From assembly GCA_050012155.1 (NCBI GenBank), contig JBEKHS010000005.1, positions 21,117-85,116 of the forward strand: DNA of 64,000 bases, in the 5' to 3' direction. This stretch comes from Candidatus Sulfotelmatobacter sp. GTDB taxonomy: Bacteria > Acidobacteriota > Terriglobia > Terriglobales > Acidobacteriaceae. Shown in pieces: positions 1-64,000 of this stretch. A program made the position numbers and the translations under genes. The notes under the pieces are model-generated. The model saw only the letters and a program-made list of their open reading frames with translations. It was not told where the DNA came from and did not search any database. How positions within the stretch are numbered: the first letter of the stretch is position 1; each line of letters opens with the position of its first letter.

Positions 1-342
1 GTTCATCGGAGATGCTCACGAGCAGCCGATAATCACATAAAATCGTTTGCCCAGAAAACCGCTGAGTATGTTTGCAAGCGTTTCGACATAAGCGATATTT
101 CGAAAATACTCGCGCGGTTCGGAGATGACTACAAGCAGCAGTTCCACGGACAGGCAATGAGCGGGACCGCCCATGTCTCGTGGGACAACATCTATACCAA
201 TAGACAAGCGGTCGCCCATAAAGCTGGAGCGCAAATGAGCTTCGGGGACCTGAAAAATGACTACCTGAACAGTTTGTTGATACTGGACGCTCTAGTCTCA
301 GCCCTGACGCTGAGTCCGACTGAGATCAGCGATCTCACGTAG
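1..342 (+). CDS. C-terminal fragment of a HEPN-like protein (5' end lies outside the window)
   Basis: Frame 1 is open from nt 1 to the TAG at 340-342. The translation contains an R-x4-H motif (NRQAVAHK) near the C-terminus, as in HEPN RNase domains. The track ORF 157..342 is the tail of this frame. Confidence 0.4.
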   Translation, partial: VHRRCSRAADNHIKSFAQKTAEYVCKRFDISDISKILARFGDDYKQQFHGQAMSGTAHVSWDNIYTNRQAVAHKAGAQMSFGDLKNDYLNSLLILDALVSALTLSPTEISDLT

Positions 343-416
343 GAGTGATTTCAAGTAATCATGGTGCCGGGCGGGTGGCTCGGGTTTACTTACCGGGATG
401 CGGCAGCCGCCGGGCG

Positions 417-710
417 TCAGCGGACACCATCACTTTGGGCTTCCATGTAAGACCGCAGGATGGCGTTGATGCGGGTCTGGTAGCCTTTGCCGTGCTTTTT
501 GAGCCATTGCACGACATCGTGGTCCACACGGATGGTGAGGCGGTCTTTGGGCTCGGGCAGCGTGAGCTTGGCGGTGGCCCAGAACGACTTGCTGAGCTTG
601 GGGATATCGGAGAAGTCGATTTCGGAGTCCCGCATGGCGCGCAACCGTTTGAAGTCTGTCGCGCCTTTGGAGCGAGCTCGTGAGCTGGTTTGCGTAGTCT
701 TGCCTTTCAT
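417..710 (-). CDS. brnA: BrnA-family antitoxin (CopG/RHH-like)
   Basis: 97 aa. The motifs DFSDIPKL...LTIRVDHDVVQWLKKHGKGYQTRINAILRSYMEA are typical of BrnA. AAGGAGG lies 7 nt upstream of the ATG. The ORF overlaps the 3' part of the brnT frame. Confidence 0.8.
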   Translation of the reverse strand: MKGKTTQTSSRARSKGATDFKRLRAMRDSEIDFSDIPKLSKSFWATAKLTLPEPKDRLTIRVDHDVVQWLKKHGKGYQTRINAILRSYMEAQSDGVR

Positions 711-942
711 CGCGATGTGCCCTCCTTGCGGAAATAATTCGACGGCGTTTGCCGCGGATTGCGTAGACCACTACGACCTCAATCTCTTCGATTAAGCCGA
801 TGGCCAATACGCGGTCTTCTCCGCGACTGTGGCTCGCCTTCTCGAACACCGGGCCGTCAAAAATCCGCATCGCGTCCTGGAAGTCGATGTGGTGCTTTGC
901 GAGGTTGGACTGGCGATTGCTCTCGTCCCACTCGAAAAGCAT
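430..942 (-). CDS. brnT: BrnT-family toxin (DUF497) with an unusually long C-terminal extension
   Basis: Internal Met at 942 gives MLFEWDESNRQSNLAKHHIDFQDAMRIFDGPVFE...VVVVYAIRGKRRRIISARRAHRDERQDY, which is the BrnT/DUF497 pattern. The frame then has no stop until 430. The true 3' end is uncertain. Confidence 0.65.
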   Translation of the reverse strand: MLFEWDESNRQSNLAKHHIDFQDAMRIFDGPVFEKASHSRGEDRVLAIGLIEEIEVVVVYAIRGKRRRIISARRAHRDERQDYANQLTSSLQRRDRLQTVARHAGLRNRLLRYPQAQQVVLGHRQAHAARAQRPPHHPCGPRCRAMAQKARQRLPDPHQRHPAVLHGSPK

Positions 943-1203
943 GTTTACGGCCTCGACACACCATGGGATAAAGTATAAGAGTATCAGGATATGCACAAGA
1001 TGTACATACGCGATTAGGGGAGCTTTACGCGGCGCTGAAGCGCCGCTCTTCCACTGGGCTACCGGGGTTGGGGCGCTGCCAGCGAAAAGCAGATTCCTCA
1101 CCCAGCTTGGCGCCCGGCCTGGAATGACGAAGAGTTGAGTGCGGCGCGCGGTTCGGATGACAAGGCTATCGATTCAACCGTGTGGGCGACGTGCAACCAG
1201 AAA

Positions 1204-1914
1204 TCAGATGATGTCGACCTTTCCCCAGGGGACATACATATAGCCGTAGAAGTCGTATGTCGCCTGGAGATCGTTCGGGTTCTGGTCGCTGATCGGCCCC
1301 TGGTTTACGGTCCAGTTGCTGGAGGCCGGGTCGGCGATGGGATTGCCGGCAAAATCGAAGTTGGTGACCTGGTCGGGGCCATCTTTCTGCGACCAGGAAT
1401 GAAAGTTCGCGTTGTCGTCGCAGCGGACCCAGTGGTAATCGCCGGGCCAGCCAGCGGCGGTGTCGGGTGAAGATATGAGAAGGGCGACATAATGCCCGCC
1501 GTCCGCGGACGCCGCACGCTTCTGAATATCGGAGATCGTACTGCCGACGAAGATCAGACCGTCTTTTTCCGCGCCCGCCTGCACGCCGGCGCCTGTCGTA
1601 GGCTGGGGAATCAGATATCCATGGCGCCTTCCTGGCTGGGCGAACGAGTTGGTGGCTATGTCGCACGAATAGTTGTAGCAGTTATTATTTGGCTGGAACT
1701 TCGAGGACATGAAATAGCCGTTGCAATCCCGCGCCGGGTCATAGCACACCAAAGCGGTGGCCACGGTTGCCGCGTACTGAGGGACGTTGCCGACGCCCGG
1801 AATACTGACATAGCTCGGCGCGAGGACGTCTGCGGCCGCGGCCTGAACGCGATGCGCAAGGTCATCGGGTGCGATCCTGCCGCTAAGCTTGAACCGGCGA
1901 ACTGGTGGGTGCAT
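1204..1914 (-). CDS. Hypothetical Cys/Trp/Asn-rich protein, possibly with a papain-like fold
   Basis: 236-aa ORF with no convincing competitor. Residue order NNNCYNYSC ... GGHYVALLI ... DYHWVRCDDNANFHSWSQKDG loosely mirrors the Cys...His...Asn-Ser-Trp order of C1 peptidases. No obvious signal peptide. Confidence 0.55.
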   Translation of the reverse strand: MHPPVRRFKLSGRIAPDDLAHRVQAAAADVLAPSYVSIPGVGNVPQYAATVATALVCYDPARDCNGYFMSSKFQPNNNCYNYSCDIATNSFAQPGRRHGYLIPQPTTGAGVQAGAEKDGLIFVGSTISDIQKRAASADGGHYVALLISSPDTAAGWPGDYHWVRCDDNANFHSWSQKDGPDQVTNFDFAGNPIADPASSNWTVNQGPISDQNPNDLQATYDFYGYMYVPWGKVDII

Positions 1915-2143
1915 TCACGACCTCTTCCTGAACCAAGACGAAACTGCCATCTTTCGACTTCAAAGACAGCCGACTCAGCGTTTTTTGCAAAACCCATAAA
2001 TCACACATAAGTCTGGTTTGGGTACATACAGGCTGAGGGAATGAGCGTAGAGTTAAAGTGTCTCTTCTAGCATCGTCCCGCTAACTCCGTGGCTGACGGT
2101 CCCTTGCAAAAATCAGACGTTTTTCGCCGAGCGAGGAGCCTTC

Positions 2144-2917
2144 ATGCCCAAAAGCCCTGCCAATCGTCCTCCGCCTGTCCGCGCTTCCGTTGTGCATGAC
2201 GGCGATGGAAAAGAAATAGGCAACCTTATTCTCCGCAGTCTTCCCTCAAGCGAAGGTACGCAAGTTTTATCCTCCGCGGAATTTGTGCGCCTCAACCTTC
2301 ATCAGGTGCTCCATGAGGCTGGAGAGACGATCAAGTCGGTGTATTTCCTGAACGAAGGCTTGGGCTCGGTGCTGACGGTTCAGCCCGACGGCAAGAGCGT
2401 GGAAGTAGGTTTGATCGGCAAGGAGGGGTTTGTCGGCCTGCCCATTATCTTTGGATTTTCAACCAGCGGACTTCGAGTGGTCACGCAGGCGGATGGAACT
2501 GCATACCGAATCGAAGCGCAGACTCTGCGAAAATTCCTACCCGAGTGTCCGGAACTGGAACGGCAGCTTCAGCGCTTCTCATTGTTCCTGGGGATGCAAT
2601 CGACGCAGCTCGCGGCCTGCAATCGCCTTCATAAGGTGGAGGAGCGATTGGCACGCTGGCTGTTGATGAGCCAGGACCGGATTGGCGGCAAAACGCTCCC
2701 CTTAACCCAGGAGTTTCTGGGGCAAATGCTCGGAACGCGGCGGGCAAGCGTCAGCGCCGCTGCAGGAGCGTTGCAGAAAGCCGACATGATCACGTACACA
2801 CGAGGCAACGTGACGATCGTCGATCGACGAAAGCTTGAGCAGACCGCCTGCGATTGCTATTCCATCATCCAACTGCAGAAAAAAAAGTGGAACGCGGAAA
2901 TCGATAGCTCGGGCTGA
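2144..2917 (+). CDS. Crp/Fnr-family transcriptional regulator
   Basis: cNMP-binding-like N-terminal domain (VYFLNEGLGSVLTVQPDGKSVEVGLIGKEGFVG). C-terminal HTH (RLARWLL...LTQEFLGQMLGTRRASVSAAAGALQKADMITY). Confidence 0.85.
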   Translation: MPKSPANRPPPVRASVVHDGDGKEIGNLILRSLPSSEGTQVLSSAEFVRLNLHQVLHEAGETIKSVYFLNEGLGSVLTVQPDGKSVEVGLIGKEGFVGLPIIFGFSTSGLRVVTQADGTAYRIEAQTLRKFLPECPELERQLQRFSLFLGMQSTQLAACNRLHKVEERLARWLLMSQDRIGGKTLPLTQEFLGQMLGTRRASVSAAAGALQKADMITYTRGNVTIVDRRKLEQTACDCYSIIQLQKKKWNAEIDSSG

Positions 2918-2928
2918 TCCGAACAGCA

Positions 2929-4233
2929 TCAACTGTTGGCGACTCCCCGGTAGCGGCCGACCAGCCCGGCGCGCCGTGCGGGCAATTGTTTTTCGGCGTT
3001 GTCGCTGATCGAACGGACGTTGCTGTTCTGCTCCGACCGGAAGCGCAACAAGGCTGCAATATTCCCGACTTTGTCGAACTCGGCGTCATCCTTCACGTAG
3101 AACAGTTCGATGTCGTGACGGATTACTCCGGGCAGGATGGCTTCCGCCACATCCACCACAGCGCGAGTCTGCCTGCCGCAAACCGGACAGAAGCTCACCA
3201 GATGGGCGTCAAGATGGCCGCAGCCGGAGCACTCGACTGCCTGCGCCGCATAGTTGAAACCGAGCAGAAGAGTTTGCACCTGGCCTAACTGCAACGCGTG
3301 GAGGACGCGCCGCAATCCGGTGACGCCGCGGCCATTGCCGCGGGCCTGCTCGAGTGCCTCGCGGACCAATTCCGCGCGGCGCTTATCCTGCGAAGCCGCG
3401 AAAATGCGCTCCGCCTCTGAACGGATTACTTTCCTGGGCACATGAGCCAGGTCGGCGCAAAAGCGCCCGAGCAACTTCTGCGAGACATAAGGATGCAGTT
3501 GCGGTTCGAACTGCGGCCACAGAGTCTCCTGGCAGCCCAGGATCCAGTTCTCGAATATCCCTTTGTCTTTATCGTTACCCAGCGCGTCTTTAAGGAACTC
3601 GGCGACAAACTTGAAATGCTGGCGGGCTTCGTCGGCCACGCGGCGCTGGGCATGGCCTCCGTCGTAGCCCGCGAAACCGTCGCTACGGCCACGGCGGGAG
3701 AGCGGATGGAAAAATCCTTCGCGCTCGGTCAGTTCGCCCAAACGCAGTTCGAACAGGCGCGCGCGATGGCGATCGACGAGCACGATGCCGAGGCTGGGGA
3801 ATGCTCCCAGCAGGTGCGCCAGAGGCTTCAGACGAAAATGACGATCAACCCGAAGCTCCGTGCCCTTCAGTTGGTCGGGCAGATCGTACTCCCGCCAGAA
3901 AGCTCGAGCCGAGCAGGCGAATACCGCTTTGGCTCGCGCGCCATTGCCTCGCGCGCCATTGCCTCGCCAATCCTGCGACAGACGCACGATGCGGTCAAGA
4001 TCGGCACGTGCCGATTCGCATTTGTCTTTTTTGGAGTTACTGCGTTCTTTAGGGTGACTGCTGCTTCTGCTTTCCAACTGGCGCAAAGCTTCGCGCGCCA
4101 AATCTTTGGCGAGGATTGCGTCTTCCTTGTGGGCTTTGTTGCGGGGCGCTGCGGGCTGAAAATAAAAACTAAGCGCACAGGCTTGTGGATCTTCAAATTG
4201 GGCCAATTCACGGACTTGTTCACGAGTAATCAT
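2929..4233 (-). CDS. Bacterial archaeo-eukaryotic release factor-like protein (baeRF / eRF1-Pelota-like) with a Zn-ribbon insert
   Basis: 434 aa. Central LGIVLVDRHRARLFELRLGELTE and a YDGGHAQRR loop. The C-terminal domain (GRGVTGLRRVLHALQLGQVQTLLL ... CSGCGHLDAHLVSFCPVCG ... IELFYV) resembles aRF1/Pelota domain 3 with a zinc ribbon. Confidence 0.7.
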   Translation of the reverse strand: MITREQVRELAQFEDPQACALSFYFQPAAPRNKAHKEDAILAKDLAREALRQLESRSSSHPKERSNSKKDKCESARADLDRIVRLSQDWRGNGARGNGARAKAVFACSARAFWREYDLPDQLKGTELRVDRHFRLKPLAHLLGAFPSLGIVLVDRHRARLFELRLGELTEREGFFHPLSRRGRSDGFAGYDGGHAQRRVADEARQHFKFVAEFLKDALGNDKDKGIFENWILGCQETLWPQFEPQLHPYVSQKLLGRFCADLAHVPRKVIRSEAERIFAASQDKRRAELVREALEQARGNGRGVTGLRRVLHALQLGQVQTLLLGFNYAAQAVECSGCGHLDAHLVSFCPVCGRQTRAVVDVAEAILPGVIRHDIELFYVKDDAEFDKVGNIAALLRFRSEQNSNVRSISDNAEKQLPARRAGLVGRYRGVANS

Positions 4234-4268
4234 GCGGATTTCCCAGGCCTTACAAACAGAAAATGAAG

Positions 4269-5312
4269 TTACGCGGTGCCGGTGGGCGCGAAGCGTCCTT
4301 TAAATTGCATGGCCAGTCCGGGCGATTTGCGCAGGTGATTGCGGGCGGCGGAGATGGAATCGAGTACGTGCTCGGGCGAAACGCCGGTGATGGCAGCGAT
4401 CTCGCCCACGCCGAAGCCTTCAATGGCGTGGAGAATGAAGGCTTCGCGATGAGCCGGCCGAACGTCACGCAGAGCGGAAGCGATGAGGTGCATCATCTCA
4501 TCCGAACCCACGATCTCCTCAGGCGTGGCCACGCGGTCGTCGGCGATGATGGTCTCTTCTGTGATAGCTTCGTCGGGCTGATGGAATTGCAATCCGGGCT
4601 CGTCGCTGGCTTTGACATTTTGCTTGCGGGCGGATTCCTCGAGGTGCACAGCTCCACCGTCGCTGTCATCCGTGCGCGAGAGTTGATCCAGCGCGGTGAG
4701 CGCGAGGTGGTAGAGCCAGGGCTCGAGCGCGAGGCGCTCCGGTTTCTCGTGACTGTTGTCCAGCGCGGCGGCGACAGTTTCGTCGATTACTTCTTCTTTG
4801 GTGATGGACTCCGGCGCAACCAGGTCGGAAGCTTCGCGGAAAAAGATTTCGTGTTCGACAAAACGCTCCAGGCGCGCCAGATTCACGTTGACGTAGGAGC
4901 GCACGTCATCGGCTGAGACCGTTGCCGGAAACACTGCAGCTAACGTCTGCTCGAAGGGCACGGAAACATTGCGCCGCGTCGAAGCCTCATGGCGACGCCG
5001 GGTCCACTTGTGGCTGGAGCGCAGCAGGTCTTTGTGCCTGGTGAGCTGTTGCAGCAAATCTTCGAATGCTCTCTTCACCGCGGCGGCAACGGTTGCGGCT
5101 TTGGACTGCGCCGCCATCTGGCCCGAAGGCAGTCGCAGGTTGAGCGAAACGCTGGTCCCCTCGCGGGCGGAGAGTTCCTCCACCGTGCCTTTCAGATGGA
5201 TCAACTCCGGGCGAAACACCTGCAGCCGTTTTCGCAGTTTTTCAATTTGATGTTGGAGATCTTTTTCTACGGCGGGAGTTTTATGAAGACGGTAACTGAT
5301 GTGAACGTTCAT
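4269..5312 (-). CDS. HPF/RaiA (S30AE) ribosome-hibernation domain fused to an ECF sigma-like region 2/region 4 module
   Basis: Start chosen at MNVHISYRL (ATG 5312, GAGGTG upstream). The N-terminal ~100 aa fit the HPF pattern. The C-terminus carries LEPWLYHLALTALDQL (region 2-like) and REAFILHAIEGFGVGEIAAITGVSPEHVLDSISAARNHLRK (sigma-70 region 4 HTH). Only 35 nt separate it from the baeRF gene. Confidence 0.75.
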   Translation of the reverse strand: MNVHISYRLHKTPAVEKDLQHQIEKLRKRLQVFRPELIHLKGTVEELSAREGTSVSLNLRLPSGQMAAQSKAATVAAAVKRAFEDLLQQLTRHKDLLRSSHKWTRRRHEASTRRNVSVPFEQTLAAVFPATVSADDVRSYVNVNLARLERFVEHEIFFREASDLVAPESITKEEVIDETVAAALDNSHEKPERLALEPWLYHLALTALDQLSRTDDSDGGAVHLEESARKQNVKASDEPGLQFHQPDEAITEETIIADDRVATPEEIVGSDEMMHLIASALRDVRPAHREAFILHAIEGFGVGEIAAITGVSPEHVLDSISAARNHLRKSPGLAMQFKGRFAPTGTA

Positions 5313-5397
5313 GAGCACCTCGGGTATTCCAACGAAGCAACGCAACCCAGTGCTTGCTGAGAAATCACTTCCTGAGAAAATTGTACACCCGTTGCCA

Positions 5398-5415
5398 GAT
5401 TGCAAGACTGCAATC
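5398..5415. promoter_or_regulatory. Perfect inverted repeat GATTGCA-AGAC-TGCAATC, a candidate Crp/Fnr-type box
   Basis: 7-4-7 palindrome in the same 5-N4-5 core format as the FNR box (TTGAT-N4-ATCAA). It lies about 90 nt upstream of the HPF-sigma start, in a divergent intergenic region. Confidence 0.3.
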
Positions 5416-5537
5416 GAAAAATCTGATCTGATCGTTTAGCAGTTCTGGGAATGCGCGGAGATGAGAAATTCAAGAGGCTGCAAGCTGAGTGCAGATAATT
5501 TACAGCCGGCCACTTTGCCGGGTATGATCCGTGAACC

Positions 5538-6842
5538 ATGAAACTCGGAATTATGAAACTCGCAAAACTCTTACTGCTTGCCTCGCTGGCAGGTTCCGCG
5601 CTCGCTCAACTGCCAGCATCAAAAGAAGTTGAGGCCGTTTACCCCGACGCGCACGCGCTGTATGTAGACATACACGAGCACCCCGAGCTGTCGTCACATG
5701 AAACGCAGACGGCGGCGAAGTTGGCGAGCCGGTTGCGTGGCCTCGGTTATGAGGTGACCGAACACGTCGGCGGCACAGGGATTGTCGCCATCCTGAGAAA
5801 CGGCGCCGGCCCAACGGTGATGTTGCGGACCGAGCTTGATGCGCTGCCGGTGGAAGAGAAAACCGGATTGGCTTACGCGAGCACGGTTCACACCAAAGAC
5901 GACGGCGGCCGCGATGTTCCGGTCATGCATGCTTGCGGGCACGATCTGCACATGGCCGCAATATTCGCTACAGCCGCGATCATGGCGCACAGCAAAGATA
6001 CCTGGCATGGCACGCTGATGCTGGTCGGCCAGCCCGCCGAGGAAACCATTACCGGCGCCAAGGCGATGCTCGACGACGGCTTTCTGAAGAGATTTCCGAA
6101 GCCCGACGTGGCCGTGGCGTTGCACGTAGGTAACGGACTTCCGGCGGGGATGGTTGGAATTACGCCCGGAGTGTACAACACGAATGCCGACTCGTTGCGG
6201 ATCACGATCTATGGCAAGGGCGGGCACGGCTCGGCTCCACAAACCGCGATCGATCCTATCGTGATCGCCGCGAGGACGATTCTTGCGTTGCAGACCATCG
6301 CTTCGCGCGAGGTGGCGCCAGGAGAAATGGCTGTGGTTACGGTCGGCTACATCCAGGCCGGAACCAAGAACAATATTATTCCGGATCATGCTGAGATGGG
6401 GCTGACCGTGCGCACCAGAAAACCCGAGGTGCGCAAGCAGGTGCTGGCGGCCATTACGCGTATCACGAATGCTGAAGCCGAAGCAGCGGGTGCGCCACGC
6501 CCGCCGTCGATCGAGCACTATGAAGCGACGGACCTGGTCTACAACGATCCGGCGCTGGCGCAGCGGATGCGTGGTGTGCTCGAGTTGGCGCTCGGCAAAG
6601 CAAACGTTGTGATCGAAGAGCCGATCTCACCCTCCGAGGATTTTTCTTATTTCGTCGAGCAGGGAATTCCGGGCTTCTACTTCAGTCTCGGCGGAGCCGA
6701 CCCCGAAAAGCTGGCCCAGGCCAAAGCCGCGGGCACGATGCTGCCCTCGAATCACTCTCCGCTATTCGCGCCTGATGTTGATCCAGCGCTACGGACCGGG
6801 ATTGCAGCGGAGGTCGCGGTGCTGAGGGATTTACTGAAGTGA
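5538..6842 (+). CDS. M20D-family amidohydrolase (aminoacylase/hippurate hydrolase-like), secreted
   Basis: Signal peptide MKLAKLLLLASLAGSALA. Motifs HPELSSHE, MHACGHDLH and GQPAEE are typical of peptidase M20D. Confidence 0.9.
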   Translation: MKLGIMKLAKLLLLASLAGSALAQLPASKEVEAVYPDAHALYVDIHEHPELSSHETQTAAKLASRLRGLGYEVTEHVGGTGIVAILRNGAGPTVMLRTELDALPVEEKTGLAYASTVHTKDDGGRDVPVMHACGHDLHMAAIFATAAIMAHSKDTWHGTLMLVGQPAEETITGAKAMLDDGFLKRFPKPDVAVALHVGNGLPAGMVGITPGVYNTNADSLRITIYGKGGHGSAPQTAIDPIVIAARTILALQTIASREVAPGEMAVVTVGYIQAGTKNNIIPDHAEMGLTVRTRKPEVRKQVLAAITRITNAEAEAAGAPRPPSIEHYEATDLVYNDPALAQRMRGVLELALGKANVVIEEPISPSEDFSYFVEQGIPGFYFSLGGADPEKLAQAKAAGTMLPSNHSPLFAPDVDPALRTGIAAEVAVLRDLLK

Positions 6843-7063
6843 ACAGGCGGAGGAAGGGCAGCAAGGCGGTCAATCGCGCAAGACTTCCCACTCGTTTTCG
6901 TCGTTGGCCGGAGAAACGATGTCTCAGTGGTGGACCTCGATCCACGCGAAGCAGCGCCTGAAGGCGCGCCGATCATTGCGGCACTTGCGGCACGCATGAA
7001 TGCGTGCCCTGATACGAATCGTACTTGCACCACACGGGCTGTTAGGTTTCCCATCGGCTGCGA

Positions 7064-7963
7064 TCAGCGGCGCTTTAGGGCTTCGAGCTCCTCCAGGGTT
7101 CTGGGCCAGTCCGATCCTAGGAGCCGGGACAGGCTGCGGTCGGCCAGAACTTTGCCACCGGTCTGGCAACGCGCGCAGTAGTTCGTTTCCTTGTCGGCGT
7201 AACGAATCCGCAGGACTTTGTCGCCGCATCTTGGACATGGTTCGCCGTAGCGGCCGTGAACAGCCATCTCCGAGCGAAAAGCAGTAACCTTTTCCGGGAA
7301 GGCCACGTTCGCTTCGGCCCGGAGGCGGTCGATCCAGAATTGGAGAGTGTGTTGCGTCGCGGCGAATAGGCGCTCCCATTCGGGCGGCTGCAGTTTCTGA
7401 GTGAGGGCCAGTGGAGAGAGTTGCGCAGCGTGCAGAATTTCATCCGAATACGCGTTGCCGATACCACTCAATAGTCGCGGATCGGTAAGCGCTCGCTTTA
7501 GCGTGTGGTTTTCGGTAGTAAGCGCCGCACGAAACGCATCGAGATCGCTGGAGAAGACGTCGATGCCTCCCGCGTCGAAGGAATGCAGGGCCTCTTCGCC
7601 GCGCACAACGTGCAGGGACGCGCGGCGCTTGGAGCCAGCCTCGGTAAGAACCAGGGAACCGTTCGGGAAATCGAACGCCGCCAGAGTTTGGCGACCGGCG
7701 AGCTTGGCTCCGGCCGCGCGCCAGTGCAAGCGGCCGGCGATCATCAGGTGAAGGACCAGCCAAAGATCGTTCTCTACGCCGATCGCAATGCGCTTGCCGA
7801 TGCGCCGCAGCTCGCGGACAACGCGGCCTTCCGTCTCGGCTAGCGGCGGTTGCGCTGTTCGCAGGAGAAAGGCGCTTTGCAGCCGTACACGCTCGAGGGG
7901 CTGGTCGGCGATTCGCGGTTCTAGTGCGGTGATGTAGGCGGAGATGTCGGGTAGTTCTGGCAT
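7064..7963 (-). CDS. Fpg/Nei-family DNA glycosylase/AP lyase
   Basis: Start set at MPELPD (N-terminal catalytic Pro after Met removal). C-terminal zinc finger CPRCGDKVLRIRYADKETNYCARCQ. Confidence 0.85.
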   Translation of the reverse strand: MPELPDISAYITALEPRIADQPLERVRLQSAFLLRTAQPPLAETEGRVVRELRRIGKRIAIGVENDLWLVLHLMIAGRLHWRAAGAKLAGRQTLAAFDFPNGSLVLTEAGSKRRASLHVVRGEEALHSFDAGGIDVFSSDLDAFRAALTTENHTLKRALTDPRLLSGIGNAYSDEILHAAQLSPLALTQKLQPPEWERLFAATQHTLQFWIDRLRAEANVAFPEKVTAFRSEMAVHGRYGEPCPRCGDKVLRIRYADKETNYCARCQTGGKVLADRSLSRLLGSDWPRTLEELEALKRR

Positions 7964-8004
7964 TGGTATAGGTTGCATGTGGGGAAGGAATTTGGCAACG
8001 TGGC

Positions 8005-8056
8005 AGCGGGAGTCGAGATTCGCTCGACGGACAGCCGAGGGCGGCTGTCCCCACAT
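8005..8056 (-). repeat. REP-like palindromic element, copy 1 (core GGACAGCCG-CCCT-CGGCTGTCC)
   Basis: A 29-nt identical core (ATGTGGGGACAGCCGCCCTCGGCTGTCCG on the minus strand) is shared with 53247-53275. The following ~25 nt are about 70% identical. Intergenic between fpg and pyrF. Confidence 0.6.
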
Positions 8057-8068
8057 GAATCCCAGAAT

Positions 8069-8848
8069 CTAGGAGCTGATCTGCTCCAGAATCGCGCGCG
8101 CTTCGGCGGCCGGATCGGCCGCTTCGGTGATTGGACGGCCTACGACGATGTGGCTGGCTCCAGCGGCGATGGCTTCGGCTGGGGTGGCGACGCGGGCTTG
8201 ATCCGCGTGGCGGGAACCGGCGGGGCGGACGCCGGGGGTTACGATGGCGAAAGTGTGGCCCAGTTCCGTGCGCACAGCGGCGGTCTCGCGGGCAGAGGTG
8301 ACGATGCCCTTGCATCCGTTGTCCAGGGCGAGCGCGGCGAGGCGCAGCACTTCGTCGCGTACGGTTCCGCGAAAGCCGACCTTTTCCATTTCAGCTTCGT
8401 CGAGGCTGGTGAGCACCGTGACTCCCAGCACCAGCAGGGCGGGGTTGTTGGCGCGAGCGGCTTCGACTGCGACGTGGAGCATCTTGCCGCCGCCCGCAGC
8501 GTGAACGGTCAGCATACTCACCCCGAGCTGAGCGGCTTCATGCACGGCTGCCGCCACGGTGGTGGGAATGTCGTGATACTTGAGGTCGAGGAAGACTCGC
8601 CGTCCCGAGGCGACGAGATCCCGCACCACTTGCGGACCTTCGGCGGTATAGAGCTGCATGCCAACCTTGTAAGTCAGGGCCGAGTCTCCCACGGCCGCGA
8701 CAATTTTTTGCGCGGCAGCCGCCGTGGAAACGTCGAGTGCAACGATCAGCTTCTGGCGGGGATCGTTCTTATGAGAATCGACCTCATGAGCAGCGACATT
8801 CTTCTGGTGAGATTTGCCAGGGATGAGGTTGGGCAGAGTGGCCTGCAT
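8069..8848 (-). CDS. pyrF: Orotidine 5'-phosphate decarboxylase
   Basis: KLIVALDV ... VFLDLKYHDIPTTV ... IVVGRPI are canonical PyrF motifs. Confidence 0.9.
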   Translation of the reverse strand: MQATLPNLIPGKSHQKNVAAHEVDSHKNDPRQKLIVALDVSTAAAAQKIVAAVGDSALTYKVGMQLYTAEGPQVVRDLVASGRRVFLDLKYHDIPTTVAAAVHEAAQLGVSMLTVHAAGGGKMLHVAVEAARANNPALLVLGVTVLTSLDEAEMEKVGFRGTVRDEVLRLAALALDNGCKGIVTSARETAAVRTELGHTFAIVTPGVRPAGSRHADQARVATPAEAIAAGASHIVVGRPITEAADPAAEARAILEQISS

Positions 8849-8867
8849 CCCTGACAGTGTAGAGGGT

Positions 8868-9374
8868 TTAGCGGAGTTCCGCCACAGGATAGTTGAAGGC
8901 CATGGTTTGGTAAACCTGCTGGCGCTCTGTCCGGGGTTTCACCAGATCCAGGCGAACGCGCTGCAAACCGCGTTGTTCGAATCGCAGCACCTGTGCGGCG
9001 CCATAGGACAGATCGATAATGCGGCCGGGAACCACCGGTCCACGGTCGTTTACCTTGACCACCACCGCCCGCCCATTGCGCAGGTTGGTGACCCGCACGT
9101 AGCTTCCCAGGGGAAGTGTGGGGTGGGCAGCGGTCATGTCGTACATATCGTAATCTTCACCGCTGGCCGTGGGTTTGCCTTCAAAGTACTCGCCATACCA
9201 CGAAGCTGTCCCAATCTGATACGGTTGATTCTTGCCGGTCTTCAGGCGGATTCCGGGCTTGCCGACGGGGCTAGTTGGCAGTGAGCTGGCCTCCGAGTTG
9301 TTCGGGCCCTGAGCCGCTCCCAGGCCGACGATCAATAAAGCGATCATCAGTCCATGAGCTATAAATCCACGCAT
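8868..9374 (-). CDS. rlpA: Septal ring lytic transglycosylase RlpA-family protein (DPBB domain)
   Basis: Signal peptide, then GTASWYGEYFEGKPTASGEDYDMYDMTAAHPTLPLGSYVRVTNLRNGRAVVVKVNDRGP. Confidence 0.85.
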   Translation of the reverse strand: MRGFIAHGLMIALLIVGLGAAQGPNNSEASSLPTSPVGKPGIRLKTGKNQPYQIGTASWYGEYFEGKPTASGEDYDMYDMTAAHPTLPLGSYVRVTNLRNGRAVVVKVNDRGPVVPGRIIDLSYGAAQVLRFEQRGLQRVRLDLVKPRTERQQVYQTMAFNYPVAELR

Positions 9375-9775
9375 TCAGTTCTCCTCGCATACTCAAAAGT
9401 CGTCCTAGCTAGGCTGTTTGATTAACGGTCTCTAAATCGTAGAGGCCCAGGGAGGACTTGTCAATCCGAAAGTTCATGGCCTATGGTTACGTGCTAGTTA
9501 TCTATATCTCACGTAACTTGTTGTTAATCATGAGTAATCCGTAACATCTCTATCAAAACAGTGAAGTTACATGTATACTAAAGTGTAAATACCCAACCCT
9601 CCGTATGCCATCGACTATTTTCATCTCCAATGGATTCAATCGGTTACGGAAAAACTCTTTCTAAATTGTTTATTGTGAGAGTTTTAGGTAAAACGTTACA
9701 TGGGGCCGGATCAATTTTTGTTTAACCCGGCCTGAGAATGCCCCCTGCGATAGCCGATTTTAAGGATCGGGAATC

Positions 9776-10639
9776 ATGGCTGAGAAACCACCTGTAGTTC
9801 TCACTATCGCGGGTTTCGACCCCTCGTCGGGGGCCGGAGTGACTGCCGATATTAAGACGATCGCCGCCCACGGCTGCTACGGCGTGGCCTGTATTACGGC
9901 CATTACCGTCCAGTCGACGGGTGGGGTTCGCCGCCTGGAAGCCGTCGATCCGAGTCTGGTAACCGAGACCCTTGAGGAGCTAGCTTCCGATGTTCCGATT
10001 GCGGCGGTTCATATTGGCATGCTCGGCACCGCGAAGGTGGTCAAGGCCGTGGTGGAGTTCTTGAGCCAGCGCACCGGAAAGAACGGTTCGTCTAAGAAAC
10101 TACCCAACGTAGTCCTAGATCCGATCCTGAAGTCGTCTTCCGGGGCCGACCTGTTGGATGCTGCCGGAAGCCGGCTCCTCGTCGAGAAGCTTATCCCGCT
10201 CGCCGATGTGATCACGCCGAATGTCGACGAAGCCGCCTTTCTCACCGGGCTAAAGGTCACGGATCTCGACGAGATGCGAGCTGCGGCAGCCAAGCTCCAC
10301 GAGATGGGTTCAGCCGCGGTCGTGATTACTGGCGGGCATTTGGAAAAAGCCATTGATCTGTTGAGTTTCACAACCAAACGAGGTGTTGAGGAGGAAGTCT
10401 TTAAAGCGGAACGTCAGCGCTCGAATTCAACTCACGGTACGGGCTGCGCCTTCGCGACGGCTATGTCCTGTCATTTGGCTCTTGATCGCGGATTGGCCGA
10501 GGCGGCCTTGCTCGCCAAGACTTACGTAACGGCCGCGATTGCCGCTGGCCATCCCCTGGGCCGCGGAACTGGACCGGTTCATCATTTGTATCGAATGAAC
10601 CAGCCGCGGCGCGCTGGGGGTACGGCAAGCGAATCTTAG
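9776..10639 (+). CDS. thiD: Hydroxymethylpyrimidine/phosphomethylpyrimidine kinase
   Basis: VLTIAGFDPSSGAGVTADIKT ... VVLDPILKSSSG ... THGTGCAFATA. Confidence 0.9.
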   Translation: MAEKPPVVLTIAGFDPSSGAGVTADIKTIAAHGCYGVACITAITVQSTGGVRRLEAVDPSLVTETLEELASDVPIAAVHIGMLGTAKVVKAVVEFLSQRTGKNGSSKKLPNVVLDPILKSSSGADLLDAAGSRLLVEKLIPLADVITPNVDEAAFLTGLKVTDLDEMRAAAAKLHEMGSAAVVITGGHLEKAIDLLSFTTKRGVEEEVFKAERQRSNSTHGTGCAFATAMSCHLALDRGLAEAALLAKTYVTAAIAAGHPLGRGTGPVHHLYRMNQPRRAGGTASES

Positions 10640-11223
10640 TTGTCGTTGTTATTGTTATCCGAGGGCTTCTTCAGCAGAATCCCGGCCACGAACGAGGCCG
10701 TGGCGGCCAGCAGCCACTCGATCCGCCACATCTGGATCGCCTGGAACTCCGCCAGGTTTGAGGCGTGATAGAAGAGGCTGACGCCGATGGCCCCAGCCAC
10801 GCAGCCTAATCCGATGATGAAGGCGATCAGAGCCGCCGTCGGCAGGCCGACCCAGCGTTTGATCTCGTGGAAGTGCAGATAGTGCAGCCAATCGGGAAAG
10901 GAGATCCTGCGCCAGAAATCTGCGGTCCAACGCGCGCCAACCACTACCCACGCCACGCTGTGAGCCCACACACCCGCAATGGCAACCGCATCCGAGCCGA
11001 TCGCAGCCAATGCCAATGTTGGCCGGCGAAGACCGCACGTATGGCAAAACCGGCCGCCAACCATGAACTCAGTGCCGCAAGTGGCACAGGCCTCGGCTAT
11101 CTCCGGCGTCGCAGCCGGGAGCGGCGCCTCGACCGCCGGTTCGGGAACGGTCGGGGCACGCCAAAACTCCTGCTGCGCGCCTTGTACTACTTCAGCCATG
11201 GCTAACAACGCTCCTACCAGCAA
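10636..11223 (-). CDS. Zinc-ribbon domain membrane protein
   Basis: CATCGTEFMVGGRFCHTCG zinc ribbon, followed by about 4 hydrophobic helices. Its stop overlaps the thiD stop (convergent genes). Confidence 0.6.
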   Translation of the reverse strand: MLVGALLAMAEVVQGAQQEFWRAPTVPEPAVEAPLPAATPEIAEACATCGTEFMVGGRFCHTCGLRRPTLALAAIGSDAVAIAGVWAHSVAWVVVGARWTADFWRRISFPDWLHYLHFHEIKRWVGLPTAALIAFIIGLGCVAGAIGVSLFYHASNLAEFQAIQMWRIEWLLAATASFVAGILLKKPSDNNNNDN

Positions 11224-11504
11224 CGCAAGCCGACAGCCAAACCGAATCAGCTACTAACCTGTTTCCAGTTCAAACACTTGCACGGTCGATCACACCCCGC
11301 GTAGCTATCTTCGCGCAATTATTACCCGCAGGCCCGCGTAAAGATGCACCGGCACCTTAGTTTTCGTCGAGTGACTGCCGGGAATTATAGAGTCCAAGCG
11401 CCGCATGGATCACTAGATTCTTACGTCGCGGCCGATGGCTTCTTTGGTTCGTCCCGTGCTGGTGCAACTTCGGCTACACTACCAGTTAAGGGCTAACGGT
11501 CGGG

Positions 11505-12758
11505 ATGCAGTCGAGTGTGATATTGGTGAAACGGTTGGTGCCAAGAAAGCTGCTTTCCGGCCTCGTTCTCTTCTGCTTATCGCTTTCTCACTCGACCGCT
11601 CAAGCTAAAGCCACGCCTTCGGCTTCTTCCGCCGTTTCTATTTCTGATACCGGGCGCGATCCGCTGGTCGAAGCCGCCGCCGGTCACTTCTACAACATGG
11701 ACTATGACGTTGCGATCCAGGAATACGGAAGAGTCCTGGATCGGCATCCCGAGGATCCGTTCGCGGTCAATCATCTGCTGAGCACTGTCTTGATACGCGA
11801 GCTTTACAGAATGGGAGCGATGAACAGCGGCGAGTACGCGAACGACAGCTTCATCGGCCAGGCGCATCGCGCCGCCGACCCCAAGGTAAAGGAGCAGATC
11901 CAACAATTAGTCGATCGCGCCGAAGGCCTGGAAGAGCGGGAACTCAAGGCTGATCCCAGCAACGTGGACGCGCTCTATGCCCGCGGCGTCACGCGCGCCC
12001 AGTTTGCTCTGTATACCGCGCTGGTGGAGCGCGCCTGGTTTTCCGCCCTGCGCAATGCCGTGGGTGCGCGCCGCGATCACGAGCGCGTACTGCAACTGGA
12101 TCCTAATTACGTGGATGCGAAGTTGGTTGTGGGTGTACACAACTACGTGCTGGGTAGCCTGCCCTGGAGCGTGAAAGCCGCCGTGGCCCTGGTGGGACTG
12201 AGCGGGACCAAAGAGAAAGGCTTCGAATACCTGCGCGAGGTGGCAGAGAGCAACGGAGAAAACAACATTGACGCCAAGGTTGTGCTGGCCCTGTTTCTGC
12301 GGCGCGAACATCGCTACGACGAAGCCCGCGCCCTGATGCACGATTTGGTGGCGCGGTATCCGAGGAATTATCTGTTCCCGCTGGAGGAGGCCAATCTGCT
12401 GCGCGCTAACGGCCACGCACCCGAAGCCGCGGCTGCCTATCGCAAGGTATGGCAAAACGGCCGGGAAGGGAAGTATGGAGACTTGCATTATGAAATCTCG
12501 GCGTGGGGGTTGGGTGAGCTATTGCGCAGCCAGAAAGATTACTCCGGAGCCGCTGCCGCGTACGAACTGGTGAGCGAAGCTCATGACCCAGACCCCGAGA
12601 TCCTGCAAAAAGCCAACCTCGCCGCGGGGGAAATGTACGACCTGCTGCAGAAGCGCGATCTGGCCATGAAGAAATATCAGACCGTATTGGCAGAAAATGC
12701 CAGCACGCCACCCGCGGAAAAGGCGAGAGAATACATCAAGGAAGCGTACCGGGAATGA
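11505..12758 (+). CDS. TPR-repeat protein, secreted
   Basis: Signal peptide (LVLFCLSLSHSTAQA). Repeated A/Y/L-rich 34-aa TPR-like helices throughout. Confidence 0.75.
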   Translation: MQSSVILVKRLVPRKLLSGLVLFCLSLSHSTAQAKATPSASSAVSISDTGRDPLVEAAAGHFYNMDYDVAIQEYGRVLDRHPEDPFAVNHLLSTVLIRELYRMGAMNSGEYANDSFIGQAHRAADPKVKEQIQQLVDRAEGLEERELKADPSNVDALYARGVTRAQFALYTALVERAWFSALRNAVGARRDHERVLQLDPNYVDAKLVVGVHNYVLGSLPWSVKAAVALVGLSGTKEKGFEYLREVAESNGENNIDAKVVLALFLRREHRYDEARALMHDLVARYPRNYLFPLEEANLLRANGHAPEAAAAYRKVWQNGREGKYGDLHYEISAWGLGELLRSQKDYSGAAAAYELVSEAHDPDPEILQKANLAAGEMYDLLQKRDLAMKKYQTVLAENASTPPAEKAREYIKEAYRE

Positions 12759-12869
12759 GCCGGTTGAAGATTTTGGTCGGGTTAGGAAATTCGACACAAT
12801 TGCCCAGCCAGCGGAACTTTTCTTCTACAATTGCGTACTGTCTTGTAGAGACATTTGGGGGTCGGAACC

Positions 12870-13184
12870 ATGTATTGCAACTATTGCGGCAAGGTGATTC
12901 AGGATGATGCGGCGGTTTGTGCTTATTGCGGCATTCGTGTGGGGGCGTCGGTGGCGCGCAAGCGGCTGGTGCGGCCGCGGCAGGGGCGAAAGATCGCCGG
13001 TGTTTGCCTCGGTTTCTCTGAATATTTTGACATCGACGTGACCGTCGTCCGGCTGGTATGGCTCGTTGGAGCCTTCATGACTGGCATCGGCCTGATCGCA
13101 TATCCCATTGCATGGATCGTGATGCCGGAAGAGCCACTGTTGGTGGCGGCGCCCGCAGGCGCGCAACGCGCGATGAATCCGTGA
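12870..13184 (+). CDS. PspC-domain protein with an N-terminal zinc ribbon
   Basis: MYCNYCGKVIQDDAAVCAYCG followed by RKIAGVCLGFSEYFDIDVTVVRLVWLV (PspC motif). Confidence 0.8.
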   Translation: MYCNYCGKVIQDDAAVCAYCGIRVGASVARKRLVRPRQGRKIAGVCLGFSEYFDIDVTVVRLVWLVGAFMTGIGLIAYPIAWIVMPEEPLLVAAPAGAQRAMNP

Positions 13185-13247
13185 CTTTCTCCAATCTGTC
13201 GAGGCAGAACCGACGCCGAGGGTGCAGTTTGTGATTAAATCTTCGGC

Positions 13248-14057
13248 ATGCAGGTCGCCTCTCGACTGGTAAAAAACGACGACGCGGAGGTCGTCTACTA
13301 CTCACTGGGCGAAGGCGCGCCCGTAGTTCTTCTCCATCCTTTTCCTGCGAATCACGAATTCTGGCTGCCCGTGGCTGAGGCTCTGGCCACGCGTTACCGC
13401 GTCATTTTCCCTGATCTGCGCGGTCACGGAGATTCCGGCTCGGGCGATGGTCCGGCCACGATGGAGAAGCACGCCAGCGACCTCGCCCGCGTAATGGACG
13501 ATGCCGAGATCGTCCGCGCTCCGCTGGTTGGGGTTTCTATCGGCGGCTACGCCCTGTTCGAATTCTGGCGAAGATATCGCGGCCGCGTCGCGGCAATCGG
13601 GCTGTTCAACACGAAGGCGCCAGCCGATTCCGCCGAAGCCCGCGCAGGTCGCCTTCAAACCGCAAACGAGGTTCTTGAGCGCGGCACCGAGCTATTTTTC
13701 GAGAGCATGACTCCTCGTCTTCTGGGCAGGACCACGCGCGAGACGCGGCCTGACCTGGTCGACGGCGTGCTGCGCATGATGCGGAAGATGTCGCCCGAAG
13801 ATGTGGCGCAAGTGCAGCGCGGCATGGCAGAGCGTCCCGACTCGGTCGATACATTGAAGACGATCAATGTGCCCGCGCTTGTCGTAACCGGAGACGAAGA
13901 CATCCTTACCGGCCTAAACGAAGCCGAACTCATGCGCCAGCATATTTCCGGAAGCCAGTTGCGCGTGATTCCGAAGTCCGGTCATTATTCGGCATGGGAG
14001 CAGCCAGAGGAAGCGGTCAAGCTGCTGCGGCAGTTTCTGGAGGAAGTCGTCGGTTGA
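13248..14057 (+). CDS. Alpha/beta-fold hydrolase
   Basis: VVLLHPFPANHEFW ... GVSIGG nucleophile elbow ... SGHYSAWEQPE. Confidence 0.85.
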   Translation: MQVASRLVKNDDAEVVYYSLGEGAPVVLLHPFPANHEFWLPVAEALATRYRVIFPDLRGHGDSGSGDGPATMEKHASDLARVMDDAEIVRAPLVGVSIGGYALFEFWRRYRGRVAAIGLFNTKAPADSAEARAGRLQTANEVLERGTELFFESMTPRLLGRTTRETRPDLVDGVLRMMRKMSPEDVAQVQRGMAERPDSVDTLKTINVPALVVTGDEDILTGLNEAELMRQHISGSQLRVIPKSGHYSAWEQPEEAVKLLRQFLEEVVG

Positions 14058-14108
14058 CGGGGTACAATTCATCTGTCGATCTACGAGAGCGCCCTTCCTG
14101 GAGGATGA

Positions 14109-14540
14109 GTGCCGATCGCCCGTCTGAATAGGGAGACATTGCAACGTTTCGCCGACAGCCGGGTCGAAGAGGCTAGGATTTTGCTTCAGCATAAGTATTG
14201 GACCGGCGCCTATTACTTGACCGGCCTCGGCGTGGAATGCGCGCTAAAAGCACGCCTGGCACGTGCCGTACAACAACATGATTTCCCGGACAAGCGTTTC
14301 ATCGATCAAGCTTATACCCACGGGCTCGGAGACTTGGCCAAGTTGGATGCGGAATTTTGGGTCCAGCTGAAAAACGAACTTCGTGGAGATAAGAAGTTCG
14401 CGAGCAACTGGAGCACCGTACGTCAGTGGGATGACGAGAAACGCTACGGAGTGGTTGAGGAAGCGGAGGCAGTATCGCTCTACTCGGCGACGACTGAAGC
14501 GGTTTCTGGCGTGCTGGAATGGATACGGCGGAGGTGGTAG
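14109..14540 (+). CDS. HEPN-domain protein (classical PF05168-like pattern)
   Basis: GAYYLTGLGVECALKARLA ... THGLGDLAKL ... WDDEKRYG match the HEPN helix pattern. GTG start preceded by GGAGGA. Confidence 0.7.
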   Translation: MPIARLNRETLQRFADSRVEEARILLQHKYWTGAYYLTGLGVECALKARLARAVQQHDFPDKRFIDQAYTHGLGDLAKLDAEFWVQLKNELRGDKKFASNWSTVRQWDDEKRYGVVEEAEAVSLYSATTEAVSGVLEWIRRRW

Positions 14541-14927
14541 ATGGCTAATATCACGATGGGCCTCACGGATGCGGAGGTCGATTTTGGGAGGAAACTCTGG
14601 CACGAATTGGGAGCTAAGGGTTCACCGTTTCCGATCAGGGGCATGTTCTGGCTGCTCGAGGGCGAGTGGCATCTTGTTATCGTCAGTGAGATTGTCGACA
14701 GACTTGGGTCGCGCGACGCATATCGAGAGCTGGATAAGGTTATGCAGCTCGCGCCTGCGGAAGCATCACTGTTCTCGGAAATAGAAATGATTGGTACCAA
14801 GCATCCACTGTATCAGGGGCTTAGCTCCGTATTCGCGCAGGCTGCGTCAGTCGAGGGAGCGCGGTTGGGCGGCTCGCAAGTAGGGGGGGTCTACATAGAA
14901 GATGCTTACCTCTACGGCGTACGTTAA
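14541..14927 (+). CDS. Hypothetical protein abutting the HEPN gene
   Basis: The ATG directly follows the HEPN TAG (TAGATG). 128 aa with no recognisable motif. It lacks the GS...DxD signature of a minimal nucleotidyltransferase. Confidence 0.55.
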   Translation: MANITMGLTDAEVDFGRKLWHELGAKGSPFPIRGMFWLLEGEWHLVIVSEIVDRLGSRDAYRELDKVMQLAPAEASLFSEIEMIGTKHPLYQGLSSVFAQAASVEGARLGGSQVGGVYIEDAYLYGVR

Positions 14928-15831
14928 AAAGCAAGCCACGTTTTTCGTTTTGTGCCTGCTGTTCGCTGTTTACGCTCACTCGCAAACCAGCGCCGTTGCC
15001 CGCCCTCGCATTACCGGCATCGATCACGTCTCCTTCTACACTACTCAGCCCGATGGTGTTAAAGGTCTCTACAGCGGCATACTCGGCCTCGCTTCCGCTG
15101 CGCCGGTGGAAACTGGTGGGCTTGTGCGTTACATGGTGGGCAAGCAGTGGGTGGGTTACAGCGCTGCGCCCGATCCCAATGCCACCGACCGCATGGATCA
15201 TGTTGCCTTCGCCACGGACAATATCGGGGCACTGCGGAAGTATCTGATCGCGAATGGTGTGGCCGTGCCTGCCATCGAGGGACACACCGATCACAGTTTG
15301 AGCTTCACGGTCGCCGATCCGGAAGGCCATCGCATCGAGTTTGTCGAGCGCGACAAAGGCGAAACTGCGATGGCGCCACCAGATTCCGCGGTTTCGCGTC
15401 ATATGATTCATGCCGGTTTTCTGGTTTACAACCGCGACGCCGAAGATCACTTCTACCGCGAACTGCTCGGCTTTCGTCCATACTGGCACGGCGGAATGCA
15501 CCCCGGCGAAACCGACTGGGTCTCGCTCCAGGTTCCGGACGGTACCGACTGGCTGGAATACATGCTGAACCAGCCTGCGCATCCTGACTTGCGGCTGACG
15601 GGCGTGATGAATCACATCTCGCTCGGCGTCGCCGACATGAGGAAAGCCCAGGCCATTCTCGAATCTCACGGCTGGAAGCCGCACGGCGACGAAAAAGCTC
15701 AGATGGGAAGAGATGGCAAGTGGCAGCTCAACCTGTTTGATCCCGATCAGACGCGGGTCGAACTCATGGAATTCAAGCCGGTCGAGAAACCATGCTGCTC
15801 GGACTTCACGGGGCCGCATCCTTCGGAGTGA
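14902..15831 (+). CDS. VOC-family (glyoxalase/bleomycin resistance/dioxygenase) protein, two domains, secreted
   Basis: Signal peptide FFVLCLLFAVYAHS. ITGIDHVSFY and MNHISLGVADM begin the two VOC modules. Confidence 0.8.
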   Translation: MLTSTAYVKKQATFFVLCLLFAVYAHSQTSAVARPRITGIDHVSFYTTQPDGVKGLYSGILGLASAAPVETGGLVRYMVGKQWVGYSAAPDPNATDRMDHVAFATDNIGALRKYLIANGVAVPAIEGHTDHSLSFTVADPEGHRIEFVERDKGETAMAPPDSAVSRHMIHAGFLVYNRDAEDHFYRELLGFRPYWHGGMHPGETDWVSLQVPDGTDWLEYMLNQPAHPDLRLTGVMNHISLGVADMRKAQAILESHGWKPHGDEKAQMGRDGKWQLNLFDPDQTRVELMEFKPVEKPCCSDFTGPHPSE

Positions 15832-15892
15832 AGTGTGCGCTGGCGACTCTCTCACGGACGCAAGTTGCGATGTTTGTTAGAATTCTCTCGCC

Positions 15893-16297
15893 ATGATTGA
15901 AACTTATCTTGTTCCCGAGAAAACCACAGTGAGTGCCAAAGGCGACGGCCCCACTGTGGATGTAAGCGGCACGGGCCGTGTCTTTCTGCTGAACCTTGAG
16001 ATCACAAACATCATCGAACAGGAATCGCTCGAGATCAGCATCCACGGCTCATCGGACGGCACGGCGTGGGGAGCAAAGCCGATTGTCGCGTTTCCGCAGA
16101 AATTTTATCGCGGAGAGTCTCCGCTATTGCTTGACCTTACGGCGCATCAGGATGTGAAGTTCGTGCGCGCGCACTGGGAGGTCGCGCGTTGGGGCCGCGG
16201 CGTCGAAACCCCTATGTTCGAGTTCGGGGTCAGCTTGAGAGAGATTCCGCCGGAGATCCTACGCGAGGTCACAGCTGAGGCAAAGGCCCTGGCCTAG
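15893..16297 (+). CDS. Hypothetical protein
   Basis: 134-aa ORF in an otherwise empty gap upstream of aroA. No motif recognised. Confidence 0.5.
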   Translation: MIETYLVPEKTTVSAKGDGPTVDVSGTGRVFLLNLEITNIIEQESLEISIHGSSDGTAWGAKPIVAFPQKFYRGESPLLLDLTAHQDVKFVRAHWEVARWGRGVETPMFEFGVSLREIPPEILREVTAEAKALA

Positions 16298-16395
16298 CGC
16301 TTCCAATTAGGCCTGATTCGCTACATTTGGAATCGAGAACGGTGCTTCCTGCAATCTGCGTTTCTCGCGTTCCTTCCGCTATATTTGATCTCAGG

Positions 16396-17694
16396 ATGAA
16401 GAAAGAATCTCAGGTGATGGTGCGTCCAGCGCGCAACGTGCGCGGCAGCGTGAGTCTCCCTGGCGACAAATCCATTTCACACCGCTATGCCATGCTGGCG
16501 GGGATCGCCGATGGGTCATCGCGGCTGGAAAATTATTCGACTGGCGCAGACTGTGCCAGTACGCTCGGCTGCCTGCGCTCGCTCGGGGTAAAGTGGAAGC
16601 GCAGCGACGATGCCGACAACGTCATCGAAGTGCAGGGAAGCGGGATTTCGTTGACCGCTCCGACCAAGCCGCTGGATTGCGGCAACTCCGGTTCTACCAT
16701 CCGTATGTTGAGTGGAATTGTGGCGGGGCAGAAATTTTCCAGCGAAATGTCCGGCGATGAATCGCTCTCCCGCCGACCGATGGAGCGCGTGATCACGCCA
16801 TTGACAACCATGGGTGCTCAAATCACGTCGCAAAACGGCCGCCCGCCGCTGCGCATCACCGGCGCCAAACTGAAAGCTATCGACTACAAAATGCCAGTCG
16901 CCAGCGCGCAGGTAAAAACTTGCCTGTTGTTCGCCGGTCTGCTGGCCGACGGCGAAACCCGCGTTGAAGAACCGCTGCGCACGCGCGATCACGGAGAAGT
17001 GGCGCTCAGGGCCTTCGGCGCGCAACTCGATCGCAAGGGAAGCGAAATACGGATTCGCGGCGGCCAGCGTTTGCGCGGCATCGAAGCGCGGGTTCCGGGC
17101 GATCTTTCGAGCGCGGCGTTTTTTCTGTGTGCTGCCGCTCTTTTCCCCGGTTCGCAATTGACCGTTACGAATTTGCTGATGAATCCGACGCGCGCGCGCC
17201 TGCTCGATATCCTCGTGCAGATGGGGCTGCGCATTTCTTTTACGCAGTTGGAGGAACTCCACGGCGAACTGGCCGGCACGCTGCAAGTCGAGGGCCGACA
17301 ACTGAAAGGAGCAACCATCGCCGGCGCGGATACGGCCGCGCTGATTGACGAAATTCCCGTGCTCGCCGCGATTGCTCCCTACACCGAACAGGGAATCGAA
17401 GTGCGCGATGCGAAAGAGTTGCGAGTCAAGGAGTCCGACCGGATCGCATCGATCGCAGCCAATCTTCGGGCCATGGGCGCGCGGGTTGAGGAACGCGAGG
17501 ACGGCCTGCGAATCCCCGGAGGACAGTCGCTTCACGGCGCCGAACTCGAATCCTTCGGCGATCACCGCATCGCCATGGCCTTCAGCATCGCCGCTCTGCG
17601 GGCGCAGGGCGAAACCCTGATCCGCGGCAGCGAGTGCGCCGCCATCTCCTATCCCGCATTTTTTTCCACTCTGGAACAACTGGTGGAGCGCTAG
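16396..17694 (+). CDS. aroA: 3-phosphoshikimate 1-carboxyvinyltransferase (EPSP synthase)
   Basis: LPGDKSISHRYAMLA, LDCGNSGSTIRML, ELRVKESDRI and GDHRIAMAF motifs. Start chosen at the ATG at 16396 and is uncertain. Confidence 0.9.
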   Translation: MKKESQVMVRPARNVRGSVSLPGDKSISHRYAMLAGIADGSSRLENYSTGADCASTLGCLRSLGVKWKRSDDADNVIEVQGSGISLTAPTKPLDCGNSGSTIRMLSGIVAGQKFSSEMSGDESLSRRPMERVITPLTTMGAQITSQNGRPPLRITGAKLKAIDYKMPVASAQVKTCLLFAGLLADGETRVEEPLRTRDHGEVALRAFGAQLDRKGSEIRIRGGQRLRGIEARVPGDLSSAAFFLCAAALFPGSQLTVTNLLMNPTRARLLDILVQMGLRISFTQLEELHGELAGTLQVEGRQLKGATIAGADTAALIDEIPVLAAIAPYTEQGIEVRDAKELRVKESDRIASIAANLRAMGARVEEREDGLRIPGGQSLHGAELESFGDHRIAMAFSIAALRAQGETLIRGSECAAISYPAFFSTLEQLVER

Positions 17695-17832
17695 GCCGGT
17701 GATGCCGATTTTTCGCGGCTCTTCGCGACTATGGCTCCGTCCGTTGTGATAGAGTAATGCCCACGAATTGGCCGGGCTGTGGGCTCCGCGCCAACTCACT
17801 CGCCACGTCGAAATCCCCAGAAGGAGCTTGCC

Positions 17833-18243
17833 ATGGCTACCCTCCGCGACCTAGTGAAAGACCGCAAAGTTTACTCCATCGATGCTCAACGCACCGTGCT
17901 GGAGGCGGCGCGCTTGATGATGGAACAGAACGTTGGCGCCCTGCCCGTGCTGCGTAATGGAGAATTGGCCGGCATCTTTTCTGAGCGCGACATTATGAAT
18001 CGCGTGGTCGCCGCCGGGCGCCAGCCCGGCTATACGGCCGTGGCCGAAGTCATGACCGCCAACCCCCGCGCGGTTCACCTCGACGAAACCATCGAAGAGT
18101 GCCTTTTCATCATGCACGAATTCGGCTTTCGGCATCTCCCCATCGTCGAAGGCAAGGAATTGAAGGGACTGGTTTCGCTGCGTGACATTGTTTTGCGCCA
18201 GGCTGCCGAGCTCGATCGCCAGGCCCGGCGCGCAGCGTCGTGA
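17833..18243 (+). CDS. CBS-domain protein
   Basis: Two CBS motifs (GALPVLRNGELAGIFSERDI and RHLPIVEGKELKGLVSLRDI). AAGGAG precedes the ATG at 17833. Confidence 0.8.
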   Translation: MATLRDLVKDRKVYSIDAQRTVLEAARLMMEQNVGALPVLRNGELAGIFSERDIMNRVVAAGRQPGYTAVAEVMTANPRAVHLDETIEECLFIMHEFGFRHLPIVEGKELKGLVSLRDIVLRQAAELDRQARRAAS

Positions 18244-18311
18244 GTGCGGGCTTCGGCTTTCGGGCTTCGGCATCCAGGCTTCGGCATCCCGCCCGAGAGC
18301 CGGAGCTCTTG

Positions 18312-19073
18312 TTATGGTCGTTTCTGCAAGAGAAGTTCGCCCTTCTCGGGCGGCAATTTGAAGGGGAACTCAAAGATTTTGCCGTCCAGTGGCACACGCA
18401 GGATAAATTCCTCCTGGGGTTTCCATCCGCCCAGCCATCTGTTGCTGGTGTCGAAGAAGACCCATCCACTCACTTCGGGAGTCGCGCGGTCAAGATGCGC
18501 CGTGCGCAGGCTCCTGGTGCCGAGAAACTCGATTAATTCGCTGACCGATTTCTGATAGTCTTGCAGGCGGGCTTCGCGAACTTGCTTCTGTTCGGGATGC
18601 TTCGTCACTTCGCGCCTGGTCTCATCGTCTAGCGCGTCCGCGTCTGCCTGAATCTTTTCTGTGTAATCGTCCGGATCGAGCGAAGTCTGCACTACTTTGA
18701 AGTGCTTCATGAACTGCAAGGTGATTTCATCCGCGCTGGCATCCAGGCTGCCAGTTCCCCGGTAGCGGATGGTCAGGAAGACTCCAAAGATGGGCTCGAT
18801 GCGATGGCGGATGATCTGCACCTCGCGCGCATCTACGGCCAGTTCAATGCCCACATCTGCCGACCACAGGCCGTAGCGGTACTTGCCGTCGTCACCGCGT
18901 GAGAAGGTGCAGCCGGGCCGTTCTTCGTTCCAGCGCACGATCGGCAACGGCGCATTCTTATCGGGCTTGTCTGATGACCCATGCGGCGATGCGGAGACCG
19001 GCGAGCAAAGCACCACAGCGACGAATACTAATCGCAGTCCGAGACGACGCCATGCGCTATTCCGGAGCCACAT
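18312..19073 (-). CDS. Hypothetical secreted protein
   Basis: Signal peptide LRLVFVAVVLCSPVSA. 253-aa ORF without a competing frame. Confidence 0.6.
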   Translation of the reverse strand: MWLRNSAWRRLGLRLVFVAVVLCSPVSASPHGSSDKPDKNAPLPIVRWNEERPGCTFSRGDDGKYRYGLWSADVGIELAVDAREVQIIRHRIEPIFGVFLTIRYRGTGSLDASADEITLQFMKHFKVVQTSLDPDDYTEKIQADADALDDETRREVTKHPEQKQVREARLQDYQKSVSELIEFLGTRSLRTAHLDRATPEVSGWVFFDTSNRWLGGWKPQEEFILRVPLDGKIFEFPFKLPPEKGELLLQKRP

Positions 19074-19088
19074 GAATTCGAGCGTGCT

Positions 19089-20084
19089 TCAGTTGACTGC
19101 CACCATAACGGTAGTCGGAGTAGTAGTACTGGGCGCCGCACCGTTTTCGTCCGCACCCGTCAGCGTGAAGATGTAATTGTTCTTGGGAGTTTCCGCCCCG
19201 TTCAGAGTGCTCGTGGTTTGGCTCGTGAGATTGGTTCCATTGCACGCCGGCATCAGGAGGAAACCGCTGGCAATTGCCATGAGCAAGAGTACGCCGAGCG
19301 CGTTTCGTTTACGGCCGCCGCTTGCCCCGATTCCCGCAAGCGCCAGCCCCGGAACCAACAGACTCAGAGCATAGAAAATTCGCCGATTCCGGCGTTCAGT
19401 CGTAGTCGTAGTGGTGGCGGCCGCCCCGTAAGAGGTGATGGTCATCACAGAAGTGACAACGCCACTCGATGCCACCATCACCGTGGGCGGATCGAACGAA
19501 CAAGTCGGCGCCGCCGTCACGATTGGAGTAACCGAGAGGCACGACAGCGTGATCATGTGTCCGCTGTAGGTGCCGAGAGGCGAAACGGTTACCGTAGTCG
19601 TCGCCGTTTGGCCCGGAGGAATGGAGCCGGGGGTGGCGGTCGTAGGCAAAACCGAGAGCGCGTAATTTTCGGCGATGTCCGCCACGCCCAGGTACAGCGT
19701 GGCCGTCTGCGTGATTGAGCCGCTCGTGCCCGTGACCGTGAATTGATACGTCCCCGCCGTGGTGCCGTTCGAGGTGGTAATCGTGAGCGCCGGCTTCGCG
19801 GGTGGAACCTGGGAAGTCGGGCTGGGAGTGCAGACTGGCTCGCTGGTCGTGGCCGGCCCGGAGGCCACCGTACAAGTGAGGGCGACAGAGTCATCGAAGC
19901 CGTCGGTTGCTCCCAGGTTAATGGTTGCAGTTGCGGACCCGCCTGGATCGACTGAGGTTGGATAGAGCGCCGTCGTCGTGAGAGTAAAGCTCTGCCCGTA
20001 AGCCACGGACACCGACGCTGCCAGGAATGCCGGCAGCAACACACCAAAGAAAACACCGCGTATAACGTGCCTGGGTTTTACCAT
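19089..20084 (-). CDS. Surface protein with Ig-like Cys-pair domains and a C-terminal TM/lipobox/Ig cassette
   Basis: Start at MVKPRHVIRGVFFGVLLPAFLAASVSVAYG (signal peptide). Thr/Ser-rich beta domains. The C-terminal cassette is shared with the neighbouring gene. Confidence 0.7.
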   Translation of the reverse strand: MVKPRHVIRGVFFGVLLPAFLAASVSVAYGQSFTLTTTALYPTSVDPGGSATATINLGATDGFDDSVALTCTVASGPATTSEPVCTPSPTSQVPPAKPALTITTSNGTTAGTYQFTVTGTSGSITQTATLYLGVADIAENYALSVLPTTATPGSIPPGQTATTTVTVSPLGTYSGHMITLSCLSVTPIVTAAPTCSFDPPTVMVASSGVVTSVMTITSYGAAATTTTTTERRNRRIFYALSLLVPGLALAGIGASGGRKRNALGVLLLMAIASGFLLMPACNGTNLTSQTTSTLNGAETPKNNYIFTLTGADENGAAPSTTTPTTVMVAVN

Positions 20085-20259
20085 GAATGGATTGCAACTC
20101 ACTACCTTCGATTCCTCCAAGGGCGCAAAAGCTGCCTGAACCGGCCCGAAAGTGAGCCGCCTGCTGATCCAAGAAAAATGGAATGCGGCAAACCTCGGGA
20201 AGCGCCACACAGAATCTTAGACTAGAGTCGCTGATCGTGCCACTCTGTCGTTGCTGTCG

Positions 20260-20294
20260 AAAAAATAAGGCCGCCCCGGTGAGAGGCGGCCTTC
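20260..20294 (-). terminator. Intrinsic terminator downstream of the SBBP-repeat gene
   Basis: Minus strand reads AAGGCCGCC-tctcaccgg-GGCGGCCTT followed by ATTTTTT. Confidence 0.6.
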
Positions 20295-20318
20295 TCGGAT
20301 CTACCTGCTTAACTCAGC

Positions 20319-23114
20319 TTAGTTGACTGTGAGGGTTACCTGGGTCGACGCTGTCGTCGCATTTGCGTCCGTGCCAGTTCCCGTGATGGTGATCGTGTAA
20401 GAGCCGGCAGGTGTGCCCCCGCCACCTCCACCACCACCGCCGCCGCTACTGCCGCCACAAGCTGGCATTATGAACAGGGCGGCCATGATTATCCCGATCA
20501 TCACGAAGCCCAGGATTTTCTTGCGGCGTGAACGGGCGGAGCCGAAGCTCATCCCCACCAAAAACATGCCTGCGATGGGCAGCCACATTGCGTAGAAGAG
20601 CTTCCTCGGCGCGAACAACGCACTGCTGCTGCCGGTTGTCGTGATGGTCAGCGTGCTGCTGGCGCCGGATGTGGTCGGCGTTACCTGGTCGGGCGAAAAG
20701 CTGCTTGCGCTACACGCAGGTGGCGGCGACCCGCTCCCGGTCACGCTGCAACTCAGATTTACGGACGAATTGTATCCGTGGAACGACGTCAATGTGACCG
20801 TCGACATGCCAGAGCTTCCTGGCGCGACCGCGGCGGGAGTTGTGGCTGTGATGGTAAAGCTTGGTCCTTGCGCGTATTTGACCACAAAGGCATCGGTGTT
20901 GGTTCCGTAGGTGCCGCCACCGGTAAAGGGCGATTGAGTCGGGAAATTTGAGGAGGCGGTGTTTCCCGTGACGTAGATGTTGTTCATGTTGTCCACGGCA
21001 ATGGCACCGTAGTCGCCACCGTCGTCTTCATCCTGCGAGCCGCCTAAGTACGTGGAAAAAACCAGTTGCGAACCCGAAGAACCAATCTCGCTGACAAATG
21101 CGTCGTTACTGCCTCCATTGGCAGACTGAGTCGGGCTCGCGGTGGGAAAGTCGGAGGATGCGGTTTGGCCGGTTACGTAGGCATTATTTGTTGCGTCCAC
21201 TGCGATGCCCGCGCCTGTGTCGAACCCGCTACCCCCAAGATAGGTCGAGTACAAAAGCGCGCTTCCTTGCGGATTCAATTTCGTTACGAAGGCGTCAGTA
21301 TCGCCGCCGTAGGTGGACTGCAAGGCCGACTGGGTGGGAAAGTTCGACGATTCCGTCGTGCCCACGATATAAGCACCAGTGGAATCGACCGCAATGCCGT
21401 CGCCCGCGTCCGCGCCGCTGCCTCCCAGGTAGGTGGAATAGACGTACCCCGTACCCGTCGGGTTGATGACCGTTACGAAGGCGTCGGAAGTCCCGCCGGC
21501 AAAGGTACTGTATAGAGCCGAATGAAGCGGAAAGTCACTGCTCGATTCAGTAGAACCTGCTACGTAGGCGTTGCCGGAGGAGTCCACCGCAATGCCGCCG
21601 CCCACGTCTAGGCCACTGCCACCAAGGTAGGTTGAGTACACAAGAGTATCTGACGGACTCAGTTTGGTCACGAATGCATCGGAACTGCCACCTCCATAGA
21701 CATGCTGCAGAGTCGAAGAGGCGGTGCCCGGGAAGTCCGACGAGGCCGTGGATCCCGTTATGTAGGCCCCTGAGGAGTCGACCGCTACGCCGAGCGCGAC
21801 ATCCGCGCCGCTACCGCCAAGATAGGTGCTGTAAGTCAGAGCGCTGCCGTTGGGGTTGAGCTCAAACACGAACGCGTCGGCGTTGCCGCCGTAGCTGCTT
21901 TGATAAGCGGAGTGCAGCGGAAAGTTCGTCGAGGTCGTACCGCCGACCACAAACGCGTCACCGGAAGAATCCACCGCGATGCTGTTTGCACTCTCATCGC
22001 CGCTGCCTCCCACGTAAGTGGAGTAGATCAGGCTGGAGCCGTCCGCAGCTATTTTTGCGACAAAGACGTCGAACCCGCCGGCAGGCGTGTTGGGAAGGAC
22101 GCCGCCGACCACGGGGAAGTTTGTGGACTCCGTTTGCCCCGTTACGTATGCGTTTCCGCTACCGTCGGCGGCGATGCCATAACCATCGTCTTCCGCCGAG
22201 CCTCCAAGATAGTCTGAGTACGTGACCGAAGGATCGATCACCAGCTCGCGGCTGTGATCGTACTTGCCCAACTGAAAGCTGACTCGATTCTTCGCGTTCA
22301 GCAGGAATCGCGCTTCGACCGCTTCGCGCGCGCCATTTCGCTCCTGATAGGCGACGGGTTTGTGCAGCAGAACATTGCCCGCGGCGGAGGCGATTACCAG
22401 ACTGCCGGAGTCATCCGTCTTTATGCCCTGCGCGCCGGTGAAGTGAAAGCCGATCGGTGTAGGATTCGCACCCGCTGCCACGACGAAATCGAATTCGACC
22501 TGACGCTGGACACCGTGGAAGGCCAGATTTACGCCGGGATACACATCCTGATAAGAGACGCGAGCGTAGTGGGCCACATCGCTGCGCCATTTGCTCGGAT
22601 CGTTACCGATAAAGTAATTCGATGCTCCAGGCAGTTGGCCGCTGGCCTGAACCTTGGCCGACGAATTTGCGCCTGCAAGTTGCATACGCACCACGGCCGA
22701 CAAATCTTTTTGAACATCGTTTTTTTGAACAAGGCGATTCTGCCGAGCGCTCTTTGCCATGAAGTCAGAACGCCGAACTTTGGATGGCTCTGCCTGCAAG
22801 GAATGCAGCGCAAACACGGTATCGTTCGCCGTGAGGAACAATGTGTATCCGTTTCCCCGTGCCAGGTACTTGACTTGCGCGTCGGTTTGTCCCAGGTTCG
22901 GCTCAAAGGCAAGAGGAAGCGCAGCATAGCTGGCCTGGATTCGACTGCGGGCCGCGGGCGTAGCGATTGCCGCACGCGCAGGCAACGAAGTGGCTTGACC
23001 CTTGGCAGGGCGCCTTGCCGGAGATAGAGCAAGCAATGCGATAGCAACGATGGCTAAGAATGGAACGACGCAGAAAACACAGACCCATCCTTTTGAGGCA
23101 GCTGGTTTCGACAA
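20319..23114 (-). CDS. SBBP (beta-propeller) repeat surface protein with a C-terminal TM/lipobox/Ig cassette
   Basis: About 8 repeats of YSTYLGGSG.D.G.GIAVDSSGNAYVTG.T.S.DFP (SBBP pattern). N-terminal signal/TM segment. 931 aa. Confidence 0.85.
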   Translation of the reverse strand: MSKPAASKGWVCVFCVVPFLAIVAIALLALSPARRPAKGQATSLPARAAIATPAARSRIQASYAALPLAFEPNLGQTDAQVKYLARGNGYTLFLTANDTVFALHSLQAEPSKVRRSDFMAKSARQNRLVQKNDVQKDLSAVVRMQLAGANSSAKVQASGQLPGASNYFIGNDPSKWRSDVAHYARVSYQDVYPGVNLAFHGVQRQVEFDFVVAAGANPTPIGFHFTGAQGIKTDDSGSLVIASAAGNVLLHKPVAYQERNGAREAVEARFLLNAKNRVSFQLGKYDHSRELVIDPSVTYSDYLGGSAEDDGYGIAADGSGNAYVTGQTESTNFPVVGGVLPNTPAGGFDVFVAKIAADGSSLIYSTYVGGSGDESANSIAVDSSGDAFVVGGTTSTNFPLHSAYQSSYGGNADAFVFELNPNGSALTYSTYLGGSGADVALGVAVDSSGAYITGSTASSDFPGTASSTLQHVYGGGSSDAFVTKLSPSDTLVYSTYLGGSGLDVGGGIAVDSSGNAYVAGSTESSSDFPLHSALYSTFAGGTSDAFVTVINPTGTGYVYSTYLGGSGADAGDGIAVDSTGAYIVGTTESSNFPTQSALQSTYGGDTDAFVTKLNPQGSALLYSTYLGGSGFDTGAGIAVDATNNAYVTGQTASSDFPTASPTQSANGGSNDAFVSEIGSSGSQLVFSTYLGGSQDEDDGGDYGAIAVDNMNNIYVTGNTASSNFPTQSPFTGGGTYGTNTDAFVVKYAQGPSFTITATTPAAVAPGSSGMSTVTLTSFHGYNSSVNLSCSVTGSGSPPPACSASSFSPDQVTPTTSGASSTLTITTTGSSSALFAPRKLFYAMWLPIAGMFLVGMSFGSARSRRKKILGFVMIGIIMAALFIMPACGGSSGGGGGGGGGGTPAGSYTITITGTGTDANATTASTQVTLTVN

Positions 23115-23469
23115 GACGACCCTCCTGTGATGACACGTGAAACCCTAGTCGGGAAAAAAGCACTCGGCGGCGGGCAAAACTTGTGCCAGGAAATTTGAGC
23201 GCGCCTCACCAAGAGCCTGTCAGGTTGCAATTTTCTGCAGCTTATCCGCGAGTATGGAATGGAAACCCAGGGTTGTCAACGCAGTCCAAGATAGCAACTT
23301 AGGTACTGCCCGACGCAAGTTACTGAAGTTCCGGCGCGTGCGGAGAGGAAATTTTTGCGGCGAAATTGCCGCCGCCACTTCGGCGAGCAGCAGGCAGCCC
23401 ACCCCTCTCGATTCCGATACTCGCGCTTGACACTCGTCTCACTCTCTGCTGTAGTGTCCGCCAACCTCT

Positions 23470-23485
23470 GCGTTGAATTCAACGC
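23470..23485. promoter_or_regulatory. Perfect 16-bp palindrome GCGTTGAATTCAACGC, a candidate LacI-family operator
   Basis: Lies 31 nt upstream of the lacI-family start and downstream of a TTGACA hexamer at 23427. LacI-type operators are typically palindromes of 14-18 bp. Confidence 0.4.
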
Positions 23486-23515
23486 GGAGGGAAAGTGGTA
23501 GAGGGCAAGGCTTCG

Positions 23516-24562
23516 ATGGTTACCATTCGTGATGTAGCGAAGGAAAGCGGATTTTCTTCCACGACGGTTTCGATCGTTCTCAATGACGCTCCGCTGGCGC
23601 GCTACATCCCTCCGGTCACGAAGAAACGCATTGAACGGGCCGCGGAAAAACTTGGCTACCGTCCCAACCAGTTTGCCCGCTCTTTGCGCAGCAAGCGCAG
23701 TCACACCGTCGGCGTGATGGTGTTCGACATGACCGATCCCTACTGCACGCTGGTGCTGCGGGGCATCGAAAACACGCTCTACCAGGCTTCTTACCTGCCC
23801 ATCCTCACGGATGTACACAACGAACGCAGCCGCTTCGAGCGCTATCTCGAAATGCTGCTCGACCGCCGCATTGAAGGTCTGGTCGTCCTCGCCAACTGGC
23901 TTTTTCTTGACATCACTTTGCTCGCCGATCTGGAAAAAAGCGGAATCCCCACGGCTCTGATCGCGTTTGAACTGAAAGGCGATTCGATGAGTTCGGTGAT
24001 CGTCGACAACGAAGTCGGCGGCTACCTTGCGCTTGAGCACTTGTATTCTCTCGGCCATCGCAAAATTGCATTCATTCGCGGCCCCAAGGCATTGTCAGAT
24101 AGTTCGCCGCGTTGGCGGGGCGTGCGCAATTGCGCCAAGGCCTGCGGCCTGGAACTGGATCCGCGCCTAGTTGTCGACCTTCCCGAATCGCGCGACCCGA
24201 TTTCCAGCTTTGAGGCGGGGCAAGAACTCACCGCGGACCTGATCCGGAGGAAGCGCTCTTTCACCGCGATTCTTGCCTTCGACGACATGACCGCGTTCGG
24301 GGCCATCCGCGCCCTGGCGCAAGCCGGGCTGCGCGTTCCGAAAGACTGTTCGGTGATCGGCTTCGATGATGTGGCGGCCTCGGCTCTCTACACTCCGCCG
24401 CTCACAACCGTGCGCCAGCCCATGGAAGCCATGGGCGCGGACGCAGTCGGCATCGTTCTCGAAGGCATTCAATCTGTGCTCGAAAAACGCGAGGTGACCG
24501 CTCACCATCGAAAAGTTGCGCCCGAGTTGGTGGTGCGGGAGTCAACCCGCAGCCTGGAGTAG
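23516..24562 (+). CDS. LacI-family transcriptional regulator
   Basis: MVTIRDVAKESGFSSTTVSIVLN HTH, plus a periplasmic-binding-like fold (ILAFDDMTAFGAIRAL). Confidence 0.9.
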   Translation: MVTIRDVAKESGFSSTTVSIVLNDAPLARYIPPVTKKRIERAAEKLGYRPNQFARSLRSKRSHTVGVMVFDMTDPYCTLVLRGIENTLYQASYLPILTDVHNERSRFERYLEMLLDRRIEGLVVLANWLFLDITLLADLEKSGIPTALIAFELKGDSMSSVIVDNEVGGYLALEHLYSLGHRKIAFIRGPKALSDSSPRWRGVRNCAKACGLELDPRLVVDLPESRDPISSFEAGQELTADLIRRKRSFTAILAFDDMTAFGAIRALAQAGLRVPKDCSVIGFDDVAASALYTPPLTTVRQPMEAMGADAVGIVLEGIQSVLEKREVTAHHRKVAPELVVRESTRSLE

Positions 24563-24764
24563 GTTTGCGCGCGATACAAGTCTCGCGAAATCGGTTATCC
24601 GTTCGCGGTTCCGCAAGAAGTTCAGCAAGAAAATGATTAGGACGGACCAGCTTAACAGCGCCCCGGGAAACTTTTTTCCTTGACATGGGATGACCAATAA
24701 ACGCACTATTCATACGATTTAATAAACTTTTATCGGTTTGTGACTCAGGCTTGGGAGGCGGTTC

Positions 24765-27700
24765 ATGAATCGCAGAAATGCATCGGTCAAGTCGGCGCGG
24801 AATTTTCTTTGGGCTTGTATTCTTTCCCTCTGCGCGGCTTCTGTAGCGCTGGGCCAGGCCGGCCGGGGCAGCATCAGCGGCCTGGTCACCGATCCGGGCG
24901 GGGCCGTCGTTGCAGGCGCCAAAGTAGTCCTTCTAGACCGCGCAACCGGGGTGACGCAGCACACTGCCACCAGTTCCGCGGGACTCTACACCTTCATCTC
25001 CCTCAACCCGGGCGTCTATCAAGTCACGGCCAGCCAGACTGGCTTCAAGAGCGTCGCCCAGGACAAAGTCACGGTCACCGTCGATCAGGTCACCGAGGTC
25101 AACATCACGCTACAGGTCGGCATCATATCGGAGACGATCACCGTCACCCAAGGTGTCGAGCTGGTCGAGCCCAGCAACTCCACCGTCGGCCAACTCATTG
25201 AGTCAACCACCATTGACCGGGTCCCGTTGCTGTACCGCAACGTTTACGATCTCGTGCAGTTGAGCGCTGGCGTGATTCCGGTCAATGGTTCGCCCAACTC
25301 GAGCGATTCGACGGCTACGTCTGGTGCTCAGAACATCTCGAGCGGGCGGCCGGGAGTGGACGTCTCTGCTGACACAATCAACGGCGCCATCGTCGGATCG
25401 GTCTACTACATGCTCGATGGCAGCCCCATCGGTATCGCGGAGAACAATGCCGCCGCCATCATCCCGGCGATGAATATTCCCGAGGATGGTGTCGAAGAGG
25501 TTCGAGTCGAGACCCAGAACACGCCGGCCTCGTACCAGAGCGGTGCTGCAGGCGTTATCAGCCTGGTCAGCAAGTCCGGCACGAATAAGTTTCACGGTGA
25601 TGTTTTCGGAGTATTCCGGCCGAACGCCTTGTCCGCCAACGATTACTTCAACAAGGACTACGAACTCCAGAATGGGCTGAGCAATGCACCGCCTTCGTTC
25701 TATCGCTATCAGGAGGGCGCAGCGATCGGCGGGCCGATTAAGAAAGACAAGCTCTTTTTTTTCGCCGACTACGAAGATACGCAGCAGATGCAGTTCGAAG
25801 GCATCAAGACTTATACCGTTCCCACCAGCGCCGAAAGAACCGGGGACTTTTCAGCTCTCCTCAACAATACTGTCGACGGTGCCCCCGCTCCGGTTATTAT
25901 CTACGACCCGACCCTGCCGGACATCATAGTCCCGTGCCCGCCCCCAAACCAGATGAGTGGTTGCCCGCAGCGGCAGCCATTTGGCGGTCTCGCAAATCCT
26001 ACCAATATGATTCCCAACCCGAACCCGATCGGCTTACTGTACCTGTCGAAGATGCCGAAATGTAACTACCCGAACCCTTCCACCTGCGATTCGGCAACTT
26101 ATGACGTTTCCCCCAACTACAGCGTGCCTGGCCTCGACCCGTTCCATGCGCATCGGTTCGACATCCGCGTGGATTGGGCCAAGAGCGAAAGGCAGCGCAT
26201 CTTCACCAGATTCTCTTATGACAAATTGATCTTCTCCACGGCCAACGTTTTTCCCAGCGGCTGGGACCCCGACTATGCTCAAAACACGACCAACGGGCGC
26301 AATATTCTCTTAGCGGACGATCTGACACTGAATTCTTCCACAGTTCTGAACCTGCGCTATTCCTTTACGCGGCACCACGAGGTTCAGGGAAATCCAGCGT
26401 ACAGTAGCACCAACATTACGAACCTGGGTTTTCCCTCCTCGCTGGCTTCGCAGGTGGTCTACAATCAGCTGCCCTTCATCCTCTTTGATGACGTTGGTGG
26501 AGGTGTCGGCGGCACTGCCGACTACAACAATTTTGCTTATGCCAGCGAGAATAGCGACGCCAACGCTGCCATCACCAAAGTTTATGGCAAGCAGACGATC
26601 TCGTTCGGGTTCGAGTGGATGAAGCGCTACCTCAACGTCGGCCAGCCGCCGGCGCCGGCGGGCGCGTACGGGTTCAACGTCGATGCAACGGATCAGTCCG
26701 TCGCAAGTGTGAATGGAGGCAGCGATTTCGCCTCTCTACTTGTCGGCATGGGAAGCGAGCCCGGCACTGAAACCAACGGGGGTAACTATCCCAGTTTTAC
26801 CAAGGACGTCTTTGCCGCGGAATCCAATCCCTACTATGCGGTCTTTTTCGAGGATACCTACCACCTGTCCAAGGCACTGACGATCACTGCCGGCCTGCGC
26901 TGGGACATTTTCGGGGGACGGAATGAGCGTTTCAACCGCCAGGAATATTTTAATCCCAACGTCAGCAACACCGTCGACGGCGTCTCTTACACGGGAGCCG
27001 AAATCTACGTCAACAGCGGCAATCGATCCCCGTTTACACCCAATTTGCACAACTTAGGACCGCGTCTGGCTTTCGCCTGGCAGCCCGTCACCCACCTTGT
27101 CTTGCGGGGCGGTGCGGGCTTCTATTACGGTCCCAGCACGCACAACGTCGGCAGCGCTTTGTTGAATACCGATGGTTTTTCTTCCCAAACATTTTGGAAC
27201 GCGACTTGCTTCAACGCGGACGGCAATACAGTCTTCAACTCCGATTCTGGCACCTGTGCCGCCGGACAGGCGGATAACTTTACCGTCCCATATTCGCTGA
27301 GCAACCCCTTTCCCGATGGAGTTGTTCCAACCTTCACTAGCCCACCCCCTGGTCTGGCCAATAATCTGGGGCAAACGTTGAGCACGGTGCTGCGCTCCCA
27401 GCGCACACCCACCATCTATAACTTTAATTTCGCCGTAGAGTATGAGCTGCCACATCAAGTAGTGGCGACAGTCGGCTACGTCGGCAGCCGGGGACTTTTC
27501 CTACCCTTTAGCAATGTCGATTTGAACGTGCTCGATCTGGGCACGATCGCGAAGTACGGATACTCGTTGTGCGTCGATCCATCGCAGGCGAGCTGCATTT
27601 ATGTGCCGAATCAATGGGCGCCGATTCAGCCAGCGACCAACGCCAACTCTGGCGCAGCCACCGTTCCGTTGTGGGTTGCGCTGCAGCAGTTCCCGCAATT

Positions 27701-28538
27701 TGGAAATGGCAGTTACGGCGGGGGCAACGGCGTCCTTGTAAATGGCTACCCCGCTGGCGACTCCGAGTACAGCTCTCTGCAAGCCAAGGTGCAAAAAAGG
27801 CTGACCAGCCACTTCACCACCCTCGCCACTTTTACTTGGGGAAAGATATTGACCGACGACGGGAATCCTCCTCTAGGCTTCGTGGGTACTCACCTTGGCG
27901 CCGCTCAGGATTGGAGGAACCTGAATTTAGAACACTCGATCAGCCCACAGGACGTCAAATATCAGTTCACTGGGGAGGTATCCTACGACCTGCCGGTGGG
28001 CAAGGGACGGGGCGTGAATCTGAGCGGCGTGGCCGACGCCATTCTGGGTGGCTGGACCACGAATGCCATCGCATATCTCGGTACCGGCGTTCCCATCGCC
28101 TCGCCGACTTCAGGAGTGCCCATCTCCTATTTCAATCAGCGTGCCGACATGACCTGCAATCCGGCGGCCGGCGCCCCGCATACCGTAGCTGTGTGGTTTA
28201 CCGACAACTGCTTCGCAGTACCCGGAACCGAAGCAACCGGCAACCCAAACAACTTTAACCCGCTTATTCCAGGAACTGCCCCGGCCTACCTTGACCACGT
28301 TCGCACCCGGGGTGCGCGCGACCTGGACCTCTCCATTTACAAGACATTCTCTTTTGGAGAAACGAAAGCACTTCGCTTCGATGTCTCCTCGTATAACATC
28401 TCCAACACGCCGCAATACGGATACCCAAGCGTGCCGAGCATCGTGGGCGCGACGCAGCAGAGTCTTCCTTTCGGACAGATATTGAACACGGTCAATACCC
28501 CGCGCCAGTTCCAGTTTGGCGCGAGATTTACCTTCTGA
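24765..28538 (+). CDS. TonB-dependent receptor with an N-terminal carboxypeptidase-regulatory-like domain
   Basis: Signal peptide. GSISGLVTDPGGAVVAGAKVVLLDRATG...GLYTFISLNPGVYQV (CarboxypepD_reg). Plug region. C-terminal beta-barrel ending in ...QFGARFTF. Confidence 0.9.
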   Translation: MNRRNASVKSARNFLWACILSLCAASVALGQAGRGSISGLVTDPGGAVVAGAKVVLLDRATGVTQHTATSSAGLYTFISLNPGVYQVTASQTGFKSVAQDKVTVTVDQVTEVNITLQVGIISETITVTQGVELVEPSNSTVGQLIESTTIDRVPLLYRNVYDLVQLSAGVIPVNGSPNSSDSTATSGAQNISSGRPGVDVSADTINGAIVGSVYYMLDGSPIGIAENNAAAIIPAMNIPEDGVEEVRVETQNTPASYQSGAAGVISLVSKSGTNKFHGDVFGVFRPNALSANDYFNKDYELQNGLSNAPPSFYRYQEGAAIGGPIKKDKLFFFADYEDTQQMQFEGIKTYTVPTSAERTGDFSALLNNTVDGAPAPVIIYDPTLPDIIVPCPPPNQMSGCPQRQPFGGLANPTNMIPNPNPIGLLYLSKMPKCNYPNPSTCDSATYDVSPNYSVPGLDPFHAHRFDIRVDWAKSERQRIFTRFSYDKLIFSTANVFPSGWDPDYAQNTTNGRNILLADDLTLNSSTVLNLRYSFTRHHEVQGNPAYSSTNITNLGFPSSLASQVVYNQLPFILFDDVGGGVGGTADYNNFAYASENSDANAAITKVYGKQTISFGFEWMKRYLNVGQPPAPAGAYGFNVDATDQSVASVNGGSDFASLLVGMGSEPGTETNGGNYPSFTKDVFAAESNPYYAVFFEDTYHLSKALTITAGLRWDIFGGRNERFNRQEYFNPNVSNTVDGVSYTGAEIYVNSGNRSPFTPNLHNLGPRLAFAWQPVTHLVLRGGAGFYYGPSTHNVGSALLNTDGFSSQTFWNATCFNADGNTVFNSDSGTCAAGQADNFTVPYSLSNPFPDGVVPTFTSPPPGLANNLGQTLSTVLRSQRTPTIYNFNFAVEYELPHQVVATVGYVGSRGLFLPFSNVDLNVLDLGTIAKYGYSLCVDPSQASCIYVPNQWAPIQPATNANSGAATVPLWVALQQFPQFGNGSYGGGNGVLVNGYPAGDSEYSSLQAKVQKRLTSHFTTLATFTWGKILTDDGNPPLGFVGTHLGAAQDWRNLNLEHSISPQDVKYQFTGEVSYDLPVGKGRGVNLSGVADAILGGWTTNAIAYLGTGVPIASPTSGVPISYFNQRADMTCNPAAGAPHTVAVWFTDNCFAVPGTEATGNPNNFNPLIPGTAPAYLDHVRTRGARDLDLSIYKTFSFGETKALRFDVSSYNISNTPQYGYPSVPSIVGATQQSLPFGQILNTVNTPRQFQFGARFTF

Positions 28539-28563
28539 TCCGAGCGGCAGACTCGAGCGGAAA

Positions 28564-28596
28564 GAAAAATCCCGGCCAGAACGGCCGGGATTTTTC
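28564..28596. terminator. Bidirectional intrinsic terminator between convergent genes
   Basis: AAAAAT-CCCGGCC-agaac-GGCCGGG-ATTTTT: a hairpin flanked by an A-run and a T-run. Confidence 0.6.
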
Positions 28597-28620
28597 GTTT
28601 CAAGGCGAGCGCGGAACCGC

Positions 28621-29820
28621 TCATCCCACCGGCACGCTCTGCCGGGCCGCCACAGCTTCGAGCGCATGCTCCAGGTCCGCGATCAGATCATCCGCGTTCT
28701 CAATCCCCACCGAGAGCCGGACTAACTGTTCGCTCACACCCATCCTGGCTCGCTCTTCGGCCGGGATCATGGCGTGCGACGTCAGCACTGGAATCGAGAC
28801 CAGCGACTCCACGCCGCCCAGGCTCGGCGCCAGCGTAAACAATCGCATCGCCTCGCTCACCCGCCGCGCGTCTTCGCCCGTGCCCTCAACCTCAAAGCTG
28901 ACCATCCCTCCGCCGCCGCTCATCTGCGTGCGCGCCAGCGCGTATTGCGGATGACTCTTCAAGAACGGATAATGCACCCTTCGCACTTTCGCGTGCTGCG
29001 ATAAGAATTCCGCGACGCGCTGGGCGTTCTCATTCTGCCGCGCCACGCGGACCGCCAGCGTCTTCAGCCCGCGCACCAGCATCCACGACGCATGCGGATC
29101 CATGCAGTTGCCCAGCGTTGTCCGCGTCTGCCAGATTCGCTCCATCAATTCGTTCGGTCCCGCAACCGCGCCGCAAATCAGATCGGTATGCCCGCCCAAG
29201 TATTTCGTTCCTGCATGCATGACCAAATCAATCCCGAACTCCGCCGGGTGCTGGTTGATCGGCGTGCCGAAAGTGGCGTCGATCATGCTAAGCAGCTTGT
29301 GCTGCTTCGCGATCGCAGCCACTTTCTTGAAGTCCACCACCCGCAGAGTCGGATTGGTCGGCGACTCCAGATAAAGCAGTTTCGTGTTCGCACGAATTGC
29401 GCGCGCGTGCTGTTCATATTCCGTGGTGTCCACGAAGGTGGTTTCGATGCCCATCTTCGGCAGCCATTGCGACAGGAACTTGTTCACTCCGCCGTAAATA
29501 TCGCGTTGCGCCACCACGTGGTCGCCGCTCTTGAGCAGCGCCATGATGGTCGTCGTAATCGCGCCCATACCGGAGGCGAACGTGAGTGCCGCATCCGTGC
29601 CTTCCAACTCCGCGATCGTCTTTTCGGCTACCGTGTTCGTGGGATTGCCGTAGCGCGTGTAAAAGTGGTCGGAGTGCGTTGCCCGCAGTTGCTCGTCGTT
29701 GTCGGTGACTTCGAAGGTGGAAGTCTGGTAGATCGGCGTGGCCAGCGGCCCATTCTTCTTCTCCAAATCCGCCGCGCCGCGCACCGCCTTCGTTTCGGAA
29801 TGATGAGCCTGCCGTTTCAT
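28621..29820 (-). CDS. Cys/Met-metabolism PLP-dependent enzyme (cystathionine gamma-synthase/methionine gamma-lyase family)
   Basis: YTRYGNPT, ESPTNP and HAGTKYLGGH (PLP-lysine) motifs. Confidence 0.9.
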   Translation of the reverse strand: MKRQAHHSETKAVRGAADLEKKNGPLATPIYQTSTFEVTDNDEQLRATHSDHFYTRYGNPTNTVAEKTIAELEGTDAALTFASGMGAITTTIMALLKSGDHVVAQRDIYGGVNKFLSQWLPKMGIETTFVDTTEYEQHARAIRANTKLLYLESPTNPTLRVVDFKKVAAIAKQHKLLSMIDATFGTPINQHPAEFGIDLVMHAGTKYLGGHTDLICGAVAGPNELMERIWQTRTTLGNCMDPHASWMLVRGLKTLAVRVARQNENAQRVAEFLSQHAKVRRVHYPFLKSHPQYALARTQMSGGGGMVSFEVEGTGEDARRVSEAMRLFTLAPSLGGVESLVSIPVLTSHAMIPAEERARMGVSEQLVRLSVGIENADDLIADLEHALEAVAARQSVPVG

Positions 29821-29966
29821 GAAAACCTCGTCCCTTCCAGACTAATTGCGCCTCGGAACTCACGCAAGGCGAAGCCAAGGCGAGCGAAGGGAAGCACACG
29901 GTTTATAATTCTCGGTGTCAGAAATTTCCGCCGTCCGAGGAGAGGCTAGGCAGAAGTAAGGTCCGC

Positions 29967-30437
29967 ATGGCGAAAGTGAAAACCAATGTTAACGCGCGCA
30001 GGAAGGCACGCAAGAAGGCGAGAGACGCTCGGTCTCACTCGCGTGCTCAACGCGCCGTCACCAAACACGCCGGCAAAACCGAACTGCAATATATTCCCTG
30101 GCACAGCATTCCGCTCGAAGAACTCAATCCGCTGCTGCAGCGCCAGTTCGTCGTAGGTCAGGAAATTATGCTGGCGCGTGTGCTGCTGAAAAAGGGTTGC
30201 ATCGTACCGGAGCACAGCCACCACAACGAACAACTCACTTATATCCTCGATGGAGCCCTGAAGTTCTGGATCGACGGCCGCGAAATCGTAGTGCACGCCG
30301 GCGAAGTGCTCTGCATTCCGGCGCACATGCCGCACAAGGCCGAGGCGCTCGAAGACACGGTCGACCTCGATGTGTTCAATCCTCCCCGCGCCGATTGGAT
30401 CGACAAGACCGATCAATACCTGCGCGGGAAGAAATAG
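29967..30437 (+). CDS. Cupin-domain protein with a basic N-terminal extension
   Basis: PEHSHHNEQLTYILDG ... VLCIPAHMPH are the two cupin motifs. The N-terminal 35 aa are Lys/Arg-rich. Confidence 0.7.
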   Translation: MAKVKTNVNARRKARKKARDARSHSRAQRAVTKHAGKTELQYIPWHSIPLEELNPLLQRQFVVGQEIMLARVLLKKGCIVPEHSHHNEQLTYILDGALKFWIDGREIVVHAGEVLCIPAHMPHKAEALEDTVDLDVFNPPRADWIDKTDQYLRGKK

Positions 30438-30447
30438 TCTCCACTGC

Positions 30448-31845
30448 ATGCCTCCTTCCACCACATCTGAGAAAGCTGCCGATCCTGGCCTGCCTCAGGC
30501 TACGTTTCGTTTCCGCTGCATCGGCTGCGCTTCGGTGACTGATTCCGCAGCCCAGGATTTTCGTTGCTCCCAGTGCGGCAACCTGCTCGAGATCACTGAT
30601 TCGTCGTGGAACTCACGCAACCCCACCGCTCTGAAATCCCTCTGGCGCGAACGCCGCACCCTGAACGCCGCTCTCGACCTCAGCGGCGTCTGGCGCTTCC
30701 GCGAAGTTCTCCCTGCGCCGCACTCCGAGGAGCAAGTTGTCACCCTGCGCGAAGGCAATACTCCACTCTACGAACTTCCGCAATCTTCGCGCGCAACCGG
30801 CGTCGCGCGCCTCTTCGCTAAACATCAAGGTATGAACCCCACCGGCTCCTTCAAAGACGCGGGCATGACCGTTGCGGCCACGTTTGCCCGCCAAGCTGGA
30901 TATCGCTGGGTAGCTTGTGCCTCCACGGGCAACACATCCGCGTCCATGGCCGCTTACGCGGCGCGCGGAGGCATGCGGAGTCTGGTTCTTGTGCCCGAAG
31001 GCAAAATTTCATGGAGTAAACTCTCACAATCCCTCGATTACGGCGCCCTCACCTGCCAGCTTCGCACCGATTTCGACGGCTGCCTGCGGCTGCTTCAGGA
31101 GTTGGTGAAGCGCGCGCCGGTCTACCAGTTGAACTCGATCAACCCGTTCCGCCTCGAAGGCCAGAAAACTCTCGCCTTCGAATTACTGGAGCAACTCGAC
31201 TGGCAGCCGCCCGACCACATCATCGTTCCCGGCGGCAACCTCGGCAACAGTTCCGCGATCGGCAAGGCGTTGCTGGAAATGCTCGACCTCGGCCTGATAG
31301 CGCAGCTTCCGAAGTTATCTGTGATCCAGGCGGAGGGCGCTAACGCGCTGGTTCGCACCCTGCGCGAGGCTGGGGGCAAGCGGCTGGTCAGTGTGCAGGC
31401 CGAGACACGCGCCTCCGCGATCCGCATCGGCAACCCCGCCTCGTGGGAAAAAGCCGTCAAGGTGCTTGAAGCCACCGGAGGCGCTTGCGAACAGGTCAGC
31501 GAAATCGAGATCGCCCAGGCCAAAGCCGAAATCGGCGCTGAAGGTATTGGGTGCGAACCTGCGTCTGCCGTCACTTTGGCTGGGTTGAAGAAATTGCTGG
31601 GGCAGGGATTTGTGAAGCCGGACGAAACCGTCGTCCTTGTGCTCACCGGAAATCTGCTTAAGGACCCTGACTTCACCATGGAATTTCATAGCGGCGATCT
31701 TTTTAAAGGCACCGCTCATGAGGCCGAAAGCGCCACGCTGAATCCGCTCCGGCATCCTCCCGTCGTCCTCGATGCAACCCTGGATGCCGTACTCAAAACT
31801 CTGGAGCAGGCGGAGAAATCGGACCGGACGCGCTCGAATGTCTGA
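30448..31845 (+). CDS. thrC: Threonine synthase
   Basis: N-terminal zinc ribbon FRCIGCAS...FRCSQCGNLLEI. NPTGSFKDAGM carries the PLP lysine. Start set at the ATG at 30448, after the cupin stop. Confidence 0.9.
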   Translation: MPPSTTSEKAADPGLPQATFRFRCIGCASVTDSAAQDFRCSQCGNLLEITDSSWNSRNPTALKSLWRERRTLNAALDLSGVWRFREVLPAPHSEEQVVTLREGNTPLYELPQSSRATGVARLFAKHQGMNPTGSFKDAGMTVAATFARQAGYRWVACASTGNTSASMAAYAARGGMRSLVLVPEGKISWSKLSQSLDYGALTCQLRTDFDGCLRLLQELVKRAPVYQLNSINPFRLEGQKTLAFELLEQLDWQPPDHIIVPGGNLGNSSAIGKALLEMLDLGLIAQLPKLSVIQAEGANALVRTLREAGGKRLVSVQAETRASAIRIGNPASWEKAVKVLEATGGACEQVSEIEIAQAKAEIGAEGIGCEPASAVTLAGLKKLLGQGFVKPDETVVLVLTGNLLKDPDFTMEFHSGDLFKGTAHEAESATLNPLRHPPVVLDATLDAVLKTLEQAEKSDRTRSNV

Positions 31846-31857
31846 GAACGAAACACA

Positions 31858-32802
31858 ATGAACGAAAGTAAGAGGAAGAAAACGGCGCGCCAACCAGCCT
31901 CGCTGCATCTCGCCCTGCCGGCGACCTCGGCCAACCTGGGCCCAGCCTTTGATGCCGCTGCCTTGGCAATGAACCTTTTCATCACCATTGATGCCCGCCC
32001 CGCTGCCAGTTTCTCAATCGCCGCGACCGGGCGCGACGAAGAGATCTGCGGAGCCGTGGAGAATCACCTGATCCTCGCCACATACACGGAGATCCTCCAG
32101 GCCCATGGCGCCGAAGTGATTCCGCTGACTCTTCGCATCAAGAACGACATTCCCATCGGCAAAGGCTGCGGATCGTCCGCCGCGGCGCGGCTCGCCGGCA
32201 TCGCATTGGCCAATCATTTCGGCCGTCTGCGCTGGACCGACGCCCAGATCATCGGCGAGGCCTCCCGCCGCGAGCACCACTCCGATAACGCCTCCGCCTG
32301 CTGGATGGGCGGCCTCACCGTCGCCCGCATGTCTGGTGATGCCGAGGCCCAGGTGGTCCCGATTCCCCCGAAAGGGAAGTGGCCCTTCCTGCTTGCGGTT
32401 CCCAACGAGGCGCTGTCCACTGAAAAAGCTCGCCGCGTGCTCCCGGAGCAGTATTCCCGCGCCGACACGGTCGCGAACATCCAAAACTCGATGTTGTTGC
32501 TCGCTGCCTTCACTCAGGGAAGGCATAACCTGCTCGCCGCCGCGCTCCAGGACCGTATCCACCAGCCTTACCGCGCGCCATTCTGTCCCCTGCTCCCGGC
32601 GCTGCAGGAACTGACCGGGAAGCCTGGTATCCTGGGCGCAGCGCTCAGCGGCGCTGGTCCTTCTGTAATCGTTTTTCTCGATCCTCGCGCCGCTGCCGGG
32701 AAGACGCGCAAAACAGTAGCGGCCCACCTGGCTCGCGCCGGACTCAGCGCCGAGTTGCTTCTAACTTCCATCACACCTCGTGGCGCGCGCCTGAGCCACT
32801 GA
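31858..32802 (+). CDS. thrB: Homoserine kinase
   Basis: PATSANLGPAFDA and PIGKGCGSSAAA (GHMP kinase motif). Confidence 0.9.
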   Translation: MNESKRKKTARQPASLHLALPATSANLGPAFDAAALAMNLFITIDARPAASFSIAATGRDEEICGAVENHLILATYTEILQAHGAEVIPLTLRIKNDIPIGKGCGSSAAARLAGIALANHFGRLRWTDAQIIGEASRREHHSDNASACWMGGLTVARMSGDAEAQVVPIPPKGKWPFLLAVPNEALSTEKARRVLPEQYSRADTVANIQNSMLLLAAFTQGRHNLLAAALQDRIHQPYRAPFCPLLPALQELTGKPGILGAALSGAGPSVIVFLDPRAAAGKTRKTVAAHLARAGLSAELLLTSITPRGARLSH

Positions 32803-33037
32803 GAATCTCGCTAAAAACGCCCCCTGAGGTGCCTGCTGAAAAGTCCTTGCATTCCCTCATGCCTGTGATACATTTTCGGGAAAGCGCCACTAAGGTGGTA
32901 TTTACAGAACCAGCTATTCCGGATATTTTTGGTTTTCCCCCCAAAACCGAAACTTACCCGTCTCGTGCGTGTTCATAGCGGGAGTACGGGTCGCGGCTTC
33001 GTCGGAAGCCCAGAGTTGAGTTTTTCCGGGATGAGGG

Positions 33038-33253
33038 ATGAAGCAGAAAATGCAGTACGCAGTCCAGCCACGGCAGTCAGCGCCACCGCGCAATAAGCAG
33101 GTGCAGGAGGAGATTCAGAATTTTCTCCGCGCCCTCGATTCCTACCCTGCCCGCGTCGCCAAAGAGCCGCGCGTCAGCTTCCAGCAACACCTGTGCAGCA
33201 TCTTCGCTGGCAGCGATTATGCTGGCCGCGATCACCGGGCTCGTCGCCAGTAG
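33038..33253 (+). CDS. Small hypothetical protein
   Basis: 71-aa ORF in an otherwise ORF-free gap. No homology recognised. Confidence 0.3.
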   Translation: MKQKMQYAVQPRQSAPPRNKQVQEEIQNFLRALDSYPARVAKEPRVSFQQHLCSIFAGSDYAGRDHRARRQ

Positions 33254-33267
33254 TAGTCAGGATAAGT

Positions 33268-33834
33268 CTACCGGCTGGCCGGCGGCACGATTCCATTCAT
33301 GCGCAGGTACTCCACCATCTGGCCGTAGTGGTCGAAGCAATGGGCTGCTACGCTGGTGGCCAGTCCCAACCGCGTCACCGTTCCTTCTCCAAACGGGCTC
33401 TTCACGGGTTCGACCAGGTTCTTCTCGTTGATGGTCTGGACCGCCTTGTGTACATAGATAAACGAGTCTTTCAAAAAGCTGACGATCTCCGCCTTCGTTT
33501 TCACCGACGCCGGTCCGTTCTCGTCGCCGATATCCACGGGAACCTTTTCTCCCAGAATCGCGGCCCCAAAAATATAGTTGACCGCCGCCACGTGTTTGAT
33601 CTGCTGGGCGAAAGTCCGAACACCTTTGAACTCGCCCTCGGTCGGCGCAAAGCCGAATTTATCCTCCGGCATCGCTTCCGCCGCCGGAACGAACTCGTGC
33701 TCGACATTCTTAACCGAGCCATCCAGGACCTGTGCGACAGTCCGGTGTTCGTCCTTAACCATCTTGTCCTGGGCTACACAAGCCGCCGTGACCGCAAGGA
33801 CGCAGAATGCAAGACACCCAAACTTCCTCTTCAT
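33268..33834 (-). CDS. DinB-family protein, secreted
   Basis: Start at MKRKFGCLAFCVLAVTAAC with GGAGG upstream. HVAAVNY ... HCFDHYGQMVEYLR fits the DinB His pattern. Confidence 0.8.
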   Translation of the reverse strand: MKRKFGCLAFCVLAVTAACVAQDKMVKDEHRTVAQVLDGSVKNVEHEFVPAAEAMPEDKFGFAPTEGEFKGVRTFAQQIKHVAAVNYIFGAAILGEKVPVDIGDENGPASVKTKAEIVSFLKDSFIYVHKAVQTINEKNLVEPVKSPFGEGTVTRLGLATSVAAHCFDHYGQMVEYLRMNGIVPPASR

Positions 33835-33879
33835 AATGATGCCTCCTCTTTGATAAGTCTGATCCCGAGGTTTCCGCAC

Positions 33880-35346
33880 CTACCCGGAAGAATTCGCCGC
33901 CGCGAACGGCCACTCCCCGCCTCTCCAGGCTCGAATCATATAGATCGCCAGCCCGGTCAACAATATCACCACCGCGTACCGTATTTCCTTCTGCCAGTTC
34001 TGGCGATTAAACAGAATAAAGAGAAATCCCGCAATCGCCACGAGCGCCGGCACAGGATACAGCCACATGCGAAACGGACGGACGACATCCGGACGCGTCA
34101 CCCGGAACACGATCAACCCCACCGCCTGTACCAGGAATTGCAGAATCAAGCGAATGACCACCAGAGCCGCGATTGCATCGCGCAGCCGCAGAAAGCAGAA
34201 CGCTGCCGCTACGACTCCCAGCGCTACCAGTGAAACGTATGGGAAACGATACACCGGATGCACTTTGGCAAAAGCCCGAAAGTAGTTTCCGTCCAGAGCG
34301 GCCGCGTAGGGGACGCGCGAATACCCGAGAGTCAGCGAGAAGACGGATGCAAACGCGGTCACCATCACCAGCCCCGTAATCAGCCGCGCTGCCCATGGTC
34401 CATAAACCCTCTGCATAAACAACGACACAACATACAATCCGCTGTTGCTGTGCCCAGCCTGAAGCATCTCCCGCCAGGGAATCACCGCCAGAATGCACAG
34501 GTTCATCATCAGATATAGACAGGCGACCAGCAGAATGGAGAGCAGTAGAGCCCGCGGAATATTCCGCGTCGGATCTTTTATTTCATCGCCCAAATAGCAG
34601 ACGTTGTAATAGCCCCAATAATCGTAAGTGGCGACCAGCATGGCTCCGCCGAGGCCGGTGAAGAATCCGCGCGAAAGCGTAAATGCGCCTGCGGGAAAAT
34701 CAAACGCTTGCGCCGCGTTGAAGTGCGTGAGCCCGGCAAAGATGATCCATCCGATGGTCCCCATCACGCCGAGCCACAATATTTTCGAAAGCCGCCCGAT
34801 CACGGTGATGCGTCGATAGAGCAACAAGACGGTGAAGAGGCAGATGCCTATTGCCAGCGCGGTTCCCGGCGTCACAATCCAGCTTACCTGAAGTGGCCCT
34901 GCGCCCGGGATGGGCAAGGCCGCGGTGTGTGCGGCATAGACCGTCTCCAGACCTGGCCAGTAATAAGCAGCGTAGCCCGCGAGACCGATGCATCCACTGG
35001 CAATCGACAGGGGAGCGCTGAAGGATAGCTGCCAGATGAACAGAAACGAAATCAGCCGTCCCCATTTTCGCGGCCCGTAAATTTCGCTCAGGTAACGATA
35101 CGATCCGCCCGAGCCCGGAAACGCCGCGCCCAGTTCCGCCGACACCAGCCCGTCGCACACCGCTAACAGCGCGCCTACAATCCATCCCAGCATGGCCTGC
35201 GGGCCGCCCATCGCGCTCAGCACCAGCGGCATGGTGATGAACGGCCCCACGCCGATCATGTCGATCATGTTGAGAGCGGTCGCGCTCCCCAGCCCCATGC
35301 CGCGAATCAGGCCCGGTGAACTATCCGATTTTGCTGGAGAACCCAT
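33880..35346 (-). CDS. APC-family amino acid permease
   Basis: About 12 TM segments. N-terminal NMIDMIGVGPFIT motif. Confidence 0.9.
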   Translation of the reverse strand: MGSPAKSDSSPGLIRGMGLGSATALNMIDMIGVGPFITMPLVLSAMGGPQAMLGWIVGALLAVCDGLVSAELGAAFPGSGGSYRYLSEIYGPRKWGRLISFLFIWQLSFSAPLSIASGCIGLAGYAAYYWPGLETVYAAHTAALPIPGAGPLQVSWIVTPGTALAIGICLFTVLLLYRRITVIGRLSKILWLGVMGTIGWIIFAGLTHFNAAQAFDFPAGAFTLSRGFFTGLGGAMLVATYDYWGYYNVCYLGDEIKDPTRNIPRALLLSILLVACLYLMMNLCILAVIPWREMLQAGHSNSGLYVVSLFMQRVYGPWAARLITGLVMVTAFASVFSLTLGYSRVPYAAALDGNYFRAFAKVHPVYRFPYVSLVALGVVAAAFCFLRLRDAIAALVVIRLILQFLVQAVGLIVFRVTRPDVVRPFRMWLYPVPALVAIAGFLFILFNRQNWQKEIRYAVVILLTGLAIYMIRAWRGGEWPFAAANSSG

Positions 35347-35438
35347 GCGTCGGCGGACGACAGATCGGGAAAACGACGGATCACGCTGTAAAACGAAACC
35401 GCTTCAGGATTTACTGGCCACTGGCCACTGACCCCTGA

Positions 35439-38309
35439 TCACTGCTTCTCATGCCCCGCACTCAACAAATTCACATACAGCCGTACCGCTCCCGGCACTC
35501 CTGCCGGCAACTGCCGGAAGAACGCGTATCCCGAGTAGATATAAATTCCCTTGCCGTACTGCGCCTGCAGCAGTCCACCCTTCTGCGCGTCTTCGCCGGG
35601 ATCGTGGCAGCTCAGCAACGGCTTAAAATGATCGTCCCATTTGTCCATGAAATAGAGTCCGCGCTCCTGTACCCAGCCGTCGAAGTCGCGAGCCGTGATC
35701 GTATTCGGATAATGAAACACTCCGTCCTCCGGCGCGAGAATCTCCACTGGAGCTTCTTCCACCGAAACCCGTGCGCGGCTCAGCTCCGCCGGATACGGCG
35801 TAAAGTGCCCGCTATTAAAATCTCCCACCCCGGTGTTGTATTGCACCACCAGCGTCCCGCCAGCCGAGACGAAATCGAGCAGTTTTTGATTATTCGCAGC
35901 CACGTCTTTTTGCGTATCGTAGGCTCGAATTCCCAGCACGATGGTTTGGTATTGGCTAAGATTCTCACCCGCCAGCTTCTCCGGCGGAATTAGGGTCACA
36001 TCCATCCCTACTTGCTTCAACACGGTGGGAATGTCATCACCCGCGCCCATGATGTAACCGACCTTCAAATCGTGGGGTGCTTTCACGTCCACAATACTTA
36101 CCTTCTGTACCGCCGGCTGGTAATAGTAGAAGCTGCCCAGATCTTCGCGCGTCACCAGCGTATAGCCCTCGCTGAACTTCTCGCCGCCGGCGTCCAGCAC
36201 CGCTCGAATTTTCGCTCGACCCTTCTGCAATCCAGCAGGGAAGACCTTGAACTGAAAATCCTGTTTCTCTTCGCGATGCGTGAAATCGGCTTCAAATTGT
36301 TCCGGCTCCGACTTCCAACCTGCCGGCAATTCCAACTTCAGCACGCCACGCGTCTCGCGGTTCAAATTGCTGGTTACGCCAACGGCCACGGTCGAACTGG
36401 AACCGTTGTGCGTCGAAATGACCTGCGTCCCCGGCTCCAATGCAACCGAAAACGCCGGCACCACCGCTAGCGGGCGCTCCCGTTCCATCCCCGCGTCATC
36501 GATGAATCGTGTGACAACAGTCGTTCCAATGCCATTTTTGACCGCCACACCGCCCGCCGAATACTCCACGTGCGCACGCAACGGCGGCGGCGGAAACGGC
36601 AGCGTCGCATACTTCTCATCGTCGATGTGATTGATGCTCTCCGTGTCGGGATCATCGCGATGCCAGTAGGGCCGCGTGTAAGCCGCATCCTTCGGCACCC
36701 GCAAGCGAAAAACCACGCTCAGGTTGTCTCCCGGCTCGATCGCAACTCGACGCGTCTTCTCCGAAATCGTCGTCCACCCCTCTGGCACCTCCAACTTCAA
36801 GCCCTCCAGAAATAGCCGTTCTTTCGATCCATTATGAAAACCAACCCGGACCAGAAACTCCTGCCCCGGCGAAACCGTAGTGATTGCGTCGGCTTCCTTC
36901 GGCAGTTCCTTTGCTACTTCTTTTGCCGGTCGTCCCTCCGGCTCCGCCCGCAGAATCACCGTCGCTTCCAGGCCCACATTCAAGGCGTCGTTGAGCGCTG
37001 TCTCCGCCTGCTCGCGCTTTTCATCAATCTGCATCAGCAGGTCTGACTTCGCCATTTCGCTCACTGCGCTCTTGCTAACCTCGGCACGTGCCTGCTCCAA
37101 CTCTGCCGCAACCCCCATCAGCGGCCTCGCCGCCGCAGACGGATCGTTCCGCTTAGCATCCTCGCTCGCCTCCGCAACTCTTCCCGCGATCTCCGTCAGT
37201 TCTTGCCGCAACCGCGGAACTTTTGCTTCCTCCGCTCCCAACCTTGCCGCCAATCCCGGCAGCGTCGTATCGATCCCCTCAAAGAAATCCTTCTCGTGCC
37301 CGTCTTTATCCAGCTTGGCAGGCCTCACCGAATCCACCAGCTTGTAAAACGTGAACCGGTCTCCCGGATCGACCGTCCAATTCGCCGAGCCCTGCGACAG
37401 TTGATGCCGCAATCCCTTCATCGCAAACTGCACGTACGATCCGCCCAGATCCGGGTCAGGCTCGCCCGTGTTCAGCTTCACCGTCCAATTTCCATCCGGA
37501 CAAGTCATCGCCCCAAAGCCGCAAACGTTCCCGATGTAAAGCTTCTTGGCCTGCCACGGGGCGAGCCCCTGCGCAATCTGCTCCGGAAACCGCTTCGGAT
37601 CGGCTGCCGCGCGGAACGCCTCCCTCGTCAGGATGCTTGAAGCCTGATGATGCCCATGCCCATCCCGATCGGTTCCGGAAAAGCGCGCCACCAGCACATC
37701 CGGACGAAACGTTCGAATCACCCGCACCATATCCGCCAGCGCCACATCATGCCCGCCCCACTTGGCGAAAGTTTCCTCGGCGCTTTTCGAAAATCCAAAA
37801 TCGGCTACGCGCGAAAACCGCTCCTGCACGCCGTAATATTCGTCCGCGGCCAGCAGCTCCAGAGTCCGCAACACGCCCAGGACATCCGACAAGTTACTGC
37901 CCACCTTATTCTGCCCACCCTCGCCGCGATTCAGCGTCATCAATAGCACGCTCGCCCCGCGCCCGCGCGCTTCCAGGGTCAGCATCCCGCCATCTTCGTC
38001 GTCCGGGTGCGCCACCGTTTGCATGAGCCGCGCGGTCGTGCTCAAACGCCGCAGTTCAAGCCGCAGGCCGAGGACTCCTTTATCTTGTGGAATTTCGGGA
38101 GGAGATCCCTGATAGGGAAGCCGAGGAAATCCCGGCAGGGTCACAGATTGATTTTCAGCAACTGGCGCGGCCGAAGCCGCGGGTGCGGGTTTTTCCCTAC
38201 CCTGTTGCGAAGCCGCAAGCGGGGAATCCCCAACCTCCAGCGACACGAGTAGCAATAGGATTAAGAATGAATTTCGCAAAACTGAATTTCGGATAGAACG
38301 CCCGACCAA
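35439..38309 (-). CDS. PIG-L/LmbE-family deacetylase fused to a large C-terminal ThuA/GATase-like region
   Basis: AHPDDEDGGMLTL...LNRGEGGQN (PIG-L). C-terminal IVLGIRAYD...GGTLVVQYN. The start is uncertain: TTG at 38309 is chosen to avoid overlapping the kinase, but the ORF is open to 38513. Confidence 0.8.
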   Translation of the reverse strand: MVGRSIRNSVLRNSFLILLLLVSLEVGDSPLAASQQGREKPAPAASAAPVAENQSVTLPGFPRLPYQGSPPEIPQDKGVLGLRLELRRLSTTARLMQTVAHPDDEDGGMLTLEARGRGASVLLMTLNRGEGGQNKVGSNLSDVLGVLRTLELLAADEYYGVQERFSRVADFGFSKSAEETFAKWGGHDVALADMVRVIRTFRPDVLVARFSGTDRDGHGHHQASSILTREAFRAAADPKRFPEQIAQGLAPWQAKKLYIGNVCGFGAMTCPDGNWTVKLNTGEPDPDLGGSYVQFAMKGLRHQLSQGSANWTVDPGDRFTFYKLVDSVRPAKLDKDGHEKDFFEGIDTTLPGLAARLGAEEAKVPRLRQELTEIAGRVAEASEDAKRNDPSAAARPLMGVAAELEQARAEVSKSAVSEMAKSDLLMQIDEKREQAETALNDALNVGLEATVILRAEPEGRPAKEVAKELPKEADAITTVSPGQEFLVRVGFHNGSKERLFLEGLKLEVPEGWTTISEKTRRVAIEPGDNLSVVFRLRVPKDAAYTRPYWHRDDPDTESINHIDDEKYATLPFPPPPLRAHVEYSAGGVAVKNGIGTTVVTRFIDDAGMERERPLAVVPAFSVALEPGTQVISTHNGSSSTVAVGVTSNLNRETRGVLKLELPAGWKSEPEQFEADFTHREEKQDFQFKVFPAGLQKGRAKIRAVLDAGGEKFSEGYTLVTREDLGSFYYYQPAVQKVSIVDVKAPHDLKVGYIMGAGDDIPTVLKQVGMDVTLIPPEKLAGENLSQYQTIVLGIRAYDTQKDVAANNQKLLDFVSAGGTLVVQYNTGVGDFNSGHFTPYPAELSRARVSVEEAPVEILAPEDGVFHYPNTITARDFDGWVQERGLYFMDKWDDHFKPLLSCHDPGEDAQKGGLLQAQYGKGIYIYSGYAFFRQLPAGVPGAVRLYVNLLSAGHEKQ

Positions 38310-38476
38310 GCGATGAACAGGCCCCTCCCCGCGACTCGCAACGTTGCAAGATCCCAAATATTTCACCCTACAAGGATGGGGCCTAACCCCGCTCCGACGC
38401 AAATTCTTTCCCGGCGAAGCCTGGAAACGCCTGGGAACCGATGACTGAAAACAGAGAGTTGCAGCCCGGAACCGCC

Positions 38477-40882
38477 TTACTTTCCGAGTTCCTCTTTCAG
38501 CGTCTCCTGGCAAGCGCTGCCCGCCGTCAGTACCTCGTTAAAAGCCGGCTCCTTGCGCAGGTTCTTCAGCAGCGGATCACCGAGCAGCGCGGAATACGCG
38601 CAATAATTTTGCTGCACCGCCGCTTTCAGCAGACGCAACGCCGGCCCGCTCTGTCCGCAAGACGCCATCAGCGCGCCCACGTGGTACCACGCCTCCGGAT
38701 CGGGTTCCATCATGGTCGATGACTCCGCCTCCCGCACAATCTCGTCCATGTTGGACGGCCGCTGAGTCTGCGTGCACGCCGTCAGCAGGTCCCGGTGATA
38801 CGCAGGAGCCGTGGCCACATACTTCACGCTTTCTCGCGCCAAGCCCACATTCCCCGCCGCCAGATAGACGTACGGCGTTACCCATGCGGCCCATTGCGAT
38901 CCGGAATCCAGATGCACAAAATCCATCGCCCGGTCCGGCTGTCCCAGCTCCAGAAACGCCCAGGCGCACGATCTGAAATCGAAGTTCCCCGGGTCCAGCG
39001 AGCGAGCGGTATTGCACTCTTGCGTCGCCTTTTCCTGCATCCCCGCATAACGCAGCACATAGCTAAGCGCGAAATGCGCATCGGCGCTCTGCGCACGCCG
39101 CTTCACCAGATCGTTCGCGGCCACGTAGGCTCGGCCTAACTCACCCCGCTCCACGCGGTTTGTGATCAAATGGCTCGCCGCCACCATGCGGTTCGGATCC
39201 AGCGCAATCGCCCGCTCGAACGCGGCATTCGAGCGCTGGAACATCTGCTCGCCGCCTCCGCCGTAATATGAATCGTAGTAGCACCTCAGCCCAAGTGCCT
39301 CCCACGCTGGCGCAAAGTTCGGGTCTTCGCCTACAACGTGTTCCAGAACTGCGATCGCATCTTTGTTCGGGCCCGGATCGTGAGGCAGGGCGAGACTATG
39401 CAGGTACAGGTCGTACGCTTCCTGACTCTTCGGGCGCGAGGCCGTGCTCAAGTCTCCTCCGGTGACGCCCAGCGCGGGCAAAAGCCCCTGCTGCACCTGC
39501 CGGCTCAGTTGCCCCTGGAGCGCAATCAAATCGTTCACCCCTGCCGTGACAGTGGCTTGCCACAGCGAGCGATCACTGGCGACGTCAATCGCCTCGAGCG
39601 TCACCGTCAACTGATCCCCTTGGCGCAGAAAGTGTCCCGTCAACAGCTTGCCCACGTGCAATTGCTGCCCCAGTTTCCGCGGATCGAAGTCCGCTTCCAC
39701 ATACTTCCGCGTCACCGAGGAAGGCCGCACATCCAGCGAACGCGAATAGGTCAACGCGCTGGTCAGTTCGTCCGCCAGCGCGAAGCGCAGGTAATCCACA
39801 GCGAAGTCTCCATTCAAGTTCTGCAACGGCAGCACCGCGATCGCATTTTCTTGTTCCGCGCTCGCCATCGACCGGTGTTTCAGCCAGTAGGCTCCCACCG
39901 CAGCCAGAACCGTCACCAGCAGCGCCGCCATTCCCAGAAGCAGCCAGAATTGCCAGCGGCTCCCGGTTCGGCCAAACGTCTTGCTGGCCACCCGCAGCTT
40001 CGCGACTTGCAGTCCGCTCCTTACCTGGCCGGACTCGGTCTCGCGCTTCAACTGCTGCAGGTCTGCCTTCATCTGCGTGGCGCTTTGGTACCGCGCCTTG
40101 CGGTCCTTCTCCATCGCCTTGCCGATGATGCCTTCAAGCTCGACCGGCACCTTCGGATTCAATTCTCCCGGTGGCACCGGCTTGTCATGCAGTACCGCAT
40201 CCAGGGTCATCAGAGAGTTCTTGCCGGTAAACGGTTTTTTCCCCGTCGACATTTCGTACATCACCACGCCAAACGAAAACAGATCGCTGCGGAAATCGAT
40301 TTCCTCGCTGCGTGCCTGCTCCGGTGACATGTATACGGCCGTCCCGGGAATCACCCCCACCGCGGTCAACGAATTGTCCGCCGCCGCTCCGTCGCTGTCG
40401 GTACCGATGTTGTGCAGCAGCTTGGCCAGCCCGAAGTCGAGCACTTTCACCTGCCCGCTGGGAGTCAAAAAAATGTTCGCCGGCTTGATGTCGCGATGCA
40501 CGATGCCCTTGGCGTGCGACGCCGCCAACGCGTCCGCTACCTGGATGCTGATATCGAGCACGCGCTCCGTCTCCAGAGCATGACCCGAGATGCATTGCTT
40601 CAGGCTTTCGCCCTCCAGCTTCTCCATCACAATGAAGGGATGCCCGCCGTTATCCTCAATGCCGTGAATGGTGCAGATGTTGGGATGATTCAGCAGCGAC
40701 GCCGCCCTCGCCTCCCGCGTGAATCGTTCCAGCGATTTGGGGTCGCCGGCGAGGTTGTCGGGAATGAATTTCAGTGCCACGTGCCGGCCAAGCTTCAGGT
40801 CCTCGGCTTCGTAGACCACACCCATACCACCGCCCCCGAGCTTTCCCAGGATGCGGTAGTGGGACACTGTCTGGCCAATCAT
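38477..40882 (-). CDS. Ser/Thr protein kinase with a TM segment and a C-terminal TPR-like domain
   Basis: GKLGGGGMGVVYEA, VALK, HRDIKPANI, DFGLAK and SPEQ motifs. 801 aa. Confidence 0.9.
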   Translation of the reverse strand: MIGQTVSHYRILGKLGGGGMGVVYEAEDLKLGRHVALKFIPDNLAGDPKSLERFTREARAASLLNHPNICTIHGIEDNGGHPFIVMEKLEGESLKQCISGHALETERVLDISIQVADALAASHAKGIVHRDIKPANIFLTPSGQVKVLDFGLAKLLHNIGTDSDGAAADNSLTAVGVIPGTAVYMSPEQARSEEIDFRSDLFSFGVVMYEMSTGKKPFTGKNSLMTLDAVLHDKPVPPGELNPKVPVELEGIIGKAMEKDRKARYQSATQMKADLQQLKRETESGQVRSGLQVAKLRVASKTFGRTGSRWQFWLLLGMAALLVTVLAAVGAYWLKHRSMASAEQENAIAVLPLQNLNGDFAVDYLRFALADELTSALTYSRSLDVRPSSVTRKYVEADFDPRKLGQQLHVGKLLTGHFLRQGDQLTVTLEAIDVASDRSLWQATVTAGVNDLIALQGQLSRQVQQGLLPALGVTGGDLSTASRPKSQEAYDLYLHSLALPHDPGPNKDAIAVLEHVVGEDPNFAPAWEALGLRCYYDSYYGGGGEQMFQRSNAAFERAIALDPNRMVAASHLITNRVERGELGRAYVAANDLVKRRAQSADAHFALSYVLRYAGMQEKATQECNTARSLDPGNFDFRSCAWAFLELGQPDRAMDFVHLDSGSQWAAWVTPYVYLAAGNVGLARESVKYVATAPAYHRDLLTACTQTQRPSNMDEIVREAESSTMMEPDPEAWYHVGALMASCGQSGPALRLLKAAVQQNYCAYSALLGDPLLKNLRKEPAFNEVLTAGSACQETLKEELGK

Positions 40883-41135
40883 GAGAGGAGCAAGCTCCCG
40901 AACGCGGTAATGTTAGGCCCGCCGGAGACTCCGGTCAACTGGACTGTCATCCGAAACGGGCGTTTTCGCCATGCCAGCGAGCTCAGGTGCAACGCCGAGC
41001 TGCTGCCCGGCCAGCATGCCGCCTTCCCGAACTGAACTACCACCCTGCCCTTTTGTGTTCCTAATCAGGTTCCAAGGCTCAAGCGGACGACTACTATGAT
41101 GCTAGCACCACAGAAACATCGAAGCGACTCAAGTT

Positions 41136-41492
41136 ATGGCGCGGATGCCCGGGAATCATTCTGCTCAGTTGGAAGAGGCAATTCGTCGTCGCGCTAAGGA
41201 ACTGTACCTGCAAGCTGGAGGGCTCGAAGGCCACGACGCCGCGAACTGGCACCAGGCCGAAGCTGAAATCCTTCGCGAATCAGCCGCCGTCGGTGCTCGC
41301 CGCGCCGTCGTCGTCAACGTGCAGGGCGTGGTCTACACCGGGGAATATGAATCCGCTTCCGCCAACGGCTACACCGCCGGCGAATGGAAGCCCGGCGACC
41401 CCGTTCCCATCCGCCTCGCCGGCGACAAGCTCTACCTCCGCCGCCGCAACGGGCAGGAACTGAAAACCACCATCGTAAAGAGAATCGGCTAG
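41136..41492 (+). CDS. DUF2934-family protein
   Basis: IRRRAKELYLQAGGLEGHDAANWHQAEAEI matches the DUF2934 N-terminal signature. Confidence 0.7.
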   Translation: MARMPGNHSAQLEEAIRRRAKELYLQAGGLEGHDAANWHQAEAEILRESAAVGARRAVVVNVQGVVYTGEYESASANGYTAGEWKPGDPVPIRLAGDKLYLRRRNGQELKTTIVKRIG

Positions 41493-41502
41493 CGATCTAC
41501 GT

Positions 41503-42714
41503 CTATTCGCGGTTTTCCGGCCACAGCCCCGCCGACGCTCCTACCCACTCCATATTCCGATTGTGATCCACGCCCATCATCAGCCCACGCCCCATGCGAA
41601 TGATCGTCATCGCCGCCTGCAACTTCTCCAGCCACACATACATCACTCGCACTTCCGCTTTCGTCTCGCCAAACGGAGTCTCGATCAACGGCTCAAAATG
41701 CAGCCGCTCCTGCAGAATGTACTCCCCGCGCTTCTCCGCCGGAATCGCCTCGATATCCTCTTTCGTCGGCGCAATCACCACCCCCAGCCCGGCAAACGAA
41801 TACAGCGGCTTCAGCGCGTAGTTCTGCAAGTCGTCGGGAATCCGCTCCAGCCGGTCGAGGAACCAGGTCTTCGGAACCGATTCATGCCGCAGATACGGAA
41901 TGGAAAACTTGCTGATCCGGAAATACCAGTTCGGATGCCCCGCCCACTCCACGTCAAGATCGTCGCGCCAATCGAATCCAAGCTTCACCTTCTTGCGCTG
42001 CAATTCGTCGACAATCGCGCGGTTATAGATCCGCCGGATCGGCACCCGGCCTCCATTACGCTCGTAGTAAAGCTGGCGTCCGTGCTTCCTGATCGCCTCA
42101 ATATCGACCGTCCTCACTCCCAGCATCTTTTCGGTCGCCAGGAAATCCGGCAGCGTCTTCTGTTCTTGCGGGCGAATCTCCATCAAAATCACGTTTTCGG
42201 GATCATGCGTGCCTACGATCGCCGACCGCAAGAGCTCACGATAAGTTCTTTCATCGAGGCCGCCGAGGAAGAAACGCAATCCCTTCCCGCCTTCGAATCT
42301 GTCCAGGCCATAGACATCGATGTAGCTTTGCGCCATCGCCACCTGATACGCATAGAGGGAAGGGAAGGCCTGCAACTCCACCAGCTTCGGCTGCAACGCG
42401 CCGTTGGCATCGCGCACCAGTCCGAAATCCACCTGCACAAACAGAGGGCGCGCCGGCTCATTCGGAACGCGAAATTCCGCCGGAATCGTCGCACTCGACC
42501 GGGCGATATACTCCGGACTCTCGACCAGTTGCCGGATCAATACCTTCCCATCCTCCACCATTCGATCCAGAAGCGACTTGGGAAAGAAGCAGGGAGTCTC
42601 CGACAATCGGAACTGTACATGCGTTCCGCAAACGTCCTCGATCCGCCGCAAAAATTTCTGATATTTGCCGGGAGTGAAGCCGGCGTTGAATTGTTTTCTG
42701 AAGGAGGGAATCAT
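41503..42714 (-). CDS. Glutathionylspermidine-synthase-like / circularly permuted ATP-grasp amidoligase (predicted)
   Basis: VQVDFGLVRDANGALQPKLVELQAFPS resembles the pre-ATP-grasp R.D...LLE.NADTP segment. LKPLYSFAGLGV and YILQERL are ATP-grasp-like. Confidence 0.65.
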   Translation of the reverse strand: MIPSFRKQFNAGFTPGKYQKFLRRIEDVCGTHVQFRLSETPCFFPKSLLDRMVEDGKVLIRQLVESPEYIARSSATIPAEFRVPNEPARPLFVQVDFGLVRDANGALQPKLVELQAFPSLYAYQVAMAQSYIDVYGLDRFEGGKGLRFFLGGLDERTYRELLRSAIVGTHDPENVILMEIRPQEQKTLPDFLATEKMLGVRTVDIEAIRKHGRQLYYERNGGRVPIRRIYNRAIVDELQRKKVKLGFDWRDDLDVEWAGHPNWYFRISKFSIPYLRHESVPKTWFLDRLERIPDDLQNYALKPLYSFAGLGVVIAPTKEDIEAIPAEKRGEYILQERLHFEPLIETPFGETKAEVRVMYVWLEKLQAAMTIIRMGRGLMMGVDHNRNMEWVGASAGLWPENRE

Positions 42715-42738
42715 AGCGGAAGCGATGATGATGGAATA

Positions 42739-43089
42739 TCACTCGCGGATTTCCATATTGCGAATGAGCCCGTCTTCTATCGAATATACGTGTTCGACCA
42801 TCCGATCCAGAAGGGTATTTCCATTAAGATCGCGGACTACCTGGTGAACTCCGACCACCACTCGGCCGGTCGCGTCCACGTTGAAACTCACAGGCTCGAC
42901 GTGCGGATCGATGATGCGCGGCGTCCAATACTCCCGCACTCCAGCCCGGCCATGAACCGTGCCACCTTCCATGCCGTTCGGCCACTCCACATCAGGCTGC
43001 ATGGCCGCTAGGGCGCCGTCGATGTTGCGAGCGTTAAAAGCCTCGTAAGTCTTGCGGAGCACAGCAACTTTGGATTCTTCGACAATCAC
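42739..43089 (-). CDS. NTF2/SnoaL-like protein
   Basis: LRKTYEAFNARNIDGALAAMQPDVEW ... cone-like fold pattern. 116 aa. Confidence 0.75.
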   Translation of the reverse strand: MIVEESKVAVLRKTYEAFNARNIDGALAAMQPDVEWPNGMEGGTVHGRAGVREYWTPRIIDPHVEPVSFNVDATGRVVVGVHQVVRDLNGNTLLDRMVEHVYSIEDGLIRNMEIRE

Positions 43090-43107
43090 GATCCGAAACG
43101 CGCCGCC

Positions 43108-44211
43108 CTACGCCTCCACCAAAAACTTACCATCCTGCATGATCTGCTCGTCGTCCACCCAGATGTTGAATTTCCTTCCCACAACATCAATATGAGTCGA
43201 CGAATCCCACTCCGCGCCGGTATGCGCCCCGTAAGGATTTCCGAAGGCAATATGCACTCCGGGGTATTTCTCATCCTGCAGAATTTGCCCAATCACGTCT
43301 TTCAAGTCGATATTCGTTCCGATGGCAAATTCGCCCACGCGGTCGCTGTTTTCATCCGTGTGCGTGTACTTCCAGAAATCGTCTTCCAGTTCGCGATTCT
43401 CCGAGTGCGCTTCGGTCAGCCGGTTCTTCTTCACGCGGATGGTCAGCGGAGTCTCGCTTAAATTGCCAAACTTTGCGCACAAATAATCGCCCACCACGCC
43501 GTCGATCACGAAGGTTCCGTTCACTTCGCCGGGCGTGGTGAAAATCTCCCCGCCCGGAAGATTCCCCCACTTCTCTGGAGTAATGATTCCGCTGGTCTTC
43601 AGCCAGCGGTAATTGTGATTCAAGTCGGCGGTCAGGTCAGTTCCGGCGGCCGTCTTCGCCCGCACCCGGCTCGCATTGCGCACCATGGCCACAACTTTCG
43701 CGCTGAGCCGGTCCACCTTTTGAAAATCGGCGCGCATTCCTTCCAGCATGATCTGCCGGTTGATGTTCACCATGTGCGCGTGCCGTATCTTGCGCCGGTT
43801 GACCACGTCCGTCATCTGCATGCGCGTGCGCAGTTCACCCCTCTGCGCCTGCACCGCAAAGATCGAAACCTGGCTGGTCTCCAAATCGTCGAGCACTTCG
43901 CGCGGCAAATCTCTCAGCGGACGCTCCGCCAAATCCTCCAGTACCCATGCGCGGTACGGCGACCCTAGTTCATCGAGCTCATGCGCGATCGCCGCAGCAA
44001 TCTCAAGTGTGGCCTCATCGGTGATGACGCAAACTTTCTCCTCCGACTGCACCCGCAGGCATACCCGCACCGCATTGCGCGCCCCAACCGAAAATTCCGG
44101 ATCAAACGCAATGTGATTGGAACGGTTGCCCCATCCTTCCCGCGTTCGTTGGGGGTGGCCGGGGATTTTGACCTGGCCTACGGCCTTGACTCCCTCGACA
44201 GGATTACTCAT
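43108..44211 (-). CDS. M29-family aminopeptidase (AmpS/PepS-like)
   Basis: NLPGGEIFTTP, GEFAIGTN and HIAFGNPYG motifs. The ATG overlaps the upstream TAA (TAATG). Confidence 0.85.
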   Translation of the reverse strand: MSNPVEGVKAVGQVKIPGHPQRTREGWGNRSNHIAFDPEFSVGARNAVRVCLRVQSEEKVCVITDEATLEIAAAIAHELDELGSPYRAWVLEDLAERPLRDLPREVLDDLETSQVSIFAVQAQRGELRTRMQMTDVVNRRKIRHAHMVNINRQIMLEGMRADFQKVDRLSAKVVAMVRNASRVRAKTAAGTDLTADLNHNYRWLKTSGIITPEKWGNLPGGEIFTTPGEVNGTFVIDGVVGDYLCAKFGNLSETPLTIRVKKNRLTEAHSENRELEDDFWKYTHTDENSDRVGEFAIGTNIDLKDVIGQILQDEKYPGVHIAFGNPYGAHTGAEWDSSTHIDVVGRKFNIWVDDEQIMQDGKFLVEA

Positions 44212-45350
44212 TACCCTACTTTCCTCACCGCAGCCGGCTCGTCTTCTTCCAGGCCGGTCTCCGTCTCTTCAATTGCATAGTCGACAACTTTCTTCAAGTC
44301 CCCCGTTTCCTGATACACGCGCAACTGCCGGTCCGCGCCGCTGCCTCGCTCGAGCATGGTATGGATGTAGTTCAACTCCTCGCGCGAGTCGAGTTCATCC
44401 ACTACGTCGTCCACAAACTCCAGATACTCGAGAATCAAATCCCGCGCCGGCACTTCCGTCTGCTTGCCAAAGTCGATCAGCTTTCCGTCCATCCCATAGC
44501 GTGCCGCGCGCCACTTGTTTTCCATGAGAAGAGCGCGCCGGTACAAGCGGAATCCCTGGTTCGCCGTATGCAGCTTATACAGCTTCGCCACCGTCGCCTG
44601 AATCAGAGCCGCCAGCGCAATCGTCTCATCCGCGCGCATCGGGATATCGCACACCCGGAACTCAATCGTATTGAAGAACGGATGTGGCCGGATGTCCCAC
44701 CAGATCTTCTTTGCATTATCAATACAATTGGTTTTGATCAGCAGCTTGATGAAATTTTCGTATTCACCCCAGCTGGGAAAGTAATCCGGAATATTGGTCC
44801 GAGGAAATTTGTCGAATACTTTGCACCGGTAGGACTTCAGCCCGGTGTTCATCCCCAGCCAGAACGGCGAATTGGTCGAAAGTGCCAGCAGGTGCGGCAA
44901 GAAATACCGCGCATGATTCATCATGTGGATCGCCGTTTCGCGATCCTCGATCCCGATATGCACGTGCAAGCCAAAAATCAGATTCGCCCGCGCCACCAGC
45001 TGCATGTCCTCGACAATATGCTTGTACCGGTCGTCGGGATAAATCTCCTGTACCCGCCAGTCCGCAAACGGATGCGTCGCCAGCGACGCCACCCGCAGCC
45101 CGTTCTCCTTGGCCAGCTTTACAATATCGCGCCGCAGCTCTTTTACCTCTGCTTTGGCTTCCTTGATGTTGCTGCACACGCCAGTCCCAACTTCCACCAC
45201 CGACTGGTGCATCTCGGCCTTCACCCGCTCCTGCAGCAACAGCTTGCCCTTTTCCAGCAGCTCGGCGTGAATATGCGACCGCAGATCCCGCGTCTCCGGA
45301 TCGATCGTCTGATATTCCTCTTCGATCCCGATATTGAAAGTAGGCTTCAT
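44211..45350 (-). CDS. Carboxylate-amine ligase (GCS2/YbdK family)
   Basis: FNIGIEEEYQTID ... GLHVHIG ... SPFW are characteristic GCS2 motifs. Confidence 0.85.
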   Translation of the reverse strand: MKPTFNIGIEEEYQTIDPETRDLRSHIHAELLEKGKLLLQERVKAEMHQSVVEVGTGVCSNIKEAKAEVKELRRDIVKLAKENGLRVASLATHPFADWRVQEIYPDDRYKHIVEDMQLVARANLIFGLHVHIGIEDRETAIHMMNHARYFLPHLLALSTNSPFWLGMNTGLKSYRCKVFDKFPRTNIPDYFPSWGEYENFIKLLIKTNCIDNAKKIWWDIRPHPFFNTIEFRVCDIPMRADETIALAALIQATVAKLYKLHTANQGFRLYRRALLMENKWRAARYGMDGKLIDFGKQTEVPARDLILEYLEFVDDVVDELDSREELNYIHTMLERGSGADRQLRVYQETGDLKKVVDYAIEETETGLEEDEPAAVRKVG

Positions 45351-45479
45351 AATGCTGCGTGGCGCGGGCGCCCTCGTCCGTGAAATCTACAGGACTCCCA
45401 ATCCCCGATTTCGCATTCATTTGCGAAGGGCGGGCAAATCAAGCCATAACAGTATAACAATCAGGCTAGGAAGGGATAA

Positions 45480-45830
45480 TCAGAAACTGTGGTGCTTCTG
45501 GAACCAGGACAACCACATGAAAAGGCCCACAAGAAGAAGCATCAATCCACTCAGGCAGATGGATAGGATGGAGAACAAGCTGCGCATCCAATGTCCGGGC
45601 GCAAATGCCCGAAACAGCAAGACGATCCCGGTTACCTGGCCAATAAGAATCGCGCAGACACCCCACACCACGAACAACTCGGTCAGGCCGCCCGCGACAG
45701 CGCCAATGCCGGTAGCTTTCTGCCTCGAGATGCCGATGAGGGCGTTTGCAAGTCCGATCCCGATCGGGATCCACGGCACCCACGCCAGCGCCACACCCCA
45801 AAGAAAGCGTTTCTTCTTTACGTCGTCCAC
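45480..45830 (-). CDS. Small membrane protein, MotA/TolQ/ExbB-like motif
   Basis: Three to four TM helices. ATGIGAVAGGLTELF resembles the proton-channel signature. Confidence 0.55.
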   Translation of the reverse strand: MDDVKKKRFLWGVALAWVPWIPIGIGLANALIGISRQKATGIGAVAGGLTELFVVWGVCAILIGQVTGIVLLFRAFAPGHWMRSLFSILSICLSGLMLLLVGLFMWLSWFQKHHSF

Positions 45831-45876
45831 TGAATCTCCGGATGGCTAGTCCCTGCCTTGGGGGCCGAAGCCATTC

Positions 45877-46884
45877 CTACTTCGCCACCTTCCCCCGCTT
45901 CCGCTCCGCTACCCAGCCCGGCTCGCCCTTGCGCTTGTCTTTCGCCGGAGTCCCATTCAGAAACCCAGACCACCGCAACTCCTGCGCCGGATTCTCCCCG
46001 CTCATCGCCATCTTCACTGCCATCTCCGCCACTGCGTTTACAATCCAGTCAAAATTTTCCTGCCCCACCGACGTAATCTCCGCATCCGGCGCCGGATTCA
46101 GAAAATCAATCGCATAAGGCACTCCAACCTCCACCGCAAACTCCACCGTGTTCAAGTCGTAGCCCAGCACGCGACACAGGGTCAGAGCATCTTTTTCAAT
46201 CCTGGCCCGCAAGGCCTCTGATGACGGCGGAGGGTTCCCCTTCACATAGCGCTCATGATGCGGCGCCCGCGGGTCGTACTTCATGATATGTACTTTTTCC
46301 TGACCAACCACATAACACCGGTAATACTCTTCAAACACCACGCCATGTTGCAGCGTCATGCACAAATCGCCGGTCTGGTTGTAGTGCTGGAAAAATTCCT
46401 CCGGAGAATGCACGTGATAAACGTGCTTCCACCCACCGCCGGAATAAGGCTTCAGAAAAGCAGGGAAGCCGACGTAATCGAACAGCTCCTGCCAGTTCAA
46501 CGGATAAATCAGATTCCGCATCGACAGATCGGTCGTGCCCTCGGGATGCTTGTTATGCGGCAGAATCACCGTCGGAGGAATCGCGACGCCCAGCTTGTGC
46601 GCCAGCGCATAGTTAAAAAACTTGTCGTCCGCCGTCCACCAGAAAGGATTATTGACGACAATCGTTCCGTGCAGCACCGCATTCTTCAAATAGGCCCGGT
46701 AGAAGGGAATATCCTGCGAGATGCGGTCAATGATCACATCATATTTCTTGGGCTCATCCATCCTAATTCCGCCGATCTTCACAAACTCGGCCTCGACCCC
46801 CTCGATGCCCATCGAGTTAACCTTCTCCACCACCGCCGGCGGAAACGTATTCTCCATGCCAAACAAAATTCCAATCTTCTTCAC
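45877..46884 (-). CDS. ATP-grasp ligase (RimK/GshB-like)
   Basis: FPAFLKPYSGGGWKHVY and VVFEEYYRCYVVG are typical ATP-grasp core strands. 335 aa. Confidence 0.8.
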   Translation of the reverse strand: MKKIGILFGMENTFPPAVVEKVNSMGIEGVEAEFVKIGGIRMDEPKKYDVIIDRISQDIPFYRAYLKNAVLHGTIVVNNPFWWTADDKFFNYALAHKLGVAIPPTVILPHNKHPEGTTDLSMRNLIYPLNWQELFDYVGFPAFLKPYSGGGWKHVYHVHSPEEFFQHYNQTGDLCMTLQHGVVFEEYYRCYVVGQEKVHIMKYDPRAPHHERYVKGNPPPSSEALRARIEKDALTLCRVLGYDLNTVEFAVEVGVPYAIDFLNPAPDAEITSVGQENFDWIVNAVAEMAVKMAMSGENPAQELRWSGFLNGTPAKDKRKGEPGWVAERKRGKVAK

Positions 46885-46905
46885 GACGCAATCTCCATTT
46901 CTAAG

Positions 46906-46970
46906 TTGTCATCCTGAGCGGAGTGACTGCTTCGCAAAGCGAAGCAGTTACGCAGTCGAAGGATCCCTAC
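46906..46970. repeat. Nested palindromic REP-like element (GTCATCCTGAGCG ... CGAAGGATCC family)
   Basis: Inner perfect 9-bp stem CTGCTTCGC-aaa-GCGAAGCAG inside an outer ATCCT/AGGAT pairing. Intergenic. Related in outline to 59113-59163. Confidence 0.5.
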
Positions 46971-47014
46971 TCTCTCGATCGCTCGATGCGTACGACCAAC
47001 GACTAACGACGGTT

Positions 47015-47725
47015 CTAAAAATACTTCCCCGCCATCCTCTGCCAAAGCGGCCAATCGTGTTTCGAGTTATCTCCGTAAACATCCAGCCAGTGCGGCACGG
47101 CCTTGCCATTCAGAATCGCCGACAACTTCACGTTCTGGTCCAGACACATGTCCCAATCCGCCGATCCCAACACAATCTTCATCTGCCGGTAGCGGCTCAG
47201 GAACCAGTCATCGTGCTGATTCGGCAAATAATCTATCGGGCAATTGAAGTAGCAGTCGTCGTCATAATATCCATCCAGAAACTGATGGATATCAAACGCC
47301 CCGCTCATGCTCACGCAGTGCGTCACCACATCCGGATGCTTAAAGGCAAAATTCACCGCATGATAAGCCCCAAAGCTGCAGCCCGTTATCGCCAGCCGCG
47401 GCATTTGATTCTTCCACCGGATGAACGGCAGAAACTCATGCAGAATGTAGCGCTCATATTGCAAGTGCCGCAGCACGCGCACCCGGGGGTGAACGCCTTT
47501 GTTGTACCAGCTTTCGGTATCGACGCCATCCGGGCAAAACACCTGCAGTTCGCCGCGCTCAATCTTTGGCGCCAGCACGCCAATCATCCCGCGGTCTTCA
47601 TATTCGAAGAACTTTCCCATGGAGGTCGGAAACACCAGCAGCGGCGTTCCCGCATGTCCGAAGACCAGAGCCTCCATGTCCCGGTTCAGTTCCTGGCTGT
47701 ATCCCTTGTGATATTCGCGATTCAT
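47015..47725 (-). CDS. Esterase-family alpha/beta hydrolase
   Basis: LVFPTS ... ITGCSFGAYHA nucleophile-elbow variant. 236 aa. Confidence 0.8.
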   Translation of the reverse strand: MNREYHKGYSQELNRDMEALVFGHAGTPLLVFPTSMGKFFEYEDRGMIGVLAPKIERGELQVFCPDGVDTESWYNKGVHPRVRVLRHLQYERYILHEFLPFIRWKNQMPRLAITGCSFGAYHAVNFAFKHPDVVTHCVSMSGAFDIHQFLDGYYDDDCYFNCPIDYLPNQHDDWFLSRYRQMKIVLGSADWDMCLDQNVKLSAILNGKAVPHWLDVYGDNSKHDWPLWQRMAGKYF

Positions 47726-47825
47726 TTGTCGGAGTTCGGCAGACGAAGTATCTTACCTGAACGGGGGCGCTTCACCCCACTTTTGTGCTCGGCCTTGCCC
47801 GCTCTGAGCCCCGCAAAATGATATC

Positions 47826-49007
47826 GTGATACGAGATATGTTGGGGAGGCTTGCTAAACTCGTTCCGCGCTCCGCCCCCGTCATCCTGCTCGTGCTCACG
47901 CTCGCCGCAGTTAGCGGCTTCGCTGCCGTGAGCCATCTTGTCTCCCGCTACAACGCCAACCAGCAGGCCCGCGGGCGTAAACTATACGCGCAAGGGCAGT
48001 CTGCCGCCGCAGCCGGTCGCTACGTCGACGCGATCGAGGCCTTTCGCGCTGCCCTTACCTGCGATCCTACGAACTCGCAGTACCAGCTCAGCCTGGCCCG
48101 CGCCTTGCGCGACAGCAATGATCCCCGTTTACTGGATGAGGCTGAATCCTACCTCGTGGCCCTCTGGCAGCGTGCCCCGCAGGATGCCGCCGTAAATCTC
48201 GCTCTCGCGCGTGTCGCCGCCCATCGCGGTTCTATAGACGACGCCACTCGTTACTATCACAACGCCATGTACGGAGCGTGGAACTCTGATCCCGATGCCA
48301 ACCGCAACCGGGCTCGCGTTGAACTCATCCAGTTCTTGCTCGCGCAAAAAGCCTCGGCACAGGCTGAATCCGAGATCATGGCTCTCGCTACTGCCTTGCC
48401 TCCAGACCCCGCCTCGCATCTGCAGGCCGCGCAACTTTTCACGCAAGCCCACGACTATGCCGGGGCTCTATCGCAATATGAGGAAGTCCTCCGCCTGAGT
48501 CCCGATAACACGGCTGCGTTAGCTGGCGCTGGAGAAGCCGCCTACCGTTCCGGCAACTACCCTGCCGCCCAACGCTACTTGCACGCCGCGGCCAACGTCA
48601 ATCCGCAGGATGCCGAGGCCCGCCAGTTGCTCGCCACGACTGACCTCGTTCTCAGCGCGAATCCCTTCCACAGCCATGTTTCCGATGCCGAACGGAACCG
48701 TCGCATCACGGCCGCCTTCGTCCAAGCCGAAAACCGCCTGACCGAGTGCGCCCAGCAAACCGGCGTTGATCTCAAAGCCGCTGCCACTTCCCCCGCATCC
48801 CCGCTTCTCAGCCTGCAGTCGCGCTGGACCGCCACCAACCCGGACCTGGCTCACCTCCGCTCCCCCGGAGAAACCGACCTGCCCGATGCTGTCATGGACG
48901 TTGTATTCCAAATCGAACAGCAAACCGCTTCCATCTGTGGCCAGCCTCAAGGCTTCGATCTGGCGCTGCTCCTGATCTCTCAAAAACGTGAGGCGCTGAG
49001 TCAATGA
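47826..49007 (+). CDS. TPR-repeat membrane-anchored protein
   Basis: N-terminal TM segment, then repeated TPR-like helices (AIEAFRAALTCDPTN, ALSQYEEVLRLSPDN). Confidence 0.7.
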   Translation: MIRDMLGRLAKLVPRSAPVILLVLTLAAVSGFAAVSHLVSRYNANQQARGRKLYAQGQSAAAAGRYVDAIEAFRAALTCDPTNSQYQLSLARALRDSNDPRLLDEAESYLVALWQRAPQDAAVNLALARVAAHRGSIDDATRYYHNAMYGAWNSDPDANRNRARVELIQFLLAQKASAQAESEIMALATALPPDPASHLQAAQLFTQAHDYAGALSQYEEVLRLSPDNTAALAGAGEAAYRSGNYPAAQRYLHAAANVNPQDAEARQLLATTDLVLSANPFHSHVSDAERNRRITAAFVQAENRLTECAQQTGVDLKAAATSPASPLLSLQSRWTATNPDLAHLRSPGETDLPDAVMDVVFQIEQQTASICGQPQGFDLALLLISQKREALSQ

Positions 49008-50791
49008 GCAATCTGGCTTCTAATGCGCCACCTGCGCCTGGGTCGCAGATGCCCTCCTCGTATCTCCAGGCTCCGCGCCGCTTGTTTTCTACGCTCGAGG
49101 GCGTCTTTAACGAAGAGGTTTTTTTTCTCATTCTCTCGGTCTTCATCGGAATCTTTTCCGGCTTAGCCGTCGTCTGCTTTCGTCTTGCCATTGATTGGAC
49201 GCACCTCGCACTGCTCGGTCCGCTCCCGCAAACGCACACCTGGCGGCTATTCGCCGTGCCGGCGCTCGCCGGGCTCGTGGTTGCCGCGCTGGTGCTGCAT
49301 GTATTCCCCGGCATCCGCGGCAGTGGAGTCAATCAGACCAAGGCGGCTCTTTACATCTTCAATGGCTTCATCCCTTTTCGTACTGCTATCGGAAAATTCA
49401 TTTGCGCGGGCCTCGCCATCGGTTCCGGTCAATCGCTCGGCCCCGAAGATCCTTCTCTCCAGATTGGAGCCAGCATCGCCTCCGCCCTCGGGCGCCAGCT
49501 GCAAATCTCCCGCGAGAAGGTTCGCCTCATGGCTCCGGTCGGGGCCGCAGCGGGCCTGGCCGCCGCCTTCAACGCGCCTATCTCCGCGGTTCTCTTCGTT
49601 ATCGAAGAGGTCATCGGACGGTGGAGCGCCGGCATCCTCGGCTCCGTCGTTCTCTCGGCGGTTTCAAGTGTCGTGATCGTGCGCTGGTTCCTTGGCAGCG
49701 AACCGCTGTTCCGCATTCCCGTCACCACCTTCAAGCGTCCCAGCGAACTCCTTGCTTACGCCGTCCTCGGGATCGTCGGCGGCCTGGCCTCGGTTATATT
49801 TGCCAAGTCGATCTCCTATCTGCGTCCTCGGCTGAAAGCTCTGCCCCGTTGGACGCAATATTTTCAGCCGGCCCTTGCCGGACTACTCGTTGGACTTATT
49901 GCTTTCCTCGGCGCTCCGCAAGTCATGGGCGCCGGTTATGATTCCATGGACCAGGCGATGCATGGGCAGTTCGGTTGGAAATTTCTTGCCATCCTCGCCG
50001 TGCTCAAAATTCTCGCGACGACGTTTTCTTTCGTGAGCGGCACTCCCGGAGGCATGTTCGCGCCTACGCTGTTCATCGGAGCCATGCTCGGCGGCGCTGT
50101 CGGCGATATCGAACGTCTTCTCTTTCCTCACCTCACTGGGTCGACTGGAACCTATGTCCTAGTCGGCATGGGCGTGCTCTTCGCGGGTTTCCTTCGTGTT
50201 CCCATGACCTCCGTCTTCATGGTGCTCGAAGTCAGCGGCAACTACGAGATCATCGTTCCCGTCATCGTGGCAAATACTTTCTCCTATCTTGTCTCCCGCA
50301 GCCTGCAAAGTATCCCGATCTTCGACCTGCTCACCCGCCAGGACGGGCTCATCCTGCCGTCGCTCGAAGAAGACCGCGAAGAAGCTATCCTCCGCGTAGA
50401 AGACGCGATGCTCCCCGTTCCCAAGACGATCCTCAGCGCCCAGGATTACGTTGACGCCAGTGCCCGCCGGGTGCAGGACTCCACCGACTCAACTTTCCTT
50501 GTCCGTATGCACCCCAGCGGCTGGAATATCATCAGCCGCGACCTGCTCCAACGTCTTTTCCGCGAAGGTAAAGGCGAACACACGCTCAGCTCCATTCTTC
50601 CCGCTCAATCTCTGCCCAGTCTTTATCCCGATCTCCCGCTTGATTCGGCGCTTCGCTACGTGAACGACTATCCGCTTGTGCCCGTGGTGAATCGCGCCAA
50701 CTCCCGCCAAATCGAAGGCGTGGTCTCGCGCGACTCCGTGTTTCAGAAATACGGCAGCAAGCGCGCGATTCAGGTACCCAGCGCGAACTGA
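49004..50791 (+). CDS. ClC-family chloride channel/antiporter with C-terminal CBS domains
   Basis: GSGVNQ, GQSLGPEDP and GGMFAPTLFIGA selectivity motifs. ATGA overlap with the upstream TPR gene. Confidence 0.9.
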   Translation: MSNLASNAPPAPGSQMPSSYLQAPRRLFSTLEGVFNEEVFFLILSVFIGIFSGLAVVCFRLAIDWTHLALLGPLPQTHTWRLFAVPALAGLVVAALVLHVFPGIRGSGVNQTKAALYIFNGFIPFRTAIGKFICAGLAIGSGQSLGPEDPSLQIGASIASALGRQLQISREKVRLMAPVGAAAGLAAAFNAPISAVLFVIEEVIGRWSAGILGSVVLSAVSSVVIVRWFLGSEPLFRIPVTTFKRPSELLAYAVLGIVGGLASVIFAKSISYLRPRLKALPRWTQYFQPALAGLLVGLIAFLGAPQVMGAGYDSMDQAMHGQFGWKFLAILAVLKILATTFSFVSGTPGGMFAPTLFIGAMLGGAVGDIERLLFPHLTGSTGTYVLVGMGVLFAGFLRVPMTSVFMVLEVSGNYEIIVPVIVANTFSYLVSRSLQSIPIFDLLTRQDGLILPSLEEDREEAILRVEDAMLPVPKTILSAQDYVDASARRVQDSTDSTFLVRMHPSGWNIISRDLLQRLFREGKGEHTLSSILPAQSLPSLYPDLPLDSALRYVNDYPLVPVVNRANSRQIEGVVSRDSVFQKYGSKRAIQVPSAN

Positions 50792-50919
50792 CTTGCTGCG
50801 CGGTCTTTGTGCCTACAAATAAAAATCCGCTCCGTGAGAAGCGGGTTAGTCGATTGCGCCATTCTGCGGAGCGATTCCTTATCCACGCTCACGCCGCTGC
50901 GCAGGGCGTGACTCCGCCC

Positions 50920-51699
50920 CTACTGCGGAGCCGCCAGCTTATATCCCTCATACTTAACGATCTCGCGCAAATGCACAGGCGCGGTCTTGAACCGCAGCGT
51001 GTCATCCGAGCGCGTATACGCTGGAAACCAGTGTCCATCCACCTGCTGCCGATAGGTCACAAACGTTGGATGCAGCTCGGGGCGCTGACCCTTCTTCACT
51101 TGGACCTTCTCAGGACCGCTTTTTCCGCACGCCTTCACAATCTGAAAATCCTGCGCGTCCACCCAGATTCGGCCTTCGAAGTAGCGCTTGCCATTTTCTT
51201 GTTTTTTCGGTTCTACGTGAAACTGGTAGGTGTCGAGGTCGTCAACGTGCTGCTGCCCGGCATAGGTCAGGTTGTACTGCTGCAGATCTTCGCTGGTCAG
51301 CACCAGGGGCATGAAGGTGCGGACGTCTTCCACGTCTTCCTGCGTTAGCTGAATCCCGTGCAACGAAGGCTGCTCGGCGAACGTGACCTGTTCTTGCCGT
51401 CTGCCCTTCTCGTCATAGGAAACGGTCGTCACTTCGTGAAACTCTCCTGTCACGTCTTTACCGACGAGAGTCTGCAGCAGCACATCCTGTTTGAAGGTGT
51501 AATGCCGCCGCGCCTCCTTGGTCGCGGTTTCGGCCGCGCCAAACTTCTGGATCACGTCCTGCACGCTCATCGTCTTCGGCGGAGCGAAATCCAGCAGCCC
51601 GTTTCCTGCCTCGCAATCGGTCTGCCCCCAGGCAGTCTGCAACAGAACACACAGGAGAAGAGCCAGAACGGTTCCTGAGAGAACCACGCGCAATCCCAT
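50920..51699 (-). CDS. Secreted hypothetical protein, LolA/outer-membrane-lipoprotein-sorting-like
   Basis: Signal peptide. YQFHVEPKKQENGKRYFEGRIWVDAQDFQIVK resembles the LolA-like fold family. Confidence 0.6.
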   Translation of the reverse strand: MGLRVVLSGTVLALLLCVLLQTAWGQTDCEAGNGLLDFAPPKTMSVQDVIQKFGAAETATKEARRHYTFKQDVLLQTLVGKDVTGEFHEVTTVSYDEKGRRQEQVTFAEQPSLHGIQLTQEDVEDVRTFMPLVLTSEDLQQYNLTYAGQQHVDDLDTYQFHVEPKKQENGKRYFEGRIWVDAQDFQIVKACGKSGPEKVQVKKGQRPELHPTFVTYRQQVDGHWFPAYTRSDDTLRFKTAPVHLREIVKYEGYKLAAPQ

Positions 51700-51992
51700 G
51701 CTATCGCCTCGTCTTACTTCCTAGGCTGCCATCCTTAACAAAATAAGTTACTTACGAAACCCGTCCGCGCTATCTTAATGGATGCGTTTGCACCCGGTTT
51801 GTTGCCGTTGATCCGACTTCCACATATGTGCAAATTCTTATCACTAGGCGCTTGCCGGTTGCCTGTAACTCGAATCGCCTGCGCTTCCGTTTGGTATGCC
51901 GATTGCCTTACCATCACCGGAAGCCGCGCTAGACGGGCATTCCACCGGTTCTTTCACCTAAAAATGCAATTTCCCCCGGACAGGATCAACCA

Positions 51993-52322
51993 ATGAAGAT
52001 CAATTTTATGAAGACTGCAATCTGCGCTCTCTGTTTTCTCGCCTTTTTCTGCGTCACCAGCGCCTTCGCGCAAAACGCGCCGGTGCTCACAAACATTCCT
52101 CAGCCGCTTCAGATGGCGGAGCACGTCGAGCATGCCTCACAGCATTCGATGGCGCAAGAGTCCAGCTTACTGGGCGCCTCTTCTTACACCTACGCCAAAG
52201 GCGAACAACCGCTGGCCGACCTCGGAACCCTACCCTACGAAACTCCGCTCGGTGATGTCGCCCGCGCCTACAGAAAAGAACACGCATCTGCCGCAAAAGC
52301 TGTGATCGTTCTCGACAAGTAA
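51993..52322 (+). CDS. Small secreted hypothetical protein
   Basis: Signal peptide AICALCFLAFFCVTSAFA. 109 aa. Confidence 0.55.
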   Translation: MKINFMKTAICALCFLAFFCVTSAFAQNAPVLTNIPQPLQMAEHVEHASQHSMAQESSLLGASSYTYAKGEQPLADLGTLPYETPLGDVARAYRKEHASAAKAVIVLDK

Positions 52323-52336
52323 CTGCAAATCGGGTT

Positions 52337-52376
52337 GCGGGAATCCCAGCAATCGCTCGTGAAACGGGATTCCCGC
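52337..52376. terminator. Perfect 11-bp stem hairpin between convergent genes (no U-tract)
   Basis: GCGGGAATCCC-18 nt-GGGATTCCCGC. Confidence 0.35.
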
Positions 52377-52442
52377 ACCGCTCACCCCGTTGCGGATTTC
52401 GCGAAGCGTTGGCGGCCGTCTCGCCCCGTTTTCTCTCGCGTC

Positions 52443-53216
52443 CTACTCGCCCGCTCCCACCATCAGAACCGGCGTCGTGGGCACAGGCGATCCGGCCTCG
52501 TTCTCCACGGTGATCGCGAAGGTTCTGGCTTCGGCTCCCACTGGCAGCGGAGGATTCACCACACTCGCATTTCCGCGCGCATCGGGCTTGAACACCCCTG
52601 CCGGAATCGGAGCCCCGCTCGCCGGAATCAGCCACAACTCATAAGCCTTCTGCGGCGGCAACGGCGGCATATTGTTCGCCAGGAAAACCAGGCTGCCCCG
52701 GCTCCGCAAATAAAACGCCTTGCCTTGCGGCTGCGGAGGAGCCTTTGCCGCGACCAACGTCACGCGCTGCGCGTCCGGCTCAAGAATCGGCGCGGCGAGG
52801 CGGCGCAGCTCTTCCAGTTCGCGACGGTTCTGCGCCGCCCGGGAGCTCGCCGATATCAAATTCTGCCGCAATGCCGAATTTTCCTGCCACAAGGACAGGG
52901 CGAAGATCACTACTGCCGCTGTCGCCGCCCACCCCAGCCATCCCCACCACGAGCGCCTCTGCGAAGCTTCGACCATCCTGGGCAAGCGAGGCTCCCGCGC
53001 CACGGCATCCAGCAGCCGTTGTCGCGCCCGCTGTGGCGGCCGAGGCCCCGTCGCGGAAAGCGCCAGCAACGCGGTGTCGCCGCGCAACTGCTCCAGCTCC
53101 AGCCGGCACGCCGCGCAGCTCGCCAGGTGCTCATCGACCCGAGCGCGATCTTCACCCTGCAGCGCATCCAGCGCGTACAGTGCAAGATCTTCCGCGTATC
53201 GTTCGTGTTCGCTCAT
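52443..53216 (-). CDS. Anti-sigma factor, zf-HC2 N-terminus plus RskA-type C-terminal domain
   Basis: HLASCAACRLELEQL (HxxxCxxC). TM segment. YELWLIPASGAPIPAGVF...ITVENEAGSPVPT (RskA pattern). Confidence 0.8.
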   Translation of the reverse strand: MSEHERYAEDLALYALDALQGEDRARVDEHLASCAACRLELEQLRGDTALLALSATGPRPPQRARQRLLDAVAREPRLPRMVEASQRRSWWGWLGWAATAAVVIFALSLWQENSALRQNLISASSRAAQNRRELEELRRLAAPILEPDAQRVTLVAAKAPPQPQGKAFYLRSRGSLVFLANNMPPLPPQKAYELWLIPASGAPIPAGVFKPDARGNASVVNPPLPVGAEARTFAITVENEAGSPVPTTPVLMVGAGE

Positions 53217-53246
53217 CGCCCAGCCAAACTCAGTTTCCTTGCTCCT

Positions 53247-53298
53247 ATGTGGGGACAGCCGCCCTCGGCTGTCCGCAGAGCGCAGCTCCGCTCCTGCT
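53247..53298 (+). repeat. REP-like palindromic element, copy 2
   Basis: Same 29-nt core as 8028-8056, in the opposite orientation. Lies between the sigma stop and the anti-sigma start. Confidence 0.6.
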
Positions 53299-53311
53299 CA
53301 ACTCTTAATTC

Positions 53312-53893
53312 TCAATTCTGAAACGCCTTCCGCAGCGCGATCAAACCCGCGCGAATCCGCGTCTTCACTGTCCCCAGCGGTTCTCCAGTCTTGTTCGCGA
53401 TCTCAGAATGGCTCATGCCTTCCCAATAGGCCATTTCGAGCGCGCTACGCTGTGCGGGAGCCATGCTTCCCATGACCCCGCGCACTTTTTCCGCTGCCCG
53501 CGTCCGCTCCGCGTCTGCCGCGAGGTCGGGCGCAACCGACAACACCACATCCTCGATGTCCGTTTCGGGCCGCCGTTTTCTGAGGGAGTCAATCGCACGA
53601 TTGCGGGTGATCACAGCCAGCCAGCTTCCCAGACTGCCGCGCGCCGCATCGAAAGCGCCCGGCCTGCGCCACAATTGGAGGAACACTTCCTGCAGCACAT
53701 CTTCGGCCGCTCCCGTGTCGCCCAGCACCCGCAGGGCGACAGCGTACACCACCGACGAATAGCGGTCATAGAGCTCCGCCATGGCCCCTTGGTCGCCGGA
53801 CTTCAAGCCCATCACCAGGGCCAGATCCGCCGAACTGCCTTGTGGTTGCGGACTCGACAAGCGCCAGGTCTCTTCCTTGTATGAAGTACGCAA
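53312..53893 (-). CDS. ECF RNA polymerase sigma factor (SigK-like)
   Basis: Region 2 (YSSVVYAVALRVLGDTGAAEDVLQEVFLQLW) and region 4 (LEMAYWEGMSHSEIANKTGEPLGTVKTRIRAG). TTG start. Confidence 0.85.
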   Translation of the reverse strand: MRTSYKEETWRLSSPQPQGSSADLALVMGLKSGDQGAMAELYDRYSSVVYAVALRVLGDTGAAEDVLQEVFLQLWRRPGAFDAARGSLGSWLAVITRNRAIDSLRKRRPETDIEDVVLSVAPDLAADAERTRAAEKVRGVMGSMAPAQRSALEMAYWEGMSHSEIANKTGEPLGTVKTRIRAGLIALRKAFQN

Positions 53894-53995
53894 AATGAAC
53901 CACAGCGGATTTCCCGCACCCGTTTCGAAAGCTTCAGCCGCGCCGCAGAAGCCGGTATATGAACTACTGTTTCGACCCGCTCAGCATATTCGGTC

Positions 53996-55300
53996 TCACT
54001 GGGTCAACTTGATAGCCAACTGACGCTCCGCCTGCGTCATCTGGCCCCACACTTTCTGAAGGTCGTCCTGCAGCGCCTGATCGTCAGGCTCTTTGTGCAA
54101 CGCGAGCGCAAACCAGCGATAGGAGGTCGGCAAGTCGCGTGGAACACATGAGCCTGTCGAGTACAGCGCACCCAGTGAAATCATTGCCTTTGCGTTCGAC
54201 TGTTCCGCCGCGCTCTTTAACGCTCTCATTCCGCGATCGCAGTCCTGGCGCACTCCGTTGCCGTAGATAAGACGTTCAGCCTCCGCCACGGGATCCACTG
54301 GCCTGGCTGGCAGCTTTGCGGGCGAGGGTTTGTGAATCGGAATCTTCGAAGTAGGAGTGGCCGGTGTCTCCGCCGGGTTCGCTTCTGTAGTCGGAGGAGG
54401 CACGGCATTTTGTGACGGCGAGTCCGCCGGCGCGCTGGAATTGCTCTCCTGCGCTGCAGGAGTCGTCTGCGAAGGAGTAGCCGCCTCAGCGCTCTGCGAA
54501 GCAGCACTTGGCGATGAAACTGGCCCGGTGCCTGCCGGGGTACCCGGCAGAGTACCCTGAGATGGATTCGACTGCACCGTACCAGAAGCCGTTGGCGCCA
54601 CCGCCGTCGCGCCGTCTGTGGCCGGAACGCTCGCTGAACCAACCGTGCCAGCAGGCGCAGTTGTACTGCTCGGATTCGCCGCCCCATTCGGGCTCCCCGA
54701 AGCTGCACCGTTTTGTGCGCCTTCCGAGGTCGGTGCCGCCGCCAGCTTGGTGCCGTCGCTATTCAGCCAGGCGAAGCCTCCCTGTTTCCAGTGCAGGTAG
54801 CCGAATCCCGCGGCTAAGACCAATGCGGCCAAAACCAAAACGAACTTGCCCCGCCCCCGCTTCGGTTCTTCCTCATCATCTTCGAGAAGATAGTCGACGC
54901 TTGAAGAGGACTGCAAAGCATCGCGCCCCGGGTCCGCCGGCTTATTCAAACCCAGAAAAGATGGTCCTGTGATTATCGGTTCGGAGCTCGCCTTAACATA
55001 GCTTGCTCTGACATTGATCGACGAAAGCACCGCCGGACTCCGCTCCGCCGTCACGCCGCTCGCTGCTGCTGGTGCAGACGCTTCCCTCGCAACCGGCCTC
55101 GCAGTTTCTTTCTGCACCGGAGCCGCCACGGCTCTGGCCGCGGCAACACTTCCCGTGGGTCGAGCAGCCGGCCCTGGCCCGGATGCCTGCGCTACCGCCT
55201 GCGCTTTTGCGATGAGCGGCGCTCCGCACATTCCGCAAAAACGGTTGGTTTCGGAATTCTCATTGCCGCAACGTCCGCAGCGCACACTCCCTCCTTGCAT
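53996..55300 (-). CDS. Zinc-ribbon / TM / low-complexity / Sel1-like repeat protein
   Basis: RCGRCGNENSETNRFCGMCG. One TM segment. A Pro/Thr/Ala/Ser-rich linker. C-terminal AMISLGALYSTGSCVPRDLPTSYRWFALA (Sel1-like). Confidence 0.7.
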   Translation of the reverse strand: MQGGSVRCGRCGNENSETNRFCGMCGAPLIAKAQAVAQASGPGPAARPTGSVAAARAVAAPVQKETARPVAREASAPAAASGVTAERSPAVLSSINVRASYVKASSEPIITGPSFLGLNKPADPGRDALQSSSSVDYLLEDDEEEPKRGRGKFVLVLAALVLAAGFGYLHWKQGGFAWLNSDGTKLAAAPTSEGAQNGAASGSPNGAANPSSTTAPAGTVGSASVPATDGATAVAPTASGTVQSNPSQGTLPGTPAGTGPVSSPSAASQSAEAATPSQTTPAAQESNSSAPADSPSQNAVPPPTTEANPAETPATPTSKIPIHKPSPAKLPARPVDPVAEAERLIYGNGVRQDCDRGMRALKSAAEQSNAKAMISLGALYSTGSCVPRDLPTSYRWFALALHKEPDDQALQDDLQKVWGQMTQAERQLAIKLTQ

Positions 55301-55503
55301 ACTCAGACTTCTAGAATACCTCCGCGACCCCCTCTCTCGCGAGTACTGCCTGAGGCGCTGCCCCTCCTCAACCTCAGGGCAGGCTTTCTTTGCGAAACGC
55401 CTGCGAAGGGAAAGATTCTTCCAGGGTTTCGCGTTGCGACCGAGGTTTGTATTCCGTTCTTTGGATTCAGAAGCAGAGTGTGCAAAACGCGAGCCAAGCG
55501 CCC

Positions 55504-55701
55504 TTAATTCAGCGGAGCAACGGAGGGGTCGCTCAAAGCAATCAACTTGCCCAGCGGATAGTCTTCTTGCGTGAGGGGAGTCTCGGGCTCGGAATTGAGA
55601 ATGGTCAGCACATCGCCGCTGTGGACTCCGCGCAGGAGCAGTCGATCCCCCTCGATGCCAACGACTCGATACTTCTCGTCGAAGATCTCACTTTTCCCCA
55701 T
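55504..55701 (-). CDS. Small hypothetical protein
   Basis: 65-aa ORF in an intergenic gap with a weak RBS. Confidence 0.35.
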   Translation of the reverse strand: MGKSEIFDEKYRVVGIEGDRLLLRGVHSGDVLTILNSEPETPLTQEDYPLGKLIALSDPSVAPLN

Positions 55702-55811
55702 GGCCTTTGGATGCCAAGTCCCACCTCAACGATGCCAGCCTTCTCGCGGGAACGCAACCAAGCATTTAGAATGAAGCACCTGCGCTTTCCCAAATCTGAA
55801 AGGCACCCAAA

Positions 55812-56732
55812 TTGAAACGAACCCGCTCTCGGAAATCTGCTCTTTCCCAGCTGCGCACCGAACAGTCCAATGCGTCTGCTCATGACCTCGACTGTAAATC
55901 CTCGTTGGAAATTGCTCGCCTAATCAATAGCGAAGATGCGACCGTAGCCGGCGCCGTCGCCCGCGTTCTGCCGCAAATCGCCCGCGCTATCGATCTCGTC
56001 GCCGCCGCTCTTCGGCGCGGAGGACGCCTCATCTACGTCGGCGCAGGCACCAGCGGACGGCTCGCCGCCCTCGACGCCGTCGAGTGCCAGCCGACTTTCA
56101 ATACCGATCGTGTTCAGTTCATCATCGCCGGAGGCGCCAAGGCTCTAGCCTCCGCGTCCGAAGTCAGCGAAGACGATGTCAAAGCCGGACGCGAAGAAAT
56201 GTCCCGACGCAAACCAACCAAGCATGACGTGATCCTCGGCATCGCCTCCAGTGGACGCACTCCCTTCACCGTCGCCGCCGTTTCCGAAGCTCGCCGCCGC
56301 GGCGCCCGCACCATCGCTCTCACTTGCAATCCCAACTCTCCACTCGAGCGCACCGCGCACTTCGCCATCGTTACCCAAGTTGGTCCCGAAGTCCTCGCCG
56401 GATCGTCCCGCATGAAGGCCGGTACTGCCCATAAGATGGTGCTCAACATGATCTCCACTGCAGCCATGACTCGCCTCGGCTACGTTTATGGCAACCTGAT
56501 GGTCAACGTCGCCCCGAAAAACTCCAAACTGCTCGAGCGCGCCATAAGAATTCTCGAACAAGCCACTGGAGCCGACCGCGAATCCGCAGCAGGCGCTCTA
56601 ACGGCCTCCGGCAATCGCACCCCCGTCGCGTTAGTAATGCTGGCCGCCAATTTGACCCGAAGGAAGGCAACCGCCGCTCTGAAGGAAGCAAAAAATAACG
56701 TCCGCCAGGCAATCACATTGGCGGCGAAATAA
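55812..56732 (+). CDS. murQ: N-acetylmuramic acid 6-phosphate etherase
   Basis: SIS-domain motifs LIYVGAGTSGRLAALDAVECQPTF and SRMKAGTAHKMVLNMIST. Confidence 0.9.
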   Translation: MKRTRSRKSALSQLRTEQSNASAHDLDCKSSLEIARLINSEDATVAGAVARVLPQIARAIDLVAAALRRGGRLIYVGAGTSGRLAALDAVECQPTFNTDRVQFIIAGGAKALASASEVSEDDVKAGREEMSRRKPTKHDVILGIASSGRTPFTVAAVSEARRRGARTIALTCNPNSPLERTAHFAIVTQVGPEVLAGSSRMKAGTAHKMVLNMISTAAMTRLGYVYGNLMVNVAPKNSKLLERAIRILEQATGADRESAAGALTASGNRTPVALVMLAANLTRRKATAALKEAKNNVRQAITLAAK

Positions 56733-56883
56733 TCACCCTTGCAAAATCCTGCATATTGCGCGGGCACTGCGATTTCAGTATTCTTCTCCCGCCTCCCCAA
56801 AGGTTCTGCTCCGCAGCACCGGGCCCCTTCGTCTGATCGGCAAGTCCGTGCACGCCAAATTTTCGTTGAGGAGAACCCCGCCC

Positions 56884-58302
56884 ATGCCGCACTCTACCAT
56901 CGCCCGCAGCACTCACCGCCCCCTGGCAATCGGCATCGCAGCTACAGCTTTGCTCTGCCTCGCCACCGTGTCCGCTTCCGCGCAGACCGAGACCGTGCTC
57001 TACAGCTTTCAGCCCACCAACGATATTTCGTCATCCTATTCTTCGTTGGTGTCTGATAGCGTAGGTAATCTCTACGGCACTGCGCTTTCTGGCGGCTCCG
57101 GATGCGCCCAATCCAATTGCGGAGGCGTCTTCCGCCTGTCTCCGCCCACCGCCCCAGGAGGCTCATGGACCGAAACTATCCTTTACAATTTCGGATCAAT
57201 TCTCAATGACGGTGTCGCTCCTCGCGGCGCGCTTGCCGTGGACCAGCATGGCAATCTCTATGGCATCACGAGTGGCGGTGGAACCTACGGCTACGGAACA
57301 GTCTTTGAATTGTCGCCACCTGCAAACCCCACCGGTGCCTGGACTGAATCGATTCTGTACAACTTCAAGCTCGGCACGGCCGACGGCAGCAGCCCCGTCG
57401 GAGGCGTCGCCATTGACGCAAACGGCAATCTCTTCGGAACCACTACGTCAGGCGGCCCCGGATATTGCTACGGCTATCCCGGTGCCTGCGGCACAGCCTT
57501 TGAACTCTCGCCTCCGCCAAAAAAGGGCGCTCCATGGAAGCGCACAATTATTCATGCCTTCGGCAGCGGCTCCGATGGTTCTTATCCGTGGTCGGCGCCC
57601 GTAGTGGGGGCGGGCGGCGTTCTCTACGGTACTACGGCAGGAGGCGGTATTTTTTCCTGCGGTCTCGATGGTGAGCCCCAGGGTTGCGGTGTTGTCTACC
57701 AGTTAACCCCTCCGGCGTCCGCTGGCGAAAAATGGACAGAGTCGATTTACAGATTGCCCTCCGAGCTAGCTGGCGCAATGTTTCTGGGCGGCGTGGTTCA
57801 AGGCCGTAAGGGCTTCTTATATGCCTCCATTTATGCGGGCGGCCCAGGAGAAAACTGCCTGGACACCACATCCTTCCCCATCGGATGCGGAGGGATTCTC
57901 GAACTGGCTCCTCCCGCTCCGGGAAACAGCAAGTGGCACGTCAGCACCATCTACACCTTCACCGGCCTTACCGATGGAGCTTTCCCCCTGGCCTCGCTCA
58001 CCATCGACAGTTCAGGAAATCTGTATGGAACAACCGGCTCCGGAGGCGGACTCGGCAATTGCACTGGCGCAGTTTTCGCCTACGCCACAGGCTGTGGCAC
58101 GGTTTTCAAACTCACGCGTCCAAGCTCGCCGGGGGGCCCTTGGACGGAAACCACCCTCCATGATTTCTCGGGCGGCAGCGATGGCCTCCAACCCTGGGGA
58201 ACCCTGCTGCTTAGCGGAGGCGTACTTTACGGCACCACTCCCTGGGGCGGTTACAACAACGGCATCAATGGTCTCGGAACCGTTTATAGCGTGGTTCCGT
58301 AG
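56884..58302 (+). CDS. GloVer (choice-of-anchor tandem repeat) protein, secreted
   Basis: Signal peptide. About 7 repeats of LY.F...DG..P.G.L..D..GNLYGTT..GG..G.GTVFEL. Confidence 0.8.
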   Translation: MPHSTIARSTHRPLAIGIAATALLCLATVSASAQTETVLYSFQPTNDISSSYSSLVSDSVGNLYGTALSGGSGCAQSNCGGVFRLSPPTAPGGSWTETILYNFGSILNDGVAPRGALAVDQHGNLYGITSGGGTYGYGTVFELSPPANPTGAWTESILYNFKLGTADGSSPVGGVAIDANGNLFGTTTSGGPGYCYGYPGACGTAFELSPPPKKGAPWKRTIIHAFGSGSDGSYPWSAPVVGAGGVLYGTTAGGGIFSCGLDGEPQGCGVVYQLTPPASAGEKWTESIYRLPSELAGAMFLGGVVQGRKGFLYASIYAGGPGENCLDTTSFPIGCGGILELAPPAPGNSKWHVSTIYTFTGLTDGAFPLASLTIDSSGNLYGTTGSGGGLGNCTGAVFAYATGCGTVFKLTRPSSPGGPWTETTLHDFSGGSDGLQPWGTLLLSGGVLYGTTPWGGYNNGINGLGTVYSVVP

Positions 58303-58320
58303 TCTCCACAAAATCGGATG

Positions 58321-58362
58321 CCCCATTTCTCGCGCGTTCCCTCGCGAGAAGTGGGGATTTTG
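58321..58362 (+). terminator. Intrinsic terminator after the GloVer gene
   Basis: CCCCATTTCTCGCG-cgttccct-CGCGAGAAGTGGGG followed by ATTTTG. Confidence 0.6.
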
Positions 58363-58469
58363 ACCTTCGTTCCAACCGACGCTCCGCACTAGAAATATCC
58401 TGGACCAGCATTTCCATCTGGCATATACTATTGTATATGCCAAAGCCGTCCACCTCCAGCCAGTCAACC

Positions 58470-58697
58470 ATGCAACGTAAAGCGAAAATTTTCATGAATA
58501 ATCGGAGCCAGGCCGTACGCTTGCCCAAGGACTTCCAGTTCAAAACCGAGGAAGTCTTCATCCGCAAGGAAGGCAGCGACGTAGTTTTGTCACCTCGCCC
58601 GGCCGATTGGTCGTCCTACCTGGCCGAGGGCCCAGTGGCTTCGGCGTCCTTCATGGAAGGCGTCGAAGACCTGCCGCCACAAGAGCGCGAGCCCTGA
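58470..58697 (+). CDS. vapB: VapB antitoxin (AbrB/MazE/SpoVT fold)
   Basis: KAKIFMNNRSQAVRLPKDFQF is the classic VapB/AbrB N-terminus. Confidence 0.8.
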   Translation: MQRKAKIFMNNRSQAVRLPKDFQFKTEEVFIRKEGSDVVLSPRPADWSSYLAEGPVASASFMEGVEDLPPQEREP

Positions 58698-59107
58698 TGC
58701 CGCGCTACATGCTCGACACCGACACCTGTTCCTACATCATGCGTCGTTCGCACGACGCGGTTCTAAGACGGCTCGCGAAGGTCCCCGTCAGCGACGTGTG
58801 CATTTCAGTGATCTCAAAGTCAGAACTCTTGTACGGGGTCGAAGTGTCCCCAAAGCCCCGGCAGGATGAAGCGGCGCTCGACGCTTTTCTGCGCCATGTT
58901 GAGGTTCTGGATTTCCCCGACGAGGCGGCTTCCCATTACGCTAAGATTCGCGCTGACCTGAAAGCGCGTGGCACGATGATCGGAGCCAACGATCTGCTGA
59001 TCGCCGCCCACGCTCGCAGCGCGTGCCTGACCCTGATCACCAACAACACCCGAGAATTTCGGCGAGTGTGCGAGTTATCGATCGAAAATTGGACAACGGG
59101 TGCTTAA
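58697..59107 (+). CDS. vapC: VapC PIN-domain ribonuclease toxin
   Basis: YMLDTDTCSY ... IGANDLLIAAHA ... LITNNTREF carry the PIN acidic residues. The ATG overlaps the vapB TGA (TGATG). Confidence 0.85.
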   Translation: MPRYMLDTDTCSYIMRRSHDAVLRRLAKVPVSDVCISVISKSELLYGVEVSPKPRQDEAALDAFLRHVEVLDFPDEAASHYAKIRADLKARGTMIGANDLLIAAHARSACLTLITNNTREFRRVCELSIENWTTGA

Positions 59108-59112
59108 CAAGT

Positions 59113-59163
59113 GTCGTCATTCCAACACACGAGCGCAGCGAGCGCGGAGGAATCTGCTTCTCG
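59113..59163. repeat. REP-like palindromic element (GTCATTCC ... GGAATC family)
   Basis: ATTCC/GGAAT outer pairing around a GC-rich core (GAGCGCAGCGAGCGCGGA). Intergenic between vapC and murA. Confidence 0.45.
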
Positions 59164-59260
59164 TAGTGTGAATCCGTATCCACTAGTCCGTACCCTCCCG
59201 ATTACTCATCCCGCTACGATTCCCCGCTAAAATAAGCATTCACCAGCGACTCATCTCATC

Positions 59261-60535
<1,275 letters not shown>

Positions 60536-60625
60536 GAACCAACAAAACCAAAGTCAAAGGCAGCGGACAGGTGTGTCGCTCTACACTACCCCTTTTGACT
60601 TTGGAAGGAAGTAAGTCCAGCAGAG

Positions 60626-60657
60626 AAAAAGAGCGCGGGCGGAATTCGCCCACGCCC
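60626..60657 (-). terminator. Intrinsic terminator after the aldolase gene
   Basis: Minus strand reads GCGTGGGCG-aattc-CGCCCGCGC followed by TCTTTTTCTC. Confidence 0.55.
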
Positions 60658-60675
60658 CCGAAAGACTCTTGAAAT

Positions 60676-61683
60676 CTACGCCCCGACCAGCGCCGGCTCC
60701 ACTCCGTAAATCGAAAACCAGGAAGTAGCCGCTTTCAATTTGCTGTTTACGTTATTGATGTTCTTTACGCCTTCCGTCTCAAGCCACGAACGAAACGCCG
60801 CCGCGCCCAGCTTCGCATAAATCGGGATTCCATCTTTCCACGTCGCCCGCCCGCACAGAACGCCGTTGAACTTCACTCCCGACTCTCCTGCCAGCTCCAG
60901 CGTCTCGCTGAACTCCGCGTTGCTCACGCCGGCCGAAAGATAAATGAAAGGCTTGGTTGCCACATTTGCCGCCGTATGGAAAAACTCAATCGCTTCTTTC
61001 TTCGTGTAAGCTTTTTGCCCGCCGAAGCACTTCACGCCCTCCACAAACTTCATGTTCACCGGCACCTCGACCTTCAATACGTCCACGCCATAGCGGTCTT
61101 TGGTGAACTCGCGCATGCTTTCCGTAACAATCTGCGGCTTTTTCTTCGCGTAATCCAATCCCTTCTCGTCCGCGCCTTCTTCATATCCCACGAACTCCAG
61201 GAAGTACGGAATATCGTTGGCCCGGCACTCGTCGCCAATGCGTTCCACCCACGCGTGCTTCTTGTCGTTCACGTCTTTGGGATCGAACGGCGAGTAGTAA
61301 AGCAGAATCTTCACGCAATCCGCGCCCGCTTCCTTCAATCGCCGCGCCGACCAATGATCCAGCAAATCCCCCAACCGCCCCGGACCTGTCTTATCGTATC
61401 CCGTCTTTTCATAGGCCAGCAGCAGCCCGGCGTTCTTGGCGCGCCGCTTCGACGCCGGCAATCCCCACTCTGGATCGAGCAGGATGGCGCTGGCATGTGG
61501 CGTCAGCACCTCAGTAACCAGCGTCTTGAATTCCTCCATCATGGCGCCGCTGACTTCGCCGCCCTTTTCTTTTCCCAACGATTTCTGTAACGACCCGCGC
61601 TGATCCATCGCGGCGGCGGCAATCACACCGCGTTCGTTCGAGACTTTTCTGAGACCCGCAAGTTTTCCTGGAGTAAGTTTCAT
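60676..61683 (-). CDS. Tagatose-1,6-bisphosphate aldolase-family (LacD-like) class I aldolase
   Basis: VIAAAAMDQRGSL ... CVKILLYY ... VLKVEVP ... YLSAGVS follow the LacD-family pattern. Confidence 0.8.
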   Translation of the reverse strand: MKLTPGKLAGLRKVSNERGVIAAAAMDQRGSLQKSLGKEKGGEVSGAMMEEFKTLVTEVLTPHASAILLDPEWGLPASKRRAKNAGLLLAYEKTGYDKTGPGRLGDLLDHWSARRLKEAGADCVKILLYYSPFDPKDVNDKKHAWVERIGDECRANDIPYFLEFVGYEEGADEKGLDYAKKKPQIVTESMREFTKDRYGVDVLKVEVPVNMKFVEGVKCFGGQKAYTKKEAIEFFHTAANVATKPFIYLSAGVSNAEFSETLELAGESGVKFNGVLCGRATWKDGIPIYAKLGAAAFRSWLETEGVKNINNVNSKLKAATSWFSIYGVEPALVGA

Positions 61684-61929
61684 ACGATTCCTCCGAATCA
61701 GTACCGAAAAGATGAGTGCTTTGAAACAGTCAATTGTAAACCAAGGGCCGGGGAATCCGGCCTCCCCGGTTGGGCAGGAGGTGTCTTGTTAGGACATTAC
61801 GGTTGGACAAGCTAGCGACGAACCTCTTAAGGACGAACCTTGCTTTCCGAGAAATTCCCGCTAACCTTCGTCCCTTACGCTAGTCGAACTAAAGCAGCAG
61901 GAGTGAATTCGGATCCGGCTGAACCAACT

Positions 61930-63186
61930 ATGCGCATGCTACTGGATATCTTCGGCCAGACCTTGCGCACCCTCTGGGCGCACAAGCTGCGATCGTTCCT
62001 CACGATGTTTGGCATCGCCTGGGGCGTAGGGTCCCTCCTGCTCCTGGCCGGTGTAGGCGAAGGCTTCCGCAACGGCAACCGCCGCCAACTCGAGACCTTT
62101 GGCAAGAACATTATTTTCTTTTATGGTGGCCGCGCCCCCGCCGTCGAGGGCAGCTTTACCTCGATGAAGTGGTTCAACCTCACCTATGACGACTATGTCG
62201 CGATCAAAAACGAATCGAAGCTCGCCATAAACGTTGCACCGCTGATCGCGCGCGACGACATCCGCGCCGTCAGCGACTACACCAGCACCAACGGCCAAGT
62301 CAGCGGCGTTCCTCCGGTCTTCAATCAAGTCCGCACCATTCCCCTTCAGGTCGGCCGCTGGATCAACGATGAAGACAACGATCAGCGACGCCGCGTCTGC
62401 GTTCTCGGCCGTGAAATGACTCGCAACCTGTTCCCCGGACGTCCCGCTGTAGGCAACACGATACTGCTTAACGGCGTTCACTTCGAAGTGATCGGCATGC
62501 TCTCCATGATCGGCAATGAAGAGCAGAACTCGACCAACATTCGCATCTTCGTGCCGTTCAACACCATGCGCGAGCTCTTCCCGCTCAAGGGCGACGACTC
62601 GAAAGATGGCAACGCGATTTCCTTTATCAACTATCAGCCCCGTAGCTTCGATGAAAATGAAACCGCCAAGGCAGAACTTCACCGCATCGTGGCGCGTAAC
62701 CACGGCGGCTTCGATCCCACTGGTAAAGACATTTGGGAAGAGTGGGACACAGTCAAGAACCAGAAAACCATGGGCAAGATCTTCACCGCCATGGATTGGT
62801 TCCTCGGCGGCGTAGGCCTGATCACGCTGGCCCTGGGCGCCATCGGCATCATCAACATCATGCTTGTCGCAGTGACCGAGCGCACCCGCGAGATTGGATT
62901 GCGCAAAGCTCTCGGCGCAACCAACCGCAACATTTTGTTTCAATTTTTCCTGGAAGGCGCTTTCCTTACGCTGATGAGCGGAGCGCTCGGAGTTGGAGCA
63001 GCGATGCTCGTCGTCCATCTGCTCTCCGGGGTGAATCTCCCGCAGGGTTTCGACACGCCGCGCATTGTTCCGCTTTCGGCCGTCGGCGCGGTGCTCTCAT
63101 TGGCGCTGGCTGGCATCACGGCCGGCCTTTATCCGGCCCGCAAGGCCGCGATGCTCGAACCAGTAGAGGCTCTGCGCCAGGAATGA
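61930..63186 (+). CDS. ABC transporter permease (MacB/FtsX-type)
   Basis: LRSFLTMFGIAWGVGSLL N-terminus (MacB_PCD). C-terminal FtsX motif ERTREIGLRKALGA. Confidence 0.85.
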   Translation: MRMLLDIFGQTLRTLWAHKLRSFLTMFGIAWGVGSLLLLAGVGEGFRNGNRRQLETFGKNIIFFYGGRAPAVEGSFTSMKWFNLTYDDYVAIKNESKLAINVAPLIARDDIRAVSDYTSTNGQVSGVPPVFNQVRTIPLQVGRWINDEDNDQRRRVCVLGREMTRNLFPGRPAVGNTILLNGVHFEVIGMLSMIGNEEQNSTNIRIFVPFNTMRELFPLKGDDSKDGNAISFINYQPRSFDENETAKAELHRIVARNHGGFDPTGKDIWEEWDTVKNQKTMGKIFTAMDWFLGGVGLITLALGAIGIINIMLVAVTERTREIGLRKALGATNRNILFQFFLEGAFLTLMSGALGVGAAMLVVHLLSGVNLPQGFDTPRIVPLSAVGAVLSLALAGITAGLYPARKAAMLEPVEALRQE

Positions 63187-63216
63187 GTCGCCAGAAGTAA
63201 TTTGCAAGGAGTAACT

Positions 63217-64000
63217 ATGACCCGCGATCTGCTGAAGGAAGCTATTGGCGCAATGCGGTACAATCGCCGCCGCACCGCGCTCACCATGCTAGGCATGGCC
63301 TGGGGCATTGCCACAGTCGTAATTCTTCTGGCCTTTGGATCGGGCTTCGAGCGCGCCATCGGGATCATCTTCAGCTCCTGGGGCACGGACGTAATCGGCG
63401 CCTTCCCCGGCCGTACCTCGCTGCAAGCTGGAGGCGCAAAAGCGGGCAGCGAAGTCCGCCTTCAGATTGCCGACGTCGACTACATCCGCAACGAAGTTCC
63501 CATGGTCAAGGGCGTCACTCCCATCTTCGACAAGTACAGCGGCGTGACCATCCAGCATGACACTCGTATCTTCACCAATCTCTTTATCACCGGTGTCTAT
63601 CCCGTGTACGAACGCATCCGTGGATTCTCAGTCGCCACGGGCCGCGGCCTCAGCGAAGAAGATCAACTCCAGCGCGCCCGCGTAGCCGTCATCGGCGACG
63701 AAGCCAGACGCCGCCTTTTCTCCGGCGAACAACCGCTCGGACAATCCATCCGCATCAATGGCCTCAGCTTTGAAGTTGTAGGCGTCTACGAACGCAAGGT
63801 CCAGGACGGCGACAACAACGACAACAGCTTTGTCGTCATCCCCTTCAGCACCATGGGAGATCTCTACGACACCAAATACATCTCCGGAATCTTTATGGAT
63901 TACGAAGGCGAGAACCATCAGCAACTGACACGCGTGGTTCGCGCCGTGTTAGCCGGACACCACAACTTCCGCCCCGACGATCGCCGCGCCGTCTTCATGG
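63217..64000 (+). CDS. ABC transporter permease (MacB/FtsX-type), 3' end outside the window
   Basis: AAGGAG precedes the ATG at 63217. RRTALTMLGMAWGIATVVILLAFG. The frame stays open to the end of the window and is absent from the ORF track because it has no stop. Confidence 0.8.
   Translation, partial: MTRDLLKEAIGAMRYNRRRTALTMLGMAWGIATVVILLAFGSGFERAIGIIFSSWGTDVIGAFPGRTSLQAGGAKAGSEVRLQIADVDYIRNEVPMVKGVTPIFDKYSGVTIQHDTRIFTNLFITGVYPVYERIRGFSVATGRGLSEEDQLQRARVAVIGDEARRRLFSGEQPLGQSIRINGLSFEVVGVYERKVQDGDNNDNSFVVIPFSTMGDLYDTKYISGIFMDYEGENHQQLTRVVRAVLAGHHNFRPDDRRAVFM

Follow-up and report, generated by a model that had tools for sequence, protein, structure and literature searches.

A putative Balon-type hibernation factor encoded behind an HPF-sigma-like fusion in Terriglobia

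Introduction

What does a bacterial protein with the fold of an archaeo-eukaryotic release factor do when its gene lies directly behind one that joins a hibernation domain to sigma-like domains? The question is raised by a locus of Candidatus Sulfotelmatobacter in the 64,000-nucleotide stretch of contig analysed here (hereafter the window), where a baeRF gene had been grouped with its upstream neighbour, from the sequence alone (the original prediction), into a response module for stalled or dormant ribosomes. That prediction also took the baeRF families to be without experimental characterisation, a statement now outdated, as ribosome-bound structures of Balon, Rv2629, and MSMEG_1130 appeared in 2024 (PMC10901736). 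Linkage of baeRF to HPF genes and adjacency of SigE-HPF and Balon genes are already known (2019, 2024, and a 2025 preprint). Specifically, a 2019 study predicted baeRF–HPF operons and a role at the A site without catalysis (PMC6514570), Balon, which lacks both NIKS and GGQ, is encoded most often next to raiA and binds the ribosome together with RaiA (PMC10901736), and SigE-HPF chimeras are described as common neighbours of Balon genes (bioRxiv 10.1101/2025.11.04.686544).

Recognition of Balon-type factors dates only from 2024, and little of their diversity has been mapped. As an individual call the baeRF gene is ordinary, and we consider its product probably a Balon-type hibernation factor, i.e., a protein of aeRF1 fold that neither reads stop codons nor hydrolyses peptidyl-tRNA, encoded second in an HPF-sigma operon. 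With it, the Terriglobia, a very abundant lineage of soil and peat to which Candidatus Sulfotelmatobacter belongs, have kept a Balon relative that looks archaeal in several respects (the zinc ribbon is intact and GGQ survives as a Gly-aromatic remnant), and this clade offers a comparison point for the repurposing of aeRF1 into a hibernation factor and for the origin of the EF-Tu-facing hairpin.

A conserved two-gene operon

The 434-aa baeRF reading frame lies on the minus strand at 2929-4233 as originally predicted (Table 1), and the gene is real, with more than 4000 homologues and with relatives in 532 species-representative genomes. Its start codon is right, because the N-terminal MITREQ is kept in all close homologues. 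The claimed distance to the upstream gene is also exact: the HPF-sigma stop codon (TAA) occupies 4269-4271, and precisely 4234-4268 lie between the two genes. A terminator scan of the minus strand found no terminator-like site in this spacer (background level), and Rfam and tRNA scans of the whole 64-kb window returned no matches.

Table 1. Features of the operon and its convergent neighbour (positions in the window; aa numbering follows each protein)
Feature	Position	Strand	Basis or remark
Crp/Fnr-family regulator, convergent	2144..2917	(+)	cNMP_binding and HTH_Crp_2 domains
baeRF_family10 (putative Balon-type) gene	2929..4233	(-)	ATG start, 434 aa, stop codon 2929-2931
Clade-specific C-terminal tail, aa 401-434, ends V-G-R-Y-R-G-x-A	2932..3033	(-)	predicted disordered, pLDDT <50
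C-terminal (Pelota/eRF1 domain 3-like) domain, ~aa 299-400, ends G-N-I-A-A-L-L-R-F-R	3034..3339	(-)	
Cys4 zinc ribbon (C335, C338, C349, C352), inserted in C-domain	3157..3243	(-)	
Middle (RNase-H-like, peptidyl-transferase-centre-facing) domain, ~aa 131-298	3340..3843	(-)	Pfam residues 135-270
GGQ-equivalent loop, aa 172-198	3640..3720	(-)	profile alignment, pLDDT 60-75
N-terminal (decoding-centre) domain, ~aa 1-130	3844..4233	(-)	AF2 secondary structure and conservation
15-bp tandem repeat, 2.6 copies, encodes RGNGA-RGNGA	3929..3967	(-)	TRF; pLDDT ~62
Hypervariable S/N/K-rich loop, ~aa 55-72	4018..4071	(-)	opposite aRF1 SNIKS in profile alignment
Intergenic spacer, 35 nt	4234..4268	(-)	purine-rich SD-like element, sequence read
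HPF-sigma-like fusion gene, 347 aa	4269..5312	(-)	Pfam domains; directly upstream of baeRF
ECF-sigma-like sigma2+sigma4 part, ~aa 134-330	4323-4913	(-)	Sigma70_r4_2, PhyR_sigma-like
S30AE/HPF domain, ~aa 1-100	5013-5312	(-)	Ribosomal_S30AE (PF02482), 31.5 bits, above the 23.7 threshold
Conserved 5'UTR segment	5314..5354	(-)	AGCACU (5349-5354) can pair with GGUGCU (5314-5319)
Invariant GGGTGTACAAT block, TG + TACAAT, extended -10-like promoter element	5380..5390	(-)	~65 nt upstream of HPF-sigma ATG

The pairing itself is strict. Immediately upstream of baeRF and on the same strand, an HPF-sigma gene was found in 80/80 species-level loci, a genome-scan set that covers the close clade only and a figure that is inflated by synteny, because the neighbouring M20 peptidase and asparaginase genes are largely conserved too. 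Distant clades were sampled locus by locus (12 loci): the HPF-sigma gene again lies directly upstream in 4/4 loci of the acidobacterial clade at 42–58% identity, and an HPF gene is linked in 0/8 distant family-10 loci, so that the linkage is clade-specific within family 10. The co-operonic arrangement with an HPF-domain gene that had been proposed is thereby confirmed within the clade, and it matches the placement of Balon genes in operons next to raiA or hpf. The gap between the two genes is 30–54 nt in about 90% of the 80 loci and contains a conserved AAAGGA(A/G) element, i.e., the baeRF gene has an SD of its own. Unannotated proteins encoded upstream at two loci (L088, 347 aa; L090, 121 aa) proved not to be HPF-sigma relatives.

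Upstream of the fusion gene, twelve consecutive columns of the promoter-like block reach at least 90% identity in 76 upstream regions, a block that a simple sigma-70 scan did not call. Reading it as a sigma-54 promoter (TGGCA-N7-TACA) was rejected, as the -12 GC is missing and TG + TACAAT fits better; no convincing ECF-type autoregulatory promoter appeared in the 76 aligned regions. The start of the fusion gene is most plausibly the ATG at 5312, which follows GAGGTG and gives the 347-aa product reported by gene callers, as the TTG at 5405 is probably too long. Within the conserved 5'UTR, GGUGCU overlaps the SD of the HPF-sigma gene, and RNAalifold on 57 distinct UTRs returned 6 pairs, all invariant or nearly so, and therefore without covariation support; an anti-SD hairpin in this leader stays a conjecture.

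Family and fold of the baeRF protein

Membership in Pfam baeRF_family10 (PF18854) is clear (68.7 bits against a gathering threshold of 27.1, E = 8.5e-19, residues 135-270), and all listed homologues of the protein carry the same domain. The domain order of archaeo-eukaryotic release factor/Pelota proteins ascribed to it from sequence holds as an aeRF1 fold (Pfam, Foldseek). A template-free AF2 model built on a 147-sequence alignment spanning three clades reached pLDDT 87.9 and pTM 0.82; one built from 60 close homologues alone (pLDDT 46) was set aside. The model has the three-domain aeRF1-like architecture of Balon, and its top Foldseek matches are Balon homologues: MSMEG_1130 comes first (8v9l_z; E = 4.7e-21, target-normalised TM 0.83), Rv2629 (TM 0.69) and Balon of Psychrobacter urativorans (TM 0.67–0.69) score lower, and aRF1/eRF1 (TM 0.45–0.49) and Pelota (0.45 or below) lower still. 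The profile of the 147 relatives likewise aligns full length with MSMEG_1130 (E = 3.7e-33), with aRF1 behind at 2e-23, Pelota at 1.9e-10, and P. urativorans Balon at 5.4e-10.

These similarities stop short of equivalog level. The protein scores 39.7 against a cutoff of 480 in the NCBIfam equivalog for the MSMEG_1130 family (NF052288), 38.8 against 320 in that for the Rv2629 family (NF052289), and 28.1 against 234.7 bits in the aRF1/eRF1 model TIGR03676; judged by such scores it is a distant relative that belongs to neither the MSMEG_1130 nor the Rv2629 equivalog.

MSMEG_1130 of Mycolicibacterium smegmatis (PDB 8V9J, 8V9L) is itself a baeRF_family10 protein (124.7 bits), and it is the best structural and full-length profile match. 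It likewise lacks GGQ and NIKS, yet it shares only ~18% identity with the window's protein, has lost the four ribbon cysteines, shows neither Gly-Gly nor an aromatic residue where GGQ would be, and is not partnered in its genome by an HPF-sigma fusion. Its gene lies in a hypoxia regulon. As a Balon homologue it was solved on the ribosomal A site, and its gene lies in a stress operon (PMC10901736).

Balon of P. urativorans (PDB 8RD8, 8RDV, 8RDW) has the three-domain aeRF1-like fold in common with the window's protein, but its partner is plain RaiA instead of an HPF-sigma chimera, and it has an EF-Tu-binding beta-hairpin where the window's protein has an intact zinc ribbon. The predicted C-terminal CxxC...CxxC ribbon is indeed present (C335xxC338...C349xxC352), with short beta-strands at E332-335 and E355-359 in the AF2 model, at the site of Balon's hairpin. 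Its four cysteines are invariant or nearly so across the 147 relatives, down to 22% identity (108/108, 103/108, 108/108, and 106/108 in the distant set); in the profile alignment they are absent from MSMEG_1130 and kept in aRF1 4af1. In other baeRFs, the insert of two strands may represent a zinc ribbon that has degenerated (PMC6514570).

At the end of the C-domain, all 147 sequences have R397, and nearly all have A394 and L396. This ...ALLRFR motif is common to Pelota/Dom34, a superfamily member that works at the A site without catalysis and whose structural and sequence matches to the window's protein are clearly weaker, and whose N-domain has a different fold that inserts into the empty mRNA channel (PMC10901736). 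The terminal tail (aa 401-434) is conserved in the 60 close homologues and absent from the 42–58% identity clade. In the N-domain, the copy number of the RGNGA repeat differs between homologues (alignment columns 101-140) and the loop P30-R-N-K-A-H-K36 is clade-invariant. A search by sequence did not locate the HP motif that Balon has at the decoding centre, nor its lasso loop and bL27 trap at the peptidyl-transferase centre, the text of PMC10901736 giving no residue numbers; the conserved loops P30..H35 and residues 172-198 (pLDDT 60–75) could not be equated with them.

The HPF-sigma partner and a possible sigma tether

The fusion of an HPF domain to sigma domains was borne out in its first half and less firmly in its second. 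The S30AE domain exceeds its Pfam threshold, though the stricter HPF equivalog TIGR00741 gives 24.3 against a cutoff of 40.9. In the sigma-like part, Sigma70_r4_2 (26.2 bits, cutoff 25.7) and PhyR_sigma-like (29.8, cutoff 27) are both exceeded, but the NCBIfam ECF model TIGR02937 scores just below its cutoff (37.8 against 42.9, model positions 26-163), Pfam finds no sigma2 match in the fusion, and PhyR-type sigma mimics are matched as well as ECF sigma. The layout, an HPF N-domain with an ECF/SigE-like domain replacing the dimerisation domain, is that of the SigE-HPF chimeras (bioRxiv 10.1101/2025.11.04.686544). Full-length HPF-sigma homologues (24–30% identity) also occur on proteobacterial plasmids, and a Brucella plasmid fusion passes the TIGR02937 cutoff. 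Whereas the Terriglobia chimera lies on the chromosome, shows vertical conservation, and pairs strictly with baeRF10, the plasmid homologues inspected lie in heat-resistance loci (Hsp20, ClpK-like AAA ATPase, FtsH, HdeD, GroESL/DnaK) with no baeRF gene.

A second association of this sigma type comes from elsewhere in family 10. Four family-10 proteins (P0424, P0465, P0479, P0487) begin with an anti-sigma (zf-HC2) domain that has an HxxxCxxC motif, and in both loci sampled (L091 and L097, 2/2) an ECF sigma gene lies upstream, its stop codon overlapping the start codon of the zf-HC2-baeRF gene. These stand-alone sigmas pass the TIGR02937 cutoff (57.6 and 58.6 bits) and are homologous to the window's fusion: the L091 sigma matches fusion residues 134-329 at 35% identity (E = 3e-30), including an unusual QPDE...T.E acidic linker and a REAFILHAIEG motif, and the L097 sigma matches at E = 1e-10. 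As the zf-HC2 fusions rank far from the window's baeRF clade (80–111 of 120), the sigma link recurs in separate branches, and the placement of zf-HC2-baeRF genes behind a homologous ECF sigma is a hint that hibernation factors may tether sigma. In the literature searched we found no mention of anti-sigma–Balon fusions.

We offer, as a tentative possibility, that one ECF-type sigma subgroup is physically tethered to hibernation factors, such that a sigma/anti-sigma switch, with the hibernating ribosome as its platform, could couple ribosome-pool occupancy to stress transcription. The repeated linkage of one sigma subgroup to HPF and Balon-type proteins (by fusion and by adjacency) raises the testable question of whether ribosome dormancy is reported to the transcription machinery. 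A stronger version, which overlaps with hibernation and which we consider unlikely, would make the pair mainly transcriptional: hibernation would do the sensing and the sigma regulon would respond, with free sigma depending on the state of the ribosome pool. Here the sigma would be joined covalently to HPF and baeRF would act on the same ribosome; elsewhere the same subgroup would be free-standing and held by the zf-HC2 domain fused to baeRF. Along with the overlapping zf-HC2-baeRF and sigma genes and their recurrence in separate branches, alternative sigma-70 factors among the operon neighbours of Balon (PMC10901736) speak for it. However, it draws on two anti-sigma fusion loci, Pfam finds no anti-sigma domain in the window's baeRF protein, and the sigma-like part has the ECF shortfall and PhyR resemblance described above. 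The conserved promoter, moreover, looks housekeeping-type and not autoregulated ECF-type, and HPF-sigma homologues exist without any baeRF gene in the proteobacterial heat-resistance loci.

Loss of the catalytic and decoding motifs

Were the protein an alternative release or rescue factor, it would hydrolyse peptidyl-tRNA on stalled ribosomes through a modified GGQ loop (e.g., G-G-H). It does have all three domains of the aeRF1 fold, its zinc ribbon is of archaeal type, G192-G193-H194 begins the post-loop helix much like GGQ in eRF1, and Burroughs and Aravind singled out family 10 as one that may have retained catalytic activity (PMC6514570). The loop YDGGHAQRR, originally placed at the GGQ site, is present at residues 190-198, but in the profile alignment GGQ falls on D185-G186-F187 (nt 3673-3681) and not on G192-G193-H194. 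Specifically, a family-wide ‘GGW’ aligns with the GGQ of aRF1 and eRF1 in the 147-relative profile, and this position reads D-G-F in 39/39 acidobacterial sequences and G-G-W in most distant members; clade-invariant G189-Y190-x-x-G193-H194 follows. Single-sequence and shallow-profile PDB searches had set the register on A188-G189-Y190, which was dropped for the D-G-F of the deeper profile; under either register no catalytic Gln is left.

The ‘GGH’ itself is mostly ‘AGH’, because position 192 is Ala in 18/20 intermediate and 5/19 close homologues, and the position of H194 holds R, H, or Q in distant members. Nor is Q196 conserved (E in 16/19 close and 20/20 intermediate homologues), and no conserved Gln occurs in the aa 172-198 loop anywhere in the alignment of 147 relatives. 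eRF1 is inactivated by substitutions of the GGQ glycines, and several PDB entries matched by Foldseek use the AAQ mutant as a dead factor. The catalytic GGQ is absent as in Balon, although one Gly is retained, unlike in MSMEG_1130; this Gly and the Cys4 ribbon set the window's protein apart from the solved Balons.

The decoding element has fared no better. aRF1/eRF1 (PDB 4AF1, 3AGK; 3agk aligns to residues 118-324) have the same domain order, a domain-3 zinc ribbon, and an alignable conserved post-loop helix, but they carry GGQ and NIKS where the window's protein has D-G-F and a variable loop. The NIKS of aRF1 4af1 falls on the low-complexity loop at ~aa 55-72, whose length and sequence vary among close homologues, so that NIKS is absent here as it is in Balon, and there is no equivalent conserved codon-reading element. 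With the nearest solved relatives non-catalytic as well, we judge peptidyl-tRNA hydrolysis by this protein highly improbable. D-G-F at the GGQ position, together with a hypervariable loop at NIKS, makes a non-hydrolytic A-site hibernation factor, rather than a rescue or release factor, the most likely reading; of the proposed module for stalled or dormant ribosomes, the dormant half is well supported and the rescue half unlikely.

A proposed model for ribosome hibernation

As a hibernation factor, the protein would act much as Balon and RaiA do on ribosomes of Psychrobacter and as MSMEG_1130 does on those of mycobacteria. P. urativorans Balon, whose gene typically adjoins raiA/hpf, binds the ribosome with RaiA and EF-Tu (PMC10901736). 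In Terriglobia, the conserved sigma-70-type promoter would yield a two-gene transcript with HPF-sigma first and baeRF second. Under starvation or stress, the HPF domain would fill the decoding and mRNA-channel region of the 30S subunit, while the baeRF protein would take the ribosomal A site without need for mRNA, perhaps with both bound at once. Its N-domain would touch the decoding centre and its C-domain, with the intact zinc ribbon, would face EF-Tu, and the two gene products may jointly keep ribosomes inert and protected.

Genomic context

The Crp/Fnr gene (2144-2917, plus strand) does converge on baeRF, as had been noted, and ends 11 nt from its stop codon. It occurs in only 1/80 related loci, displaced there, and judging by this distribution it is part of a strain-specific inserted island and not a conserved partner; the implied hypoxia link is therefore without support, and the neighbourhood is incidental.

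On the window's contig, the baeRF gene also borders an island of BrnT/BrnA, HEPN, and GmrSD genes, and baeRF-1 has been linked to biological conflicts (PMC6514570), but a role of the pair in conflict or defence, e.g., as an immunity or counter-measure directed at phage or at toxins that target ribosomes, which was suggested for baeRF proteins in general terms in 2019, is scarcely credible: GmrSD and HEPN are near the pair in 0/80 related loci (the defence genes being unique to this contig), no PADLOC family matches baeRF and the fusion has only a chance-level match of 14.6 bits, no plasmid-borne baeRF homologue was found, and across the 80 genomes the pair keeps a stable housekeeping context of M20 peptidase, asparaginase, and glpX. 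Within these 80 loci, Asparaginase_2 normally follows the baeRF gene within ~0.25–1 kb.

Family assignment, fold and motif loss

The product of the baeRF gene belongs to baeRF_family10 (Pfam, 68.7 bits vs a cutoff of 27.1), and the NCBIfam hibernation-factor equivalogs (the MSMEG_1130, Rv2629 and AOC03_06830 families) and the aRF1 model match it weakly, below threshold. MSMEG_1130 and Rv2629 are mycobacterial homologues solved on ribosomes, and we rebuilt their chain sequences from PDB alignments for a Pfam scan. Rv2629 falls in baeRF family 2 and MSMEG_1130 in baeRF_family10 (124.7 bits); thus, the protein's own Pfam family includes a ribosome-solved factor, and the view that baeRF families lack experimental characterisation is outdated.

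An AlphaFold model built from a 147-sequence alignment (close homologues plus two further clades from profile searches) reached a pLDDT of 87.9 and a pTM of 0.82. The top Foldseek match of this predicted structure in the PDB is MSMEG_1130 (E = 4.7e-21, target-normalised TM 0.83), followed by Rv2629 and Psychrobacter urativorans Balon (TM 0.67–0.69), aRF1/eRF1 (0.45–0.49) and, lower still, Pelota. The family profile likewise matches MSMEG_1130 over its full length (E = 3.7e-33), with aRF1 (4af1; E = 2e-23) and Rv2629 (E = 2.8e-21) behind. Balon, the aeRF1 homologue discovered in 2024 from which the "ribosome hibernation factor" names derive, sits with EF-Tu and alongside RaiA in the A site of idle, and even translating, ribosomes; it lacks both NIKS and GGQ, and its most frequent gene neighbour is raiA (PMC10901736).

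The loop carrying YDGGHAQRR does lie where the original prediction put it, in the GGQ-type loop, though its residues are not those of the catalytic motif. Specifically, a deep profile aligns the GGQ of aRF1/eRF1 with a family-wide G-G-W. In the window protein, as in each of the 39 acidobacterial relatives sampled, D185-G186-F187 occupies this position, and an invariant G189-Y190-x-x-G193-H194-x-x-R197 comes next. As Q196 is E in most relatives and "GGH" is "AGH" across most of the clade, no register yields a canonical Gly-Gly-Gln. Opposite the stop-codon-reading NIKS, the alignment places a hypervariable loop rich in S, N and K (residues 55–72). The number of RGNGA units (Table) depends on the genome, from one to several among homologues, so that this second variable segment, a surface loop, grows or shrinks from genome to genome.

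The predicted CxxC...CxxC zinc ribbon is retained across the whole family (in the distant set, its four cysteines occur in 108/108, 103/108, 108/108 and 106/108 sequences), whereas MSMEG_1130 lacks these cysteines and Balon has its EF-Tu-binding hairpin at this site. Other baeRFs bear a two-strand insert here that may be a degenerate zinc ribbon (PMC6514570). The protein thus keeps some archaeal-like features. Its conserved C-terminal tail occurs only in the closest clade (67% identity or more) and is absent from the 42–58% identity clade, though the HPF-sigma partner is present there.

Table. Coordinates of features in the window and at related loci
Feature	Position	Strand	Remarks
baeRF gene	2929-4233	-	ATG start, 434 aa
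15-bp in-frame tandem repeat, 2.6 copies	3929-3967		inside baeRF gene; encodes RGNGA units
Disordered C-terminal tail, aa 401-434 of baeRF protein	2932-3033		terminal V-G-R-Y-R-G-x-A conserved
Conserved 5'UTR and promoter-like block of HPF-sigma gene	5314-5390	-	5'UTR with AGCACU and SD-overlapping GGUGCU
Invariant GGGTGTACAAT block	5380-5390	-	upstream of HPF-sigma gene; common to 76 aligned regions
Crp/Fnr-family gene	2144-2917	+	converges on baeRF gene, 11-nt gap
Island, baeRF to Asparaginase_2/glpX	1-2917, on past left end (source contig L001:7709-11906)		conserved genes flank
236-aa orphan	1204-1914		no family match
BrnT toxin/BrnA antitoxin pair	417-930	-	BrnA at 417-710
zf-HC2-baeRF10 loci	L091:3315-5398 and L097:2872-4871		distant family-10 loci

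A probable two-gene operon with an HPF-sigma fusion

The baeRF reading frame is as originally described, and its start codon is settled by the MITREQ N-terminus that alignment finds in every close homologue. The TAA stop of the HPF-sigma gene lies at 4269-4271 on the same strand, so the spacer to the baeRF ATG is exactly 35 nt. The most likely start of this upstream gene is the ATG at 5312, with GAGGTG ahead of it; the TTG at 5405 comes from a mechanical ORF listing, and gene calls for the source contig predict 347 aa for the product. Across the 80 related loci, the spacer measures 30–54 nt in ~90% and keeps an AAAGGA-type Shine-Dalgarno (SD) site. Because a terminator scan found no terminator-like site in the spacer on the coding strand, the two genes are likely co-transcribed.

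The fusion joins an S30AE/HPF domain (Pfam, 31.5 bits vs a cutoff of 23.7) to a C-terminal part matching Sigma70_r4_2 (26.2 vs 25.7) and PhyR_sigma-like (29.8 vs 27); TIGR02937 scores 37.8, slightly under its cutoff of 42.9. Upstream, the GGGTGTACAAT block would read as TG plus TACAAT, i.e., a putative housekeeping-type extended -10 element. In the 5'UTR, AGCACU can pair with GGUGCU overlapping the SD of the HPF-sigma gene, possibly forming a translational switch; the structure gains no support from covariation, as these pairs never vary among the HPF-sigma 5'UTRs. In an Angelobacter-like genome (L083:2866-3973), gene calling yields no single fusion but two overlapping ORFs for the HPF part and the sigma-like part (181 and 203 aa); a frameshift or an assembly error could explain this, as could a true split.

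Conservation of the gene pair

Among species-representative genomes, 532 encode a relative of the window protein, and we compared the best 80 loci. The window is from a JGI metagenome contig, and its closest named relatives are MAGs of Candidatus Sulfotelmatobacter and Acidobacteriaceae (Terriglobia). An HPF-sigma homologue (72–85% identity) lies directly upstream on the same strand in 80/80. Since an asparaginase gene downstream and an M20 peptidase gene in divergent orientation are largely retained as well, descent alone could yield this count, and remoter relatives were therefore sampled. The fusion is upstream in 4/4 loci of the 42–58% identity clade (Candidatus Angelobacter and others), split in one, while eight distant family-10 loci (24–33% identity; Chlamydiota, Actinomycetota, an acidobacterial paralogue and others) lack an HPF-like gene within 4 kb. 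The expected HPF linkage is therefore real yet clade-specific within family 10. Linkage as a general property has been reported for baeRF and HPF (2019; PMC6514570) and for Balon and raiA (2024; PMC10901736), and SigE-HPF chimeras are, according to a 2025 preprint, "frequently found adjacent to" Balon genes (bioRxiv 10.1101/2025.11.04.686544).

An Asparaginase_2 gene follows baeRF in 64 of the 72 loci with enough downstream sequence, usually 0.25–1 kb away, and might share its transcription unit. This gene (isoaspartyl peptidase/asparaginase family) is on the baeRF strand and also occurs in the more distant loci L083–L086. Two Actinomycetota baeRF10 genes (L089:2476-5131 and L093:2382-5143) share a different conserved context, with an ArsA_HSP20 ATPase and a small AF_1253-like protein upstream and a ROK kinase and a luciferase-like oxidoreductase downstream.

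Proposed function and a sigma-tethering lead

The window protein is probably a Balon-type hibernation factor, non-hydrolytic and filling the A site independently of mRNA, co-made with the HPF-domain protein and sharing ribosomes with it. The two would be produced together and, by analogy with Balon and RaiA, may occupy one ribosome, the HPF-domain protein blocking the decoding region. The analysis itself establishes the fold, family membership, motif loss and gene pairing; ribosome binding, any use of EF-Tu and the inducing stress are predicted from the solved relatives. The pair would thus be of an already known kind, a Balon/baeRF10 hibernation factor with an HPF chimera; the observation behind the original prediction is confirmed, and its interpretation is partly supported and outdated.

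An additional possibility is the tethering of a sigma factor by hibernation factors. Four distant members of family 10 begin with an anti-sigma domain of the zf-HC2 type (HxxxCxxC). At 2/2 inspected loci (Table), the gene for such a protein follows an ECF sigma gene so closely that its start codon and the sigma gene's stop codon overlap; ftsH is nearby at one locus and dnaK-dnaJ at the other. Both sigmas score above the ECF cutoff; that of L091 resembles the sigma-like part of the HPF fusion (35% identity, E = 3e-30), unusual acidic linker included, and that of L097 is a weaker homologue (22% identity). One sigma subgroup hence occurs in two arrangements, HPF-fused before baeRF10 or free-standing before an anti-sigma-baeRF10 fusion, which suggests, but does not prove, tethering. 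However, the sigma-like domain encoded in the window could be a mimic of the PhyR kind, the operon promoter is apparently other than ECF type, and the heat-resistance loci that house HPF-sigma homologues on proteobacterial plasmids contain no baeRF gene. A full-text search found no literature joining Balon or eRF1 with anti-sigma factors, and the hypothesis merits a dedicated census.

The plasmid-borne homologues, full-length and annotated merely as sigma factors, come from Burkholderia (L094), Brucella anthropi (L095) and Paracoccus yeei (L096); their heat/stress-resistance loci hold Hsp20, AAA ATPase, FtsH, HdeD, YfdX and GroESL/DnaK, and no baeRF gene is near.

The release or rescue role originally proposed for the window protein is improbable, given the missing canonical Gly-Gly-Gln and the alignment of NIKS with a hypervariable loop. 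A defence role for the baeRF/HPF-sigma pair is hardly credible.

A strain-specific island

The Crp/Fnr gene does converge on baeRF, as first noted, but it is absent from 79/80 related loci and lies outside the HPF-sigma/baeRF module. In the source contig, the asparaginase gene is ~4.6 kb from baeRF, and the stretch between them is a strain-specific insertion that holds the Crp/Fnr gene, the 236-aa orphan, BrnT/BrnA, a HEPN_RiboL-PSP-like protein and GmrSD; neither GmrSD nor HEPN was found in the 80 related loci. The JGI gene call of the contig lists BrnA and misses the BrnT gene, whose domain scores 74 bits inside ORF 430-1101.

Follow-up and report, generated by a model that had tools for sequence, protein, structure and literature searches.

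An HPF/RaiA domain fused to an ECF-sigma-like module in an acidobacterial genome: a possible chimeric ribosome hibernation factor

Introduction

Ribosome hibernation factors decide how bacteria survive starvation, heat, oxidants, and antibiotics. One gene in the 64,000-nucleotide stretch analyzed here (the window) was described in a preliminary reading as a fusion of a hibernation domain with a sigma-like module, a combination that may couple the state of the ribosome to transcription or tether a sigma-like domain to idle ribosomes. The family of this protein raises the question whether bacteria have a protein that directly links ribosome dormancy to transcription. Is the fusion real, what surrounds it, and can its sigma-like half still work as a sigma factor?

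Results

The fusion gene and its integrity

The open reading frame runs on the minus strand from an ATG at 5312 to a stop codon at 4269-4271, and the three peptide strings quoted in the preliminary description were all found in its 347-aa translation. Pfam, hhalign, and the predicted fold agree on the fusion: the protein consists of an N-terminal HPF/RaiA domain, a disordered basic linker, and a C-terminal ECF-sigma-like module. Its features are as follows.

4269..5312, minus strand: complete CDS of the HPF-sigma-like fusion (translation, full-length homologues, overall dN/dS 0.09)
5013..5312, minus strand: HPF/RaiA domain (Pfam, hhalign, AF2 with pLDDT ~88, Foldseek; net charge +6)
4914..5012, minus strand: basic helical extension and disordered linker, aa 101-133, SSHKWTRRRHE... 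(AF2, charge, alignments A1/A3)
4662..4913, minus strand: sigma region-2-like helical domain, aa 134-217, with RFVEHEI, EEVIDET, and PWLYHLA (hhalign to sigma-E residues 19-87)
4527..4661, minus strand: linker joining the sigma2-like and sigma4 domains, acidic and predicted to be disordered, aa 218-262 (AF2, charge)
4569..4592, minus strand: family-defining motif LQFHQPDE, aa 241-248 (alignment A3)
4323..4526, minus strand: sigma region-4-like HTH domain, aa 263-330, REAFILHAIEGFGVGEIAAITGVSPEHVLDSISAARNHLRK (Pfam, family profile vs PDB)

More than 4,600 database proteins matched the fusion protein, the best 120 of which were 79-94% identical over the full length, had an identical Pfam architecture, and came from many independent assemblies. 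The gene is carried by 155 species genomes, and full-length relatives could be aligned end to end down to ~24-30% identity. The scan of genome contigs with a single-sequence query retrieved only loci that were 71-85% identical; distant gene contexts were drawn from the encoding contigs of relatives, one metagenome scan, and a plasmid collection. The dN/dS values of 0.06-0.13 in each domain indicate purifying selection on every segment, and the junction regions were under purifying selection as well.

An artefactual fusion, arising by frameshift, mis-assembly, or chance resemblance, deserves practically no credence in the face of thousands of intact homologues, alignments at ~25% identity, and purifying selection. 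The assembly-made join that the preliminary description had wished to see excluded is countered by independent assemblies sharing the intact architecture, which is uninterrupted also in complete chromosomes and plasmids of cultured strains. The sole weak point favoring an artefact was the failure of Pfam to detect region 2.

The N-terminal HPF/RaiA domain

The assignment of the N-terminus to HPF/RaiA, made at first sight from the sequence, was upheld by Pfam, in which Ribosomal_S30AE (PF02482) matched aa 9-95 with 31.9 bits against a gathering cut-off of 23.7; the same domain was found in 65 of 76 relatives. In hhalign, the family profile aligned to 94 of the 95 residues of E. coli HPF (Prob 95.7%, E 1e-8). 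Two motifs stand out, LNLRLPSGQ and QQLTRHKDLL, the latter resembling RQLTKHKDKL of E. coli HPF. The secondary structure of the AF2 model (E2-8, H13-29, E39-48, E52-61, E64-72, H75-108) yields an HPF fold, with Foldseek TM-scores of 0.79-0.84 to 4hei, 2ywq, 6h4n, 8uu4, and 8rd8_D, the last being RaiA from the Balon-RaiA ribosome 8rd8. The cut-off of the NCBIfam yfiA equivalog TIGR00741 was missed (24.6 bits vs 40.9), and no C-terminal dimerization domain of the long-HPF type was found, as aa 100-347 match sigma-type Pfam domains only.

The linker that follows has the family consensus LRxEHxWKRxxRR (alignments A1 and A3) and is modeled with pLDDT <50 for aa 101-127. The net charge of aa 93-118 is +6 (family median +5.5), and the HPF core and the basic tail together reach +12.

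The C-terminal sigma-like module

The preliminary description had recognized sigma regions 2 and 4 in the C-terminus. Region 4 was substantiated by Pfam, with Sigma70_r4_2 at aa 277-324 (26.5 bits vs gathering cut-off 25.7), overlapped by PhyR_sigma-like (PF22233) at aa 281-324 (30.2 bits vs gathering cut-off 27), a domain matched in 39 of the 76 relatives. Region 2 held at the profile level, in hhalign of the family against sigma-E, but not in Pfam, where Sigma70_r2 gave no match in the fusion protein even at E<=10; among the 76 relatives it was detected in eight, and Sigma70_ECF in ten. NCBIfam TIGR02937 (sigma70-ECF) covered aa 170-329 with 38 bits, below its cut-off of 42.9, which some relatives passed (P0225 with 71 bits, a Brucella anthropi protein with 49 bits).

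Aligned with E. coli sigma-E in hhalign, the family profile spanned sigma-E residues 19-185, regions 2 to 4 (Prob 97.4%, E 1.3e-11), and in the PDB it matched ECF sigma factors at E ~1e-15, better than PhyR. By these profile alignments, the module shows homology to an entire ECF sigma factor. Among PDB sequences, the fusion protein itself matched best to the PhyR-type regulator 9cb6 (E 2e-4), in which the recognition helix is likewise non-basic. The predicted structure points to a C-half folded as sigma2 plus sigma4: the sigma2-like helices lie at 134-161, 172-184, and 196-217, and the helical C-half resembled the ECF sigma factors CnrH, SigW, EcfG-type RpoE, SigH, and SigL with TM-scores of 0.60-0.67. 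The pTM of the full model was 0.50, and the inter-domain arrangement is uncertain.

Between the two sigma-like domains, the linker has pLDDT <50 for aa 218-240 (42-66 across 10-residue blocks) and a family median net charge of -10. Its motif follows the consensus [DE][FY][YW]QPD[ED], with P246 invariant and Q245 and D247 conserved to 90% or more; when it was used as a search pattern, 385 metagenome stretches were found, 302 of them encoding relatives. Members lacking the HPF domain and consisting of the sigma-like part only also exist (P0359-P0364; L163).

Residues for promoter recognition

The region 4.2 helix of the fusion protein reads HVLDSISAAR, that of the close clade RVLSSISAAR in consensus (mean 1.75 K/R), and that of distant relatives EVERILEYAR (mean 2.2 D/E), compared with TVRSRIFRAR in sigma-E and SVKSL, AVKSR, or TVKTR in ordinary ECFs. 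The DNA-contact motif [ST]-V-[KR]-[ST]-R is thus replaced by neutral or acidic residues. The sigma2-like domain has a net charge of -11 vs +4 in sigma-E, the Gln of region 2.2 is Asp177, and the Asn of region 2.4 is a hydrophobic residue. Residues of the sigma2/sigma4 structural core, W199-L200, R289, and L294, are still conserved. No anti-sigma gene was found nearby, the neighbors at the locus being baeRF10, an M20 peptidase, and a Crp/Fnr regulator. Judged from the residues and the gene neighborhood, several results lean against a working sigma factor.

The upstream region

One conserved element was seen upstream of the gene.

5380..5391, minus strand: CGGGTGTACAAT element, probable housekeeping-type -10 of the operon promoter (conserved, ~67 nt upstream of the ATG)

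Of 80 related loci, 77 keep the CGGGTGTACAAT element, between -57 and -75; it is probably the sigma-70-like -10 region of the operon promoter, the match being consensus-like only. An ECF-type autoregulatory promoter was not found in the close clade, and no common motif was seen by eye in the upstream regions of 39 diverse relatives. A structured 5'UTR or RNA thermometer was unsupported, with RNAalifold on 28 UTRs giving -3 kcal/mol and no compensatory pairs; Rfam gave no match upstream of the gene.

The aeRF1-like neighbor

The most informative context of the fusion gene, absent from the preliminary description, is the gene that lies 35 nt downstream.

2929..4233, minus strand: aeRF1-superfamily gene, baeRF family 10, Balon-type, with a Zn-ribbon (CSGCG...CPVCG; Pfam), co-oriented with the fusion gene

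Its baeRF_family10 Pfam score was 68.7 bits, while the NCBIfam ribosome-hibernation-factor models MSMEG_1130, Rv2629, and AOC03_06830 matched it with E-values of 3e-10 to 3e-5, far below the cut-offs. A PDB profile search returned aRF1 3agk only (E 6e-5). The top Foldseek matches were ribosome-bound Msmeg1130 and Rv2629 (Balon); they are indicative only, as the AF2 model of the neighbor is poor (pLDDT 48, pTM 0.34) because the alignment was shallow (72-98% identity).

The baeRF10 gene was found downstream in 78 of 80 related loci, and as the remaining two are truncated, in all 78 informative close loci. Relatives sharing only ~25% identity have it too, co-oriented and no more than ~2 kb away, in 12 metagenome loci; the pairing therefore predates that divergence.

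Distribution and gene context

The survey of relatives and neighbors called for in the preliminary description revealed that the fusion is widespread and that the aeRF1-like neighbor is kept; the guess at Acidobacteriota made there was right. Full-length relatives occur in Acidobacteriota, Nitrospirota, Tectimicrobiota, and Alpha-, Beta-, and Gammaproteobacteria, and the family is found in settings as different as peat-soil Acidobacteriota and the plasmids of Burkholderia, Brucella anthropi, and Paracoccus yeei. In the window, the neighbors are the housekeeping genes pyrF, thiD, an EPSP-synthase-family gene, fpg, and an M20 peptidase gene; no mobile stress island of the tLST type was found in these chromosomal surroundings. 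Many relatives are the first gene of stress operons or adjoin them: those of Paraburkholderia and Burkholderia sit with groES-groEL-dnaK and hsp20, those of Blastocatellia adjoin dnaK-grpE-dnaJ-hspR, that of Thiolapillus has ftsH and msrA as neighbors, and a soil metagenome operon reads HPFsigma-trx-psiE-baeRF10. Linkage to proteostasis genes, like that to the aeRF1-like gene, is deeply conserved.

A divergent member in heat-resistance islands

The orf11 of the tLST, a 381-aa 'hypothetical protein' encoded between hdeD-GI and trx-GI in heat-resistance islands of E. coli and Klebsiella, belongs to the same family in a divergent form. The family profile A4 aligned end to end with WP_023304019.1 over 340 columns (99.94%, E 8.4e-37), the fusion protein being joined to this family via A1/A3 and by phmmer to A4-type members (E 1e-23 to 1e-31). 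The orf11-type protein has an FYQxDD version of the linker motif, and its gene order orf11-trx-(kefB)-psiE mirrors that of the soil operon. It is very divergent, with ~23-25% identity to the Brucella anthropi member, its Pfam HPF and sigma domains are below threshold, and it resides in a mobile island without a Balon-type gene. Deletion of orf11 left the heat and chlorine resistance conferred by the tLST of E. coli undiminished (PMC8407380), and LHR2 carries a disrupted orf11.

Discussion

Relation to known systems

The preliminary description knew of no characterized example of such a fusion, which holds for experiments but not for the architecture. Chimeric HPFs with SigE, Csp, or CBS domains in place of the dimerization domain, which coexist with canonical HPF and often adjoin Balon genes, are reported in the preprint 'The evolutionary lifecycle of ribosome hibernation factors' (bioRxiv 10.1101/2025.11.04.686544). 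As 'SigE-HPF' chimeras beside Balon genes are already described there, the fusion protein is a newcomer to a reported class. It shares with that class the HPF N-domain, the SigE-like module, and the lack of a dimerization domain, as well as a location outside the canonical hpf locus, often near Balon genes, and scattered over phyla and on plasmids. The class was described bioinformatically only, and its sigma competence was unexamined in the preprint; what the window contributes is a chromosomal, Sulfotelmatobacter-like Acidobacteriota member among housekeeping genes. A term search of the main texts of the ECF re-classification paper (PMC7826278) and of the baeRF paper (PMC6514570) found no mention of an HPF-sigma fusion.

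The pairing with an aeRF1-like gene also has precedents. Balon and RaiA bind one ribosome together, raiA is the most frequent neighbor of Balon genes, and Balon genes occur in operons with Hsp20, DnaK/J, HdeD, and 'alternative sigma70 factors' (PMC10901736); HPF-baeRF neighborhoods had been described earlier (PMC6514570). The locus resembles the Balon-RaiA pair and the HPF-baeRF-1 neighborhoods of these papers in combining an HPF-family gene with an aeRF1-like gene in a stress-linked operon. It differs in that the HPF partner bears a sigma-like module and in that the other partner, of baeRF family 10, is only distantly related to Balon, Rv2629, and Msmeg1130.

The fusion protein shares with HPF/RaiA (YfiA) the stress context and, in its N-terminal domain, the fold and the sequence motifs, but it carries a 220-aa acidic sigma-like extension and no C-terminal dimerization domain such as that of long HPF. 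It resembles group IV (ECF) sigma factors, for example sigma-E, in its sigma2 plus sigma4 organization, acidic linker, and whole-length profile homology; it differs from them in the added 130-aa N-terminal HPF domain and linker, the acidic sigma2-like domain, the lack of a recognition-helix motif and of an anti-sigma partner, and the FxQPDE motif that is invariant in the family linker. In PhyR, too, the DNA-recognition helix of the sigma-like domain is degenerate, in line with the PhyR_sigma-like match, whereas the fusion protein has HPF as its partner domain, lacks a receiver domain (no Pfam match to Response_reg) and NepR/EcfG partners (genes absent from the window and related loci), and belongs to a family not restricted to Alphaproteobacteria. 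Archaeal HibA, a CBS module with an HPF/RaiA domain (PMC13324472), has the domains in the reverse order, with CBS instead of the sigma-like module, and has been characterized experimentally.

A chimeric hibernation factor and its alternatives

We read the fusion protein as a chimeric, non-canonical ribosome hibernation factor and not as a working sigma factor, because its sigma-like part is acidic and lacks the promoter-recognition helix motif; the chances that this reading is right seem to us about even. Like HPF, RaiA, and archaeal HibA, the HPF/RaiA domain with its basic tail would attach to the 30S subunit in the tRNA/mRNA channel, and the co-transcribed aeRF1-like (Balon-type) protein would occupy the A site of the same ribosome, so that the two-gene unit is proposed to silence and protect ribosomes under stress. 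The C-terminal module probably descends from an ECF sigma factor and occupies the position of the long-HPF dimerization domain. Being acidic, flanked by flexible linkers, and devoid of the usual promoter-contact residues, it may no longer recognize promoters and may act instead as a protein-binding or regulatory head. Such a head could shield the basic surface of HPF until stress sets in or, alternatively, dock a partner via the FxQPDE motif that is invariant in the linker. In this family, the HPF scaffold has gained a module derived from a sigma factor, and an aeRF1-like (Balon-type) factor is its consistent partner.

Some observations count against the hibernation-factor reading. The NCBIfam HPF equivalog cut-off was missed, and the pTM of the model is 0.50. 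Other such observations, namely the homology to a complete ECF factor, the relatives above curated sigma thresholds, the family-level similarity to genuine ECF sigmas over the PhyR mimic, and the position of many relatives at the head of stress operons, as expected of a regulator, are those on which a first alternative draws. The protein could be a genuine, ribosome-tethered ECF-type sigma factor, which the HPF domain parks on idle ribosomes or releases, so that translation status would set a stress regulon of chaperones, proteases, thioredoxin, PsiE, and the aeRF1-like factor. The hhalign alignment across sigma-E regions 2 to 4 (97.4%), the match of the family profile to ECF sigmas of the PDB (E ~1e-15, above PhyR), the relatives passing TIGR02937, Sigma70_r2, or Sigma70_ECF thresholds, and the frequent location first in, or beside, stress operons are all consistent with this. 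The existence of sigma-only members without HPF supports it as well; the sigma-like module must therefore have a function of its own, which a pure hibernation-accessory reading does not explain. We nevertheless consider a tethered sigma unlikely, as region 4.2 no longer has its DNA-contact motif and is acidic in part, the charge of the sigma2-like domain is strongly acidic, Asp and a hydrophobic residue stand in for the Gln of region 2.2 and the Asn of region 2.4, and Pfam Sigma70_r2 is absent from the window protein. In addition, there is no adjacent anti-sigma gene, a sigma-70-like -10 stands where an ECF-type autoregulatory promoter might be, and tLST-mediated resistance remains intact in the orf11 deletion, with orf11 disrupted in LHR2.

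A second alternative, which we also regard as rather improbable, is a sigma-factor mimic that links the state of the ribosome to transcription by protein-protein contacts without binding DNA. It could capture an anti-sigma factor, as PhyR does, when the HPF domain engages or leaves ribosomes, or it could be a decoy that holds the RNAP core on hibernating ribosomes. The loss of DNA-contact residues from a module that keeps its structural core and is under strong purifying selection fits a mimic well, as do the above-threshold PhyR_sigma-like match, shared with 39 of 76 relatives, and the similarly non-basic recognition helix of 9cb6, the best PDB sequence match (E 2e-4). The model also has the compact sigma2/sigma4 arrangement of the anti-sigma complexes 5uxx, 4cxf, and 5wuq (TM 0.60-0.67). 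This fold match does not discriminate, since ordinary ECF sigmas, too, are often given the compact form by AlphaFold. On the other hand, a receiver domain is missing, the neighborhood contains no conserved NepR-like or other anti-sigma gene and no conserved partner ECF sigma, and for the family as a whole the module is closer to true ECF sigmas than to PhyR.

Significance of a coupling

The boldest form of the idea of the preliminary description is that one polypeptide couples both machines, with HPF plugging the ribosome and the sigma-derived module keeping the surfaces for the RNAP core or an anti-sigma factor after the loss of promoter recognition. We think it doubtful that this is the case. 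If true, RNAP would be held on hibernating ribosomes (co-hibernation), or a stress regulon would be switched by the number of vacant ribosomes. As tLST orf11 is a family member, such a coupling would also give a role to a hitherto unexplained gene of the heat- and chlorine-resistance islands of E. coli, Klebsiella, and Enterobacter. These islands, in which orf11 is an orphan, are clinically and industrially relevant: the orf11 island is present in ~3% of complete E. coli genomes (152/5426) and also on many Klebsiella and Enterobacter plasmids.

Domain architecture and fold of the fusion protein

A minus-strand open reading frame lies at the coordinates given in the preliminary description, and all peptide strings quoted there were found in its translation. 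Its features are as follows.

4269-5312, minus strand: HPF-sigma-like fusion CDS, 347 aa, ATG at 5312, stop at 4269-4271 (translation)
aa 9-95: Ribosomal_S30AE, Pfam 31.9 bits (gathering score 23.7)
aa 277-324: Sigma70_r4_2, Pfam 26.5 bits (gathering score 25.7)
aa 281-324: PhyR_sigma-like, Pfam 30.2 bits (gathering score 27)

The Pfam search gave no match whatever to Sigma70_r2 in this protein, and the NCBIfam general ECF model, spanning aa 170-329, stayed under threshold (38 against a cut-off of 42.9). With a family profile made from an alignment of 76 members, hhalign aligned 94 of the 95 residues of E. coli HPF (95.7% probability, E 1e-8) and residues 19-185 of E. coli sigma-E, regions 2 through 4 (97.4%, E 1.3e-11). 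Both halves are thus secure at the profile level. The earlier HPF assignment was borne out and so was sigma region 4, while region 2 was absent in Pfam and recovered only by profile comparison.

The AlphaFold2 model based on the family alignment (pLDDT 74.7, pTM 0.50) agrees with this division: in Foldseek the N-terminal domain resembles solved HPF/YfiA/RaiA structures (TM 0.79-0.84) and the C-terminal half resembles ECF sigma factors in compact form (TM 0.60-0.67). The sigma2-like domain has three helices and sigma4 four, and disorder is predicted for aa 101-127 and 218-240.

Size, spread and selection of the family

The window protein has more than 4,600 protein-database matches. The best 120 of these are full-length, 79-94% identical and of identical Pfam architecture, and they come from many independent assemblies under names such as 'sigma24 family protein/ribosome-associated translation inhibitor' and 'HPF/RaiA family ribosome-associated protein' (Candidatus Sulfotelmatobacter). 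A scan of species genomes returned the same fusion in 155 relatives, of which the 80 retained were Acidobacteriota-type MAGs throughout (71-85% identity). An exhaustive phmmer search over 1.84 billion cluster representatives gave only 792 matches (376 at E<=1e-10), among them full-length proteins (320-385 aa) with as little as 24-30% identity; therefore, the family is coherent and well apart from HPFs and ECF sigmas of the ordinary kind. In the close clade, purifying selection acts on every segment, with approximate dN/dS values, at saturated dS, of 0.06 (HPF), 0.08 (sigma2-like), 0.10 (acidic linker) and 0.13 (sigma4). An assembly-made fusion, the concern raised beforehand, is ruled out by the number of matches, the uninterrupted architecture in independent assemblies, the full-length remote relatives and this selection, and the HPF-sigma fusion is real.

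Distant members carry the source names Blastocatellia, Bryobacteraceae, Nitrospira, Tectimicrobiota, Thiolapillus, Paraburkholderia, Burkholderia and Parvularcula, and plasmid-borne members occur in Burkholderia anthina, Paracoccus yeei, Brucella anthropi ATCC 49188, Methylorubrum extorquens AM1, Sphingomonas, Shinella and Cupriavidus. This is a large, old and mobile family.

The co-encoded, putatively Balon-type protein

Directly downstream of the fusion gene lies a gene of the aeRF1 superfamily. The features of the locus are as follows.

5380-5391, minus strand: probable housekeeping-type -10, CGGGTGTACAAT (12 nt), 57-75 nt 5' of the ATG, shared by 77 of the 80 related loci
2929-4233, minus strand: baeRF10, aeRF1 superfamily, 35 nt 3' of the fusion gene, Pfam baeRF family 10, 68.7 bits
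2144-2917, plus strand: Crp/Fnr-type regulator with a cNMP-binding domain and HTH_Crp_2, converging on the baeRF10 3' end, stops 12 nt apart
430-1101, minus strand: ORF encoding a BrnT domain (ribonuclease toxin of type II toxin-antitoxin systems), Pfam 74.5 bits

As listed, the last of these ORFs is longer than its BrnT domain and probably starts further downstream. M20 peptidase, the Crp/Fnr regulator, fpg, pyrF, thiD and other housekeeping genes flank the fusion gene and baeRF10, which form a chromosomal two-gene unit and not an island. In the 5'UTR (5313-5379, minus strand), AAGCAC...GAGGTGCTC is conserved as a pair and could mask the Shine-Dalgarno; RNAalifold found no covariation in this segment and it had no Rfam match.

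In 78 of the 80 related loci baeRF10 follows the fusion gene, and the remaining two end before it would show; this synteny is shallow. At greater distance, 12 metagenome loci of relatives of about 25% identity have, on the same strand and no more than about 2 kb away, a baeRF10 homologue 24-34% identical to that of the window. The window baeRF10 matches NCBIfam ribosome-hibernation-factor families at sub-threshold level (MSMEG_1130 2.9e-10, Rv2629 6.3e-10, AOC03_06830 2.7e-5) and also aRF1, the only hit of the PDB profile search. Its AlphaFold2 model is poor (pLDDT 48), so that the Foldseek ranking, with ribosome-bound Msmeg1130 and Rv2629 (Balon) at the top (E 4.5e-12) and aRF1/eRF1 and P. 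urativorans Balon next, is indicative only. Most close homologues of baeRF10 have Glu in place of the Gln in GGHAQ, which makes a conserved GGQ-type catalytic Gln doubtful in this clade. A low-complexity insert, GNGARGNGAR, varies in length among homologues.

Conserved HPF-baeRF-1 neighbourhoods have been reported, with joint ribosome action proposed (Burroughs and Aravind 2019, PMC6514570). Balon, an aeRF1 homologue and hibernation factor, sits in the A site along with EF-Tu and binds alongside RaiA; raiA is the commonest neighbour of Balon genes, whose operons also include Hsp20, DnaK/J, HdeD and 'alternative sigma70 factors' (Helena-Bueno et al. 2024, PMC10901736). According to a November 2025 preprint (10.1101/2025.11.04.686544), some 'long HPF' homologues lack the dimerisation domain and carry a fused Csp, SigE or CBS domain, and such chimeras have spread horizontally, including to the E. 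coli plasmid pEc78, coexist with canonical HPF and frequently adjoin Balon genes. The window protein belongs to these SigE-HPF chimeras. The preliminary description knew of no characterised example; we likewise found no experiment on any family member in the literature, but the architecture had already been described bioinformatically in that preprint. S30AE, hibernation and ribosomes go unmentioned in the main text of the paper that re-classified the ECF sigmas (PMC7826278).

Conserved motifs and probable loss of promoter recognition in the sigma-like module

The alignments show HPF-domain motifs conserved family-wide, LNLRLPxGQ and (R)QLxKHKxxLR, the latter nearly identical to RQLTKHKDKL of E. 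coli HPF. They are followed by a basic extension with LRxEHxWKRxxRR, the sigma2-like motifs RFVxREI, (D/E)VVD and WLxxLA, and the sigma4 motif LPxxWRxAFxLxxxEGF...E(I/V)A. The sigma2-sigma4 linker, predicted to be disordered, contains a near-invariant [DE][FY][YW]QPD[ED], a motif contributed by this analysis (LQFHQPDE, aa 241-248, in the window protein). As a search pattern on its own, it retrieved 385 metagenome stretches, 302 of which encode relatives. The HPF core and tail of the window protein carry a charge of +12 versus about -22 for the sigma-like part, and its sigma2-like domain has -11 compared with +4 for sigma-E region 2.

The region 4.2 recognition helix reads TVRSRIFRAR in sigma-E and xVK[ST]R in ordinary ECFs, as against RVLSSISAAR in the close clade and HVLDSISAAR in the window protein; in distant relatives the helix reads EVERILEYAR and has about two acidic residues. 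The region 2.2 Gln is replaced by Asp in 72 of 76 members, and the region 2.4 Asn aligns mostly with hydrophobic residues. Together with the acidic sigma2-like domain, these changes indicate that the structural core has been kept and the promoter-recognition hallmarks lost, evidence that this analysis contributes.

The reading we favour, at roughly even chances, is that of a chimeric ribosome hibernation factor with a co-encoded Balon-type partner. The two proteins would work together in hibernation, and the sigma-derived acidic C-terminal module would stand in for the long-HPF dimerisation domain, as a regulatory or protein-binding head rather than a promoter-recognising sigma. The PhyR sigma mimic has the same pattern of kept core and lost hallmarks, and this resemblance explains both the Pfam match to PhyR_sigma-like and 9cb6 as the best-matching PDB sequence. 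A DNA-blind mimic that links ribosome state to transcription via an anti-sigma factor or RNA polymerase core nevertheless seems improbable to us; at the family level genuine ECF sigmas match the module better (E about 1e-15) than PhyR does (E about 7e-9), and some relatives pass curated sigma thresholds. These latter observations speak for a genuine ribosome-tethered ECF sigma factor serving a proteostasis regulon, which we consider unlikely given the altered promoter-contact residues. Both transcription-linked readings are kept alive by sigma-only members of about 219-260 aa, which lack the HPF domain, retain the FYQPDE motif and thus show an autonomous function of the module (proteins P0359-P0364 and genes in two relatives' loci, L163:7055-7753 and L152:1083-1868). 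The L163 gene lies directly 3' of a ClpB-like gene, and in the L152 member 37 aa of the C-terminal helix of HPF remain. If the sigma-like module binds RNA polymerase or an anti-sigma factor, the significance of the protein, now moderate, would be high.

Stress operons of distant relatives and the tLST orf11 gene

Among 33 non-redundant metagenome loci, PsiE was the most frequent neighbour family (7), followed by ClpB, baeRF10 and thioredoxin (5 each) and by DnaJ, MerR_2, Usp and BON (4 each), and in several loci a ClpB-like gene is directly 5' of the family gene (HPFsigma). Proteostasis genes surround other relatives as well: the order is hsp20 x2 ... HPFsigma-groES-groEL-dnaK in Paraburkholderia/Burkholderia, dnaK-grpE-dnaJ-MerR-DUF308-Usp-HPFsigma in a Blastocatellia MAG and msrA-HPFsigma-ftsH in Thiolapillus; in Tectimicrobiota, clpB and dnaJ are close by. 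A frequent operon, found in the soil metagenome loci L143, L165, L158 and L162, consists of a cNMP-binding thioredoxin-reductase-like gene followed by HPFsigma, a Zn-ribbon thioredoxin (Trx2), PsiE and baeRF10.

On pOANT01, a conjugative alphaproteobacterial plasmid of Brucella anthropi (L172, 2884-21915), a family member lies inside an island resembling the mobile heat-resistance island tLST, interrupted by IS elements, in the order psiE, hsp20 x3, marR, ftsH, ClpK-like AAA ATPase, HPFsigma, hdeD, ..., yfdX1, yfdX2, trxC, kefB. With this protein as the query, 288 plasmids were matched (123 Klebsiella, 73 Enterobacter, 25 Acinetobacter and 17 Escherichia), the product being a 'hypothetical protein' immediately 5' of trx-GI. 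In the canonical tLST1 of the Enterobacter hormaechei plasmid NZ_CP147669.1, a 381-aa gene (L174:9001-10146) lies between hdeD-GI and trx-GI, where the published gene order places orf11 (PMC8290217). Pfam alone detected almost nothing in its product, whereas the family profile aligned with it over 340 columns, FYQxDD motif included (hhalign, 99.94% probability, E 8e-37). By this comparison, an explicit assignment that the analysis contributes, the HPF-sigma-like family includes the gene at the orf11 position as a divergent, full-length member. Of 5426 complete E. coli genomes, 152 carry the same gene, again annotated as hypothetical. Published work describes orf11 as sharing less than 30% identity with anything known (PMC8290217) and as disrupted in LHR2 (PMC5383660), and its deletion is not among the seven that lower heat or chlorine resistance (PMC8407380).

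The soil operon HPFsigma-Trx2-PsiE-baeRF10 mirrors the tLST order orf11-trx-kefB-psiE, which hints at the origin of the tLST 'oxidative stress module'. The TrxR-like gene that precedes HPFsigma in distant relatives has a cNMP-binding domain at its head, and such a domain recurs in the Crp/Fnr-type regulator of the window, which could be a coincidence or a common signalling input.

Follow-up and report, generated by a model that had tools for sequence, protein, structure and literature searches.

Three successive ATP-dependent carboxylate-amine ligases of three fold types, namely, a glutamine synthetase (GS)-fold gamma-Glu-Cys-type ligase, a classical ATP-grasp enzyme, and a circularly permuted ATP-grasp enzyme, act in the GshA/GshB/GspS and trypanothione pathways, and in GspS and TryS the last ligase is preceded by an amide hydrolase in the form of an N-terminal CHAP amidase domain. 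E. coli YbdK is reported to have gamma-Glu:Cys ligase activity in vitro (Lehmann 2004, as cited in PMC2588565), and YgiC and YjfC, stand-alone proteins of ~390 aa with the circularly permuted ATP-grasp fold, are described as peptide-spermidine ligases (Pederick 2023, as cited in PMC11762307), the physiological substrate of YgiC itself being unknown (PMC11762307). Associations of GS-fold and ATP-grasp ligases with peptidases that have unrelated folds, GAT-like thiol peptidases among them, have also been described computationally, in systems for which glutathione-like peptides were predicted (Iyer, Burroughs, and Aravind 2008; PMC2588565; Iyer et al. 2009); a literature search gave no experimental work on such amidoligase-peptidase systems. 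The NAGGN osmoprotectant “trio” (Ngg, an ATP-grasp/GNAT protein; the amidotransferase AsnO; and an M42 peptidase) likewise joins an ATP-grasp to a glutamine-amidotransferase-type protein and a metallo-aminopeptidase, the last with an unclear role, in a small-peptide solute pathway.

The locus described here lies in a 64,000-nucleotide stretch of DNA from the soil acidobacterium Candidatus Sulfotelmatobacter sp. (the window), in which seven ORFs, all co-oriented, occupy positions 41503-47725 of the minus strand (Table 1). Once the ORF coordinates were checked, the originally predicted gene order and spacing matched: the GCS2 stop codon and the M29 start codon share 1 nt (TAATG), gaps of 18 and 24 nt flank the NTF2-like ORF on its M29 and 403-aa (CP) sides, respectively, and the upstream gaps are 129 nt (esterase/ATP-grasp), 46 nt (ATP-grasp/membrane ORF), and 130 nt (membrane ORF/GCS2). 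The prediction of a seven-gene operon held for five genes, which are co-conserved, but not for the membrane ORF or the NTF2-like ORF, which have homologues in 1/82 (L003, 58% identity) and 0/82 genome loci, respectively. We concluded that the operon is a five-gene core consisting of an esterase (EST), an ATP-grasp (GR), a GCS2 ligase (GCS), M29, and a CP-ATP-grasp (CP), that is, three different ATP-dependent amide-bond ligases and two hydrolases, with catalytic signatures at least 95% conserved in all five proteins.

Table 1. Positions of the core genes, inserts, and repeat element in the window
Feature	Position	Strand	Remark
EST, 236-aa serine alpha/beta-hydrolase, PF00756 “putative esterase” family	47015..47725	-	first core gene
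REP-like dispersed element (GTCATCCTGAGCGGAG, hairpin, GTCGAAGGATCC)	46908..46966	.	stem 46926-46948
GR, classical (non-permuted) ATP-grasp ligase, 335 aa, GTG start	45877..46884	-	divergent family
Hydrophobic membrane ORF, 116 aa, lineage-specific insert	45480..45830	-	outside core
GCS, 379-aa YbdK-family carboxylate-amine ligase (GCS2, glutamine-synthetase fold)	44211..45350	-	PF04107
M29, 367-aa metallo-aminopeptidase-like hydrolase	43108..44211	-	PF02073; start overlaps GCS2 stop
NTF2-like (SnoaL_2) ORF, 116 aa, insert specific to present lineage	42739..43089	-	PF12680
CP, circularly permuted ATP-grasp ligase, 403 aa, eukaryotic-GS / GspS / YgiC structural clade	41503..42714	-	AlphaFold model + Foldseek

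The inserts vary even among relatives: in L001, unrelated inserts take the place of the membrane ORF, and in L003, the closest relative, a 134-nt gap is all that occupies the site of the NTF2-like ORF. The NTF2-like ORF matched PF12680 (45.5 bits; cutoff, 27), and the membrane ORF had no family match in Pfam beyond DUF3433 (E = 0.0099, below the cutoff), which leaves the MotA/ExbB-like label first given to it unsupported. The esterase/ATP-grasp gap contains a hairpin with a perfect 10-bp stem and a 3-nt loop, without a U-tract, within a dispersed element (GTCATCCTGAGCG...GTCGAAGGA). The earlier description of it as REP-like is fair because the element recurs, through its 13-mer, in five related loci, two of which have it at the identical intergenic slot; a repeat search found no second copy inside the window, and the element is outside the pathway. 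Co-transcription of the esterase, previously considered the least certain, is probable at least for compact relatives, in which this gap has a median of ~50 nt, and the median intergenic gaps in relatives' operons run from -1 to 61 nt.

To return to the ligases, GCS matched PF04107 in Pfam (225 bits, E = 2e-66), NF010039 in NCBIfam (554.6 bits; cutoff, 371), and the E. coli YbdK structure 1r8g (E = 2e-50), and it keeps, as G8-I-E10-E-E12, the GhExE signature defined in PMC2588565. GCS shares its Pfam and NCBIfam family and its signature with YbdK but belongs to a distinct NCBIfam equivalog (NF010039) and is embedded in a multi-ligase operon. To our knowledge, no in vivo role has been established for E. 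coli ybdK. The very high conservation of GCS2 within the phylum (66-93%) says housekeeping, without pointing to which function.

GR had no Pfam match, its family lacking a Pfam model, and a sole NCBIfam match to TIGR00768 (rimK_fam; E = 1.2e-5, 24.9 bits versus a cutoff of 143). Its profile matched the ATP-grasp domains of biotin carboxylase and D-Ala-D-Ala ligase (E ~1e-4), and homologues from 130 loci (52-94% identity) share the invariant residues K145-P, G149-G-G, E248, D260, and N263. The original assignment of GR as “RimK/GshB-like” therefore failed at the family level, where hhalign gave probabilities of 2% (RimK) and 1% (GshB), and by its sequence GR is a divergent ATP-grasp in the general sense only.

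A single-sequence search with CP returned no Pfam, NCBIfam, or PDB match, and neither Pfam nor NCBIfam provides a model for its family, which comprises 1335 clusters at 50% identity. However, the CP profile matched YgiC (7uk8; E = 1.8e-4; hhalign probability, 91%), and a Foldseek search with the AF2 model (pLDDT 88.9, pTM 0.89) matched circularly permuted ATP-grasp enzymes (eukaryotic glutathione synthetase, YgiC/YjfC, and GspS), with hits to 8fbz (8e-16), 1m0w (5e-15), 7uk8 (1.7e-14), 3n6x (3e-14), 2io7 (GspS; 1.4e-11), and also 2vpm (TryS), as opposed to classical ATP-grasps at E ~0.1 only. With E values of 1e-14 to 1e-16 against glutathione synthetase, YgiC, and GspS, the model bears out the earlier prediction of a GspS-like circularly permuted ATP-grasp fold for CP, and with it all three predicted ligase folds were confirmed (YbdK-type GCS2, classical ATP-grasp, and circularly permuted ATP-grasp). 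YgiC, the best sequence-profile relative (TMt 0.62), differs in that its similarity to CP is confined to ~80 columns around the K-P-L...G-x-G loop, in that CP has no Pfam GSP_synth match, and in its tolC-ygiB neighbors. The top structural matches, eukaryotic-type glutathione synthetases (hGS, yeast GS, and homoglutathione synthetase; TMq 0.58-0.62), have the same circular permutation, but CP is only 11-14% identical to them, is 60-80 residues shorter, lacks a GSH_synth_ATP Pfam match, and is bacterial and operon encoded. A fusion of a CP homologue to a Na+/solute symporter was seen once.

EST matched PF00756 (33.2 bits; cutoff, 22), its residues G115-x-S117-x-G119, D192, and H223 are at least 95% conserved among 46 homologues, and it lies upstream of the ATP-grasp gene in 44/82 genome loci and 27/63 metagenome loci. 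In 32 loci there is an associated second esterase of the PF00756 family (X4). M29, which occupies the slot before CP in the conserved core order, matched PF02073 (59.3 bits; cutoff, 27) and, in the PDB, NicX (7cn3; 1e-6) and AmpS (1zjc; 3e-3), with E222, E294, H320, H340, and D342 at least 95% conserved. In most metagenome contigs with the conserved order, a class-I GATase-fold cysteine hydrolase (GAT) with the full class-I triad C107/H210/E212 replaces M29; GAT fills the slot in Bacteroidota and Ignavibacteriota, and M29 does so in eight metagenome loci. The two never occur together in one cluster and some clusters have neither, which points to interchangeable hydrolases. In Chitinophagales, a hydrolase lies directly upstream of CP in 4/4 loci, even apart from the remaining cluster. 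In two Chitinophagales loci an M42 aminopeptidase also accompanies the GAT-CP pair. The NAGGN trio uses other ligase families and a class II rather than a class I GATase, the operon has no GNAT, and TIGR03106 gave only a weak match, far below the cutoff, to the M42 neighbor in L084.

Conservation of the neighborhood was followed in two sets of loci, 82 genome loci and an independent set seeded on GR (GC 32-70%). The order EST, GR, GCS, M29, CP is kept in 44-57 of the 82 genome loci (from Terriglobia, Bryobacterales, and one Ignavibacteriaceae), and the genes on either side lack such conservation (kinase, 12; ClC, 4; TPR, 3); co-occurrence of the core genes is therefore more than chance. In the GR-seeded set, GCS follows GR in 35/40 loci and CP is present in 24/40, always in the order GR, GCS, then GAT, M29, or nothing, then CP, an order found on metagenome contigs of 32-70% GC. 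The co-conservation on which the original prediction depended thus extends to at least three phyla. Four high-GC contigs carry the three ligases alone, and the invariant part of the cluster consists of the ligases rather than the hydrolases. GR/GCS pairs without CP within 8 kb were also seen, and CP stands alone in 16 loci (e.g., in Blastocatellia beside LysR/RuvX/MltG) and can therefore work without the other core genes nearby. As predicted, the compact operons leave no room for a precursor peptide gene; they hold no conserved small ORF or target-protein gene, and no riboswitch was found. Neither the literature nor database names yielded a characterized pathway of this composition, as had also been anticipated (the survey of Iyer et al. 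2009 [PMC3268129] lay outside this comparison), and public annotation gives the operon proteins no functional name.

Folds, conserved catalytic residues, operon compactness, and cross-phylum co-conservation are observed features of the core. We propose, with about even confidence, that it encodes a non-ribosomal pathway in which three ATP-dependent ligases assemble a small amide-linked metabolite step by step from free building blocks, together with dedicated turnover hydrolases; substrates, step order, and hydrolase roles would follow family precedent. The YbdK-type ligase would convert a carboxylate, which in characterized GCS2 relatives is the gamma-carboxylate of glutamate, to an acyl-phosphate and join it to the amine of an amino acid; GR would append another residue in a GshB-like manner; and CP, acting like glutathione synthetase, GspS, and YgiC, would join the carboxylate so formed to another amine, either an amino acid or a polyamine. 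The hydrolase directly upstream of CP (M29 here; the Cys-His-Glu GATase-fold protein in Bacteroidota and Ignavibacteriota) may reverse or edit the CP product, a role like that of the GspS amidase domain, which lies ahead of the synthetase domain, and EST may degrade or de-acylate the product or an intermediate. Family precedent for CP and GCS2 suggests small-molecule chemistry, and gamma-glutamyl, thiol, or polyamine chemistry would be a matter of analogy. In its organization the operon parallels GshA/GshB/GspS (amidase plus synthetase), with ligases of these three fold types and a hydrolase ahead of the last one. It differs in that its first ligase is of the GCS2/YbdK type and not GshA (GCS1), GR is not recognized as GshB or RimK at the family level, the hydrolase is a separate M29 or GATase-fold gene, and all of the genes are in one operon; bacillithiol use, without gshA-B, is predicted for the host phyla (PMC6282198).

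Two or three hydrolases to three ligases are more than simple biosynthesis needs and fit reversible modification or catabolism equally. One or more of the ligases could instead add amino acids to a protein C terminus or side chain, with M29, GAT, and the esterase removing the tag, as modeled on RimK with ribosomal protein S6, TTLs with tubulin, and PafA with Pup. Such tagging would suit the housekeeping-level conservation, the rimK_fam match of GR, the near pairing of one hydrolase per ligase (EST with GR, M29 with CP), and the position of GCS2 as the closest relative of Pup ligase (PMC2588565), but neither the cluster nor its flanks contain a conserved gene for a target or tag, the rimK_fam match is far below its cutoff, with an hhalign probability to RimK of 2%, and the structural neighbors of CP are all small-molecule ligases, so that we regard it as unlikely.

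Comparably improbable is a catabolic or salvage route in which amines or amino acids are first gamma-glutamylated or otherwise ligated, or in which the cell lays down a peptide or poly-amino-acid reserve and mobilizes it, with peptidases as the main actors. The pairing of a GATase-fold hydrolase with a ligase mirrors PuuD/PuuA, which serve in putrescine use, the symporter fusion suggests an imported substrate, and the M42 aminopeptidase and the X4 esterase are further points in its favor. However, the cluster has no conserved oxidase, dehydrogenase, or transaminase of the kind that a Puu-like route needs, the use of ATP by three ligases would make catabolism expensive, and it is the ligases that are invariant.

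A final amidation, in which CP activates a carboxylate and its GAT-like partner supplies glutamine ammonia to give a peptide amide (cf. CarA/CarB and MurT/GatD), with M29 in an unrelated role in Terriglobia, seems quite improbable. The intact triad of the GAT-like protein, its strict adjacency to CP, and the precedent of ATP-grasp/class-I GATase pairing in carbamoyl-phosphate synthetase speak for it, but M29, which takes the slot here and in the eight metagenome loci, is unable to supply ammonia, no cluster has both GAT and M29, some have neither, and comparable GAT-like neighbors of carboxylate-amine ligases have been read as thiol peptidases (PMC2588565). Mere synteny of functionally unrelated genes, for which one could cite the solitary CP genes and GR/GCS pairs and the 46- to 130-nt upstream gaps in the window that could hold promoters, is barely credible and already disfavored, given an order kept from Acidobacteriota to 32% GC contigs while all flanking genes change, CP identities in ordered loci down to 33-45%, and gaps often under 50 nt.

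Stepwise ligation with dedicated turnover is thus the reading that we prefer. The operon, whose product is uncharacterized, recurs in at least three phyla, and its most likely function is to assemble and trim a small, peptide-like metabolite.

The seven open reading frames (ORFs) that the original prediction had assigned to one minus-strand operon are all present and spaced as it had described. The genes for the carboxylate-amine ligase (GCS2) and the M29-family hydrolase (M29) overlap by one base (TAATG), the next two gaps are 18 and 24 nt, and those farther upstream are 129, 46, and 130 nt. The window is high GC (~58%), the host is a Terriglobia acidobacterium, and its closest relatives in public data are MAGs of Candidatus Sulfotelmatobacter and Acidoferrum.

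Features of the gene cluster in the window
Feature	Position (nt)	Strand	Remark
EST, PF00756 esterase	47015-47725	minus	
REP-like dispersed element	46908-46966		contains hairpin stem 46926-46948
GR, 335-aa ATP-grasp protein	45877-46884	minus	
116-aa ORF	45480-45830	minus	without family support
GCS2, carboxylate-amine ligase	44211-45350	minus	
M29, M29-family hydrolase	43108-44211	minus	
NTF2-like protein	42739-43089	minus	SnoaL_2
CP, 403-aa protein	41503-42714	minus	

With the CP family as the seed, we obtained at least 585 confirmed relatives among GTDB species genomes and analyzed the best 80 of these plus two loci. When these 82 loci were searched by tblastn with the window proteins, EST, GR, GCS2, M29, and CP were found in the same order and on the same strand in 44 to 57 of them (Terriglobales, Acidobacteriaceae, and Bryobacterales), and one Ignavibacteriaceae locus carried a different gene in the M29 position. 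The 116-aa membrane ORF was kept in only 1 of the 82 loci and the NTF2-like gene in 0, and one relative (L001) has unrelated inserts at other positions. We therefore concluded that the conserved unit consists of five genes and not of the seven originally proposed. The NTF2-like ORF encodes a genuine SnoaL_2 protein, but its absence from all of these loci rules it out as a pathway member. The MotA/ExbB/TolQ label of the 116-aa ORF also falls, as the ORF had no match to the Pfam MotA_ExbB model at E values up to 10 and is not conserved in the cluster. Flanking genes are not kept either (kinase, 12/82; ClC, 4/82; TPR, 3/82); the kinase (Ser/Thr type, 801 aa, with TPR repeats) and a PIG-L-family deacetylase-like protein of 1,024 aa are encoded downstream on the same strand (35439-40882) and are syntenic in close relatives only.

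An independent scan of metagenomes, seeded with the GR family (the Ignavibacteriaceae protein first), yielded 80 contigs with GC contents of 32 to 70%, and the counts that follow are for the 40 that extend 4.5 kb or more downstream. GR was followed by GCS2 in 35 and by CP in 24 of the 40. The slot between GCS2 and CP held a GATase-fold protein of ~278 aa in 23 contigs and M29 in 3, never both together, and four contigs had CP without any hydrolase. Median intergenic distances were -1 to 61 nt, and in these compact versions EST is clearly within the operon. The same gene order recurs in the genome and metagenome sets and across phyla, and the co-conservation whose absence would have refuted the original prediction holds; the three ligases are the invariant core, and the hydrolases vary. 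CP was found alone in 16 loci. In Blastocatellia (L056, L060, L062, and L068), it stands between LysR and RuvX-MltG; in Acidobacteriaceae (L055, L064, L072, L080, L050, and L066), it is followed downstream by a 111-aa PilZ-like ORF and a LuxR-type response regulator, which occur there with or without other cluster genes.

We next consider the ligases themselves. GCS2 is unambiguously assigned by its family scores to the YbdK-type carboxylate-amine ligases: it scored 224.7 bits against PF04107 (cutoff, 21; E = 2e-66) and 554.6 bits against NF010039 (cutoff, 371), it matched the YbdK structure with an E value of 2e-50, and its GhExE Mg/ATP signature (G8-I-E10-E11-E12), as defined previously (PMC2588565), is at least 95% conserved among 71 homologues. 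It fell below the cutoff of the glutamate-cysteine ligase equivalog model NF010043 (373.5 versus 409 bits) and below those of NF010042, NF010044, NF010045, and TIGR02048.

Single-sequence searches of Pfam, NCBIfam, and the PDB with CP found nothing; at E values up to 10, Pfam gave only noise, with no match to GSP_synth, CP_ATPgrasp_1/2, or GSH_synth_ATP. A profile of 50 diverse homologues matched YgiC (E = 1.8e-4; hhalign probability, 91%), with a match that spans only 80 columns. An AlphaFold model built from 70 sequences with 38 to 93% identity, including Chitinophagales homologues retrieved with a profile of distant representatives, had a pLDDT of 88.9 and a pTM of 0.89; one based on 24 sequences that were 85 to 93% identical reached a pLDDT of 35 and was discarded. 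In Foldseek, the top 35 matches to the 70-sequence model were exclusively circularly permuted ATP-grasps (E = 8e-16 to 3e-8): glutathione synthetase (human and yeast), trypanothione synthetase, GspS, YgiC, YjfC, 3n6x, and Cp1B. The best classical ATP-grasp gave an E value of ~0.1. In CP, the ExQ motif (E113) is found on the N-terminal side of the K302-P-L...G-x-G loop. CP is thus predicted by its model to be a circularly permuted ATP-grasp with the eukaryotic glutathione synthetase/GspS/YgiC fold.

Some CP homologues (P0121, P0123, P0135, and P0137) carry N-terminal extensions of 155 to 190 aa that begin like Sec signals, an odd feature in an enzyme that depends on ATP. Another (P0132) has a Na+/solute symporter (SSF) domain fused to its C terminus, the only Pfam domain found in the extensions and fusions. 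A 78%-identical homologue (P0325) bears the JGI name "limonene-1,2-epoxide hydrolase," an NTF2-fold enzyme; this name may come from a SnoaL-like gene, adjacent or fused, such as the NTF2-like gene of the window.

GR had no match in Pfam, the RimK and GSH-S_ATP models included. Over residues 129 to 260, its family profile matched biotin carboxylase (3ouu; E = 1.4e-4) and D-Ala-D-Ala ligase (Ddl, 3r23; E = 2.1e-4), and K145, G149-G151, E248, D260, and N263 are invariant. From these profile matches and motifs, GR is a predicted member of the ATP-grasp superfamily. The more specific RimK/GshB label was dropped: GR scored 24.9 bits against TIGR00768 (cutoff, 143.4), and hhalign gave the family probabilities of 2.1% with Escherichia coli RimK and 0.9% with GshB, in what is a weak test (profile Neff, 1.8; single-sequence targets). 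From the GCS2 family scores, the GR profile and motifs, and the CP model matches, all three ligase fold calls of the original prediction are right.

The hydrolases are less uniform. EST scored 33.2 bits against PF00756 (cutoff, 22) and keeps a Ser-Asp-His set (GxS117xG, D192, and H223); it belongs to the PF00756 "putative esterase" alpha/beta-hydrolases, and its substrate may be an ester, a thioester, or an amide. M29 scored 59.3 bits against PF02073 (cutoff, 27) and conserves E222, E294, H320, H340, and D342, which we take to be metal ligands by analogy with AmpS; in phmmer searches, it was about equally near AmpS and the dioxygenase NicX, so that this member of peptidase family M29 may act as a peptidase or as a NicX-like dioxygenase. 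The GATase-fold (GAT-like) protein keeps Cys107, His210, and Glu212, and in each of the four Chitinophagales loci without other cluster genes nearby, its gene immediately precedes CP. In two Chitinophagales loci (L084:8024-9151 and L085:5952-7064), the GAT-like/CP pair is preceded by genes for an M42 aminopeptidase and a UbiA-like membrane protein of 306 aa and by an ORF of 150 aa. GAT-like neighbors of carboxylate-amine ligases have previously been read as hydrolases, namely, thiol peptidases (PMC2588565). The fact that M29 and the GAT-like Cys hydrolase are interchangeable argues that the slot encodes a hydrolase.

In 32 loci (L020, L050, L111, L117, L143, and 27 others) from lineages of low and high GC content, a second, divergently transcribed PF00756 esterase (X4), which is longer (~275 aa; 76 to 106 bits), is encoded immediately upstream of EST/GR on the opposite strand. 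The window lacks X4 and has a TPR protein gene (47826-49007) at that position. X4 might belong to a neighboring TonB-receptor unit, but we think this less likely, since it remains beside the cluster when its other neighbors change.

The gap between EST and GR contains a perfect 10-bp hairpin, which we rejected as an intrinsic terminator because it lacks a U-tract. The hairpin lies within a REP-like element with the layout GTCATCCTGAGCG(G/A)AG, variable internal hairpin, GTCGAAGGA(T/C)C, which is also present in five related loci (L011:6323, L035:6341, L003:10585, L008:16712, and L009:17430); it occupies the EST/GR gap in three genomes (the window and two others) and unrelated places in three others, and no further copies were found within the window. 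Promoter and terminator scans gave no signal above shuffled expectation. Within the 7.5-kb region, no riboswitch or leader RNA was found, and a Hammerhead_HH9 match within the EST coding sequence (47076-47200, minus strand; bit score, 21; gathering threshold, 52; E = 0.16) was judged to be due to chance.

What might such an operon make? Characterized relatives of all three ligase families couple small carboxylates to small amines via acyl-phosphates: YbdK has gamma-Glu:Cys activity (PMC2588565), glutathione synthetase and GspS carry out reactions of this type, and YgiC and YjfC are peptide-spermidine ligases (PMC11762307). In our favored reading, the three ligases would build a small amide-linked metabolite stepwise and the hydrolases would give built-in turnover, with substrates, step order, and hydrolase roles that we infer; we give this reading about an even chance of being correct. 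Like E. coli GshA/GshB/GspS, the operon combines a glutamine synthetase (GS)-fold ligase, a classical ATP-grasp, and a permuted ATP-grasp, and an amide hydrolase stands immediately before the last ligase, as the amidase domain stands before the synthetase domain in GspS. The likeness is one of folds and of the hydrolase-before-ligase arrangement. The ligase relatives, the lack of a precursor or target gene, and the lack of a riboswitch favor small-molecule chemistry over RiPP synthesis or protein tagging: no conserved precursor or target gene was found with the cluster, and no RiPP or graspetide precursor gene was found by the ATP-grasp gene, the compact operons (gaps of -1 to 61 nt) having no conserved small ORF, in agreement with the original prediction.

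A narrower and rather unlikely version is that the operon makes and recycles a new low-molecular-weight gamma-glutamyl thiol or thiol-amine conjugate. The product may then be an analogue of glutathione or glutathionylspermidine, or glutathione itself made by nonorthologous enzymes; its users would be Acidobacteriota, Bacteroidota, and Ignavibacteriota, which have no canonical gshA-B and for which reliance on bacillithiol derivatives is currently assumed, and the PF00756 hydrolases would cleave S-acyl thiols in the manner of S-formylglutathione hydrolase. The prediction that the host phyla use bacillithiol derivatives and have no gshA-B (PMC6282198) makes a glutathione-like product less expected and, if true, more interesting.

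Reversible protein tagging would account for the presence of about one hydrolase per ligase, but the cluster has no target gene, and we think it improbable. A Puu-like catabolic, salvage, or reserve route could accommodate the extra peptidases and the one symporter fusion, but oxidoreductases are absent, and we likewise doubt it. That CP and the GAT-like protein together form an amidotransferase is very unlikely, as the slot in the window holds M29. Mere synteny of unrelated genes is scarcely credible given a gene order conserved across phyla.

We class the operon with a known kind of system, multiligase ATP-dependent peptide and amide assembly. Two of its three ligase families have no Pfam or NCBIfam model and appear as "hypothetical protein" in thousands of genomes. 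In public databases, EST is named "alpha/beta hydrolase-fold protein," GR "hypothetical protein" or "RimK-type ligase-like," GCS2 "carboxylate-amine ligase," M29 "aminopeptidase," and CP "hypothetical protein." No paper on such a combination of genes turned up in our literature search, in keeping with the earlier statement that no characterized pathway has this composition; an earlier computational mention is possible (Iyer et al. 2009 survey).

Terriglobia, Bacteroidota, and Ignavibacteriota rank with the most abundant bacteria of soil, sediment, and freshwater, and a near-unchanged three-ligase operon across these groups points to a housekeeping small molecule, which could be a redox buffer, compatible solute, polyamine conjugate, or nitrogen store. 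The alternation of M29 and GATase-fold proteins in one slot is a clean case of nonorthologous displacement that is biochemically testable. Knowing the product would name both families, give YbdK-type ligases their missing physiological context, and test whether bacillithiol is the sole thiol cofactor in the host phyla.
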